From the NCBI GenBank assembly GCA_965235115.1, contig OZ249436.1:33668001-33732000 (forward strand): DNA of 64,000 nucleotides. The letters run 5' to 3'. Shown piece after piece: positions 1-64,000 of this stretch (its first letter is position 1; the number at the start of each line of letters is the position of its first letter). A program made the position numbers and the translations under genes. The notes beneath the pieces were generated by a model. It was not told the DNA's origin. It searched no databases and saw only the letters and a list, made by a program, of their open reading frames with translations. The stretch is from Laetmonice hystrix (taxonomy: Eukaryota).

Positions 1-1457
1 CACTCGGGAGCTATCGCATATTGCAGTTCCAAGATACTGTTTCAGATCGTTTAATTTTTGACGTAGTTCCAGTTCAGTTTTTACCTTTTCCGCAACTTCT
101 GCTTCTGTAGTTAGAGAGTTTGATATTATTTAATTCATAACAGCCGCAAGACGGCGGAAGGGCCCGAAGGGGTCCAATTTTAGCTTCTTCTGTCTTCTGT
201 AAATGTGAGACCACTGAATTGGGAATGCTCCTCCCAGCATGTTTTGTCTTCTGGTTCCCATGTGTCAAGCATGCAGTGAGCAACTACAAAACTGTCGATA
301 ACCACTCTCTTTTTTTTGGGGGGGGGGGGGGGGTGGTGTCATAATGGCAATGATGCCTGTGATACTTTAGGGCGATGACTACACTTTATAATACATGCAT
401 GCTGTTTTGCTGAGCACCTACATACATTAGCCTCTAACATCGGCCGTGTGTATACACGGCCTATCCTCTAGCGATCGGGCTACGAGACCAAACGTTCAAC
501 CCGCAAAATGAATGCGCGTCCGCACCTCTTCCATCACTTCAAATAAAAGATTGCCTTTACCTTCAGCTACTGAGCCCAATGAACTTACTTGGTGTTCCTC
601 TAAGCAACAGATTCGGCCAATTTTCCAAACCAAGCGACCACTTTCCATAGTCTTACAACCGGCGCCATTTCTGTAAATTCACATCCGGGGTCAAGCTCAC
701 GAAGGGAGCGACCATTTCAGACGCTGGCTATTAGTTTGGCGCCATAATGGAGGAATTGCTCTTTGGTCTAGAATAATGAATGCTCCCCTGCTGGTCGCCA
801 GTGCACATGTTTTGAACATGCGCAGTAGAACAAACAGTATGGCGGCTAACGGCAGTGAACCAGCGCGATTCGGAATTTCGAAAGTCTGATTTATTAAAAC
901 TTTGGGCAAAAATCCTCGGAAAAGTGTGCAGCAGAGGAACAGAAGATGGGCTGCGTTAGAATTGACACCTCAACTGGCAGTAGTTACGATGGATTTTGCA
1001 CAGCGAGTGATTGACATAGGAGGTAGGGTTTTTCGCGTTAACGCTGTCCGTCCCTACACACTGGGGGGACGATACTCCGTCTAACATACATCAGCTTGTG
1101 ATATCCTAGATAGATTGTTGCGGAAATGGCAGTGACCCCCCCCCCCCCCGCCACACTTCAAGTAGATTCGGAAACGCTGTCGCAACATGAGATTAAAATA
1201 GTCATTCTCGATAATCTAACGGCATCGCCATCCCCGCTGATGAAAGAATAAAGACGAGGGAATTACCATAAGATTAAAATGAGATCGCCTTGTCTTTTCA
1301 GGACGCGACTTCGATCTTCTTATGTATGATGAGAAACCAACAATATGCTCCTGATGAAAAATTGTCAAGGTTTTTTTTTGTCTGGTAAGGTCATCATTGT
1401 AGCTACTTGTAATAATTAGGTATGACGAGTGTTCGCCTATTTTGTGGAAAGTTACTT

Positions 1458-1576
1458 TCAGGTCGAGTTACTAGTGCAGGCAGACGCCTTAACCAATGTC
1501 TCTCCCCAATGCACTCTCAGGTCTAGTTACTATAGGGCAGGCAGACGCCTTAGCCAATGTCTCTCCCCAATGCACT
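1458..1576. repeat. ~59-bp tandem duplication
   Basis: tcaggtc.agttacta..gcaggcagacgcctta.ccaatgtctctccccaatgcact appears twice. Confidence 0.85.
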
Positions 1577-1709
1577 ATCGTTTTGGGGTTGATAGACGAC
1601 TCGTAGAGAAATATTCAAATCCCTTCAAACACAGGAACGGCACCGATTCTGATCTCTACGAATACATGATTACTTGCCGTAACACCTGTTGGAGTGTTGC
1701 GCTCAGTTA

Positions 1710-2522
1710 GGGCATAAACCTGAAAAATGCCGCGCCGTCGCTAAATGTCACATTATGCAGGAATAGGCCACCCCTAAAAGATAATATATTATGGTCGGTT
1801 TTGTAAATGAATTGGGCTATTTATCCCAGACTCTGATAGTAAAAGTGTAGAAATTCTATGGACATTTAACGGGAATCCGCCGGATGTACATCTTCCGAGG
1901 GAGTCTCCATTGAAGGAATCGACTGCACTACATTTTCAATCGGCCGGATCAGAGACCACACCACACATCCGGCGGATTCCCGTTAAATGTCCGTAAAATG
2001 TCTACACTTTTACTATCCGAGTCTATTTCCCGAAAGCAAAGTAAACCGGAAATGGCTCGGTCGTTCCGATTGTTTAGGTCCGTGCTCGCCTGTCCGGCAT
2101 GTTGTTTTTGGTACTGCGCATGTGCAAATGGAACCGGAAACGGGAGGAATATGGTGACGGAGTGGTTTAAAAAGTTGGCTTCAATTTACAACGAAAGGCC
2201 CTAACAGTCATAATCACCTTGGGAATAGACGAGGTCTTGCACGAGGATTTAGCGAAAGCTTTGCACATGAACAGGGGCATTTCATTGTAGAAATCACGAC
2301 AGGTGTTTGAAATCGACATTGGAACCGAGCGCTCCCACATCCTTAACGCGGAGCTCTAAGGGTTGCCACGTCTAGCAGACGCTGTGTTTGTGTTCTGTGT
2401 TTGGTTTAATACGGTTTAATACACTAGCCGCGCCGCTGCTAAAAGTGACATTATACTTAAATAATGTATCTTTTAGGGGTGGCGTATTCCTGCATAATGT
2501 GACATTTCTCGGGTTTATGCCC
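1710..2522. mobile_element. Non-autonomous TIR element (GGGC..GCCC, TA-flanked)
   Basis: gggcataaac...aaatgtcacattatgcaggaataggccacccctaaaagata at ~1710-1783 is mirrored at ~2467-2522. Confidence 0.7.
1828..2024. mobile_element. MITE with ~60-bp TIRs, nested in the 1710-2522 element
   Basis: agactctgatagtaaaagtgtaga...ggaatccgccggatgt and its reverse complement. Confidence 0.75.
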
Positions 2523-2861
2523 TAAATAAACTCGGCTAGTCCTCGAGCCTATATAAGGACGTTCAACGGTAAAGAGCTCCGCTGTAATTTCGTAAAATAT
2601 CTCCAATAGCCAAGAAACAAGTAACTCAGTCTGCAACATTTTGTATCTCGTTCGTTGTAAATTGAAGCCGACTTTTTGTCCGGTAATCCGGATATGTCCG
2701 CAAATATCAGCTAGATGTGTCCGGTACCGGACACATCTAGCTGTTTGCTGACATATCTCCTATTGGACATAACTAGCCGTTCGGACGTATCTAGCCGGAA
2801 CAGGGCCCTAACGAATTTTGTCCCTTTAATCTGACAAGATAACCACAATGTATAGCTTTAC

Positions 2862-3200
2862 TATGGACCCCCGGAGGTGACATGCTGAAAATATTTTTTA
2901 ATCCCTGCGCACGGATTACTAAACCGTGGCCACGGTTTAGTAATTCGTTGCCACGGATTACTAATCCCTGCGCACGGTTTTAGTAATTCGTGGCCACGGT
3001 TTAGTAATTCGTGGCCACAGATTATGAATTCGTGGCAAAAAATTACTAAACCGTGGCCACGAACTACTAAACCGTGCGCACGGATTAGTTTAGTAATCCG
3101 TGGGCACGGATTAGTATGGTGGCGCACAGTGGCCACGGTTTAGTAATCCGTGCGCACGGATTAAAAAATATTTTCAGCATATCACCTCCGGGGCTCCATA
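2862..3200. mobile_element. Foldback MITE (TATGG..CCATA) with internal ~21-bp repeats
   Basis: ~70-bp TIRs; flanks CTTTAC / CTTGAC (5 of 6 match). Confidence 0.85.
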
Positions 3201-4974
3201 CTTGACACACTATAAAAGATTAAGTCACTCCAATTGTGCTTGCAGTGCGGTGGAACACTCGCAACAGGATCGCCGCTACAGTGATAGTCGACTGCCATAG
3301 ACGCTCATATATATTTTCCTTTCTTTGTTTTTACATGAGTTCAGAGTATCATACTTGGGCATGCAATTTCAGTATGTCTACAGTACACACCCCTACCTTT
3401 AAAAAAATTAATCCGTCATTTGCTAACCATACAACCCCCAAAAAGAGGATACCTTCCTCTCAACTGAGCAATTTCTAGTTATCACAGGATCTTGCACAAC
3501 GTCCTTAGAACTCATGTCAGTAAAGTACGAAAGCCCAGAAGGCTCATCCGAGATGCGAAATCCGAAATGCGAGATGTGAGATGCGAAATGCGAAATGCGA
3601 AATGCGAAATGCGAGATGTGAGATGCGAAATGCGAAATGCGAAATGCGAAATGCGAAATGCGAAATCCGAAATCCGAAATGCGAGATGTGAAAATCTTAA
3701 AAAACAAAAAAACAAAAAAAAACAAAACAACAACAACAAAAAAACGCTGGCCAATGAGATATAGGCCTATAGAGGTTACCTACTTTTGGTCTCACGGTTC
3801 TTTTTCAACAGAGGTGTCAGTATGAAATGTCAGTTTTTGATTCTTTGGTCCCTTCTTTGTGATGTCAGTAAATGCATATAAAGCGTTCTTAACTGTTTTA
3901 AGGCTACACTGGAAAAATAGATTGGTTAAATTTAACAAATTATGTGCTGTGATTATGGTTCATTCTAATAAGCGTAGGGCTACACCCAACTGTACTGTAC
4001 CCTACCCAAACCATAGAAATCCCATAATTCCCCTTGAATGGCCATGCCGCCTTCTGGGGTAGCTGCAGCAGTAATGGCGGAGAGTAAAGTGAGAGTAGCC
4101 TACAGAAGACCATCCCGTGACCATCGTGTAAGCCTTCCATGTATTTAATCAGGCACAATTATAAAATAACTGAATAAACCCTGGTCAAAGGTAGTTCAGT
4201 TTCTAAACGGTGTCTTCTAGAACACCGTTAGTTGTCGAGTGACGTTTGCCCAGCGATTCTTGCGAAGAGTTCCGTTATCGCAACTTTGCGACCTTCGTTT
4301 TGGTACTAAACTTCTTCTATGGAGCATGAAATCGATATTTTCAGAGAGCAGAGGTGATAGAATGGCTATTCTAACCTTGATTATAATTATTGGACAAATA
4401 TAACGTCTGGTTGATTACGTGCAAGTCGGGTCCGTAGGCTCCGTAAGCCATCTGCGGTGCACCGAGTGACCGGGAACTGATAAAAGCTAGATCGCTCAGG
4501 ATACCCGAAACGGGTTGCTTCACTCTGTGCCGTCAGCGCCAGGTAGCGCGACCTACTTATATGCGGTCCGTTCCGGATCCACTATAGAGGTCGGAAATAT
4601 GCACACCCGATAAACTGGGCCACCGCTCGTCGCCTGCGCTGCGCTGAATTTGACCAAACAAACTGAGAATTTCACCTACTAAGATAACATCCAACAAAAT
4701 ACATTTACGTATCTGTTGAAGTAACCTCTTTTGTGTACTCTCAGCAAGTTTCAGTGCCAAAAGTGGTCTGTAACATGACTTTGAGGCGATGGTGCGCGAT
4801 AGGACCAAGATACAACCCCGGCAGGATAGCAGTCGCTGGTGTAATTTGTACTCGAGTCCGTATGGACGTAAGGACTAGGACTTTGACTTGTTGGAGTAGG
4901 TCAAAGGATGACAGAAGACCGGCTCCGAATGTTTCAGAATCAACTGTAACGAGAGTCCGTTGGGACTTTACATT

Positions 4975-5232
4975 TTGACATTTCGGATTATGGATTTCGG
5001 ATTTCGAATTTCGCATTTCGCATTTCGCATTTCGCATTTCGCATTTCGCATTTCGCATTTCGGATTTCGGATTTCGGATTTCGCATTTCGCATTTCGCAT
5101 TTCGCATTTCGCATTTCGGATTTCGGATTTCGGATTTCGCATTTCGGATTTCGGATTTCGGATCTCGCATTTCGCATTTCGCATTTCGCATTTCGAATTT
5201 CGGATTTCAGATTTCGTATTTCAAATTTCGGA
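4975..5232. repeat. (TTTCGCA/TTTCGGA)n heptamer satellite inside the 3526-5892 element
   Basis: Direct inspection. Confidence 0.95.
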
Positions 5233-5280
5233 TGGAGAGGTGGAGTTCAGGGTCTTCTCAAAGGGCACCTACCTACAGAA

Positions 5281-5560
5281 CAGGCGCGGATAGAGCACTG
5301 CAAAATCACGGGACGCCCTCGAGCGCCAAGGGCGCGACGCAAACATCTGCAGGGTGGGGGGGGGGGGGGGTCTGGGAAAATGTTTGAATTTAGAAGGCAA
5401 AAAAACTCGCTCTTTTTTAGCATCTGGAGATAGAAATTGTGGCGGAATGCGAAAGTTTCTCAACGCATTTAGGCCTAACCTACCAATAATTTTTCTCACT
5501 TCTTCAAAAAAGGGGAGCGTGCGCCCCCACACCCCCCACTTGCCCTTGGATCCGCGCCTG
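5281..5560. mobile_element. CAGGCGCGGAT-type MITE
   Basis: TIRs; flanks CAGAA / CAAAA. Confidence 0.7.
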
Positions 5561-6562
5561 CAAAAGTTAGCCAAGAAGTGCACTTTGAGTCCCAATGGGG
5601 GGTTCGAACCCCCCGACCCCCCCTCTAGATCCATGCCTGAGTAAGTAAGTAAGTAAGTAAGTAGGGGAGTAGGCCTAAGTAAGTAAGTAAGTAAGTAACC
5701 TCTAACTTATTGGCCAGCGTTTTGTTTTTTGGGGGTTGTTTTGTTTGTTTTTGTTTTTTTTGTTTTTTAAGATTTTCACATCTCGCATTTCGGATTTCGG
5801 ATTTCGGATTTCGTATTTCGCATTTCGCATTTCGCATTTCGCATTTCGCATTTCGCATTTCGCATCTCGCATGAGCCTTCTGGGCTTTCGTAGTAAAGCT
5901 ACTCGGGCGAATGAAGCAATGAGTCAAAAGACCTGAAACATTTGTTTCTTTGTCCCGACTATATTTTGATTTCCAATCTTTTTGGTGGATACACATTACC
6001 TTTTTGCTTTGCCAAGCCTTGGATAGAACCTCTTCCTTGGACAAATAACTCCTCCGCATATTATGCCATCTGTTCGATTTCACACGTCTCAAATAGTTCT
6101 CATTGGGTAGAAATCCATAATTAAACTACATAATATTCTGTTGCTCCAATTTTAAAGAAGTTTGATCTTGAAATGAAACAGGATGGAATGTACAAACATA
6201 AAAACACGGAACGAAAATATTAAGATATTCTACACTTTGTTATTACTTAAGTCAGTCAAGATTGGCGCACGTAATACGAGTCTTTTCCCATCTATGGATT
6301 GGAGTAACCGCTGATGGAAATGTAACAGATACAGAGGGACATGTAATATTTAATGTATAGCTTATTGTTTATCCCTAGTAGACCGGGGGATTTGTGCTCA
6401 AATGGGCCGTAACCCAAAACAAATTGCAATAGTAATAAACCATATACCAAATGAAAGCTCACGAGCTGCTCTATAACATATCCAAAGTCTAAGAAAATCT
6501 AATTAGTGGAAGAACTTTTTCTAGAGGGGGGGGGGGGAATTTGGCCTTACGTATACCCATAT

Positions 6563-7405
6563 CAGGCCCGTAGCCAGCTATCCAGAGGGGTTGGTTCGTT
6601 GGAGGGCAAAAGGGGGACCGACAGTAAGCCCGGCGTCAGGGGGCCAGAGGGAAATTGAACAGCGCAAACATACGCAGGGGTCTCGGGGACCTCCCCCAGG
6701 AAATTTTTGATTTCAGAAGGCAATCCCCTGCTATTTTCTGGCATTTTGAGATATATATAAATTGTGAAGTTTCTCAAAGCATTTCGGCCTATAGTTAGCA
6801 GGGGCGGATCCAGCTTTTTCAAGTAGGAGGGGGGGGGGGTCCAACGTTTTTAGGGGCGCCGAAGGCTCGAAGTCTGCGAGCGCCGAAGGCGCGAATCCTT
6901 GCTAGGGGGGTCTAGGGGCATGCCCTCGGAAAATGTTGAAATTCAAGGTGTAATTTGGTGAAATCTGATGCATTTTGGAGCACAAAATAAGCTATTCAAT
7001 GACCAGTGTCCGAATTCATGATTGGCAGGAAGGGCGCCATGAAATTTTAGAGGGGGTCAATAACATGTGCAGTGAGACCCCAGAAAATTTTTGAATTCAG
7101 AAGGCAAAAGAACGCGATTTCCTGGCATCTGGAGATAGAATTTCTGAAGGTTCTGGGGGTCCTTCCCAGGACATTTTTAAATTTAGAAGGCATAAAAATG
7201 CTATTACTGGCATTTGGAGATAGAAATTTTAAACTTTGTCATAGGGGTGACCATGGGTCGGGGGGGGGGGTTGTTCGAACACCCCGAACACCCTCTGGCT
7301 ACGGGCCTGACTGTCAGAGGGGACCAGATCCCCCTCTCAGGGGGGACTATGGGTCCAGGGGGTGGTTCGTTTGAACACCCCGAACACCCCCTGGCTACGG
7401 GCCTG
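6563..7405. mobile_element. CAGGCCCGTAGCCAG-type MITE with 5-bp TSD (CATAT); composite, with a duplicated 3' end
   Basis: TIR caggcccgtagccag / ctggctacgggcctg. CATAT flanks both sides, and the empty site is visible in the other arm (~10041-10046). Confidence 0.85.
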
Positions 7406-7682
7406 CATATGCCAGACGTTATTTGTGACATTACCTCTCTAAACATTAATATAATGCCAATATACTGTAATAATATAAGATAAGATGAGAGAGGATCTAA
7501 GATTAGATAAAATGAGATAACATAAGATAAGAATTTACTTATTTCCAGTACATAATACATAAATTTGTTGTTGGAAACACTGATTGAGCTACGTGATGCA
7601 GCATGTACATGGCGCAATTTAGTAAATAAGCAATTTAGCTTGATTAAGTAAACACTAGTCTTGAAACATTTAGACAAGAGTC

Positions 7683-9480
7683 ATGTGTTGGATATTGGAT
7701 ATAAACGGGATATATTCAAAACAACGTGCTCAAAAGCAAAGGCCTAAGGAGGAGGAATTTATACAAAAGCTGAAAGAACTAGAGGAAAACCTAAGTGAGA
7801 ACAACCTTTTAGAATACCGAGAAATGAAAAAAAAGATTGGAAAAATAGACACAGAAAACGCTAGAGGAATTATTCTGGCAATTATAAAGGCAAAATGGTA
7901 TGAGGGTGGTGAAAGGAACACCAAGTATTTTATGAACTTAGAGAGGAGAAATTCCATCAAGAAACACATTCTAAAATTGAAGTTACACCTGAAAAATATA
8001 TAACAGACCCTAAACCAATTCTATTAGAAGAAGAGTGCTTTTATGAAAACCTTTATAAAGAGAAAATAATACAACTCGATTTGGAAGAAAATCAAATAAG
8101 TTTGTTAACCCTACATCATTACCTAGACTATCACCGAAACAGAAAGAAAGTTGTGAGGGACTAATAACTGAAGATGAGTGTAAGACTGTTTTAAAACCCT
8201 TAAAAACAACAAATCACCAGGGAATGAGGGGCTTACAACGGAATTTTATAAATACTTCTGAAATGACAGTACCCTTACATTACATCAGTATATTAGTATC
8301 TTGTTACAATAAAAGCTATAGCAACCAAATTCTACCCGTATCTCAAAGGAAAGCTGTAATAACCCTAATTGATAAAGGAAAGGATAGGTTATCACTTAAA
8401 AATTGGCGTCCGATTTCACTTCTGAATACAGATTATAAACTCATGACTAAAGTAATAGCATATAGAATGAAAAAGGTATTACCGGATATAATACACCATA
8501 ATGATTGATCAGACGGATTATGTTGAGGGAAGATCTATTGGGGATCGTGTGAGGCAAGTGTTAGACCTTATAGAATATAATGGAAAGTGAGGATATTTCA
8601 GGTTCAATAGTATGCACAGATTTTGAAAATGCTTTCGATTCCTTAAATTGGAAATTCATGATAAAAACAATGGAAACTTTCATTTTGGCCCTAATGTTAT
8701 TTAACGGGTAAAAACCTTTTATAATGATATCTCAGCCTGTAATATTAATAACGGTTACACCTCAGGTTATTTTAAATTAGAAAGGGGAGTAAGCAGGGCC
8801 AGATCCAGGATTTTTTTCAAGGGTTGGGGGATGGGGGGTGGGGGGTGGGGGGTGGGGGGTTGCAGTCATCTAGTCGGCCTATCAATGTATCATTGCCAGT
8901 TATTTGCTGTTGTTCTCTTTTTACTTATATTATTATATTATTATTATTTTATGGGATATTGGTTAATTACCACTTTAGATTTCAGATTCATACCGTGGTT
9001 CTTTCGGGAAAAAATTCGACAACTTTTTGTTTTCTTATATGGGGGATTCTAAGGGAGGTTGCACCCCTCTTAGTTAAAATGGGTGTCGGATCAATGCAAA
9101 TTTTGTAACGCCGATAAAGAAACACTATGTCCACTTACTCTATAGGTGCGTAAAGGTCCAAATATTTTGGAGACAAGTTGAAATATGGTTTAATACAATT
9201 GTTAGTACATGGCAATGTTAAATTTATCAGAAGTGTGTGTTTTGTTTGGAGACCTCTCAGAAGCTCAATCATAATATGGAACAGTGTTGTACTTTTAGGA
9301 AAGTATTATATTTATGGATGTAAAGTTCAGGAAAAAAATTACAGAACAAACGGGTTTCAAAAGCAGGTTAAACGAAGAATTAATGGTAGAAAATAAAGTA
9401 GCAAAGAATACAAACAAAGAGGAAGGTTTCTTAGAAAATGGGAGGTATTTTTGAATGCGTCACATAACTAAGCTTCTGTA
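7683..9480 (+). mobile_element. Degenerate L1/Tx1-clade LINE ORF2 (RT) fragment, frameshifted, internally deleted and interrupted near 8793
   Basis: Motifs across frames: KAKWYEGGERNTKYF, KSPG.EGL..EFY, ITLIDKGKDRLSLKNWRPISLLNTDYKLMTKVIA.RMK.VLP.II, DFENAFDSLNWKF, NNGYTSGYFKLERGV, and C-terminal VLLGKYYIY. Confidence 0.9.
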
Positions 9481-11472
9481 TATAGATTTAAGGCCCTTGT
9501 AAGTGTTTGTCATGTATGTACATATAAATGTGTTTTGTTTTAATTGTACTCCTGTTGCCATGCTGTGTATGTGTACGTAAGGCCACAAAAAAGATTTGTT
9601 TCTTGTCCCCGCGCGCGTCACCTAAAAACCCCCGCGTCAAGTCTTTTTTTTCAAATCAGACTGCTTTATATGGTGGGCAGTGTAGCGCTGTGACAGTTGT
9701 TGCAACGGTTCTTTGGCGTTGGCGTTTTTCTGTTAGTCTTATTGCTTTTTATGTGAGTTTACACATTCTTTAATGAAAACATTTAACATCAGTGCATTTA
9801 GTCTTTTCTTCAAGATTTCTTCATGTACCCAACAGCAATTTCATTCGAGGAATCGGCCGTTGTTTAGTTGCATCCAAAAAAAAAAAAGATGAAAAAAAAT
9901 GTACTGGAAATAAATAAATTCTTATCTTATATTATCTCATTTTATCTAATCTTAGATCCTCTCTCATCTTATCTTATATTATTACAGTATATTGGCATTA
10001 TATTAATGTTTAGAGAGGTAATGTCACAAATAACGTTTGGCATATGGGTATGCGTAAGGCCAAAGTTTCCCCCCTCTAGAAAAAGTTGTTCCACTAATTA
10101 GATTTTCATAGACTTTTGATATGTTATAGAGCAGATCGTGAGCTTTCATTTGGTATATGGTTTATTACTATTGCAATTTGTTTTGGGTGCTTCCTTATTT
10201 CACCTAGACTATAGCTGTACAAATGGTACAACAAATTTGTAGTTTTCAGTTCCTCTTCAGCAACTCACAGCTTTTCTTAATTTGACAATACAAATGCAAT
10301 GGTGTACGGTTAGTAGATTTTGTCATGAATAAATCAAACGTGCACGTTCCCTTTTGACCTGTAAAGTTTGGTATTTAGACAGCACCAATGAGAAGTAATG
10401 AGATACCGTTGGATTCATGATAATGATAATCTAATGAAAAAAGGAGACGAATTGTGATAATCGATTTTGCGCTTTTCAATCTGCAAATAATCTGCGCCTG
10501 CAAATAACCTGCCGACGTACTTTCATCCCATCCTCTTGTTTTCAAATGACAAACCTGTTGATACCCATCTAATTAAACGCTTAGATTACTTCGTAGAAAA
10601 TATGTCAATGACAGCGCTGCCATTCTTGAAAGCATCCCTGACTTGCTGACCACAACACGTTCTAAAGATATCAGAACTAGCTGGAATTTGTTCTTTCTTG
10701 CCATAGAATCTTAGTTAGCATAACCAAATACCTATTCCCACTTTTGTGATAGTTCCCTATAGGTATTAAATTATATAAAAAGTTAAAATAATGGCTACAT
10801 TAATTTAACTAATCTAATGAGTATATCAAAAACTGATAATAGATACCACCCTTTACTAAATCTAATGCGTTCCTCCTTTTTAAAAAAGGAAGGTAAATAA
10901 TTATTGTTCACAGCAAAATATAATTGTACCTAATTAAACATTTAATCCAAAACCAAGGATCTGATCCATTGTCTTGAAGTGATAGCATAATTACAAGAGT
11001 AGTCGCAAAATCATCATGAATTTTGCTCTTGGCGAGTAATCCATGGATGGATTGTAGGTGTCAATTATTTTCATTACCAGTGCATTTTATAATTAATTTG
11101 GCTGCGCATTTAAAAAAAGCATGGGGATAAAAACCCGTTTGAACAACAATCATTTGACGTTTTCATGACAAGTCCAGGATGCTTTTAAAGTGTGCCCAAA
11201 CACAAAATACAAGTTCTTATTGAATGCCATCCTTTTGAACAATGTTTTTTCCTAAATGGTTTTCGGATCTTTTTACTGCACTTAAGATTTTTGTTTTACA
11301 GTCGACTTTGTCATGGGAAGGCTCTATAAAAGGTATCTGCAGCGGCGCACTTTATTTTCTGTAACTTCAGCTGAAGAGCCTGGCGCTGCTTTCAAGAACA
11401 ATGTCTAGCCAATTTTGACTGTCAATTACAAGCAGAGTACCCACAGACAACCGCCGACCTGTGTACGGTAAT

Positions 11473-12060
11473 GGCGCTGTCACACTATTGCGTATCGTAC
11501 TAGCGAATGCCAGCGTATGAAAATAACACTCAAACGCTGATATACGCTAGGGGTAGGCCTACGTTAGGCATAGGTTGTATACGTCTCAAGTACGGCCGCA
11601 TACGGTGGCATACGCTGGCATACGGCGAGGCAGGTACGCCAGAGGTACGTTACTCATAGGTCAAATACGCTGGTCATACGGTGATATACGCTGGCATGAA
11701 GGTGTAACGTACAGCTAGCGTATTGATACACGAGTAACGTAATTTCAACGTATGTCTGACGTATCCGCAACGTATCTAGACATCTTGGCGTATGCCTGAC
11801 AATCGCTGTTCATACCCTACTCATACACGCTAGACATACGGTGGTCATACCATACTGGACTGGACATAGGCTGGACATACGCTGACATCCGCTGGTCATG
11901 CGCTGGCCATACGCGCAGATATATACGCTGGTCATACGCCGGCCATAGGCAGGGCATACGCTACTCATTACGGCAAGTCTACGGTCGATTCTGTATGTTC
12001 AGCGGCATCTTGTGCGTATGAAAATGCGTATGAAAATTATTTTGTGGATTTTTATACGCA
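11473..12060 (+). mobile_element. Probable PIF/Harbinger-type non-autonomous fragment rich in CATACG repeats
   Basis: Begins GGCGCTGTCACAC, followed by dense atacgctg motifs; no right TIR seen. Confidence 0.45.
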
Positions 12061-12170
12061 ACTCATGTTACGGCATATATTGTCGCCGTGCATATTTTGT
12101 CGCCGGCGACAATATATGCCATATATATATAGGCCTATAGGCCTACTGTCGCCGGCGACAATATATGACA

Positions 12171-12690
12171 TTATAACACGCCTACTTTCTTTCCTGCGCT
12201 CTGATTGGTCGGTTCCTGGTCACGTGGTCCGAATAATTTTAATGCTGTCTCATGCTTTACCGGGCAATAGTTGTCGAACTATTGCCCATGGGAAATAGTT
12301 CGACAAATCGTTGCGTGATGGCAATAGGCCTACCTTGCCTGCAGAACTTCTGAGACAATAGCGGACGACTTTTCCGCACTGACAAGGGTTTTGAATTTAT
12401 ATGAAAGAGAGATTCAGATCTGGGAGTAGGCCTAGATAGGAGCTAGTGGCATCACAGTGAGTGTGGCATCACAGTGAGTGACATCTAATTAATGTAGGCC
12501 ATACTCACGGGCAGAAAACTAAAAACAACACACCCAGTCGCCGGGAATCGCTGTTTACTTTTGAATGAAATGCATGTAGGTATGGCGTGTTATAAAACAC
12601 ATGTTGACTGGCCTTATTCGGGCAACAGCATACATGTCGCCCGGGGGGAACAGACGTATGCTGTTGCCCTCTTGACCAGTCAACATGTGT
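12171..12690 (+). mobile_element. Non-autonomous element with short inverted repeats and a 3' ~94-bp hairpin (Crypton-like architecture)
   Basis: TTATAACACGCC (12171) / GGCGTGTTATAA (12584-12595), followed by the hairpin acacatgttgactgg..gggcaacagcatac..gtatgctgttgccc..ccagtcaacatgtgt (12597-12690). Confidence 0.55.
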
Positions 12691-12849
12691 ATACTGTTCA
12701 TGGCATATAGACTCTATTGCCGCCCATTAGCACATATTGTCGCCGGCGACATTAGGCATTTTTGGCTCATGTTTCACTACAACCGCCCGAACTGTCCGCC
12801 ATTGTTGTTGTTGTTGATCGGCTACGACAACTGACCTTGGCTGGAGACC

Positions 12850-12906
12850 TGCGCCCTCTGGTGGCAGTCTCTGGTACGGCAGTAGAGGGCAGCAGCAGAG
12901 GGCAGG
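12850..12906. promoter_or_regulatory. Cluster of three CTCF-like motifs
   Basis: CCACCAGAGGGCGCA (minus, 12850-12864), GCAGTAGAGGGCAGC (12879-12893) and GCAGCAGAGGGCAGG (12892-12906). Confidence 0.4.
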
Positions 12907-14055
12907 TCTCCAGCCAACAACTGACCCCGTTTACGGCAATCGCTACAATCGAGCCTGTGCCACGGACTCGATCCCCGCACCCGGCCGCCCACTTGGTGAG
13001 CCCGTTGATCTGTGCTGTAGTCCGAGAGACTCTGACCCTCTCCGAGGGGAAAGTTGTGTATCATTTCTCTCGAGACCGAGATGATCGAGTGGAGCAGCTC
13101 TCGCCATACCGCTTAGCCTCAGTTAGGGGCCGTCCATTAAGATCGTACGCAAGGGACTGGGACAGGGGGGTCATTTTTCCATGATTTTGTGTGTATGTAC
13201 TTCATGGTCGACCCCTTTTAGCCCCCTTTGGTCCCGTGGGGCGCACGGGTTCTTGCTAGTAAAAGATCTAATGTCACTATTAGATTCGAATACCCAGAAT
13301 AATGCATTTCAATTTTTTCTTATTAGGCTACTACCGTCAACCATACTCGTTGAACGGCCGCACCCGTGGAAGTCACAAGGGCCTTAGACCCCAATTTAAA
13401 GAAAGTGTTTGGTTAAAATCTTGGTTAGGTACCTCTGACCTTTAAAATGAGGGCATCGAGGCAGCTATATTTTAAAGGCATGGATGTGAATTCACTAAAT
13501 CGGTGACTTCTGCCTCGTCCAACTCCCGTCCACGCACAGTGCTCAAAGCTCTTCTCACGTATACGATGACGTGCGTCAAAGTTTAAACATTTCCAGCGGT
13601 GATCTAATGATATTCACTGCAGAAAACAAGATATATACATGTCTGTTGGCGTGATGTTTGTAATGTACTACTGTGACTCAAATTCGATTTATGTTAATCG
13701 CTGACAGATATTATGTAAATCTCGCCCCCTTTTAGCAGATTCCAGTAATAGATATTATGTTCGAAACATTTGCCATAATTCCACGGACTCCCATTGGTTG
13801 TGACAGATGGAAAGATTTCCGCTAATCCTTACAAGAACATAAGCTTGAAGGGCCGACATTAGCTAATGGAACAACGCTGATTATCCTCTCATTAAGATTC
13901 CTCGCGGTTCTTTTGTTATAGGCGGGGGAAATCACTCGTAACCTGCTATGTAATTGCTCACAAGGAGCTACACACATGCCACCATACGTCATGCATGGGG
14001 CAAACATATACTATACCTACATACAAGTAAGTACAGACACACATCGATGGTGACC

Positions 14056-15274
14056 CCCGGGTGATAAAAAAAACGTCCCCAACTTCAAACTTCTATATCT
14101 CATAAACCATGCATCATAATTCAATAAACCATGCATCATAATTCAATAAACCATGCATCATAATTCAATAAACCATACATCATAATTCAATGAAATTTCT
14201 ATGATTATAACTCCGACATGTTTTCGTTGGTATGTAACTACTTAGATGACGCGTAAAGTCCACAATCTGTTCATTTTAGTCAGACTCTACGCTGCAGTTG
14301 ATTTTGACATGGTTTACAGCAGTTCTGATAAGGCTTTGATTGAGACCTGTTTTGTTGAAAAAGGATAGCGCGGAGCAAAGATTGCACAGGAATTCCCGGA
14401 AAGAACTGGAACAAAAGATCGATTAATAGAATTCTCAAAAAGATCGAGACAACAGGATCCACTGCGAGAAAGCCGGGCAGTGGTTGGCCGAGGACAGCCT
14501 GTAGGCCGACTCAGCACAACATTGACTATGTCGAGGAAATGATAACATCTCAGGAGAAGCAACCTGGAACGCACAAATCACAGCGGCAAATAACTAAAGA
14601 TCTGCTCAGAGCACGACTTAACAACTTCACCTCGAAGCTTTTAAACGGATTAAAATGTCTCGGCGTGTGGAGACTGTTAAACAAAAGAGAAAACCTCGTT
14701 GCAGACGACTGAATGACCGATGTCCAAAGAAGGATGTTGAACACATCACAGTCACTGATGAACAGGATTTCACTCAGGAGATTGCGCGGAACAGACAGAT
14801 TGATGTTGTGTAAGGTGTGAGGAAAAAAGATATTCCCGTTTCCAGACTTCATCACGAGACTTCAAGATGTTCGTCATGGATTCAGCAGGTGTGTTTTGAA
14901 AGTCAAAACGAGGATTTCATAAACACCGAGAAAGACGTCGTCGTCTGTACCCATTATGATGATTACATCGTTCGGCAGGATGGGGCCACATCCCATACCA
15001 ATGGATTACCATATCTCGCCGCCAAGGTGTATTGTGACGGTATAGTAACAAAATCAATGAACAGCAATTAACCCACGTATTGCACAATGTTGGGAAGATC
15101 AGAGATCAGAGCGTGTATTGGGTCATGGAAGATACTCGAGGTGTGATGATACAACATGTACGCTCATGCATGCTTATGGCCGGCATTTAGTAAGAGAAAC
15201 TTTATTGAATTATGATGTATAGTTTTTGAGATATTGAAGCTTGAAGTTGGGGGCGTTTTTTTTTATCCACCAGA
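14056..15274 (+). mobile_element. Decayed Tc1/mariner DNA transposon
   Basis: TIRs (gataaaaaaaacgtccccaacttcaa / ttgaagttgggggcgtttttttttatc). Transposase remnants EFPGKNWNKRSINRILKKIETTGSTARKPGSG, SQEKQPGTHKSQRQI and RQDGATSHT. A 22-bp unit is repeated 4x at 14102-14189. Confidence 0.85.
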
Positions 15275-17643
15275 TATGTGCGATCCAAAACATTCAGGCG
15301 TTTGGCAGCACCCCACCCTTCCCCCATCCGGGCGGCGAGGATAAACCGTTCTTGACAGACTGCCCATCACCGAATGCCTGCGCCTTGGAAGGTCCATCTC
15401 AGAAACCATAAAGGACCTTATATGTTACATCCTGATTCACAATTCAATTATCTGCCTCCGTCCAACCCATTTACTTTGAGTCCTTCTTAAAGAAAAATTC
15501 TGTGGCTTGCTCCATGCTGGACAAGATATACCATGCAGGTCTGAAGCCATCAACCATTTGTACCAAGAGCGACGATATAATTCAGTTATAACTATGGGAT
15601 GGATGACAGATATTGTCCAGCATGCCATCTACGCTTCCAAAGCCACTGCGTGCTTATTCATTTCACAAAACTGAATTGTATCCACTCCCAGCTTTGATTC
15701 CTACAAAGGCAAGCAGGCAGTGGCGTGATGTAAATCACTTCCTTGGCGGCGAATTGAATTGATGCTGGTCGGTAGAAACCGCAGTCCCCGCCGTCGGAAT
15801 CTGTCACTGCTGTAGCCGTTGGGATTCCACCGACTCCTGCGCAAGACAAGGCCTTTCGCCTCTGGGGAGAGATTCAATCCATATTAAGCCTTTCATACTC
15901 TGTTGACCACACCAGCAGGGAATCTATAGGGCAACGTCAAATTTGTATTTGAGGGTCACTAGTGTTTGTGGGACACGAAAGAAGGCTATATTTTCAAACC
16001 CTGGTTCAAAAATGGGTAATTTGGGATAAACAGCAAACGTTCGAAACGTCGGTTTAAGGTTATTACAACGAATTACAGCGGGGTATTTTGGTTAGCTACT
16101 ACTGTCTTATCCTGAACGCAGATACTGCGCTCTTCAAAATGGAATCATGAAAATTCTAAAACGCCCTGTTTCACAGTTTGATAACTTCGTCATATTCAGT
16201 AGCTCAAGTACTCGGTAGCCTTAGAAAAAGTAAATTTGAGTGAAATTGGCAAAGCGGTCAGATTGAGGCGCCTTAACTCTTAAAAGTCTCCCTATAGCTC
16301 CACGTCATTTTACTGTCAGCACAGAAATGTACAATATAATAAGTCATAGGTGATACGTCGACAAATACCGGCTCAAAGTCCATGCACGTCTGGCTTCTGC
16401 CTGTCACATTGACATTTATGGCATACGAATCCCTTAAAGACATTCCGTTGTTCAAAAGATTCTCACGTAATAAATTTGGAAAGGAATTCCGAGTGGGTTA
16501 TGTGTTTCATAAATAAATCTTTATGGTGATTTTATTTGATTATTTTAATTCCGTTCCTTCAATTATGTAGAATAGGAGTCTTTTGACGTGTTTTCCCATT
16601 ATGATAACGACAACTTCGCGGAAGCCAGCGCAGTGATTTCATAAAGTCAAATGTTTTTACCAGCAAACATCTTTTGTTTGGCAGGAGGTGAACGTTCTGG
16701 GATAAACGATAATAATTTATTATGTAGATGTTCGACAATGCTCTTTGTTATATGTCTGTTAGTGTCATCGTGAGGGATGACTCTGAGGATTACATGTTGA
16801 CGAAGAACATAATGTAACTATACAAAAACTCATATCCACCATTGTTACTACGATAACCTTTTCACCCCAGTGCTTCAATCTGCAGTTTTATCTAGTTTAT
16901 TGTCATCGGGTGCAGCCTCAAATAACACTTTTTCAATAGGCCCTACACCTGTGTGTGTGCCTCTGCCTCTGTGTCTGTCTGTCTATGTGTCTGTCTCTCT
17001 GCCTGTCTGTGTGTTGTGTCTCTTATTTTCAGATCGATTTCCTTAAAACTCTCATTTTCTCCCGAGTAAACATCCCATCAAATCCGAGCTAATGAGTCCA
17101 GCTATCACACTAACCGTGGACAAGACGTATATTCGCATTTATAGTGCGCATGCTCGCTGGCTCACGGCTTCCGCCTACAGGCCAGTAGCCTATCAAATCC
17201 ACTCGCTGGGCGGGTCACCGCTATAACACATTTAGGGCAGATGTCGGCTTCCGGTGGCTTCAGTCCCTTGATTTCCATGTGTTAGCCGTACAGAGATAGA
17301 ATGTGTTCATTTAATTAGCACTGCACGTATCCTCCCGGTCGAAACTTTGGGCCGGTAAAGCGACGACGCGGTGAGAAATTACTTGACGGCACGAGTCAGC
17401 TACACGTTCAGCCAATGAATCGTCTTGTCAGGAAACGGGCTCAGTGGCGTAATCGGATCGTGCTCGTCTTGTCCAATTCGCCTAATCTTTTAACTGCCTC
17501 CGAAAAACGCCAGAGATTTTTTTTTTCGAATTTTTGCTCTCGCTCTCTCCGATGTGAAAAGGACATAGAGGGGGCACAAAGTAAGAGTCCTAAATTGTCA
17601 CTGGAGGGTAAGAAAATGTCTCCTTCTTCATTAAAATATTGAC

Positions 17644-17799
17644 CACGGGGGAAGATCCAGGAATTTGGAAAGGGGGGATCTATGGGAGAAATCTGGCAAA
17701 GGGGGTCCAACACGGTAAATTCAGAAAGCTCTTTCAGAAAGAGAAAAATTGACAACAAAGAGGGGTCCTGCCCCCCTTGACCCCCTGGATCCGCCACTG
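17644..17799. mobile_element. Degenerate GGATCCAGG / CCTGGATCCGCCACTG MITE
   Basis: Same terminal motif family as the other MITEs; no clear TSD. Confidence 0.6.
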
Positions 17800-19827
17800 G
17801 ATCAGTGTATTTATAGTAGAAGAGATTCTATTTCATGTGGTGAGAAAAATGTATGCCCCAAAGTGTATGATCCCCACTATAGCACTACCTAATATTGAAG
17901 TGTGGGCCCCATATCTTCAGCTGGCAATGAATAATGATAAAACCAGAATTTACCAGGAATATGAAATAGTCCTCCCCTTAAAATCACCTAAAGGCGACGA
18001 GTGTCATTTCACAACTCTGCTTATAATTATAAATTTAATGGCTTTGCGCGGTATTCACAACCAATAATAAAATATGTCTTTCTGAAATCATTGTACGTTG
18101 TCATACTACATTATAATGTAGCATCCCATTGTCAAACATCCCCGGGCAGACGGTGTGTCGGACTTGATCAGGACAGGGAGAAATTGATTAGCCCTGCCGG
18201 AAAAGCTAAGACAGAAGTGGCTTATACGGTGGAGCGTATTGCCAGAGGAAATAGGTTTTAAAGCCGGTCTAGAAATGACGGGGTGTTCAAAGGAGAGATA
18301 AATATAAGAAGTACACTTCGGGCACGAGAATGTGGGTTACTCCGGATCTTCAATTCATAAACTCGGCATTATTGGAATACACCTTCCTTTGCTACCCATT
18401 AGCTATCTCATTTCAATGTCCCAAGGTTCTTTTACTAGAACTCTTTAACTGGAGTGGACATAAAACATGGTTGAATCGGGTTTTACAATTATATTGTGCA
18501 TATATGTCTTTTGGAATTGGCTCACTTTAAGGTTGAAAACTTTGTTAGAATGAGGAAGCAACCATTTTCTCGGAGTAAAGAGCATTCTGGTATTTTATGG
18601 ATCCGATCTCGAGGTGCCTGGACCCTCTATATGTAAACGTGCCTTTCTGGCAAAAGTTGAACATTGGAATAAAATTATACATGACGTTCGTGTTTCCTTG
18701 TATCTTGCTGCGCCCTTATACAATGAACTTAAATACGTTATTTACGTTACTTCGTAAGACACATTTAGACGTATTCGGGTGACCTTCCTTCCCATCTCCG
18801 TTTCAAGAAGGACATATCCATGACTAATGTATTTGTGCATGTCTATGTATATACACCAGTGCCGCTGCTTCACCGCCGCATGATTCAATCATGGACATTT
18901 AGAACTGTTCTTTCATTGCAGTTTATATAATCTCACCTTTTAAATCTATGTAGACTGTATAATAATACCTCACAGTCTGCGGCACGAAACATTCACGGAC
19001 ACTCGCGGGATGTACATCTTTCATACAGGCCATTTCCTTTCATATTCATGACCATGAGGGCATCAGTGCTGGCATACATAATTATCAATTCAAAAAGAGA
19101 TGTTTCATCATTTTTCTGATGATTCCTATTTGTGTAGGGGATTACAATATATGGTATAAATCTCCCAAAACGTGACTGACAATTGACAATGTCTCTTTTA
19201 GATTCAAAGACCTTTTAGCCTGTCATTGGAAAGCAAGCCATTGTGATTCCGAGATCAGGGTGGTCCCTGAAGAGTCCTGGACTGCATGGGGATATTGCAT
19301 GAACTCGGAGATCATAACCGTACATGATACAGACCCGAGCCTCCAACGAGTAAATAATCGACCCAGCGAGAAAGCCTCCATACTCAGCATAACCGTGTTC
19401 ATGTCAGCTCCGAATCCGTCTGTTTCTCTACTTATAAATACCTGGCCTTGTTGACGACAGGCACGTTATCCACAGAGCTTGCCATTTCCGCAGCTTAGCT
19501 TTCCGGCCTATTGATACGTTCTACTGAACGGAAACTTCAGAAAAACGGAATTCCACGATTCGAATGCAAGCACGAGAGTGCATAGAACCGCAATTGTAGA
19601 ATCAGAGTGGTAATAACATGCTTTTCTGTGATATGCAGCCAAGTCAAGGCCATTATATTTATTATGATGCCTAACAATTCATAAATATTCCTATGCGATA
19701 TTATATCACCATTATTCAGTGGAAAGTGCATGTCTGAGAGAAGGTTCCATATGCCATGATTCATGCGCTAAATAAATTCTCGGCTTCGCCTCGAACCCAT
19801 CTCAGCCATAAAGTACGAGTGCAATGT

Positions 19828-20003
19828 CAGTAGACTTCGCATATAACGCACTGATTTGGACCAGAGATTTTTGTCTGTTATATGCGAAGTCTGTTATACG
19901 CATATAATTTGAACTATCGTTAGACGGGCCCGGGAGTTCCAGTTTCAGTACGTTATAGGCGACTGTCTGGTATATGCAAGGCCGTTATATGCGAAGTCTA
20001 CTG
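19828..20003. mobile_element. pogo/Tc1-type MITE
   Basis: Perfect 21-bp TIR CAGTAGACTTCGCATATAACG with internal copies of the same motif. Confidence 0.8.
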
Positions 20004-23000
20004 TCTGTTACTTTAAAACAGGCTGGACAGCTAATATAGGCAACTGAGGTAAGCAAGGCGGTGCAGTAATGTCAAGTTGGACGGGCATTGGTGACGATAT
20101 GAAACGGAAGTAGCATTTGACGCCGTGTGTCCATTACGATTCAAGATTACATACTAAGGTTTCTTGTCTGTACTTGTATGCGTGCCGACTAATATTTCGG
20201 AAAGACTTCTCAGCAGCACTAGCCATAGTTGGGCACCGCATACCTCATTATTTTAAGATATATTGTAATACGGCAGGCTTCCTTTTTTGGTTATCAAGGA
20301 AATGGTGCTCCAATGGTCATTGTATTGATGGAGGAACTCGAAGTCGGTGATATATTAGAAAACCGACAATGGGTGTTTTTCGTCCCCGAAGAGTCCAGAC
20401 GAATCCCTGTTTCATTACGTTAAAATCGCCGTTCATCCTGCCACGGCTAATCCTCCGTACTGAAGAACGTAGACCATGGTTGATAAGACTTGTATTTAAA
20501 ATGCATCATTCTCGTATTTATTGTATGTTTGATATGGGATTACAGCTACTATGTGAACAGCTCTCATGTTCTGTCACGATGTTTAAAACGAAAACGGTGA
20601 ACAAGATTAATTGTGTGAGACAGCGTTTGTCTGAGAGGGCTTGCCTTGCTTTCCATCATCTTTCTATGCCTCGTTCAACAGTGTACCGGAGAAACTGGCT
20701 TATAGTTCAATTATCAGCATTCATTAATAGAAAGAAGTTTTCTGCATCTCTTTCTTCATTCAACGTGGCAGGATGACAGTTCGATATCCGAAAGGCAGTT
20801 CTAGAAAGGGACCTGTTGGAAATTTTATCTGGCAGGCTAGTTGAATCTGATAGCCCAGATTCAAATGTTTCCGTGGTCCGCGTGAATCGGTTGAGAACGA
20901 AAGTTCTACGTCTGTCACTGTGACTTGTTGTGACGTCAGAGAAACGGGGATGACGTCAGAGAAGCCATGGAGCCAGTTTTACCGGGAACAGAAATCAGAT
21001 AGCTATGTCTTTGTCTATATCACAATCTCTCACTTCGTTTCCTCTGGTGTACGTGTTACTTCTCTGGAAGTCGTCGATATTTCTAGTCAAGATGTGGCCC
21101 TGAGACAGCATAAAATCATCCCTTCCTGGATCGATCAATGCTAATTATAATCAGGTTTAAATAGGCCCTCCACAAAATGTGATCCTTTTCTGGTATTGCA
21201 ATGAGAATCTCGACTGATTGCTAGCAGGCATAATTAGATCTAATTAACAAGGAGGGTTGTCCCGGAGTCAAGCCTGTGTAGGATAATTCTGTTAAAATAA
21301 TTTATTTACAATTTGCTATAATTATTCGTTTAACTAGGTAAAAACTTCTTTCATTGGCCGCCTGTGATCGCGGCTTTGATTACCGGGTTAGTTTTAATAT
21401 GCCGGCTAATTCTGTGGAAACGGTACAGGAAAAGCGAGTGGGTGAGTCAGCGAATACCTTTGTTGGGGTTAACTTACACCATGTCCTTACCGTAGTTTCA
21501 ACCATCTTCCTATTCAAAACATCATGAAATTGCATGAAGAAACCAGTTAAACCCCAGACCCCTAAGGGAATAACAAGAATTTAACAGTCATTTTAAATGT
21601 GTGTTCTAATATTTTTAAAACATGGATGGGTTAAGTTTTTCTGATAACGTTTGATAAACAATGGTAAATTTATAGTCTCTTCTTATGAATATAATAGATT
21701 TGCTTCAAGATAAAGCGCTGATGTCTTCTGGATAGAATAATCACGCTATCCTGATGTCGATTATATTCTTTCGTCATGGAGCTTAGTCTAGTTTTTTAGG
21801 CACCATTGGGCTGCCACATCAAAAGTTCTTTAATGAGCTCTGGGAGTCTAACCCAGACCCAAGGTAAGTAGGCAAGGTAAGTAAAGCAAGTCAATTAGGG
21901 CTGACTGAGAAAAAAACGGAATTACCATCACAGCAGGGGCCTCCCTATGTATCCAGTGTTATACTTTTTGACGTCTAGAAGATTCAGCCAACTGTTTCAC
22001 AGCAATTGACCACTCCCAAGGCGCATTCATCCTGATTGATTGATTGTTTGAGAGACTGAAATCGGACTGAGCTGCTCTAAGCCTCAGTGCTGGATTACTA
22101 GACTAGCATCACCACCAATCTTACCAACGCGTGGAGTACGATCGAGTTGTAACAAGACATAGTCGGAGGAAACTGGATTCTATTTTTGGGGTGAAGATTA
22201 TGATTATACAGCTGTATAATGGGGGCCATATATCGCTGTTGCTTGGGATTAGCCGTACGGTTTCATTCCCTCCACACTCTGCAGTATCGGGCCAAGAAAA
22301 AAATCACTGTGCTAATTAAATTACATGCTCTTGTGTAGACTGGCAACAGACATCAATTGCACTGTATTTAATCATTGTGAATAATGACTGTGTGATTTTG
22401 TATACATTTTTAGTGCCATGTTTAGTGCTAAAAGCCTGCTCGATTGTGTTGTGTACGTTAGGTAGGTCTTGTTCTTGCACGATACTGTAATTAGTATGAA
22501 AAAATATCCAGCTCTCATTCGCATCTAAAAATGTTCAGCAAAATATATGTACGTATTTTTTAAATCTACCTGGCCCCCAAAGTTAAAAATATTGTCCAGG
22601 TTAGATTTTGACAATAAAGAAAATATAGAGCATACATTATGCTGCGCTCGCCGGTGTCTTGTACATGTCCTCAGGGTGACAGCTGACCCGTTTTGAAAGG
22701 CGAAGATTTTGTCACGCGGCTGTCACTTCACGTGACACGTTGTTTGCCATGTTCACCTGGTCGAAGACAGGCACTGGATGTTTATCTCGTGTATTATCCA
22801 GGCCATGTTTTCCACAGCTGCGGACAGCAGCGATAATTCTTGGAAACGCTCAAAGAATCTGGCCCACATATTTGGAAAGTCAAACGTCGTCACAACGTTT
22901 TTACGCCTGGAGGAAGGATCCTTTGGGCATAGTAGTATATGAAAATGAATGTTTTCTTCAGGCTATTTTCTTGTTAGACGAGTTTTAAGATCAGCTTTGC

Positions 23001-25402
23001 TTTAATGCCATAAGTCCATTTCAAGTACTTTTTATCTATTTTCATCCACGGCATAATCAGTAATGTTTGTCTGGGTATGTGTACCCAAAGTGTTACATTA
23101 AACATTAGGTCTCTGTTCATACCCGTACATGCAGGATAAGAATTTCGCCAATAGATCAGGCCTGTCAAAACCTAAGTATCCCTCGTTAACTGACGGCCCA
23201 CAGAGGGAATACTGATGCAGAACCCAACGAATGCCCTCTTGGAGAGAAACATTCACCCCTTCGTGATACAGTTGAAATTGTGCGACAACATTCGCGTCAA
23301 GCAGTTGATTGGTATTCCAAGTCTGACGGTTTGTGACCGGTGCATGTTAAGGACATCAGCCATGTCACGCCTATTCCGTGTAAGCCATGCAACACATGGG
23401 ACGTAATCTATGACTCTTGCGATCATATCACATAATTTACACATAACCTATGGTAAACGACGATTCTGGCCGGCTCTCCATGCCAATATAAGCAATACTC
23501 AGGGGTTAATCAAATGTTCCCACCATGTAAAGATATATGAGGGCGCCGTGTAGATTTCGCACTTGTCCCAAAAATATTGTGGAGCTAGAGGCCTAGATTT
23601 TGCCAGTGCTTATATAGAAACGCTAATCAAAGCCTATGGAGCTGGGACCGGGCAGCTGCCCTCCTTTTTTCATTCAATGATATCACAAGCCCCCCCCCCC
23701 CCCCCCGCTACTATAGGTCAAGCTCGATTCAGTAAGTAGACAGCCTGAGTTTACACAGACGCCCTTTAGCAGTACATGTACATAATCAATCCTGACAATA
23801 CTTTTCCCCGGAGTTTTCCAATTGAAAATATAACGTTTTGAAACGTCGCATCCTTACAAGAAGCAATTGCCTTCGCTGGCTTTATTTTCCATGCTTATGT
23901 AGGTCTTCCTCGATCTGGGTAACACCAACCAATCTAAGACGTCCTTCAACGTCATGGCCCCATACAAAATTCTTGACGCAGATAAGATTCGCATAATTTC
24001 GCGTCCTTGTCAGTCAGTATGCTTCACTACCACTCAGCAAACCCGTTAATTCATCTTATTAGAGCGCCCCTGCCATGCCAATCACAGAGCAACATCGCTT
24101 CCGCGTCCAAACAACCACAGCCAAGCTGTACGTCAAAAGCAAAGAAAGCGCCTCTCGATCATTGGAGACCAAAGATAGGCGTGGGTTACACAGGGGTTTC
24201 TCTGCTTTCCCGAAGCTCGTGAACGCAAACTTTTGAACAACCAGAACCACTACCCTAAGGTCGAAAAAGAAAAAAATCGCCATTCCTTTTCGTCTATAAT
24301 CGCGAACCGGAGGACCTTTCCTAATTAAATTCCAAATGCTCTCCAGTTTAGTTCATTCTGTTTCCAACTTTCACTTTTGTTCTTTTTTGTGTGTTTTTTA
24401 ATAATACACATGTGCTATTCTGTTTAGACCGTTTAGGCCTTTTAGAGTTCGGCTTGACGCGGGTAAGAGGGAAAGAGTGTGTGGCTGTGCCTGCTTGCTG
24501 ACTGGAAGGGGTCCAAGCGGTGGTCAGAGAATCCATTCATAGATCTCCACACCCACCCACCCACCCCGCTCTGTCGAGCCTCCATGAAACCCCTTGGTCT
24601 TTGTTCAACAACCTGGTCTGCACCCGTTGACGATATCTGACACTTGGCTGGTCGGCCCAATCAAGGCATCAATCGGGTCCCGTTGGGAACGACTTGGGCC
24701 AAGCGCCCCCCGCCCCGGCCGTCCCTCCCCGTTATAGCCCCGCCCGCTGGACGACGTCAAGCTTCTGGCAGGAATGCAATTTCGATTCGGTTATAGAAGC
24801 ATTGGATAATAGACCGTGAGCATATTGGCAGGAGGTCCACCGCGTTCGGACTAATGCTATATAGGGACCGTGCGATGTCTACTCTGGGTATAACAGCTCC
24901 ACAGACTCACAGCTTCGACGGCAGGCCCAGCCGCACAATGTCAATGTCCGTACATGCTCAGGATGCCAGGATGAACAAGTTCACTAACACCTTGGCTTGC
25001 CTGTCGGTTTCAATAAACCAATGGACGCAAGAACTTGTATTTAATTACCTGACATCTTCTACAGCGCCACGAGGTGGCTCGGCGACACGAGGGGACCTTT
25101 TTATACGTCAGCCGCGATCTAATTGTCTCGTATGTCGTGACAACGTCTTAATAAACACACATCAACCCATACTAGCTAATTAATGCAAGGTCGGTATTTT
25201 GAAAAGTCCCGCATGTACAAAGGGGAAAGAAAACTAAATGGATTTAACTAAGAAAAGTTAAGAGAGCAAATTGGTGGGGGAAAACACAATCAGCAACTTT
25301 TTAGGACATGTAGCCTAATCCAATATGGAAAGGCCAACTAATGGCACACCTTTTTAAAGGAGGGAGAGATAGAGAGGTAGAGAGATTTACCAGGAAAACA
25401 GT

Positions 25403-25530
25403 GGGCTGTTTCACTAAGCCGGCGACGTCGCCCATACTAAATGTTGCCCGGTGTCGCTACGTCGCCAGAACGGGCGACATTTGACCTTATAACGGGGTGG
25501 CGACGTCGCTAGCTTAGTGAAACGGGTCCC
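25403..25530. mobile_element. Short Harbinger-type MITE
   Basis: TIR gtttcactaagc.ggcgacgtcgcc / ggcgacgtcgctagcttagtgaaac. Confidence 0.7.
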
Positions 25531-27996
25531 AGGAGCAAATGTGACTCTAAGCCTGAGTCGATAGACTATACGCCGCTATACTGCAGAACTCAACTTTTAG
25601 ATGGACAAAGGAAGACATGAAGTATTGATCGAGGGGGGGGGGGTAGTAATCAGAAGTCCTATGCTTTCCTGGTCTCTTGGCTCTATTGATTATTGAGTAC
25701 ACGGCTCAGACGGAAATTTCAATTATCTTTCAATTAACATCGAAGACAGTCTTGCAGTGTTATCTTCTCGAGAATGTAGCATACGCGGCTAGCAGTGTTA
25801 TCTAGGCTGTGACATAGGAAACCTGTTTGTACTGGCAGTATTGATCACCAGCTGAAAAAAGTTGTTCTGAAAAGCAGTTTAATGACCCTTCGTTCTCAGC
25901 TCCTGAAGAAGTGGAAGAGCAGAAAAAAACGAAATAGAAATAGACGAAGAAACAGAAAAGGAAGAAGAAGAAGAATTAAGAAGAGCAGGAGGAAAGGGAA
26001 AAGACGAAAGAGGAGAAGAAGACAGGAGGCGGAGAAGAAGGCGAGTTGGGAGAAGGAGAATGAGGAGGAGGAGAGGCAGCAGCAGCAGCAGGAAAAATAG
26101 TAAAAGCTGCGCTGCCTTTAAGCAACGATTAATCAATTTGGATTATACTATCAACGGGCCGTATTTATCATAGATTTTGAGATATTCATAATTTCCTCTT
26201 AGATTGGCAGATGGAAGCCAAGCCTCCAAGCAATGCCCTTGTCAATATGGATTTTTATATCTAAAAAAACTTTATCCGGGTGCAATAGGCAATAATTGTT
26301 CGTGTGTGACACTGTCGCACTAAGACGGGGGATTGATGGTTGGTGGAGACGGATAACGCCAAAAACAAGCCTAGAACTGGACAAAAAGGAGAACCGCAGC
26401 CGTCCATTATAATATACTGCATCAAGTACACCAGTGATAGACAAAAGTTCGTGAACAAATAATCCTGGTTATGTTCTCGAACTATCATATTCCAGTGTAT
26501 TTCAATTAATATATGACTAATATCAATACCACAACCACACCCTTCCCCCCAAAGCTACCATGTAGAACATTACAAATAACACTGTTATGGTTGCAAATAT
26601 CACGTTTTCATAAACATGATGGCAACCTGATATCGGTTGTTTTGACGGTTTGGCCGCAGGGAGATACTACGTACGTCTCTCTAATAAACTCAGTGTCAGA
26701 TACAGTTGGAAATCTTGTGTGGCCAGTATCGTAGACAATGGATGAGGAGACGACAGTCTATGGTCTCGCTATAAGATTTGATGGACTATACGTGACAGGA
26801 TAATGTCCGCACCGATGGGTATACGTAGGAAATATATTAGAAAATACTTCAATATGTAAGGAGGATTATATTGTAACATCAGCTTATGTATAATATAAAT
26901 TTGCCCTTCAAGATGTTCCTGAAATATTAAGAATTACGGGTCGTAAAAATCTCTCACAATCGCTCCCCCGGAGTGTCTGTCTAAACATTTAATTATACAG
27001 GAAAAGGATGAAACACAGATAATACCCTCGTACTAAAAGTCTGACATTTACAGGACGTTTTTGAACACTGATATTCTATTAATTGCAATAGCGACATGTC
27101 AAATATAACTTGACGACACTTATATGAAACACACCTTTTGTCAAATTCTCCTTTCCTCCCTCTTTAATCTTCTTCATTCGAATGTAAAGGTCGTTGCCTT
27201 CTGTTTCCGTCTAGATTTAACTGATTTGTAAATGTACGTCAATAAAAATACCGCTGCCATCACTGCTTTTCAGTACATAGAAAATGACATGTATTAAAGT
27301 TCTAGACCGTGGTTTTACTGGCTGGCAATCATTCTTAATGTGCCACAAAAGCTGAGATCGTATCATTTGAAGCGTCGCGCATCCAAGGGCTTTGCGAATT
27401 TGGCCCGTTGATGAGAGACAGATAGAGCAAAAATTGGAAGGTGAATCCGATGAAGCCGGGGCCGCAAGCCCACCTACCCCCTCCCCTGTCTGAACACAAC
27501 CCCGGTGTAGTTTTTATTCCCAACCTGGCCCTCCCACATCCCGTCTGCATAGATTTGGAACGTAAACAACCCTTTAGTGACAGCACGGTAAACGTCCGCG
27601 GCGTACACCCCGCCTGAATGAACCCTGTGATAGATGACGTTGTGGCACGGGGCAGTAGTCGGGGGATGCCACCCTCCCTCTTCATCAATCCTCGGCTCAA
27701 GGCAAAACACCGTCGGATTCGGCGGATGCTAGACGCCTGGCTGATGCTGAGTATATCTTTGCCTGGAGACTGTCCAGGGAGGGAATGGCCTATCCCCACT
27801 GAAGCTTGCGCTGCACGGTTCATAGCGCAAAGCATAGATTTGCACTAATCTCAAGAGGTAATAATGTATAACTTGCCAACCATCTGGAATTATTCCGGAA
27901 ACGTCCGGAATTTCAGGTCACCTTTTCATGTGGTCCGGAATCCGGAAACCCTTCGTAGAAGTTCGAAAACCTCTGGAATTCCAGAAATTTCATCTG

Positions 27997-28383
27997 GACC
28001 AAATGAAACGCCAGCATTTACCTCAGGGCAATAAATGCCACAATTACGATGTCTGAATGAAGTAATTTTAACGTGTAACTGCCCGATGTGTGACGCCGCT
28101 GGTTCTAACCTTGCTCTGCTTGTGTGTCCATCACCTCGGACGCTTACAAAGGTTGGGACTCCAAACATCGTGTAGTCAAGGTATGTGATCCCGAGCAGAG
28201 TAAACACGTAATGTTACGCAATATGCCGTGGTGTGCAGCATTCGGCTCTGATGAACACACAAGCAGGTCAAGGTCAGAACCAGCGGCGTCACACATCGGG
28301 CAGTTACACGTTAATTACTTCATTCAGACAACGTAATTGTGGTATTTATTGCCCTGAGGTAAATGCTGATGTTCCATTTGGTC
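27997..28383. repeat. Foldback inverted repeat with ~135-bp arms
   Basis: ~27997-28131 is the approximate reverse complement of ~28249-28383. Confidence 0.85.
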
Positions 28384-29168
28384 TACGAAACCTTATTTGC
28401 CGTGTGATTTGCCATAATAGAGGATCTGGTTCTTAAAAATACCTAGGCAATGGGGGGATGTGTCCACGAACAGGATGCGGCGTCCGCGAATGGGTCAGGA
28501 AGGTTTTAGTTCCCCAGGTTGGCAACAATTATTTAGCAGGTTCTTCCACAAAGCGACTGTCAGAATGTTGCTGTGATCAGACTGACCTCTCTCCTCTGTC
28601 TCTGTTCCTTCAGCGTTTGAAAATCCAGAATTATGCTGTCGGTTAGACTTGCACGGGAGAATTGTGAATCACGCATGTGAGACTTAAAAAGCAATCTTGG
28701 AATCCGTTTCCTTTTATGCACGTGTCGGCATGAAAGGAAACCATATCATAAAGTTGCACCAAAGTAGAACTAAAAAGCAAAATAGTGAATAGGTTATTGA
28801 AGAAACTTCAAATCCTAGTTCAATCTCTATTCAGAAGTATCACGGAATGCCTCGACAATTTGCATAGTCTTTCTGACTTAAATGTCAAAACGTCTTCTAT
28901 CAAGAGGGTCCAGTCATGCTAACCTAATAGAAACGTTTTCATTGAAAACCTAAATTGGCGTGGTCTATGCCTTCCCATTTTATTAAAATATAATATTATC
29001 ATAGTTATTATATTTTGATTACGGAGGTATTAAACTGGTTTGCTAACGGGTAGAAATAGTGGAGGTGGTATAACAATTGAAAGAACTAAACTTTTTAATC
29101 CAAGGGCATTAGCTATTTAAAATATGAATAATGAAAACGAGAGAAACATATAAATTTGTACCACTTAC

Positions 29169-29870
29169 CTGGCTTCTTAAGGCTGCTTCATTGTCATAAA
29201 CTATGGTTTGAGGCGCAACGTTCCTGCCTGCATTGCTGTATATGACCTTCACGATGATGCAACTATAACCGGAAGTACAGCCTTTGCCACAGGAACATTT
29301 CTTTTCCTCAATGGACCGTTCTATGGCGATCGGCAAACAGGTGGTGTCTTTAAACCGTTGGGCTTTCCTGTACGGGTCGACGACCAGAACCCCAACAACG
29401 ATGAGCGCAATGAAGCAAGCCATGACAAAGATGCCGATCCAGAGATAGAGTGTCATGGAACACAGCCGCGAGTTCCGGCACCTCCTGCAGCAACCGCGAC
29501 ACCACAACGGCACCTCTTCCTCATCGATGTCGCTGAGGTCGTCTTCCGACTCGGACCCCTTGTCGGCAAGTTCCACCTGCATGGCGATCGTGACCAGTTC
29601 CTCTGGAGGCTCACTCTCCTCCTCCCCGAGCCGTGTGAAGCCCGCCGTGCTCCGGCCTCCTCCAACTCCCCCTCCTCCTGCTCCCCTGGAGCCGCCCCCG
29701 GTGGCCGTACCCCCCTCCTGGCGGCGATAGCCCGACCCACCGTCCAGGTAAGCCAGCCCGCCGTGGTCCGGGTCATGAGTCAAACGGTCAGAGGCGCGTG
29801 GCTCGTAGTCGAAGTCGTCTATGTCCTCGCGGCCTTCGACCATGATGACCGGGTGGGGTAGCGCTGCCAT
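29169..29870 (-). CDS. First coding exon of a calcium-activated K+ (BK) channel beta-subunit-like protein (CaKB/KCNMB/TipE-related); partial gene
   Basis: Acidic/Gly-rich N-terminus, a Cys cluster, TM1 (LYLWIGIFVMACFIALIVVGVLVV), then DPY...F..TTC, CSCGKGCTSGYSCIIVKVIY and VYDNE, resembling the KCNMB extracellular loop. Start context GGCATGG, acceptor TTTCCGGTTGCAG at 29957, donor CAG|GTAAGT at 29168. Confidence 0.75.
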
Positions 29871-31307
29871 GCCAACCGGCGGCCAACACGTGCCGCTACT
29901 CCTCCTCACAGAACGAGCTCAGATTAATACAGATTTGTAGGAGAATACATCATGATCTGCAACCGGAAATGAAAAAAAATAGGGAATCCAGCTCCACAAA
30001 TCCTGCTTGCTATTTCAGCAGTCAAAAGAAGGCTGGAAGTAATCTATAAGGCAATGTACACTTTGGGCTGGGGTATTTTGCACCAGCCTGTTCTAATAAC
30101 GTTCCTTGTAAGGTTCGGTGATGAACTCACTATCCAACGATAGGTATTTTATCAGAATAAAATGAGAAGAGCCCTTTTAGACCAGATAAAACTAAATCAA
30201 TTAACGAAAATAATTAAATCTCATGAATCTTGAATGCGGCCTACAGACAGTGATCCCTGTAAATCCGTCAATCCTTCGGGATAACCCGTTGGCTTGGCCC
30301 CGTTAAATCCGTACTAATGACTTCCAGTCATTACGCCCGGACCAGTTTGTCTCGCGGCCAAGTTGATCTAAGAGGTACCGCATGAGGACATCTGCTGTCC
30401 GGGGCTGTCTCGGCGGACCTCAGGGATCCTCCCAGCTCAGCGCCGAATCTACATTAATCCTACTCCAGCACTATCTATCGGCAGACTCCAGATGGTATGG
30501 CTTTCCTCTCGCTCCACACCCAAGCTCCCCCAGCGGAGTCGTTGTCTTTCTTCTCCCCACGAAGACAAACGACCATTCCACGGAGTTTTCCAGTTGCACG
30601 TCTCCCAATGCGTGAGAGCCGTTGCCCGCAGGGTATTGCGTTTCTTATTGCGGTCCAAGTCCGGAATCCCTGAAAGCAGAACCTGGAGGCGCTGTGAGGG
30701 ATATTGGCTTACTGCTGGCCACGTTGCGTACGATGAAAGTCCTCCACGTGCTCTGATCAGCTCCAGGGAGAGTAGAGAGTGACCGAGCCCGTGCGACTCC
30801 GGGCCCCAAGTTACGGCAGGGTGGGTGGGGACTGGGGAGGGGGGACGTGAAGGGGTGACATCCACACTGTTTTATCTTGAGATGAGATAGTGCTGCCGCG
30901 GTCCGGTGCTGCAATATGGGTAATCGTCGCTTACTATCAGTTAATTATCGTCACACGCCTCTCAGATTAAGGCCAGCATCAGCGATGGGTAGAAACATGT
31001 CCGTGAGGGGTAATCATATGTTGCTGCACTATTCATGAAACAACATTTATATCAATCGGGTAGTTGCCGTTCAATCGTCCAGTTATTGCAAACTTCATCT
31101 TCTAATAGGTTTCCATGACCTGTCGCCATAGTTCGATTTTTAGAACAGGCACGAAGGTCTCATCGCGGGTATAGTCGGTGGTTATTGATCTTCTATCCTT
31201 GGATATGTATTGATATGTGTGCTGCTCTCCAATGTCTGGGGATTGAAGCAAAGGCTGTATAAATCAAGAGGGCGCTTTTGTGTGTTTTCTTTCCTAATTT
31301 CGAGGTT

Positions 31308-31321
31308 TTTCTCTCTCTCTC

Positions 31322-31366
<45 letters not shown>

Positions 31367-31400
31367 CCCTCTCTCTTTCCCTTCCTCTCTCTTCTCTGTC
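31308..31400. repeat. (CT)n microsatellite
   Basis: Direct inspection. Confidence 0.95.
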
Positions 31401-34400
31401 TCGCCAATTCTCTCAGCAGAAAGTATTGCAGCCCACGCGACGGACCAATAGCGTGTGGTTGAGGTCTGCCAGAGTCAGAGATGTCACATCCTCGGGATCA
31501 GCTCCAATTGACTTATGTCGCCGGCCGGAGGCTGATGTACACGTGGGAAAGTCGAAGGGAGGCTAACTGGGTGCACTCCTAGCTCGTCATCAACGACTTG
31601 AGTGGCGGTCGTTTGTCGGGATCGCATGACTTTCTAACCTCTCACTTCCCGCCATTCTCCCGATTGAAATCCCTCGCCGCCGCGATGACTTCGGACCAGC
31701 CTTCAGGAAGCCGTTCATAAAGTGTTGTCTCTCCACATGGCCGACCAGCTTTGCCACACGTGCTCTTTTCTCTCCAAGTCGTGGCATGTATATGACCAAT
31801 CTCTAGCTGCCACTCATTTGCCATCCATCCAAGAGATGGATTTGCAGCGCAGGCGTCGAACGGGATTATTATAGCTCTCTGTACGAAGGATGTGCTGGTG
31901 GCATGTATCAGATCATCCTCTGGACACACGGCGCTTCCAGCGTCAATGAGGAAGCGTGCAGCAGCCGCTGTTCAAAATTAAACATGAACTCCTTGCTTTA
32001 ACACAGCAAACGACCGACACGTGGAAAGCAGCGTTATCACGCCAACCGGAAGTTAGTCTGCCGTCTGCTTTCAATGGAAATCAATGAGGCGCAGTCCAAT
32101 ACTTTTGATGAAGGAATTCTCGAGTAAAAGTTAGAAGGACCAGGCGTTGACAGTCAAATATAATTGAAATTTGGCGTTAAGTTAAAATGCCCAGGACTGT
32201 CTAGCATCTTTCTTTACAAAGCGCCCCTCTCATCTTCTAATCCGCCTGTATAAACCTTATGAAGAAAAGACGGCCTCGCCCAATTGGAAAGCAGCTCCAG
32301 TCGTAATTCCATCGTATGAAGCGTAATGCGATTTTGGCCGCCTAATAAGAAAGGATTGGGTGACAACTTGAAAGGGAAACACAGTTGGGCAGATCCAACT
32401 TATCAATACCGAATTGTACTTACCGAACACCGACCATTTACGTAATCAAGAAGGTAAACATCCGAATTAAATCACCACACAGAGATGTCTCTACATACTG
32501 AGTTTACCGTATTCAAACTACCGGCCACTATAAATTAATGCATGTCCTTCAGTGATGTTGGAACGGGGCAAATTATCAGCATTCGTCCATATAAGCCGAT
32601 GATACATTAACCCCCACCCCCTTCTTTGGGGTCAGAGGTAAGAATGATCTTCAGCAATTACCCCCTGCTGATCCTACTTTAAAAGGCGACGAATGGGTCG
32701 AGGGGTTTGTGGTGAAGTGTTGGATTGCTGAAGCGGACAGATGGGTCCGTGTTCTTGTTCACTTTCTCATTGACCCTCGCCAACAGGGAGAAAAATAGAA
32801 TTCTTGTCAATTTATTAAAAAAATGGGTGGCGGGGGGGGGGGGTCATTCACTTCCTTATCATCATCACCCTGACTGAACAAATTATTGCTGTTTTTTCGG
32901 CCTAAATTTGGCTCAAATACTACCAAGAAGACGTAAACCACAAGTTTCCCCACTCGCCTAATCTGTAACATTAATCATAGAAAGCTTTTGCAGTTTAACA
33001 AGGTATTCATTACATAATTAAGGTCATGTATATAGTTCATCATAGTTCATCATAGTAAGCATCCAGAAGTCCTTTGTGACTTATTTGCAAGATAATATGA
33101 GTTAATCCATCGTACAACACGCCAGAATAAACATTATTATGTACCCAAGGCCAATGTAAACCCTTTGAACTCTCGACACTAACACAAGGTCCAAAATATT
33201 ATAATGAACTGATTGATATTTGATATAAATTGCTCAATACATACATATAAAAGGAAATTGTCAACCTTTCTAATGAGCACTATCTAGGATCACTTTTCTA
33301 TGTTCTCATAATTGTTACAATTAACTGTTATAATCACCCTTGCCCCATTGTACAGACATCCCATATAACATCCCCGTTGTCCATAAGTTCTTATATACTT
33401 ATTCTATTATACGCCATACATGTTTTTACAAATATACACTTGTATCTTGATCAGGGATACTATAAGCATATAGCTTCATTACCCTAATTAAATATACCAC
33501 AAATGATGTATTGGATTAATAAAATGATTGATTGATTGATGCGCGGCACCTATAAAATCTCCCACCATATCTCGCCATGGTAACCAATGTAGCCAACCTA
33601 AACCCACTACATATCAATATAAAGTATTTCAATATAAAAAACAAGTATTTTTGATTTAAAAAATGTATAGATATCACCGTGGTTACTTTTTTGTTATAAG
33701 CCGAGGTTTATGGGAAATAATGCCTGTGCAAAGCCTTGGGTTTATCCTGGTGGCCTCCAGATTAGTGTGAGATGCACTCAAATTAACAGCAACGTGAATT
33801 TTCTATAGTCTGCCCACACAAAAGTTAGCATGGTAACATATGGATTATATTTACCTTTTTAAAATCAGAAACACTTTTTCTTTCTATCCAAATACATAAT
33901 ATTAATACATTGATATAGCACATGACTTTAAACTGTTTCTCAAACATAACGGACGAAGATATTCGACAGCAGAAGTCGCCTTCACCCACTCTAAAATTAT
34001 TTACTATCTTAAAGGTCGATCACCCTACGGCCGCCGATTTTGGCGAAGGGCTGTCCCCATCTCCTACGAATCCGCGTATTTCAAGCTTACCTGATCTTGA
34101 ATCTATCCCACTGGAGTGATAAAACATTCGGTCATATCCATAACATTGTTGTGCTAGGTCTATTGTTGATTATGAGCCATAATGAGGCGATACGTCCCAT
34201 ATTTTTCATGTCAATGGATTGAGAACCGAGAACGACCGCCATGGCCGTGTTAGCATTGTTAGGGCGGTCGTTACTATATATATAGCAACGGGATTGGGCG
34301 CATGCGTTGCCTCGCACTGCTCCGCCCGCCCTCCCCCCATAATCCAAATAAGGGCATGATTTGATTCGCGTGCTCTCGTCTCTAGCCAAATAGGTAAACG

Positions 34401-35914
34401 CTTAATTAAATAATTAAAAATATTGTCGATATGGACGCGCCATGGTACCAGCCTGCTAGAAACCCCTTAAAATAATTGTTTTTACTCAAGTTTTGCTTTG
34501 GTTTTTTTTTTCAATTTTCGGACAGATTTCCTTTAAAGTTACCCTTAAAAAATGGAAAAATATGCCTCTGTTGGCTTCCACGCCGATTCCGCTGCAATAC
34601 TCTGTGATCTATAACTAGATTACCACTAGTTCCCAACCCGCGCTGGCTTGAGAAAATAGCGGACGCACTGGCTTGAGAAAATAGAGTAGGGTAACTCGGA
34701 AACCTATAACATAACTCATGTTTTGCTTCGCTAGACCTGAAATTTTAACATGGTGTCCTTAGGATTCAACCGTAAGTATTTGAGGAAAATTTGGCGCCAC
34801 TTTAACTTATCGTTTGATTAAAAAAGGATGTGCAAAGCCGCGCATAAACAGCTCGTTGGTTTGTGAAGAATGAAAAAAATGCACTTTCGCCAAACTTGAG
34901 AGCTATCTGAAAGGGTATAAATAGCTTCGTCAAGCTTGGTTATCTTATACATGTATCACGCCTTCATTGATCTGTCGCATGCATACTTCCAAGGCCTCGT
35001 CCATACAGACTGACTTAGCTTACATACCGTAAGGTAAATCCTCTTGTTGGATTCGCGGCGTCCATGGTAGGTCCAGTTTGATCATGTTTTAAAGGGAGGA
35101 TCAAAGTAAGGGCCTTCAATTGATTTTGGGGAGGTCTTTAGAAGTTTGGCTTGAGGTTTTAACTAGAGGCGTTCCCATAGGCAAAACACATGGATAGAGA
35201 TAAATATTTAAGAAATCTTTAAATGGGGAGTCAAGCAAAGGTTTTACGGCAATCATCTTCCGTAGAATGCTCGCTTCTGATTTTCGTTCTACCATTTATC
35301 AGTCTTTTCGTTAATGTGTGTAGTTGTCAGCCTAATGAACGTGTCTGTCCTATAGGCAACTAAATGCTAATGCAATTACCAGACTGATCGCGCTTACACT
35401 TATCGCAGACCAGTCAGTTAGTTTGTCTTATAAAGAGAAAAAATCTGAAAGGTAAATTTCATCTTGTCACTGTGGAGAATATCACCAATGCATTCGGCTC
35501 AACGAAGATTAAATGCGACCAATGCTGGCGCTGTCTGGCGGCTAGTTTCGTGAGGGCAGGATATATATACTCTGTTGTAACGACGTGGCTGCATGGATAG
35601 CTCCCAATAATCAGGCGTTCTCGTAGTCAACAAGCTTCAGACTTATGGCGCCATCTAAAATACTTCTAAGCTTCCTATTTATTTATGTCCATCTTTTGGA
35701 CAGAGAAAATGGGGAGGGTACGCTGTTCTTACTCATAAAGACGACAACATCTGCGTCAACCATGTAGGCACACTTGATATACAGTATATAAAGTCAAAAC
35801 TTTTGTTATCCCTTTGTCTGCTGCAGTCTCTCTTGTATCCCTTTCCACTTGGTGTCCCTCGTGGAAGTCAGGGGTAACAATTATAGTCCTGGCTGCTAGT
35901 AAACGGTGACAAAT

Positions 35915-36200
35915 GGGGCGAGGGGTGCGGTGTGGGGAAATGGTCGAGTGCCGCATTGCAAAATCATCTGCATGGCAGATATATTTACATCCTTCCAGTA
36001 TCATTTTTCTCGGTGTCTCTCCCCAGTGCTCCGCAACTGGGCTATAGTTATGCCGAGCTATGCCTGTGTGACTGGGCATGTAAAAGAACCCTTGCCATTT
36101 TTCGAAAAGAGTAAGGGATTGCCTCCCGATGGCAGATTTCTGTCTCACTTCATATCATCACCCCCGTGGACTCGGGGGTACAATAGGTCCCTTGACTAAA
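35915..36200 (+). mobile_element. Probable Meta-domain (MetaSINE/MESC-like) tRNA-derived SINE, degenerate
   Basis: Core ccagtgctccgcaactgg...gcatgtaaaagaacccttgcc...tcgaaaagagta (36023-36114) resembles the Meta-domain consensus as I recall it. Weak A-box-like head. Confidence 0.5.
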
Positions 36201-37064
36201 TTAAATGGTTTAATATCTCCCTGACAATGACTGAAATACTGTCGACATAGCGTACCCCCCCCCCCCCCCCTCCAATCCAATTCGACCGTTCATTCACACT
36301 TACACTTGGTGCTATTTCCTTGGACAGCTCCCGACCGCTCCCGACTGCAGCACAAGCAAATCGTAGCCGATTCGAATCGGGAACCAAGCGGCTCGGCGGA
36401 AGTTGACCAAAATCGGGACAGTGTGCGTGGTTCCCGACTAAAGCCGACTGTCGTCGGTCTCTCCTGGCCACCCACACTGCATGGATCGGGAGCCGATATA
36501 ATCGTGAGAGTGTATGGTGGTCAGTCGGGAGTCGGGAGTTGGGCAAAGTCGTAACAGTGTACGGCGCGCTTAAAAGTCAGTCTTCATCCTGAAGTGTACC
36601 ATGATCTTGAAATCTTGAAATCTACCCTCCTCAGTACTTGGAAAGCTGCATGTCAAATGACAGTATTAATGCCCCATTTGTCAAATTTCGAGAAGAATTC
36701 CCCATATTGTTGACAAATTGAAAAGAAAATGAAAAAGCTTGAAGAGCAGACTCAGAAACTAGATACGGGAAACAATGGGCCAGGGTTCATGTTGTCCGCA
36801 CACCCAAAGCTGGGACTTCTCCGAATAGCAGAATGTATAGATCTAAAGACGATTAAAGACCATCAGGGAGCTGCTCGCATTTCGAAAGATGAAATTAAGA
36901 AGGATGATGATGAACTCTATGAGAATGGGAGAAGGAGAAGGAAATTTGGGCTTGCAGCGAAAAGGAACAATGAATTTAGGAGTAGAATCTTGTCAGTGCA
37001 GGAGGCATTATCTACGATCCTCAATGAAATTTATAATGCGTCGCCAAGCATTCTGACTGCGTAC

Positions 37065-38596
37065 TACGGTGGCCCAGAAGTACAAAATCGTCTACTCGTC
37101 GACCAGATTCCTCCACTCGTCGGCCTCATTCCTCTACTCGTCGACCAGATTCCTCCACTCGTCGGCCTCAATCCTCTACTCGTCGACCACTCAATCCTCT
37201 ACTCGTCGACCAGATTACTTCACTCGTCGGCCTCATTCCTTGACTCGTCGACCGGATTCCTCGACTCGACGGTCGCACATTCCTTCACTCGTCGGTCAGA
37301 TTCCTCGACTCGACGGTCGCACATTCCTCGACTCGACGGTCGCAAATTCCTTGACTCCACGGCCAGATTCTTCCACTCCACTCATCTATGGGAAGTAGCT
37401 GCTGACATCTGACGGTCATTCTTGTAGTATATGACAAACTACAGGTGGCGCTGCGATCGGGAGTGGAACTCTCTTGTGTGGAGATACTAAATAGACGGAA
37501 GTTAGAGTATTTCTGATTGTATGCAAGCGCTGGAAAGTTTTTGCCGAATTAAGATTCCCACTGCTCTTCAAATTTCTGCTAAAGAAGTACAACTTATAAT
37601 GAGCAGGTCTTACCACATAAATGCCTTTCAAATGCTATTTTGAAAAAGAAAATGGAGTAGCCAATAGGTATATTAACATTTTGAAAATGTCAACTCGGAG
37701 CCCGGGCGGCCCCGCAAGCATGGGGCGAGCCCGGCGGTATATGTTGGCGGCTCTCGGTCGCTGCTACTGCCGTGTAACGTCCACCTGCCAAGGTGGGTCA
37801 CCCGCGGCCGGCCGTGGTCGTGGGCCGGGCACCGTGACATCAGCAGGACTGGCCGCACGGGTGCCTGACGGTGGAGGCAGTAAGGGGGCCCGGGGGCCTG
37901 GGGTGAAAACGGCCAACCGTGTCTCCCCACGTAGGCTGAACTTATCCTACAGTAGGCCTACTCTGTTTTACAGGTCTATTTTATATAGTGAGGAGAAGAC
38001 TTGGCTACGAGATGTGAAGGTCTGAGACTGCATGCCTCTGACCGCCGGGGATGTGACGGCCTGACCGCCGGGGATGTGACGGTCTGACTGTCAGTGCCAT
38101 TGGGAGTGTGGCTGTGCCGTCACGCGGGCGTTTTGACTTTAGCCGTGTGACGGCAATTCATTAGGATAGTGTGTACTTCAGTGCTACGTTTATTTTCGTT
38201 ATTTAGGGCCTACAGTTCAAAATCAATATGCTGTGGTAGGTGATCGGATGAAAAAATTCCTTTGTGGCTTCTTTCGCTACTTCCGGTCTATGCAAGCGCC
38301 CTCTGGTGAGAGCCACTGCAGCAGCGAGTTCAGTTTTACCACAATATCTGAGGACTGAATCGACGAACCGAGGAATATGTGGGGCCGTCGAGTGAAGGAA
38401 TATGTGACCGTCGAGTGAAGGAATGAGGCCGACGAGTGAAGGAATGTGCGACCGTCGAGTCGAGGAATCTGGCCGACGAGTGAAGGAATGAGGCTGACGA
38501 GTGAAGGAATGTGCGACCGTCGAGTCGAGGAATCTGGCCGACGAGTGAAGGAATGAGGCCGACGAGTAGACGATTTTGTACTTCTGGGCCACCGTA
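37065..38596. mobile_element. TACGG..CCGTA inverted-repeat element with ~21-bp minisatellite arms and a GC-rich core
   Basis: TACGGTGGCCCAGAAGTACAAAATCGTCTACTCGTCG at the left end and its exact reverse complement at the right end. Flanks differ (GCGTAC vs GTAAAC). Confidence 0.75.
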
Positions 38597-41500
38597 GTAA
38601 ACAATCTTTTCGCCACATTTATGTCAACAATTTGGATACCGGTAGTGATTCTAATGATAACTATGGCTCCTTTGATAAGGAAGATTATGTATAAGGCCAT
38701 GTATAATGGGTTGGTTAGCATCCTGTTGATCTGAATTTTCATGGTCGGGCGGGCGGTTTTTATTTTTTATTTCTTTTCTTAAAGCCAGCTGTCAATATAC
38801 ATTGCCTCATGCAGCTATCTGAAAGGATATTATTAGTTTTGGCTCTTTCGATGCCTTCACTATAATGTACAGAAAATACAGTTTGTATTTTTTGTTTTTA
38901 TTCAAATCATGGCACATCATTATTCCTTGTTTAAAACTAAATTATACGCATTATATCCCGTATATTTCTCCCTTAAAAATGCTGATGGGATGTGTTGTAA
39001 AAAAAATGTACACGTCACCCCTGTTCCTCGTTCCTGGAATTTTCACGTTGTCGATCTCTTCTGTACGAACTCTACATGTGGCGACACACCCACGAACACA
39101 CGCCTACACGTCACTGGCCTTTTCACCTGCCTCAGTGTGAACTGTACAGCCACTGGCGGACCCACCCAAATGTGCCTGTATCATTGCGGGATTGTCGCAG
39201 CTGTTTCCCGTTTCACCGGAGATTGGTGGTAAGCCAAATCCATGGGTCCGGGAAGAAACAGGCCTGCCTTCTCTGCCGATCTCAGACTAGTTCTTCATCC
39301 CGCCAACATTGACATATTGACGCACTCCGAGCGTCGTCTGTGTTCCTCTACATCCAAAACCACTGCATGGAGCACACTGCAAACTACTATGACTATGTTA
39401 CGTAATATTCAATGTAACATTTTGTCACCTTTAGTGTCGTAATATTTGTACAATAGCACAACACACAACTGCAAGACAACCCTACCTTTGTATTTACCCA
39501 TAAAGGTTCCATCAAAATGTACCAAGAGTTTATTACTCTTTCTATTTAGCATATTTAGATCAAAATATTCGCTGTGGTGAGACAGATAATTAAGGTGATA
39601 AATAATCTTTTATAGGCCTAGCTAATCCGGTGCCATCATATCATTTGGACAATCCAATTATTATGTATATATAGAAGTGGCTTGGATAACTCTCTTTCAC
39701 ATTTAGTAAATGAGGGCATCTGGATTAATCTTCTGTCGCATCTCGCATATTTCACTTTTGAGTCAAACGGTATTTTCAGATTTGCATTATCCCCATGCAC
39801 CTTTCATCCTTAGCAACATGATTGCCATTAAAAATATAGCGATCAAATAATGGCAACAAATGTAAGCAAATTAGTTCAGTCGCCCGAGCACGGTCCGTGG
39901 AGTTTACAAACCACTGCCATGGCAGACCGGCGTGGCTGCGTGGAGCGAAGGAAGGCTATTACTGATGGCACACACTGCTCCGTATTACAACTACATGCGC
40001 AGTTGTTTCGCTTTCAATTTATTACGAGATTGCAGGTAAATCTAGGTTGTTTAACATGACAGGGGGTCGATTTTGTGGCTTTAATTGACGGGACCCCTTT
40101 AACTACTGGAATCATAGAGAGAGGTAAAGAGGCACACAGAGGGGGAGACTGTATACTGTTTGAGCTACGCTCTCAAAAAGCTTTCAGAATATTTTGCCCA
40201 GTATTATCTTAGTGTATTGGCCCATTCTGAAATCATTGCCCAACGAAGGGCGCAGTCGCTCCCGATGTTGGCAATGCGCCAACGGTCTTTTTCATTCCGC
40301 TACGTAGGTATAGTGTCCCTTGAAGCCTTCCAACAGCGCTTTCCATTGCGGTTTTCCTGTGTCTCGAGCATGACTGATTGGTAGTTTTACGCCCTTTCGG
40401 CATCGGAGGCCGTTTTCATGGCAAGAATGCACTCTTTGAAAAGTGTTCTGTCCATGGGTGATGGGGATTTATTATCGCCGTGGCCCCACACCTCATAAAA
40501 CATGTTGGTGATACAGGCGGCTTATTCTATACCTCCGAGTTCACACGGAAGTAGAGAAAAGGGCAAGTTCGACTTCTGGACGCCACTGATATAAACATGA
40601 TCGAAACTGACCATCGACCAGTATGGGTCCCGAACGGCAAGAACTTGAACTATCATTCTCGACCAGGTCCGTACCCGGGGGCGGGGGTGGTTCCAGGGGT
40701 TGACCCTTGGACGCCTCGCGCCTTCGCTTGCGGCCTTATATGGACATCCCACCCTTTTAGGTCAATCCTGGGTACGGGCCTGTCTACTCTTATTTTACTG
40801 AAGCGTATAATATAGCCTACCCATTTGACGAAGTTGCGCGCAAATTCACTAAAGGTCCTAGGTGAGGACTACACCTATACATGTACCATGGGCGGATCCA
40901 GGATTTTTTTTAGGGGGGGGGGCTTACCGTCAGGCAAAAACATGTACCCCCCTCCACCCCCACCCTTCCGTACGATGCCACACGTTCGAAAGACATGAAT
41001 CCAGTGGCGGATTTAAGGGGCGGGTGACTGGGGTTGCAACCCCACCCCCGTTACGAAATAATTTTTCTTTTTTCCTGATTGAAAGGTTCACGCAAAACAT
41101 ACACCCCCGTTTGAGTAAAAGCGAGAATGAATATACACTCATTAAAACCAGCAACTCAGAAGACTCAGGGAGGAATCTCAGGGCAAGAGAACGAAAAGAG
41201 AACACGGGTTATAGCAGACATTAGAATCTCTCTAATGAGAGAACGGGAAATGCAGCATGTCATTAAATCCCCAAAGCTCTTTCTTTCTCCCCCATAACAG
41301 GAATCCTGGACACAATCCATGTTTATAAATGAGTTATGTGGCAAATCCCGGACCACCGATTCATATAGAAAATGTAATGTGACAAAATGAGATGAATTGC
41401 GGCAATTCAAACATTGAGTGTAGTCACTGCCTTTGTTACTGTGCTATAAAGCTGAAATAAAAAAGAGCAGTGGGGCGTTTTTCTCATACCAGATGTCAGA

Positions 41501-42177
41501 AAGTGTCGAAGTGAATGTACCGGGCAATCCTTCGTGTTTGATCATGCATTATGAAACGAAAAATTGGCTTTGAGACATCAGAAACATTTACAGTTCAGAA
41601 TGCGTCTATGCACATTGTTCACTTTAGGTGTTTCAACATTCTGTCAGGCTCCTTTCATTTGTAAGTTACACAAGAAGGATCATAGGCCAAGTTAATAATA
41701 AAAGCTTATCCAGTAACTGCCCACTGTTTGGCTTACTTACATGTACATGGCATGTATGCATGGGTGTGTGTAATATATCTCATGTGCATCTGCAATAGTA
41801 ATTTGATAACTAATTAATTACTTTCAATCACACTATAGAGTATTGTTAGTTTGTGGGTTTGACCATTTTTAAGTTATATCATTTACACGACCATTGACTG
41901 GGTGCTTAATTTGATTTATCTAACTACCCTTACACCTTCAAATCTACCTGCTTCCTCACATACATAGGCCAACATGTATTCCTGGATAGCGCTATCTACA
42001 TACACACAAATACACAACAGTAGACAATCATTCGATAACCGCTACTACAAAATATAAACACAGCAGTAACAGAGCAGAGTGGTGTGACAGTTGATCTGAC
42101 CAGAGGTCTCAGCCCGGGCATTGTTGGTGGCTCCCCCTGACGAGAAAGAAGGTAGTCTTGAAAAAACAACGGGGTTT

Positions 42178-42277
42178 GAGAGACGAGAGAGACAGAGAGA
42201 GAGACAGAGAGACAGAGACAGAGACAGAGACAGACAGACACAGACACAGAGACAGACAGACACAGAGAGACAGAGAA
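42178..42277. repeat. (GA)/(GACA)/(GAGACA) compound microsatellite
   Basis: Direct inspection. Confidence 0.9.
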
Positions 42278-44542
42278 CTGGCGCTTGATCAATGTCAATT
42301 TTACACCAACTTTGAACTATACCCAAGTATATTATACTGAGTTCCCAGTGGCTATAGCAGGGGCCTACGCCATGAATTGTTCATAATATGCGAGTTGAAA
42401 AGTTAAGCCGAATCCTCCTCCCGCTAGTTTAAGTCCGAGGATCATCTGAACATAGGTTACCATACCATAGGGGGCCTACTCTATCACAAGTAAATGATAA
42501 CAAATCTTATTTATAATATCATATCTATCTATTATGTGCTTGTACTTTTTAGCTGGGCCTTCATCATGATGTCAGTTCATTCATAGAGGTAAAGTAGGGA
42601 TACTGTACCATTATCTTGTTCATAATTTTCTTCAATTTGTCTTACCCATTTTGTATCATTTTAAATCAGCTATCATGTTCCCAAAAATATAGAGATGAGC
42701 ATGACGCTATTCCTGGTGCATGGTGCCGACAGACTAATAACAAAATAATCACAACAGTTTAAAACCATACACTCTTTGTCGTGTGGCCGGGGAGAGATTT
42801 CTTTCAAGACCAAAGGTACTATAGATTAAAACACATTGATACACAAAGCCATTTATACGGAGGTATAGTTTTGCCTCTCTTCCATTCAGCAGTCAATGTC
42901 TATCCTGGATGCCAAACGGTCACCGCCGAAATAAACAGATTCACGGAGGGAGCTTGTCTGAGTTTCTTGTCCTTTCAAACACAGAAACATTTGAGGGTTT
43001 TCCGGTCACATTCGTGAACTCTGGTTAACTCTGGTCCAATGTCCGGTCCGGTCAGTGGGAACTTGTCTGGTTGGCCCTCCAGACAAGGTGGCTATATATA
43101 GTGGTCATGGTTCAATAGATGAAGGTCGCGACACACTGACTGGACACTAGTTCCATTTTCGGATGAGAGAAATCATGCGTGTATACATAATACACTTATA
43201 CTACACACACGATAGGTATTATGGGGCCTGCATATGTAAATATGTCCACAACATGTATGTACACACCCACACATACACATTCTGACCACACAGTCATGTA
43301 GCCCTACACACCCACGATATACGTATACATATACACACCCATTCTGACAACAATGTCATGTAGTCAAGACATGATTCCCATACTTAAGTCTTGTGCACCC
43401 GTATTCTGCAACATGTTATACCATATCCACGATGTGACGGTTTAGACTCCCTATATAGTTTCTATTTTAAAGACAACATCCCAGTGTACAGATTCCAGAT
43501 TGGGATGTTGATCTTATTAGATATGGCTTGTCGTCTAAATTATGCATGGTACGAATTGGCATTTTATCGCTTCTTTTCGGAAGCCATAAAGCCCGAACAA
43601 AGGGTTCCACCAGGTCCAGGCGGTGGAAAAGTTGGCACGCAGTTGTATTTATACCCACGCGTCTCCCCGCTGTGCTTGAAGTTGACGGGAAATCGGACGA
43701 GTCTGATATAGATCTAACGTGTGAATTATACAACAGCACCTGCTACCTGGTTCATAAGCTGGGTAATCCCGAGCTGGGTTCGAAAGGAGATCCAATCAAT
43801 ACTATAGATTATTACACAAGCAATCACCTGAGCCTGTCAGCCTAGATTAATCTTATATATTCTCTCGAGCTCGGAATTTATTCGGAACAGTTGATATATA
43901 CATTATACTACAGGGAGTCTTACTACTTGCAAAATCTATAAAACCATGATCTATAATACTCTGCATAGGCTGATTAAATCAAAGGATAAAATGTGAACAA
44001 AAGAAATTGAACCAATATATTTGGGAAAATGAGAGTATAGGTCTATACTAGTCCGACCTGTCACCAATTTATACCAGATCATGGAGCTTAATACGTTTTT
44101 CCTTGGGATGATCAATGCAGTACCTCATAACCCAGCAGCTGAGTAGGGTGATATCTCTAGGGCTACATAATGTCTCTCTCTCGCAACATAATCAGCACAA
44201 GCAGAAAACCCTACATATATATATATAATAGGCCTAGGCCTTCCTTATGTGACAGAAAACGACAATACTTGCCCTTTTGTAAGATAAAGGTTTAATCAAT
44301 AATATAATATTGTCCAATGGACCATCACAGAACAGTTCTTCAATTTCGATGATAAATACATGAGATAAAAATGTTCAAGTCACTACAGTGAGCAGTCACA
44401 TAATGCATATCCCATGTGTGTATCAAACACACAAGCACTTAATCCGTACGTAAACGTCTTCATGTTCACAAGTCAATGTATATTCATCCAATGTGCACAA
44501 CATATTTAGAAAGCTTGGCTTATTCAGTCATTGCTGCACCCA

Positions 44543-45067
<525 letters not shown>

Positions 45068-46282
45068 TCACTACAGCCTCAAGATTCCCACCTTTGTACA
45101 CGTCGTTATGGCACACTTTAGTATTCACAAAATCCGCCTTAGTTTGGTAATATCCTCTCGATTAGGCCTATTTCTACCTCTATTTGGCAGACCCCTTTGT
45201 TGCTTCTTTTGTTCGCACTCACAAAGATGCGATGTTCGCTGTGTTGTGGGCGACAAGGCCGGACTTCAGGCCTCCCACTCAATATCGCCTATTCCAACTG
45301 CGTTTCCTATTAGTTTCCGTCTTTATCTACCACTTGTTGACGATCGGAGGGGCGATTACACCGACACCGACTGTTAATCTTTCGATAGTTCGTCTTCGTA
45401 TGAGCTCGTTCTCAACGTGTCTCCTGATATGTACACGCTTCGCTTAGGTGGCTCCGGTATTACGAAAGGCCGCTTGGTGGCTCTGACGTAGGCAGTCATA
45501 AAGTAGGTCAGGGTTCTAGAATAAGTAGACAAGTTAATTCTATAATTCCAGAGAAGGTGTTATACTCTCCAATCGTTAACAATTTTGCCATAATAGTAAC
45601 TCATTCCTGTGTAATTTAATCAAGTAAGGATTTTTACGATAATAACAGACGATATACATAATATCTATTGAAAAGAAGAACGTCTAGTTATTGTGTAACG
45701 TTGTTAGTAATCTGCGTATTCCGGCCAAGTATGGATGAGTCACTTCCGTATATGGAAGAATAAATGCGTCATAGGCCCTTTAGGTGGGGTATCCCCAGCT
45801 GTACCCGGGTCGTGGTCACCTTGGCAACCAGAGACATCGGTGAGACTGTGTGAAACCGTAGGTAATTAGAATTGGTAGGCCTAGTTAGCGCTAATTATGC
45901 TAACTAATAAAAATTGCAACAGCAGGCGCGCGTTAGGGGGGGGGGGGGGTGTCAGCGGTCGAACCTCCACCCTCCTCAGAGCCCCCAATTTTTTTATAGG
46001 CTGATAATATTGACGCACGCTTCAAATGGGCGCTCAGGACTAATGTGGGGCTTTGACCGCCACATCGTCGACCCCCTGCGAAAAAAAATCCTGCACATGT
46101 GCAAGTGTGCAAGTGTGCACGTAGGCCTAAGAATCTACGCCTGAACATTTTGAAGACATAAACAACGCAGGAAGCCATATGCCAGGACTTCGGTCGACCT
46201 ATATAGGCCTAATTATGTCGTCGTTATGAGCACCAATTAATGGCCTATATACCTATAGGCCTAATATGGCGGCATGAACGAT

Positions 46283-46450
46283 CAGTGGGGGATCCTGGGG
46301 GCTCTAGTCTAGGGGGGTTGGTTCATCCCCCCTCTCCCTGGCCAACCAATCTTTTTCTTTTTCCCCCATTGAACTTTCTGAACTGACCATGCTGAACCCT
46401 CCCCCCAGCAAATCCCCCCCCCCCTTACCAAAATCCTGGACCCGCCCATG
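46283..46450. mobile_element. CAGTGG..GGATCC-type MITE
   Basis: Imperfect TIRs, G/C runs, flanks ACGAT / TCGAT. Confidence 0.65.
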
Positions 46451-48369
46451 TCGATAATGAAAGGGCCTGTCGATCTATAGGCCCAGCTTATCGTAAAAGT
46501 AGGCCACACGGTTGCGTGACTGTCGAGATATTGTTCGTCAAGTGTTGACGTCACGATGCGGGATTGTCGTTGGTCTCTCCGTGTGTACATAGGCCCACGT
46601 TACTGGTCCGCAATCTCTACTTAGACTGGCGTCCGGGGAGGAAATAACGGTCACCGCCATGTGTGGTTGTGTGTCCGGATCACAGTTCCGTATCTTGTCA
46701 CGTTCATGGGGGTTCTCTACCTCCAATTCAGTCAGGTTGGAGTTCCCGTGATGAGTAGCTAGGCATAGACTTATAACTTGTGCATGTTATTGCCTGTTTA
46801 TGTAGACATCTATATGTTATATTTTTAAGATTGATTAATTGGTTTATTGATTGATTTAGTTATACTTACGCACTTACTTAAATACTTACTTACTTTTGAT
46901 GTTGCCATGCTGCCTTTTAGCCACCTTTTAATTTTTTTATAATGTTCTGCAACATATCTGGAGATTTGTGCTTCTATAAATGGAATTCGTAGTGTTGTGC
47001 TTCTATAAATAGAATTCGTAGTCCATCAAGTCCGCCGCCTACTGAATTTTTTAGGGAATGAGGGTTGGTGTAAATTAACATCAAATTCACATGAGAGATG
47101 GTGTTAGTGGACTTCATCATAAATCAAAAATGAATGAAAACCCAATAATATGGCGTAGATTGGAAAGGATAGTGATCTACCATTAGAGGAAGCATTTCTA
47201 ATTTAAGTAAAACAAGAATAAAATGGGCAAATATTGATACTCGCTTCTGCAGGATTAAACGCAAACACGAATGGTAAAGACAAACTAATATAAGGATGAG
47301 ATTTTTGACAGGGAATTGCGAGAACACAGTCCACTTCGTTTTAGGAGGGCATTTTCGCCAACTTTTTAAACTATTTCCACCGAAACGTTATTCGGTTCCT
47401 TGAATTCCAAAGCAAGCGAATCAAGAGAAAACCATCGACATTAATTCCAGGGGAGGGAAGAGTGGCAGATTTGCATTAGACTTTCACAAGAGCACATAAG
47501 GCGCAGGCCTAAAAAATTATTTTAACAAGACATTGATTCAGGTGACAAATTTTAATCGATTGTCACTGGACATACAAGGTGATTGATCTGAATGACATTG
47601 TAGCGCATAAAATTACCAGAACAAAAAACCTTCATGGTACATTTGTAATAGGTCATTGATAATGTCATTAAAGCGCTGATATTCATACAGCGGTATACGT
47701 GCCTTCCAGGAGATTGCACTAGTGGTTGGCTCGCTAAAATGATTTAATACCTTGTTTTACACACAGCCATTACCCTTAACCTTAATACCTACAGTGATTA
47801 TAATATAGGAACACTCGGGGTCAGCGCTACAGACGGTTGGGTAAGCCTCACATTAGCAGCAATAACTGTGATACATTATAATATTAGGCTACTATATAAG
47901 TTCTTAGTATATAGTCAGCCTTATTTTAGCAGCAGGAACGTGGAAGAACATTGCTCCTTTTGCGACTGTAGCGACGTATTCGTACAGACTGTCTATATGA
48001 AGCACCATGCAGACACAGGGCAGGCAACTTTGACATCATAATAATCTGTCAACAAAGCGACGCGAATTTAACTCACACACTTCTTACACTAAGTGTTTGG
48101 TTTTGTCTTTGTATACATGTGCGTCTTCCGGGTCAAGAGATAACGTCTTTGATGTTTTATTTGTGATTGTGAGCTAGGTGTGTGTTCAACACTCCTCGTC
48201 TGGCAGGTATAGGAAGGTTTGCGACAGGAGGTTTTGATTATCGGTTCGGCCTTTTTGTATGCGGACCAGGCCTCTATGATGACCAGACCTTGAAGACAAT
48301 ACAATCCGTAATATTTGACATTTGTCACGTTAATTACACATGTTGGTGTTATCTGTCGTGGCATCCTTT

Positions 48370-51300
48370 TTACAGTAAATCCTCTTGATTTTCTTTACCG
48401 GTTATGTAAAACGTCGTATGTTTACTTGATCGTTTGCCTGTGCGAACATTATCGTTTCTCCGAGACTGGCCTTCCTGTCGGGGTTCGCCCCTTGTGGCAG
48501 CACTCTCCGAGGCACTGTTGGACTTTCCTTTGCGGATAATGGGAACCGTTGAACTTTGATGGCTTTGCTGAGCTCCCCTGTTAACGGGAGCGGAATGGTA
48601 ACGCTCCGGTTCGACGATTTGGTCTGGGTGGAGGGCAAACTGGACCCGAGGCTGTGGACGGTCATGAGCCACCTGGCGGTCACCAGCGGCCGTCCGTCTG
48701 CCGTCCGTCCCGTGACCTCTGACGTCAAGGTCACGAGAACACTGGCCGGACTCTGGCCGGACTCTGTGGTCTCCTCGGTGATCCGTCCTTTTGCGCTGGT
48801 CGTGAACGTAAGGAGTGATGTAAGCATGTGGCTTCGACCTGTCACTTCCTGAAAGAGACCTTGGGCTATCGGCACGATATTCCTGGCCCAGACGTTCCTG
48901 GTGTTGCATTGTCACGGTTGTAGGCAGACCCGAGTCAATATCAGTCTCGATGTAGTGGCCCCTCTCATACTTTTGGTACATTTCACCTTCAGGTATGGAG
49001 TCAATATACTGCTGAACGATTTCTTTTCGAACTGCATCCATGTTACTTTCTTTAGATTTCACTCCACTTCCCGATACATCAGCTGGCTCAATATTGTATG
49101 AGTCTTCCAGGCGTCCTTTCGGGTGCTTTTGTCTTTTCTGTTTGGGCATTTTGTCGCTATTGACGTGGACTTTGGTGGCCTTGCCATCTGAGCTTCCTAC
49201 TGTTGCTCCTACATACGGGAGAAGATTTCGACTTTGCGATTCACCACTTGTGCGTTTCTTGCGTCGTTTTTCTTTGGTTTTGGTTGTCTTGTCTTTGGTT
49301 GCATCCTTTGGTATGTCTTTTTGCTGCGCAGATACAGCAGGAATAGATTCAGGTTTGACGCCCTCTGTCGAAAATCCTATATTGTAGACTTTAGACAAAG
49401 GAATCGTTTTTGCTTCCTTTGAGCGGATCTCATGGGCGGTGACCATACCAGTCTGGTCCGGTTCTTGAATGGGGCGCGAATAATTCTGGTTTGCTGCATG
49501 AGAGCTTGAGACGTTATATCCTGCAGAACCGAAATTTGATCCTTTCAAATGCTTTTCTTTTCCTACCATCATATTCATTTCACTCCTGTATACCTTAGTA
49601 GGGTCATGGACAGCCGACGCTAGTGTCACTTGTTTGTTGGGCGTGTCATTGGCCAGGAATGGATGTTCGTCGTCTTTGTCCGAGAATGCACCACTCCGGG
49701 CTGTGTTGAAGGAATCCGTTGTAAAATTGCTGATTTCAGAAACCAGCGTCAAATCGGCACTTGTATCGGACGTTTTATCTTTGCTCTGGCCGCCAGTTTC
49801 AGGGATACTATGGAAAGAGCCTGTAAGATCGCTGATATCGGATGTTATGGTCACGTCATCTGGAATTTCTGAGAGCGCCTCACTCCGCCCGGTGTGATAG
49901 GAAGCCGTTGTGACCTCACTCCTGATAGTTCGGACACTCGGAACCTGACTTCGACCGGTATGGAATGATTCCAGCGTAAGTTCACTAACCTCTGATGTTA
50001 TTGTGGCATCGTCGCTGTCAGATCCGGTGTGGCTACGCCCTGTACGAAACGACTCGGCATAATCACTGATGTCAGACGCAAGGGCTATTGACCCGCGACC
50101 GCTGCTCGCCATGCTTGGTGGACGCTGGGGGAAAAGTTGCTGTCCTGATACATGTCCGGCCTGTTGCATGCCTCCCTGTCCGTGTTGGAAGTGAGGTTGC
50201 TGTCCCGTGCTCCTACGTTGTGAAACAGACCTGACGTATCCACTCGGCTCATTGTACGATGAGCTATGGCTCACCGTGCCCACAGTTGGATGGCGATAGT
50301 TAGGACCTGGGTACGTGTTGGTTCGAGAAGACTGATCGGGTGGCGGGATCTTGTTAGCCGCCCCTCGGGTTGGAACGCGGGCGTTTTGCTGAGCAGCGTA
50401 TCTTGCCACCTCTGCCGCATTCAATGGAGGTTTTGAATTGGCGTCCCATGGACCTTTTCCACTGTGCTCACTGTTACGATTCGGTTGTGGGTTAAATGAC
50501 GCCTGGCTAGAAAGCTGAGAATCGCGACTTTGCGAGGATCTTATTACCGGCTGGGACATATACCTCATCATACCATTTTGGGGCATATCCGTCTTACTCA
50601 GGTCCGTTTCTGATGCTCTGGTTGGAATCCTACCAGTTTGAGATACTGATTGGTGTGGCCACGTGCCACTGGACGCCACGGAGTCCCAGTTGTACGGTGA
50701 CGCCCATGTGACACATTCCTCTTTTCTCTTTGGTTTGGGGCTCTTGCTCTTTGACCTTTTGAAATTAAGACTTAAGCTTCGGCTTCTCGGTCGACTCCGA
50801 GATGGTAGTTCAAATGGTGGACAATCAGTCATAACATGTTTGGGGCCAAGATCAGCACAACCAACAAGATCGACCACACTTGCTGACCTCGGTTTTCGTA
50901 GTAAGGATTGCTGACCCGCACCTGCCGAACTGGCAGGAAACCCACGATTCATGTCGTTTGGCCTTGGCTCTTCTGAATGCCCCTCTTGTCTCGGTATATC
51001 ACCTGTGGACATGACGCGTTTGTCACGCGTACGTGACGGGTGAGATCCCCCAGTCTCAGAAGATGGTAGCTTGAGGAACGATTCACCGTTTTCTACAATT
51101 TGCGGGGATTGTTTTTGGTCCTTTCTGATGATGGGCATTGCTCCAGTTTGGGCTAAAGTGATGTCTGAAGACATATCTGTCTTTGCTTTTCGTTCTGTCT
51201 CCCTGGGAGCACTAACCGTTACTGTATCAAAAAGGTTGTTAATAAATTGGCGTGGTTCATCATTAGTTGATGCTGGCGCATCAACATCCCTCACATACCG

Positions 51301-53306
51301 TATGCCTGGATACATCTCTGAATTGTACTTCTTCAATATGTCATCATTTTGCTGTGAGATCCGATCCTTGGCGTCGGATGTGTGCCAGGATAATTGGGTT
51401 GGATCATTAGCTGGAGCATTGTTGGCTGGCTCTGCAGACACAAAATCGGCTCTCTCCTGTACAATGGTTTCATTCTGGAGTTGGCCTTCCTCTACAGGTT
51501 GTGTTTTAACCTCGGTACTGGACTTTGCTGGCATCTCTACATGACCATGAATTGCTTCTTTAGAAGGAACCTGGTGATTCGGCGTTGGCTGCGATTGTCC
51601 GCTGTGGATTGGAACCTCCTGCATTTCAATGGGATGAACTGGTGTTTGGCCTGTTTCCCGGTAATGGATTGATTCCTGGTGTGATTCCCTGGGAGGGGCC
51701 GGTACTTGTGGAGGCTGTCTGGGAGGGATTTGAACCTGGTGTGTCTCTCGGGGAGGGATTGGTATTTGAGGGGGCTCTCCGGGAGAGATTGGTATCTGAT
51801 GGGTCTCTCTGGGAGGGATTGGTACTTCAGGGGTCTGTCTGGGAGGGATTGGTGCTTGAGGGGTCTCTCTGGGAGGGATTCGTACTTGAGGGGTCTCTCT
51901 GGGAGGGGTTGGTACCTGATGGGACTTTCTTGGAGGGATCGCAGGACCTTGCACCTGATGAGTATCTATGGGAGAGATTGGAACCTGGTGGATCTCTCTG
52001 GGAGGGATTGGTACCTGATGGGTCTCTATGGGAGGGATTGGTACCTGATGTGTCTCTCTTGGGGGGATTGGTACCTGAGGGGTCTCTCTGGGAGGGATTG
52101 GTACCTGATGGGACGCTCTCGGAGGGATCGCAGGACCTTGCACCTGATGAGTATCTCTGGGAGGGATTGGTTCGCGATGTTGTTCTCGGGGAGGGATTGA
52201 AGAGATGAGTACTTGATGGATCTCTTTTGAAGGGACTGGTACTTGTGATTCTCTGGGAGGGACTGGAGGGACTGGCACCTGATGAGTCTCTCTAGGGGGG
52301 ATTGGGGGGACTGGTAGCTGATAGGTCTCTCTAGGGGGGATTGGGGGGACTGGTAGCTGATGGGTCGCTCTAGGAGGGATTGGTACTTGTGGGATCTCCC
52401 TAGGAGGGGTTGGTTCTTGTTGTGATTGCCTAGGAAGGATTGGTTCTGGGTGTGATTGTCTCGGAGGGATTACTACTTTATGGGTTTCTCTTGGAGGAAT
52501 TGGTCCTCGATGTGATTGTCCGGTTGGGACTGTTTCTTGATGTGATCTTCCGAGAGGGACTCTTTCTTGATGTGATCCTCTTGGAGGGACCGGTTCTTGA
52601 CGGGTATCTTTGGAACGGTCTCTTGCTTGATGTACGTCATTTTGTGCGGTCTCCACGGGGTAAATCTTTTCTTTGTCATCAGGCTTTGGCTGTGTTTGTA
52701 TATGTGAAGTGTTCTCTACTGATTGGGCTAGCCTACTGGAAGGCGTTGGAGCCCGATACCACTGACGTGGTTCACGAAAACTCTCTATTCTCTCGGATGC
52801 AGTCATATATTTAGCTCCGGTACCAGAGCTGTATGGTCGTCTGGTCAATGACCCACCTGACGATCGATCAGACACATACGAGTACTTAGAGACAGAGGAA
52901 GTAAAGCTCCCACTTCCAAGACTCCCTCGGAAATTTCCACTTTGAAGCGAGGACCCGCCTATGCTCCCTACATCATCGTTGTACCCTTTTGGCATTTTAC
53001 CCGATGCTCTTGCTTGGAGTTCTTCAGCTATCCACACTGTGTCGGCATCTTCTTTCAGTACGTCACACAACACAGCGAATGCTTTCTGATCGCAAAGTGG
53101 CAGGTAACTAAGGAGCTGTTGTGATCTTTCCTCGTGATTCGATTTCGATCCTATTGCCTCGGCCTGGTGAATGTCAAGCAGCTGTTTACGTAGAAGGGCA
53201 TTCATCACTTCACGGTAGTTCATGTATTTCATCAGTGAAGCCGCACTTTTTGATAGTGCCCGACAACAGGGTTCTGACATCAACCGCTTCAGAGGCTGCT
53301 TCGAGG
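48370..53306 (-). CDS. Coding exon 2 of the same gene: CARD-like death-fold domain followed by a ~1,500-aa disordered Pro/Ser/Gln-rich tail
   Basis: 4.9-kb uninterrupted ORF. The acceptor TGTTGTCATTTCAG (AG at 53308-53307) is phase-compatible with the exon-1 donor, giving ...PTEN-A-SKQPLKRLMSEP.... The first ~90 aa show a CARD six-helix pattern. The 3' end may instead splice at G|GTAAAG near 48398. Confidence 0.8.
51690..52600 (-). repeat. Coding minisatellite, ~30-bp unit encoding (V/I)PIPPRETHQ-type repeats
   Basis: Recurrent plus-strand unit gggagggattggtacctgatgggtctctct; more than 20 xPPR-containing units in the translation. Confidence 0.9.
53010..53283 (-). other. CARD-like (death-fold) domain
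   Basis: MSEPCCRALSKSAASLMKYMNYREVMNALLRKQLLDIHQAEAIGSKSNHEERSQQLLSYLPLCDQKAFAVLCDVLKEDADTVWIAEEL matches by eye the CARD pattern (L..L...l.....l..L....vl......e.I......r...LLd.Lp..g..AF..F...L.......la..L). Confidence 0.75.
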
Positions 53307-53703
53307 CTGAAATGACAACAGGTTTTATTATGTAAACAAAGGAGTAGATAGCAATGGAAATGTGCCGTTTAAAATTATCTTAGACCAAAACGAAATAAGT
53401 TAATTACCTAAAATTTAATTGGAAATTGAGACGTCTCATTTTAGATACCAAGTTCTGAACAAATGTAACGCAAAATAATCTGACAAGACTACGTTTTTAT
53501 CCTTCACAAATAAGTCCAATATTTGATCTTAAAAATTATATTATTTTGAATCCAGGAAATTCGTGAAAACGGTTAATGGCTTCGTTAATAAAACTAGATG
53601 CCTCACGACACTGTTTAATACAGAGAAAATCGGTCGGGATATCTTGAATGTCAAAACACTAAATGAAGTCAAACACAAAGCATTAGCTTCAGCTGACATT
53701 TAC

Positions 53704-55807
53704 CATTTTCGGTTGGGAACACATCTTCCAAGGACAAGAATTGCCCTGGGAGACAGTTGCGACACTGGAAATCTCTGGCTTCTGCTGGGGACGTGTAGAT
53801 GATGTTGTCAGCAGGGAATGTGTCCACAACCGTCTCTGTGTCTTTCTCTGCTAACATTTTGTTGAGGCAGTGAGCACACTGACAGTACCAGTAGGCAACC
53901 ACCCCAGGGTAGTGGTGCAGCAACACCCTGTTCGTAACGGCAACAAGCAGAAGAATTATGTGACGAGCCATTGACTTTCGGTCGATCCGTACCCTTGCAG
54001 AAAGCGTGAGGACTGCAAGGTTTTCACCGTCTTCTTTTGCCTCAATGCGTATCAAATCTTGTCCTTCATCACAAAAGGCAACCATGCCTTCCTTCCACGA
54101 AAGACAGTGGTCGACGTATGTGTGTGCTCGTATGAGCACCTTTTCTAAGAAGCCGAAGGGAAGACCTTTTGAAGTGAAGCATAACTCCACGCCACACTGC
54201 ATGAAGTTGTCAAGAATGTCATCTGACCACAGGAAGGCAATCTCGGGTGGTTTTGACTTATTCAGAAGATACGGGAAGAGAAAATGACGGCCATCTGTTA
54301 GTCCATCCCCAGCCTTGACGCGAATTTCATAACAAAGATCAAACTTCTCCAGCAGGGGTAATATGGCACGGTACACATCATCCGTCAATCCCATCGCGTC
54401 CCAAAAGCAGCGTAAGAGCTTCTCGCCAATAACACCTCTCTCCCGAAGGTTCTTCCGTAGACTTACAAAGTCGGGATGCGGAAGCCTAAGGATCGCCTTG
54501 TGCTTCCAAACAAACCGGGTTTCGTCCATGAAGTAGTTATGATTGAAAACCAATCCGAAAATGGCCAGAAGAAGATTTGGGTTCACAAACACATACTTGC
54601 TAAGTTCACTGTTCTTGCGGTAGTCTTCGTAATGAAGCACAAGACCGATTGACTGAAGATAACCCAACGCCTTCCCGACGTCTTCAAGTCCGACATCCAG
54701 CTCTTCTGCCATTGTAACAAACTCTGACATGGTAACGAATGGAACGTCCTCTTTTTTAGTAATTATAATATCCGATAACGACAACCATGGCTTCGGGACA
54801 TCATTCTGAGGAAAAAGCGATGCATTGTCTAATACAATGCTGACAAGGTTTTCACGAAACTGGTTGATCCCTTCGTATGTTTTTGAACTTAGACAGCACA
54901 CACTTCGAAAAATCCTGGGCCTATTTTTCATCAGGAGGGCCAGTCTTTGCATGGGTTGACGAAGTGTCTTTGGTTGGAATTTATGAACATCAGAGACTGA
55001 GTCACACTTTATTTCCTCCTTGAGTGACTGCATTTCTTTCTGTAATTTGAGCCGGTTTATATTCTCCATCTGAATAATCTTGGAATACATGTCTTCGCAA
55101 TGTCTGGCCATTAGTTCCTTATCCGGACATTCATCAATATGTGTAGCGAGGACACAAATCACAGGAGCCACAAGCCGAGCAGTGAGGATGTTGTACCAGT
55201 GACACAGGGTGCCCTCGAAGCGCAGAGGGTCATAGTTTGATATGTCCACGGTTAACAGGTAAATGGCACGTTGCGACAGGAACAACTGTTGGCTAAAATG
55301 ATAAGTGTTGTGCCCTCCAAAGTCATAAAACCAGAGGGTCACATCCTGCCGAAGGGAGACTGAGTGGACCTCAATGCCGATCGTTCTACCATCTGGACCT
55401 TGCGGTGCAAGGCGAGGTTCTCCATACCGAAGGGCGTTCAACAGGCTCGTCTTCCCTGCAGCAACTGATCCCAGTAATACAACCTTGGCTTGGGCTAGTC
55501 GCACGGCTGATCCATGGGATTCGATCTCAGCCTGGTCTGAACCCCATTCCTCTGAATCCCATCGCGCCCTCGGGTCAGGAAGTGGATCAGTCTGTGAAGT
55601 CTCATGGAAACCTCTGTTAGACAATGCTGAATCTTGGAGGTGTGTAGGGCCACCAAATGTGTGCGCAGGGGAATCTGGAAGGCTGACACGATCGCCAAAG
55701 GAGTGGAAGGGCCCTGTGAAGTCTGGTAAACTGATCTCGTCGGCGTCTGGGAGCGGCTCAAGGGGACCCGACCACATGGTGCCTGCTGCAGTACTTCTAC
55801 CCTCCAT
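53704..55807 (-). CDS. Coding exon 1 of a ROCO protein: ~105-aa low-complexity N-terminus, Roc GTPase, COR and a C-terminal CxxC..CxxC segment (MFHAS1/MASL1-like, no LRRs)
   Basis: GTPase motifs: P-loop KVVLLGSVAAGKTSL, switch I RTIGIEV, G3 YDFGG, G4 ATHID, G5 LSSKT. A helical insert between G4 and G5 resembles MFHAS1. COR motifs: VPKPW, LGYLQSIGLVLHY, VFVNP, LLEKFDLCY, FLFPYLL, LPFGFLEK, WKEG. The ATG lies in GCCATGG with an in-frame TGA three codons upstream. Acceptor TTTTCATATTCCAG at 55826; donor G|GTAAAT at 53703. Confidence 0.9.
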
Positions 55808-57261
55808 GGCACAGCATCAATATGTCTGGAATATGAAAAAAAATCATTTCAGACGTTTGAGAGTCTTGTTACGTCTTATCCCTAGTTGCCAGTTATAATG
55901 ACGTCTCTAAGGGTGACACGTGTAAAGAATTTCAGATGAAGATATTAGGGATGAATGCACACTAGTATGAAATAAAAAGTTTCTGTTAAGGTTAAAAATC
56001 ATACTTTTTTTTTTTAATTCACAAAGAGTACAAGGAGTCCAATACTTTTCAAAAGGGCTGTAACATCTCGATACGGTTGGAATGTCTTACGACCAGAGAT
56101 GGTGGTAGTTGGATGTCAAGATCTCTGTAACGATCTATAGTCATGTCCTGTTTTTTATATCGTCATCCGAAATGATTATGAGGACTTGACTTTAAAGATT
56201 TCAGTTGATCTGGGCTGCAATCTTCTAGACCCAATGTCAGTCCTCGACGGGTGGCCGACTCATATACGCCGGATGTTCAACAACCTATTTTCTATCCATG
56301 CTACTATGAGATAATACAATGACTACTCATCATTGTCCCATACTGAGAGGGTAAATAACGATATCCCTCTTACAGGTGGAACAACAGCATTACAAAGAAG
56401 AAAACACACACACACCCCTCCACTTAAAACAGGTTATAGGCCTAGCCTTATACAATTAGTTTAATTCGCAAAAAAGTAAAAAAGTTTTACAAAATGTCCT
56501 TTCAGTTTTAATGAATATTCACTTGGTATAGACAGTTTGGCGACATCGGTGATGGGGATATCAATATGATCGATTTAGTTTCAAATGACATATTACTATG
56601 TCTGCTGTCCTGTTATGACAGGCTGGAGGCCAGCTGCCACATGTATTACATGTATATGAAAAGTGCAATCATTCTATTGCCTCTATACCGTAGACCCAGT
56701 TGGTATGTAGGCCTCTGTAGAAGAAAAACGCCGCCAGTTCATGCCCACGGATAGCGACAGTTGGTATTGGCGGCAGACCAGTTATTATTCTCAAGGACAG
56801 ACTTTGACCTTTAATGTTTGAACAAAGATTACCAGGGGGATGTCGACATCAGAGATAGCGGTCGATGAATCTCCAAACACAGCCCATTGTTTGCAAGGTT
56901 CACGCTGATGTTTATCATAACAAGGTGCTAGTGTTGTTAACATTATCGATTTGGCTATCATCCGTAACCTCACCAACAAGGTGTCATGGCAATGGTGATA
57001 CAGCACTTATTTTGACGAGGGCGATGAAAATAACTCCGCTCAAAATTAGGCACCAAAGGCTAAATTAATAAACCACGTGTCCATACGCCCACGGCCTTTT
57101 ATTACGAGTACAGTGTTCCTTTTTTAAAGTCGCTCAGTGGCATTATTCGCTTGAATTTTTCCACTTTGTACATCTGCTTGTTGACGTAACCATCCAATGT
57201 ATTTTTGAAATGTCATGGCTCGCGCCGTCGTGTTGGTCTTCTGTGGACGGACATAGCCCAC

Positions 57262-57342
57262 GTCTGCCAGTCTGCAGCTGGTATGGTAGTCTGCCAGTCT
57301 GCAGCTGGTATGGTAGTCTGCCAGTCTGCAGCTGGTATGGTA
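57262..57342. repeat. 27-bp tandem repeat x3
   Basis: gtctgccagtctgcagctggtatggta repeated three times, exact. Confidence 0.95.
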
Positions 57343-59492
57343 GGCAGGTAGTAGTGTATGAAACTAGCCTTTTCATGTCAATCATCACACTGGTAAAAAT
57401 TGTTGATGCAAATAGATCAGTATGTAATATGTTTAGTTTAATATAATATAATAGTTTACTGTATTATATATTGGCCATGCTAATTAAAACTGTTGATGCC
57501 TGCATTACAAAGGCAAGCGTCCATAATTATACAAAAGGCATAGGCTGCCCTCATACGAATACATAAGCTCGGTGGGATGTCACCGAACACCTGTGGTTGT
57601 ATGGAGGCCTGTACAAACCGGTCTGTTTGAGGGGGATATAGATTATACTGGCTGAAGTTGTCTATTATTTACCCACAGGATATCGGTCGATGCCTGTCGA
57701 TAACAGGTACATAGATCTAGTCTCCACACATTATACACAGTGCTTTAAACAAGTCGTATATATAGAGTAAGCTTTTAATTATCACCGATCTCAAACTTAC
57801 TCGGACTCGTACCGATCCATAATCCGTTTTCTCATATAAAGGACAACATGACGGCCTAGATCTACCTCTTTCAATGAACACTATCGTATGACACTTATAA
57901 AAACACTCCAGACATCACATGATGAATGCTATGGAGAACTGCCGTGCAAACGGCTACTGTCTCGGTCGGTCTGCCACAGCCGAACTACGTTCTAACTTCC
58001 TGGCCCCGTCCCGCCAACTCGGGCTCTCTTTGACAGTCGGTTATTGTTGTTAATAGTGGCTTCCGTGTGAGAGGCCAGGTCAGCACAAACACGTTCCCAC
58101 GGACACAAACAAGTATCTGACCTGGCTGACCATGACTAAAGACAGGTGAAACTTAGATGGGTCAATGGCATTGAAAATGGCACTCTACAGCTCACCTGAG
58201 TTCCCCATATACTTGTGTGCATTATGTAATCCAGAGGACAGATATGTCATGTAGGTTGCCTACCTTGACGGTTACCTGGTGGAGCGCCAACCAGTAATAA
58301 TCATTAACCGTCGCGTAGCCTTAAGTGCAGCGGTCTGACCTTGCGTTGGCTGAAGGTGTACGCTATACCTGGCTTACGGTTAAAAAAGGCTATGCTACAT
58401 CAGACACACATAGGCTTAAGCAAAGATGATGTGACAGTAAGGGGGTGTGGAAAGCATAAGGAGCTTACCTGAGCTTAGGTAAAGTCGGTGGTTGTGTTTG
58501 AAAGGTGTGACATCACGGCGAACGTAGCCATCGTACAGTATCTGGTGCTGAAGGTGTGCTGTCTGGGCACGTATGGTAGGCCGGTTGGATGATTCACAAT
58601 GCGGGACCCAACTGTGAACGTGAGCAGGTGAGGCGGGGAGGGGGGTAGGGGAGGGTGGGGCCGGCCGCCGGTCGATGTGTACGGTGATGTGTTGTAAACC
58701 CGCCGGGGAGTCCTGAACTGTCCGACCGGCTGGAGCATGCATGGCCCCGTGACGTCGTATACCTATAGGCCCAGGTGGAAGCAATGACAGAGGACCACGC
58801 GTGGGCTGTCAAAACACAGACATTCACTTCCCATGCCAGAAAGAAATGGGCGAGGAAATCCTCCTGTCATTCAGAGCAGAGGTCGCAATAATGATATCAG
58901 GCTTCGGTACTTGAAAGCACCACGCCATGTCCTTATAGTCCTTTCAACTGTGTCATTCATGCGAATACTTCATTGTTGCACCTTTGCAGGTTATTATGGA
59001 AGTCCAAATTCATGTCCTTGACTGTGTTCCATGTTGTGTGCAGATTGACTGTACCTCCCATGCGTATAAGTTCAAGATATCTGTGTTATGACTGCGATCA
59101 AAGTATCCAATTTATTCACTTTTATAGTAATATGAAACGTGATAAGAGGCGTACGCAGATGGTCGCTTATAAAATCGTTTGACAGTAAGCACAGGTGCAC
59201 GTACGTAGGCATATGCCAATTCCAGCAGGCCCTACTTTTCAAGGAAATTGACTTTGGTTCTGTAATTGCCGATTGTTAAGTACATGTGATATCTGTAATG
59301 GGATGTGCATTATGCGCAGCAAGAATATACAATGTACATATATAGACGAGACGGTCACGTGTTAAGAGGATTTATTATACTTTATAGACCTATCCAAACA
59401 CAATAACATTTTAACAATTGCAATGTGCCCATTCTGTCAGGGACTTAGATGTGAGTTATGTGCTTTCACAGTTAGGTGTGAATGTTGCTCAG

Positions 59493-59670
59493 CAGGGGCG
59501 GATCTAGGGTCTATATTTAGGGGGGGTCCTAGGGGGGTCCAGCATAAAAAGGGCAAATCGAGGGGGGGTCCGTTGTAAAAACAAAAGGCATTTTGGTTAT
59601 AAAAAAATAAATTTGGCAAATTTGAGGGGGGGGGGTCCGGACGTCGCCGACACCCCCCGATCCGCCACTG
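59493..59670. mobile_element. CAGGGGCGGATC-type MITE with 5-bp TSD CTCAG
   Basis: TIR caggggcggatc / gatccgccactg; CTCAG on both sides. Confidence 0.8.
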
Positions 59671-61469
59671 CTCAGGTCTAATTGATGAACGTCGCCATTA
59701 TCATAGACCTATTCTTTTTGTTTACAAATCACATACCGTCAACATACAGGGAATCGCAAAACTTGGCTGCGTAAAGATAAGTGAGTTCTGTGTTTGGGCA
59801 CTAATTATTTCAATTTTGGTACATTTCTCTATAAATTTGCGGGCAAGATCAGTTAATTTCCATTGAATTGAACAATACGACCGTTTTGCCCAGTTTATTT
59901 TGAAAACAGGGAAACGATGGTATGTGTACCTAATTTAGGGTATAAGATGGACATCCTATACCTGTGATAATGTTGACCAACAACCAGATGGTCATTATAA
60001 CAGGTAGACGTATTTTTCAATACATTCTACATATTCCCTTTAAAGGTTTCTGTATTTTGTTTGTCACATCAGACCACAGCGGCCTAGATTTCATAGAGCA
60101 GAACCCCAGAACGTAACCCGCAGATGGACACAGGGATGTGCTTGTTGAACCTGAATATGCATGAAATGTAAATAGGTAACAGGTATAGATCAACACACAT
60201 CATTATACAGGTCACTGTTAGTCCGCCCTATATCCGCCTGCTAAACTACACGCCAACAATCCATAATGTCCACCTGGCTGAGAAATAAAGCACTCACAAA
60301 CGCCCACATCTTTATATACAAGGTTAATTCATTGCCAAATATGGGAACGATCAATATACCCTTGAATCATTATGCAAGATACGCATGTAACCTTAATAAT
60401 TAGTATACATGTACTTGGAAACGGTAGTGCATTGTAATTAGAAATAGAAGATTGGGGTCAGTAGCGGAGGTCATGCGGTTTCAGGGCTAATTGCGGTGCA
60501 TGTTTTTTGGGGGTTAACACATGTATGCTGAGAATGTAAGGGTATGTGTTAAGGAGGTCAATGGAAACACTGCCGGGGGGCGCTTGCGAGACGCCTCATA
60601 ATCTCCGGCCGCACAGCGCGTTATAAGATTTCTGCTCTTGGCGTAGACTCTAATGTGCTGAAATTATAACAGTTACCTTTATTGTGTTGAGGCAGAACTG
60701 TATACTTGTATTTTTAGTATACACCAAAGAATCCAACTAAAACAATTTTTCCGAAAAGACGATTTAGTTTGTGCCCTTCCTCTTACAATTTCAACTGCAC
60801 TAAAACTTTGTAATACGCCTATCCTATTGTAAACAATATTCACCACAACATTAGGGAAGTCGTAATGCGACGTGACAAGAATAAAGATTTAATGAGAACG
60901 TTCAATGTTTTAACATCACCAGCTGAAAGAGCAGATGTTACGTGACTGCCCCTAAGGCCATCTGGTAGCCTATATGTTCTAACTTTTACGAAAATAGTGT
61001 TCATTTTAAGCAAATGTTTATCTGAAAAACGTCATACAGTATCGTAGTAATGTAGGGAATCTGGGGATCGCTTACTGTCCCTGGAAATGGTCAATTAAAG
61101 GAACATCGGTTATTACATTGATAGCCTAAATAGATCTACACTCGAAAAACACATCAGTTGTCATCATAACCGATAAAAACTAAAATTGTTCAAGTCACAT
61201 CAAGAAATTCTTCTCAGACGGCTCAGTGATAATTCTTGCAAGGCTTTTTTGATCCACATCCCCTTACAAATCGTTTTGAACGGGTCGGTGCAACAGTAGA
61301 GTCCAGGGCCTACTGTTTCCATGGTCGCTGTTAAACGCGCAGAATTTTTAATGAGACAGTGTTGCGTGCGCATCATCCGGATTGCTGACGTCAAAGAACA
61401 TTCTTTTTCTGACGTGACATTGTTCAACCAGAGGCAGAGCATGTCACGTATTACAGTAACTGTGGCTGT

Positions 61470-61648
61470 CAGGGATGTAGCCAGGATTTTCTGAGGGGGG
61501 GGGGGGGGCGAGACACTAGTCTAGTGGCACACTTTTTAAACACCTATTGGTGTTTGTATAATGAAAGTTCAATCTTTACTGGGGTAAGTTTGGTTCGGTG
61601 GGGAGGGGGGTGGAAAGGCCCCCCTCGCCCCCCGGCTACACACCCCTG
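61470..61648. mobile_element. CAGGG..GTAGCC-type MITE
   Basis: Imperfect TIRs; flanks GCTGT / GCTTT. Confidence 0.65.
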
Positions 61649-62256
61649 GCTTTAACTAGAACACTGATAGACTAAGAATGGCAACTTAAATGATGACTTC
61701 ATCGAGCATTTTAAAGGTATCGTACTGTACCAGATAGAACTGCCAACAGGCTTTGTTTAAAGCTCAGAACTTAGAACTGATTTAAAGTCAACACCCTACA
61801 GCGCAATCTACAACAACGCTCGCAAATGAACTGTGGCCCATCAGTTCCTGCACACTCCTTATGTCCAATCACAAACACAAATAATGGAATCGTATCATGT
61901 CAGGGACGTCATCCTCATTACAATAGAAACTGAGGAAGAAACCCCGTGCTGCCACAGATCTAGGTCTATATGCTAAATAAATTCGACCATCATTCTTGAG
62001 TGTAGGCCTATATCAGTTGCTGTCCAGGATTATTGAGTTTAGATCTATGCCTGTCTATCAAGAGCGAGGCGTGACAGAATCACCTGACCCTGTGCATCCG
62101 TCACGGCGATTTTGTGATTCCGTCACATCCATACTTCATTATCTTAAAAGGAAAAATACCCTCAAAGTAGGCTAATATTGGGTGGAACCCGTCTTTTCAA
62201 TTAGAAAATGCAAAAAGAAGTTTCATAAAAGAGTATTGCTATAAGCAGCGAAATAC

Positions 62257-62415
62257 TACGGCTGCCCAGAAATTCCTTGTCTTCACAGTGAAATTCCTTG
62301 TCTTCACGGTGAAATTCCTTGTCTTCACAGGCGATTCCTTGTCTTTTCACTTAATCCCTTGTCTTCACAGACAGTTCCTGAAATCCTGCGCTTCACAGTC
62401 AAATCCTTGTCGACA
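62257..62415 (+). repeat. Solo TACGG..CCCAGAA terminus followed by a 21-bp minisatellite
   Basis: TACGGCTGCCCAGAA followed by (gaaattccttgtcttcacagt)n, degenerating toward the end. Confidence 0.65.
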
Positions 62416-62764
62416 CACTAAGTGTCTTATCTCTCTCGTTGGCACAGTACCGTAGTGCCACCTGCCGGAACGCATGTATAACTTTCGTACATGTACCTTA
62501 TTGCGGGCACATGGAGGCCACCGCTTCCCTTAATTTTAGGGTGTCAGTCCCTAGCGATACAACCTGACGGTGGAACTGGGAAACTACTGTAATTGATAGA
62601 ATGAAATTTTGTACATACAATGATGATCATGTTGGTGTTTTATTTTAATCTATCCAATAATCTTCACGCCAGCATGCAATGGTGGATTAACCAGAGAGTG
62701 TAGTAAAATTAATAAAATACCTATAAATATAAAAAATGGCTCATATGGCTCATAAATAGGAGAT

Positions 62765-63231
62765 TGGGGGCAATTGTAACATTTTTCACACTATTGGTGT
62801 TTACGGAAAGCCCAACTAAACTAGAGGACCTTCAATAATATCGACATTTACCCCAATGTTTCCTCCATAGTATACAGACCAAAATGGTAAAAATTAAACG
62901 ATACGTTATAGAGAACGGGACAATTTTCAAACGGGTGTCGAGTGTTACAATCGTCCCCTATATCCGGCTCAATTGTAACACCCCATGGTGAATTGTAACG
63001 GGACGAAAAAGAGGTAAAATGTCCATTTGGAAAATTCTCAATACTATTTGAACAAATACAAAAGACTGCTCTTATTTCAGAAAAAGGATATTACAATTAC
63101 ATAAAACATGAATGCCACCCAACACATGCCACCCAAATGTACATAGATGGTTGGAATGATTAAGAATTATCAGGTGCCTGGGACTGGGTGTTAATTGTAT
63201 TCAATTGTAACGTGTTACAATATCGTCCCCT
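62765..63231. mobile_element. Degenerate MITE with repeated AATTGTAAC / GTTACAAT motifs
   Basis: ggggcaattgtaaca at the left end, tgttacaat..cgtcccc at the right end, with internal copies. Confidence 0.5.
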
Positions 63232-63506
63232 GGCAGATGCGCCAGTCTGTCATGTTCATGCCCCCACATTATTTGGCCTAAGCCAAAAGTACATTGTATG
63301 GTAGCAATTTAATTCACGGGTAAAATCGACCGTATATATCTCTAAATGTTAGGACATTAGAAGAAAAAATGCAAAATGCCGAAAAATCACTCATGTGGTC
63401 GAAAAAAGTTTTTTTCCTAATAAAACGGCTGTACGTCGTGCGATTCATTTGCTTCTTTCCCACAGGTGAGAAGCGACAACAGCCATCTGTTTCGTGTAGG
63501 CCTATG

Positions 63507-63562
63507 TGCGAAAGCCCAGAAGGCTCATTCGAATTTCGAAATTCGATTTTCAAATTTCGAAA
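63507..63562 (+). repeat. Truncated copy of the terminus of the 3526-5892 element
   Basis: CGAAAGCCCAGAAGGCTCAT followed by degenerate 7-mers. Confidence 0.7.
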
Positions 63563-64000
63563 GGCTGCGGAAAGTGTATCATTGTGCGCTGTTTTGTTCG
63601 AATGCTGGTCGCAGCTTGAATTTCTCCCCGCTTTGGACCTTTGAGGCTAACCCAGCCCATCGTAACCTACTGTTTCCTAATAAATAAGAATGGAGAAACG
63701 CAATTCTTATTTAATATATTTATAGCTTGATTCGCCGTCCAAGATATAGTGTCGCTGTTACTGGACTTAGCATGAGCATTTCTTGACAGGGAGACGGCAA
63801 AAAAGACGGTGGACATTATAGGCTAAATATGTCTAGAGTCGGTGGTGCTTCCAGTGTGCACGATAGATTTATAACATTAAATATTGGGTGGCCAGGGCCA
63901 TTATACCTTCACTGGCTTCAGGGTGTACACACATCTATGTAGATAGACATAGGCCCTATAATATTATAATGTATATACTCTATAGGCCAACGTCTGATAT

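Follow-up and report, generated by a model that had tools for sequence, protein, structure and literature searches.

A two-exon gene on the reverse strand of the window (the whole 64,000-nucleotide stretch of Laetmonice hystrix DNA that was analysed) was confirmed, by comparison with orthologous sequences, to encode one large predicted protein in which a Roc-COR GTPase is followed by a CARD and a long disordered tail. The gene belongs to a conserved single-copy LRR-less Roc-COR-CARD lineage that seems to be undescribed, and there is about an even chance that its product acts as a cytoplasmic Roco signalling scaffold with a GTP-switched CARD.

Gene structure and the exon junction

Translation of the joined exons (55807-53704 and 53306-48370) gave a 2,346-aa frame with a single terminal stop; the coordinates and length in the preliminary description, which had joined the two largest ORFs in frame over a 397-bp GT-AG intron, thus held. 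Exon 1 (2,104 nt) ends in phase 1 at the junction ATG/GTAAAT, and exon 2 is entered in phase 1 at TTTCAG/CCT. Open frames of 701 and 1,645 codons have chance odds of ~1e-15 and ~1e-35, respectively. Because four of the eight GT and two of the six AG dinucleotides nearby share phase 1, the in-frame join on its own is weak evidence, and the join was accepted because orthologues carry it as well. One orthologue (P0179) is an uninterrupted protein of 2,284 aa joined at the same site, with the same exon spacing at the junction as in the window gene; it agrees with the genomic ORF P0178 at 700 of 701 aa and, from residue 10 onward, with P0177 apart from 3 substitutions. Orthologues of exon 1 and exon 2 sit on equal-sized contigs in three records (617,704; 569,900; 3,956,143), and locus L010 has its donor (GTAAGT) at the same position. 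A candidate second exon at L010, 1,059 nt past the donor, contains 31 residues resembling the first CARD helix; it was rejected, and is absent from the CARD-profile hits reported for 40 frames. The features, all on the reverse strand, are as follows.

55817..55845, reverse strand: acceptor-like site with poly-T, AG (55827-55826), then in-frame TGA (55819-55817); from sequence
53704..55807, reverse strand: coding exon 1, aa 1-701, with a variable N-terminus of ~100 aa, Roc, COR and CxxC module; orthologous single ORFs P0006-P0010, P0178
54803..55507, reverse strand: Roc GTPase domain, aa ~101-335; Pfam Roc, motifs, model helices, fold match
53903..54802, reverse strand: COR-A and COR-B, aa ~336-635; Pfam COR-A, fold match
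53753..53878, reverse strand: CxxC-35-CxxC, putative zinc module (C644, C647, C682, C685); conserved pairs
53307..53703, reverse strand: GT-AG intron, 397 nt, phase 1; L010 donor, P0179 junction
48370..53306, reverse strand: coding exon 2, aa 702-2346 and stop, with CARD and disordered tail; orthologous ORFs P0171, P0172, P0173
53008..53280, reverse strand: CARD, aa 711-801, six helices; Pfam, model, fold match
52756..53001, reverse strand: Gly/Ser/Tyr-rich linker, aa 804-885, moderately conserved; 30-43% identity, alignment A3
51676..52600, reverse strand: Pro-rich 30-bp tandem repeats (IPPRETHQVP-like), species-specific; TRF arrays 51689-52600
50683..51018, reverse strand: conserved tail island, aa 1465-1576 (RVxSTGDI, SVVDLxGxADLGPxHV, Arg/Ser/Lys-rich run, TWAxPY); alignment A3
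49681..50073, reverse strand: conserved acidic Ser/Thr ladder, aa ~1780-1910 (S/T-x-x-S/T runs, DDxTITSxxSxL units); 41-66% identity
48808..49029, reverse strand: short conserved C-terminal motifs, aa 2128-2201 (RKEIVQxYIDSI, ETDID, KPHAYxxPY); alignment A3

It is highly improbable that this model is wrong and that the locus holds two genes, or an ordinary LRR-Roc-COR gene with upstream LRR exons. Such a reading could draw on the sequencing runs from this species, where no RNA run was listed and the runs mapped are DNA-like (n = 3, one sample; even cover across the intron, no joint at it) with no spliced read seen, on a Met of exon 2 at the start of the CARD, and on the ORF start of P0008, which resembles read-through of a splice acceptor, so that an upstream coding exon may exist in that species. 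It is opposed by the joined orthologue, which has the same junction and lacks LRRs, and by the paired exon orthologues in three records. An in-frame TGA also stands 12 nt ahead of the ATG, past the upstream acceptor, and because this stop precedes the ATG an exon spliced at 55827-55826 would be 5' UTR only. Furthermore, LRRs were found neither in Pfam scans of P0001 and P0179 nor among the frames of the 124 kb around the gene (0 hits; positive control on C11, E 4e-18), and the protein had rightly been called LRR-less. A separate LRR-Roc-COR gene is present on C11 in the same genome.

Domains of the predicted protein

The order Roc-COR-CxxC/CxxC given in the preliminary description was supported by Pfam matches above their cut-offs for Roc (aa 108-225, 43.9 bits, cut-off 27, E 3e-11) and COR-A (aa 338-515, 51.4 bits, cut-off 35.3, E 1e-13), together with C644, C647, C682 and C685; COR-B was weak in P0179 (19.3 bits, below the cut-off of 27). 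The nucleotide-binding motifs (G1 GSVAAGKT at 55471-55448, G2 Thr, G3 DFGG, G4 THID, G5 SSKT) are intact in all seven clade members checked, and in the model a long insertion of two helices lies between G4 and G5. The predicted Roc-COR fold matches LRRK1, LRRK2 and CtRoco over its full length (E 1e-17, 550-620 columns). By analogy, GTP binding and hydrolysis and monomer-dimer cycling would be expected of such a predicted Roco GTPase. Both CxxC pairs are present in six of seven clade members, P0030 keeping the first pair only. The module, for which the Pfam scan gave no family and where the predicted structure is of low confidence, may bind metal. Like MFHAS1/MASL1, the protein has a Cys module and a (V/Y)FP end behind COR and no kinase. 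Pfam matches to kinase or ankyrin repeats were absent from P0001, P0002 and P0179, and the protein has no NACHT or NB-ARC STAND ATPase, its NTPase being the Roc GTPase.

A death-fold match was obtained for 53283-53010, where a CARD had been proposed: Pfam CARD scored 25.9 bits (cut-off 23.9) and 31.2, 36.6 and 32.8 bits in the orthologues, and the model (pLDDT 85.5) is a six-helix death fold that aligns with the Apaf-1 CARD at TM 0.86, Z 14.4 and rmsd 1.8 over 93 aa. The closest folds were the CARDs of Apaf-1 and CED-4, and ICEBERG and ARC were also among the matches. Foldseek E-values were only 0.02, yet nearly all rows listed were CARDs; when the CARD was searched against PDB sequences, only weak and unrelated rows came back. 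CARDs are also used in non-death scaffolds.

The tail (~1,540 aa) is predicted to be disordered and makes up 66% of the protein, against 4% for the CARD; given these proportions the tail may define the role of the protein, which counts against the scaffold-switch reading. From the earlier picture of a giant tail with Pro-rich and Ser/Thr repeats, the disorder and a conserved Ser/Thr ladder were retained, but the Pro-rich repeats are not conserved (8-26% identity to orthologues; PPR count 22 in the window tail versus 1, 2 and 3 in three orthologues). Four-step ladders numbered 17-21 per tail, compared with 1.2-2.8 in 300 shuffles, in all four tails. Residues 1501-1600 are 43-67% identical among orthologues, and the tail island has no Pfam family and no paralogue in the genome. 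RVxF, PxxPxR, 14-3-3, TRAF2/3, TRAF6 and beta-TrCP motifs occurred at chance level relative to shuffles and were not counted, a motif scan of the protein found neither RHIM nor pLxIS (0 each), and no transmembrane-like stretch was found, the best 19-aa hydropathy (1.64) lying inside Roc.

Conservation and related architectures

The gene is single copy in the 627-Mb genome, with the next Roco 25% identical, and a genome search with the tail returned one match, itself. Identity to three orthologues was 67-86% for Roc, 77-87% for COR and 66-82% for the CARD, which is thus as conserved as the GTPase. Of the differences listed for the DNA runs, all four in COR were synonymous, none of 9 indels fell in coding sequence, and the single difference within the CARD was a residue change (A752V). 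Comparison of the orthologues showed purifying conservation of Roc-COR, the CARD and a few tail islands. In P0030, the other long member, the disorder is N-terminal, the Ser/Thr ladder is absent and the CARD scores 22.4 bits (under the Pfam cut-off); because its tail differs, the tail model is limited to four close species. In the metagenome scan, one of 33 candidate stretches was recorded, the contig of P0010 alone, and atlas searches gave clusters of Roc-COR and CARD only. Erythrocruorin linker, molluscan haemocyanin and haemerythrin, looked for as markers of phylum, were without a match, a result that carries no weight.

In Roc-COR trees, which were built without DAPK1 and in which no placozoan sequence was identified, the window gene fell in an LRR-less clade of its own (support 96 and 95). 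Union with the clade of P0005 (amphioxus, NCBI name MFHAS1) was rejected (p-AU 0.002), this group having been named after the tree was seen and its MFHAS1 label being that of one amphioxus record, with no vertebrate MFHAS1 identified by name; union with the Lingula clade was also rejected (p-AU 1e-4). The label 'MFHAS1-type' therefore suits the domain style (Cys module, no kinase) but not orthology.

The pairing of Roc-COR with a CARD is already known from other invertebrates, and the suggestion of a new architecture was not upheld. Of the 36 top homologues scanned, four had a Pfam CARD and seven had a death domain, with named Lingula and Branchiostoma records among them, and in relatives the slot behind COR holds CARD, death, caspase, OTU, GT4 or protease domains (P0040 is an LRR-Roc-COR-caspase). 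Since the combination is already catalogued, architecture alone adds little. Trichoplax adhaerens has kinase-less Roc-COR proteins with flanking CARD and death domains (Civiero et al. 2014, PMC4104024); unlike the window gene, these ROCOs belong to a repertoire expanded to 17 genes, in which TPR, LRR, AAA and other domains also occur, and the passages concerned mention no giant conserved tail. The Lingula anatina 'MFHAS1 homolog' proteins (XP_013379138.1, XP_023933337.1, XP_013401509.1) share Roc-COR, the Cys module and a C-terminal CARD, but they have LRRs (the 728-aa record begins inside Roc), end with the CARD, are expanded as paralogues and belong to another clade. MFHAS1/MASL1 share the kinase-less Roc-COR, helical insertion and C-terminal Cys module (identity to proteins of this kind, 25-30%), whereas the window protein lacks LRRs and has an added CARD and tail. 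In DAPK1 a death-fold domain comes after an LRR-less Roc-COR (PMC6337361), but in the window protein kinase and ankyrin repeats are missing and a CARD replaces the death domain. The AP-GTPase (Roc)-COR counter-invader proteins have a variable effector slot right behind COR (Kaur et al. 2021, PMC8195603) and, in contrast to the one conserved, sensor-less copy here, fast-evolving LRRs and many paralogues. APAF-1, CED-4 and NLRs couple an NTPase switch to a CARD of the same fold, whereas here the NTPase is a small-GTPase-type Roc, the CARD comes after it and there is no WD40 or LRR sensor.

Candidate functions

With one copy, no LRR, and Roc-COR and CARD 66-87% identical in four species, a GTP-switched CARD scaffold fits better than a diversifying immune receptor. 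In such a scaffold, GTP or GDP binding by Roc would shift the conformation or monomer-dimer state of Roc-COR, and the CARD, nine residues behind the CxxC module, would be exposed, masked or paired, and might then engage a further CARD, be it that of a second copy, of a CRADD-like adaptor or of a CARD caspase. The dimerisation step is an extrapolation from other Rocos, in which GTP tends to accompany the monomer (PMC6337361); human MASL1 binds GTP, shifts between complex states depending on nucleotide and becomes more toxic if unable to bind GTP (PMC3995007). If the protein behaves like CtRoco, LRRK2 and MASL1, GTP would more likely go with the restrained state and the GDP or empty dimer would be the CARD-pairing form. 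The tail could take over from LRRs in input and targeting: the Ser/Thr ladder and RxxS/basic island would offer sites for phosphorylation and docking, and the Pro repeats would act as a spacer of variable length. The most likely output would be a constitutive developmental or homeostatic CARD pathway rather than pathogen recognition. The residue change in the CARD, the differing tail of P0030 and the occurrence of CARDs in non-death scaffolds were counted against a CARD switch. A Roco without LRR and kinase isolates the effect of Roc-COR on a fused output domain, a question for LRRK2-family switches, and exon 1 plus the CARD (800 aa) makes a compact test protein. The gene also supplies a candidate CARD partner in animals for which a loss of APAF-1 is reported (PMC11463336).

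The large disordered share of the protein, the conserved short islands and phospho-ladder in the tail, and the single copy would also suit a structural or cell-type-specific scaffold (cytoskeleton, junction, cilium, germ cell) unconnected with death or immunity. The tail would then be the working part, Roc-COR a means of switchable self-association and the CARD a self-assembly element only; the cytoskeletal action of Dictyostelium Rocos (PMC4104024) also speaks for it. This reading is possible but rather doubtful, as Pfam scans found no cytoskeletal or junction domain, the CARD is conserved as strongly as the GTPase, and relatives carry death or conflict effectors in that slot. A role as inhibitor or decoy, tying up CARD caspases or adaptors under nucleotide control, is very improbable: apart from the GTPase there is no catalytic effector, and the fold matches include the CARD-only inhibitors ICEBERG and ARC, but fold similarity is general to CARDs, and ~2,300 aa with conserved tail islands exceeds the needs of a decoy. 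Among the genome matches listed, no caspase match lay near any CARD match, and no CARD-caspase gene was picked out of the match lists.

The preliminary description had suggested a GTPase-based analogue of an NLR or apoptosome; spelled out, such a protein would sense danger, oligomerise and act through a CARD filament or caspase activation, possibly in place of APAF-1. This is conceivable but unlikely. The nearest CARD folds, those of Apaf-1 and CED-4, would agree with it, as would an Owenia caspase with a ROC pro-domain, the caspase of P0040 and the failure to find APAF-1 in molluscs, annelids and a brachiopod (PMC11463336). A more specific version is bolder and less probable still: in lophotrochozoan lineages without APAF-1, Roc-COR-CARD could be a GTP-switched, phosphorylation-gated CARD-caspase platform (direct or via CRADD), an apoptosome substitute on an LRRK2-type GTPase with the disordered tail replacing the sensor. 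The apoptosome-type analogue is disfavoured by the absence of sensor repeats, gene expansion and fast divergence, and by the results for RHIM, pLxIS and TRAF motifs. Identity to the Apaf-1 CARD is only 15%, other CARDs reach Z 10-13, and what is known of Roc-COR is cycling between monomer and dimer rather than ring formation. The genome, moreover, has a CARD adjoining an NB-ARC-like frame on C19, plus 8 NB-ARC-like matches.

Gene structure and splice junction

The two longest open reading frames (ORFs) of the window both lie on the minus strand (53669-55816, 715 amino acids; 48370-53379, 1,669 amino acids), and both exons have frame lengths beyond chance expectation. Joining them at 53704/53306 gave 2,346 amino acids with a single, terminal stop codon. 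Two sites are relevant:

53703-53307, minus strand: predicted intron of 397 nucleotides, starting with GTAAAT and ending with TTTCAG, phase 1 on both sides
ending at 55826, minus strand: acceptor-like site, followed by an in-frame TGA 12 nucleotides ahead of the ATG

Taken alone, the in-frame compatibility of the exons argues only weakly for the join, and the splice was accepted on the evidence of orthologues. In those of exon 1 (P0006, P0007, P0008, P0009 and P0010, with 84%, 74%, 48%, 42% and 51% identity, respectively), similarity to the window gene ended right after the same VFP motif, where the only one with DNA (locus L010) has a GTAAGT donor. Orthologues of exon 2 were also found (P0171, P0172 and P0173); P0171, P0172 and P0175 are on contigs equal in size to, and possibly identical with, those of P0006, P0007 and P0015. 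A single protein cluster contained split forms of the orthologue (P0176/P0178, 701 amino acids, and P0173/P0177, 1,593 amino acids, on 8,807-base Logan contigs) and a joined form (P0179, 2,284 amino acids, on a 7,893-base contig, probably a spliced transcript). P0179 was identical to P0178 at 700 of 701 residues and equal to P0177 from residue 10 onward except for three substitutions, and the spacing at its join was that of the window gene. The in-frame union over a GT-AG intron proposed in the preliminary description was thus matched by a joined orthologue; the gene is real, its claimed anatomy is correct, and a wrong gene model is hardly credible.

The gene had also been described as LRR-less. 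A profile built on 114 LRR units, run over the window and an adjoining 60 kb upstream in six-frame translation (4,908 frames), gave no match, and recovered the control, a separate LRR-Roc-COR gene of the same genome (contig C11), at E 4e-18. An exon spliced in at 55826 would be untranslated because of the TGA between acceptor and ATG, and P0006 begins at the equivalent Met; together these results bear the description out.

Domains, conservation and variation

Roc, COR-A and CARD each exceeded the Pfam cut-off in the window protein, and P0179 was Roc-COR-CARD without LRR by Pfam. The exon 1 model (pLDDT 66, 12 sequences) matched LRRK1, LRRK2 and CtRoco across the entire Roc-COR. The best fold match of the CARD model (pLDDT 85.5, 5 sequences) was the Apaf-1 CARD (TM 0.86, Z 14.4, rmsd 1.8, 93 residues), with further CARDs scoring only slightly lower, and the CARD claimed for the joined protein was confirmed by Pfam and by this modelled death fold. 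Beyond residue ~900, a FoldIndex-type score was negative in 10 of 10 blocks.

Identity (%) of regions of the window protein to three orthologues
Roc: 86, 74, 67
COR: 87, 77, 77
Cys module: 76, 64, 52
CARD: 82, 72, 66
Pro repeats: 26, 8, 15
Tail island, residues 1501-1600: 67, 43, 46
Ser/Thr ladder: 66, 48, 41

As for the tail repeats described previously, the Ser/Thr part stood (S/T-x-x-S/T ladder enriched in 4 of 4 tails) and the Pro-rich part, at 8-26% identity, proved species-specific: it consists of 30-bp tandem arrays particular to Laetmonice hystrix, and P0171 has an unrelated repeat at the equivalent place. An ET(D/N)(I/L)D motif occurred in 3 of 4 tails, that of the window protein among them, with three copies in the distant clade member P0030. 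In a motif search of the tails, RHIM and pLxIS were absent and TRAF, SH3, PP1 and 14-3-3 motifs were at chance level only.

Differences in DNA runs were evaluated for the 40 listed out of 83, 27 of them coding. All four in COR were synonymous, the single one in the CARD and the single one in the N-terminus alter a residue, and the tail had 9 synonymous and 12 changing differences, ten of the latter within repeats, where contigs are possibly misplaced. None of the nine indels among the listed differences fell in coding sequence.

Relatives and novelty

The source genome held one strong match, the window gene itself, and three distant Rocos, all LRR-bearing. Among 1.84 billion representatives there were 3,647 matches at E 0.001, the best 150 of which were considered; a Pfam scan (E 1e-6) of 36 proteins from these and earlier matches found a CARD in 4 and a death domain in 7, other effectors being caspase, OTU, GT4, FIIND and protease domains. 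With home-made profiles, 21 of 162 proteins were scored as having a CARD and 21 as having a death domain; both counts include proteins used for training as well as a few weak matches at the N-terminus. Named carriers were records from Lingula, Branchiostoma and Owenia. The architecture can therefore not be called new, Roc-COR with CARD and death domains being in print for Trichoplax (PMC4104024, restated in PMC11378527). Listings and abstracts, a scope that leaves subscription papers (including Marin 2008) and all supplements aside, yielded no description of the conserved LRR-less clade of the window gene and no published Roco with a CARD and a giant disordered tail.

Roc-COR trees were built from 127 rows with 430-720 aligned residues and from 40 chosen rows. 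The window clade comprised 7 rows (support 96) and 9 rows (support 95), respectively, both supports being generous since they come from fast methods. No LRR was seen in any row, 7 of the 9 being partial genomic ORFs; full-length proteins attest to this absence only in P0179 and P0030, the latter a distant Roc-COR-CARD whose CARD is weak and which is disordered in an N-terminal region. AU tests, on groups defined after inspection of the tree, rejected a union of the window clade with the Lingula CARD clade at p 1e-4, and one with the clade of P0005, an amphioxus protein named MFHAS1, at p 0.002; of the label "MFHAS1-type Roc-COR", the Roc-COR part is retained and that grouping is not. None of the clade members looked up carried a protein name.

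P0030 also has a hydrophobic N-terminal stretch, and its disordered region is acidic and 940 residues long. Genomic Roc-COR ORFs lacking an LRR make up a neighbouring group (P0011, P0020-P0023, P0026 and P0027), some being multicopy per contig set in clusters of 5-13; they too end a few residues past FP, in G-K/G-E, a place that would suit a following phase-1 intron, and may be a common exon cassette for exchanging C-terminal effectors. The final 25 residues of the LRR-Roc-COR relatives P0024 and P0025 resemble a RHIM (VQVG, IQTG, Asn/Ile context).

Possible function and genomic surroundings

The nucleotide site is intact, and the COR, the CARD fold and the conservation pattern are established. 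According to published work, MASL1 binds GTP, alters its complex state and is more toxic without GTP binding (PMC3995007), Rocos are proposed to cycle between a monomer carrying GTP and a dimer carrying GDP (PMC6337361), and the slot behind COR takes exchangeable effectors (PMC8195603). A conserved GTP-switched CARD scaffold with a tail in place of the LRR has about an even chance of being correct: the CARD would be presented or paired depending on the nucleotide state, and the tail would supply localisation and phosphorylation input, replacing the LRR. A structural scaffold is somewhat unlikely. The single conserved copy favours a fixed endogenous partner and disfavours pathogen recognition; the NLR/apoptosome analogue of the preliminary description is unlikely, and a decoy highly improbable. 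Quite doubtful is an apoptosome substitute, that is, a GTP-switched platform for CARD caspases in lophotrochozoan lineages without APAF-1; it rests on PMC11463336, according to which APAF-1 was detected neither in molluscs and annelids nor in Lingula, and Owenia possesses a caspase with a ROC prodomain. The source genome gave eight NB-ARC-like matches, one adjoining a CARD: at 10143924-10145118 of contig C19, a CARD is directly followed by an NB-ARC-like frame of 881 amino acids, with a second CARD 7 kb further, a putative CARD-STAND (NLR-like) locus.

Other features of the window and upstream loci were:

44546-45067, minus strand: intronless UBE2D/UBC4-like ubiquitin-conjugating enzyme (Pfam UQ_con, 181.7 bits), on the strand of the window gene and 3.3 kb downstream; it may be a retrogene
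29112-29918, minus strand: exon with acidic N-terminus, Cys-rich stretch and transmembrane-like segment; CaKB (BK channel beta subunit) matches it weakly, at 22.2 bits, below cut-off
8059-8505, plus strand: fragment weakly matching reverse transcriptase, in AT-rich surroundings
~56092-56127: short interspersed repeat of ~35 bases, ~300 bases upstream of the ATG, at ~10x the read depth of its flanks and with many loose ends
37094-37378 and 38377-38567: pair of related 21/44/65-base arrays, oppositely oriented and ~1 kb apart
3549-3693, 4979-5230 and 5774-5872: 7-base arrays on opposite strands
L041:249-1847, plus strand: 533-residue frame with a weak NXPE4_C match, upstream on the other strand, 8.4 kb from the ATG
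L043:3127-5106, plus strand: 660-residue C2H2 zinc-finger frame, upstream on the other strand

The arrays at 37094-38567 and 3549-5872 suggest fold-back-type elements. Elsewhere in the genome, contig C4 carries tandem arrays of ~14 (18.75-18.82 Mb) and ~11 (22.89-22.93 Mb) near-identical homeobox copies, and the Hox cluster has one gene with a KLTGP peptide as well as Lox2/Lox4-like genes, a lophotrochozoan signature.
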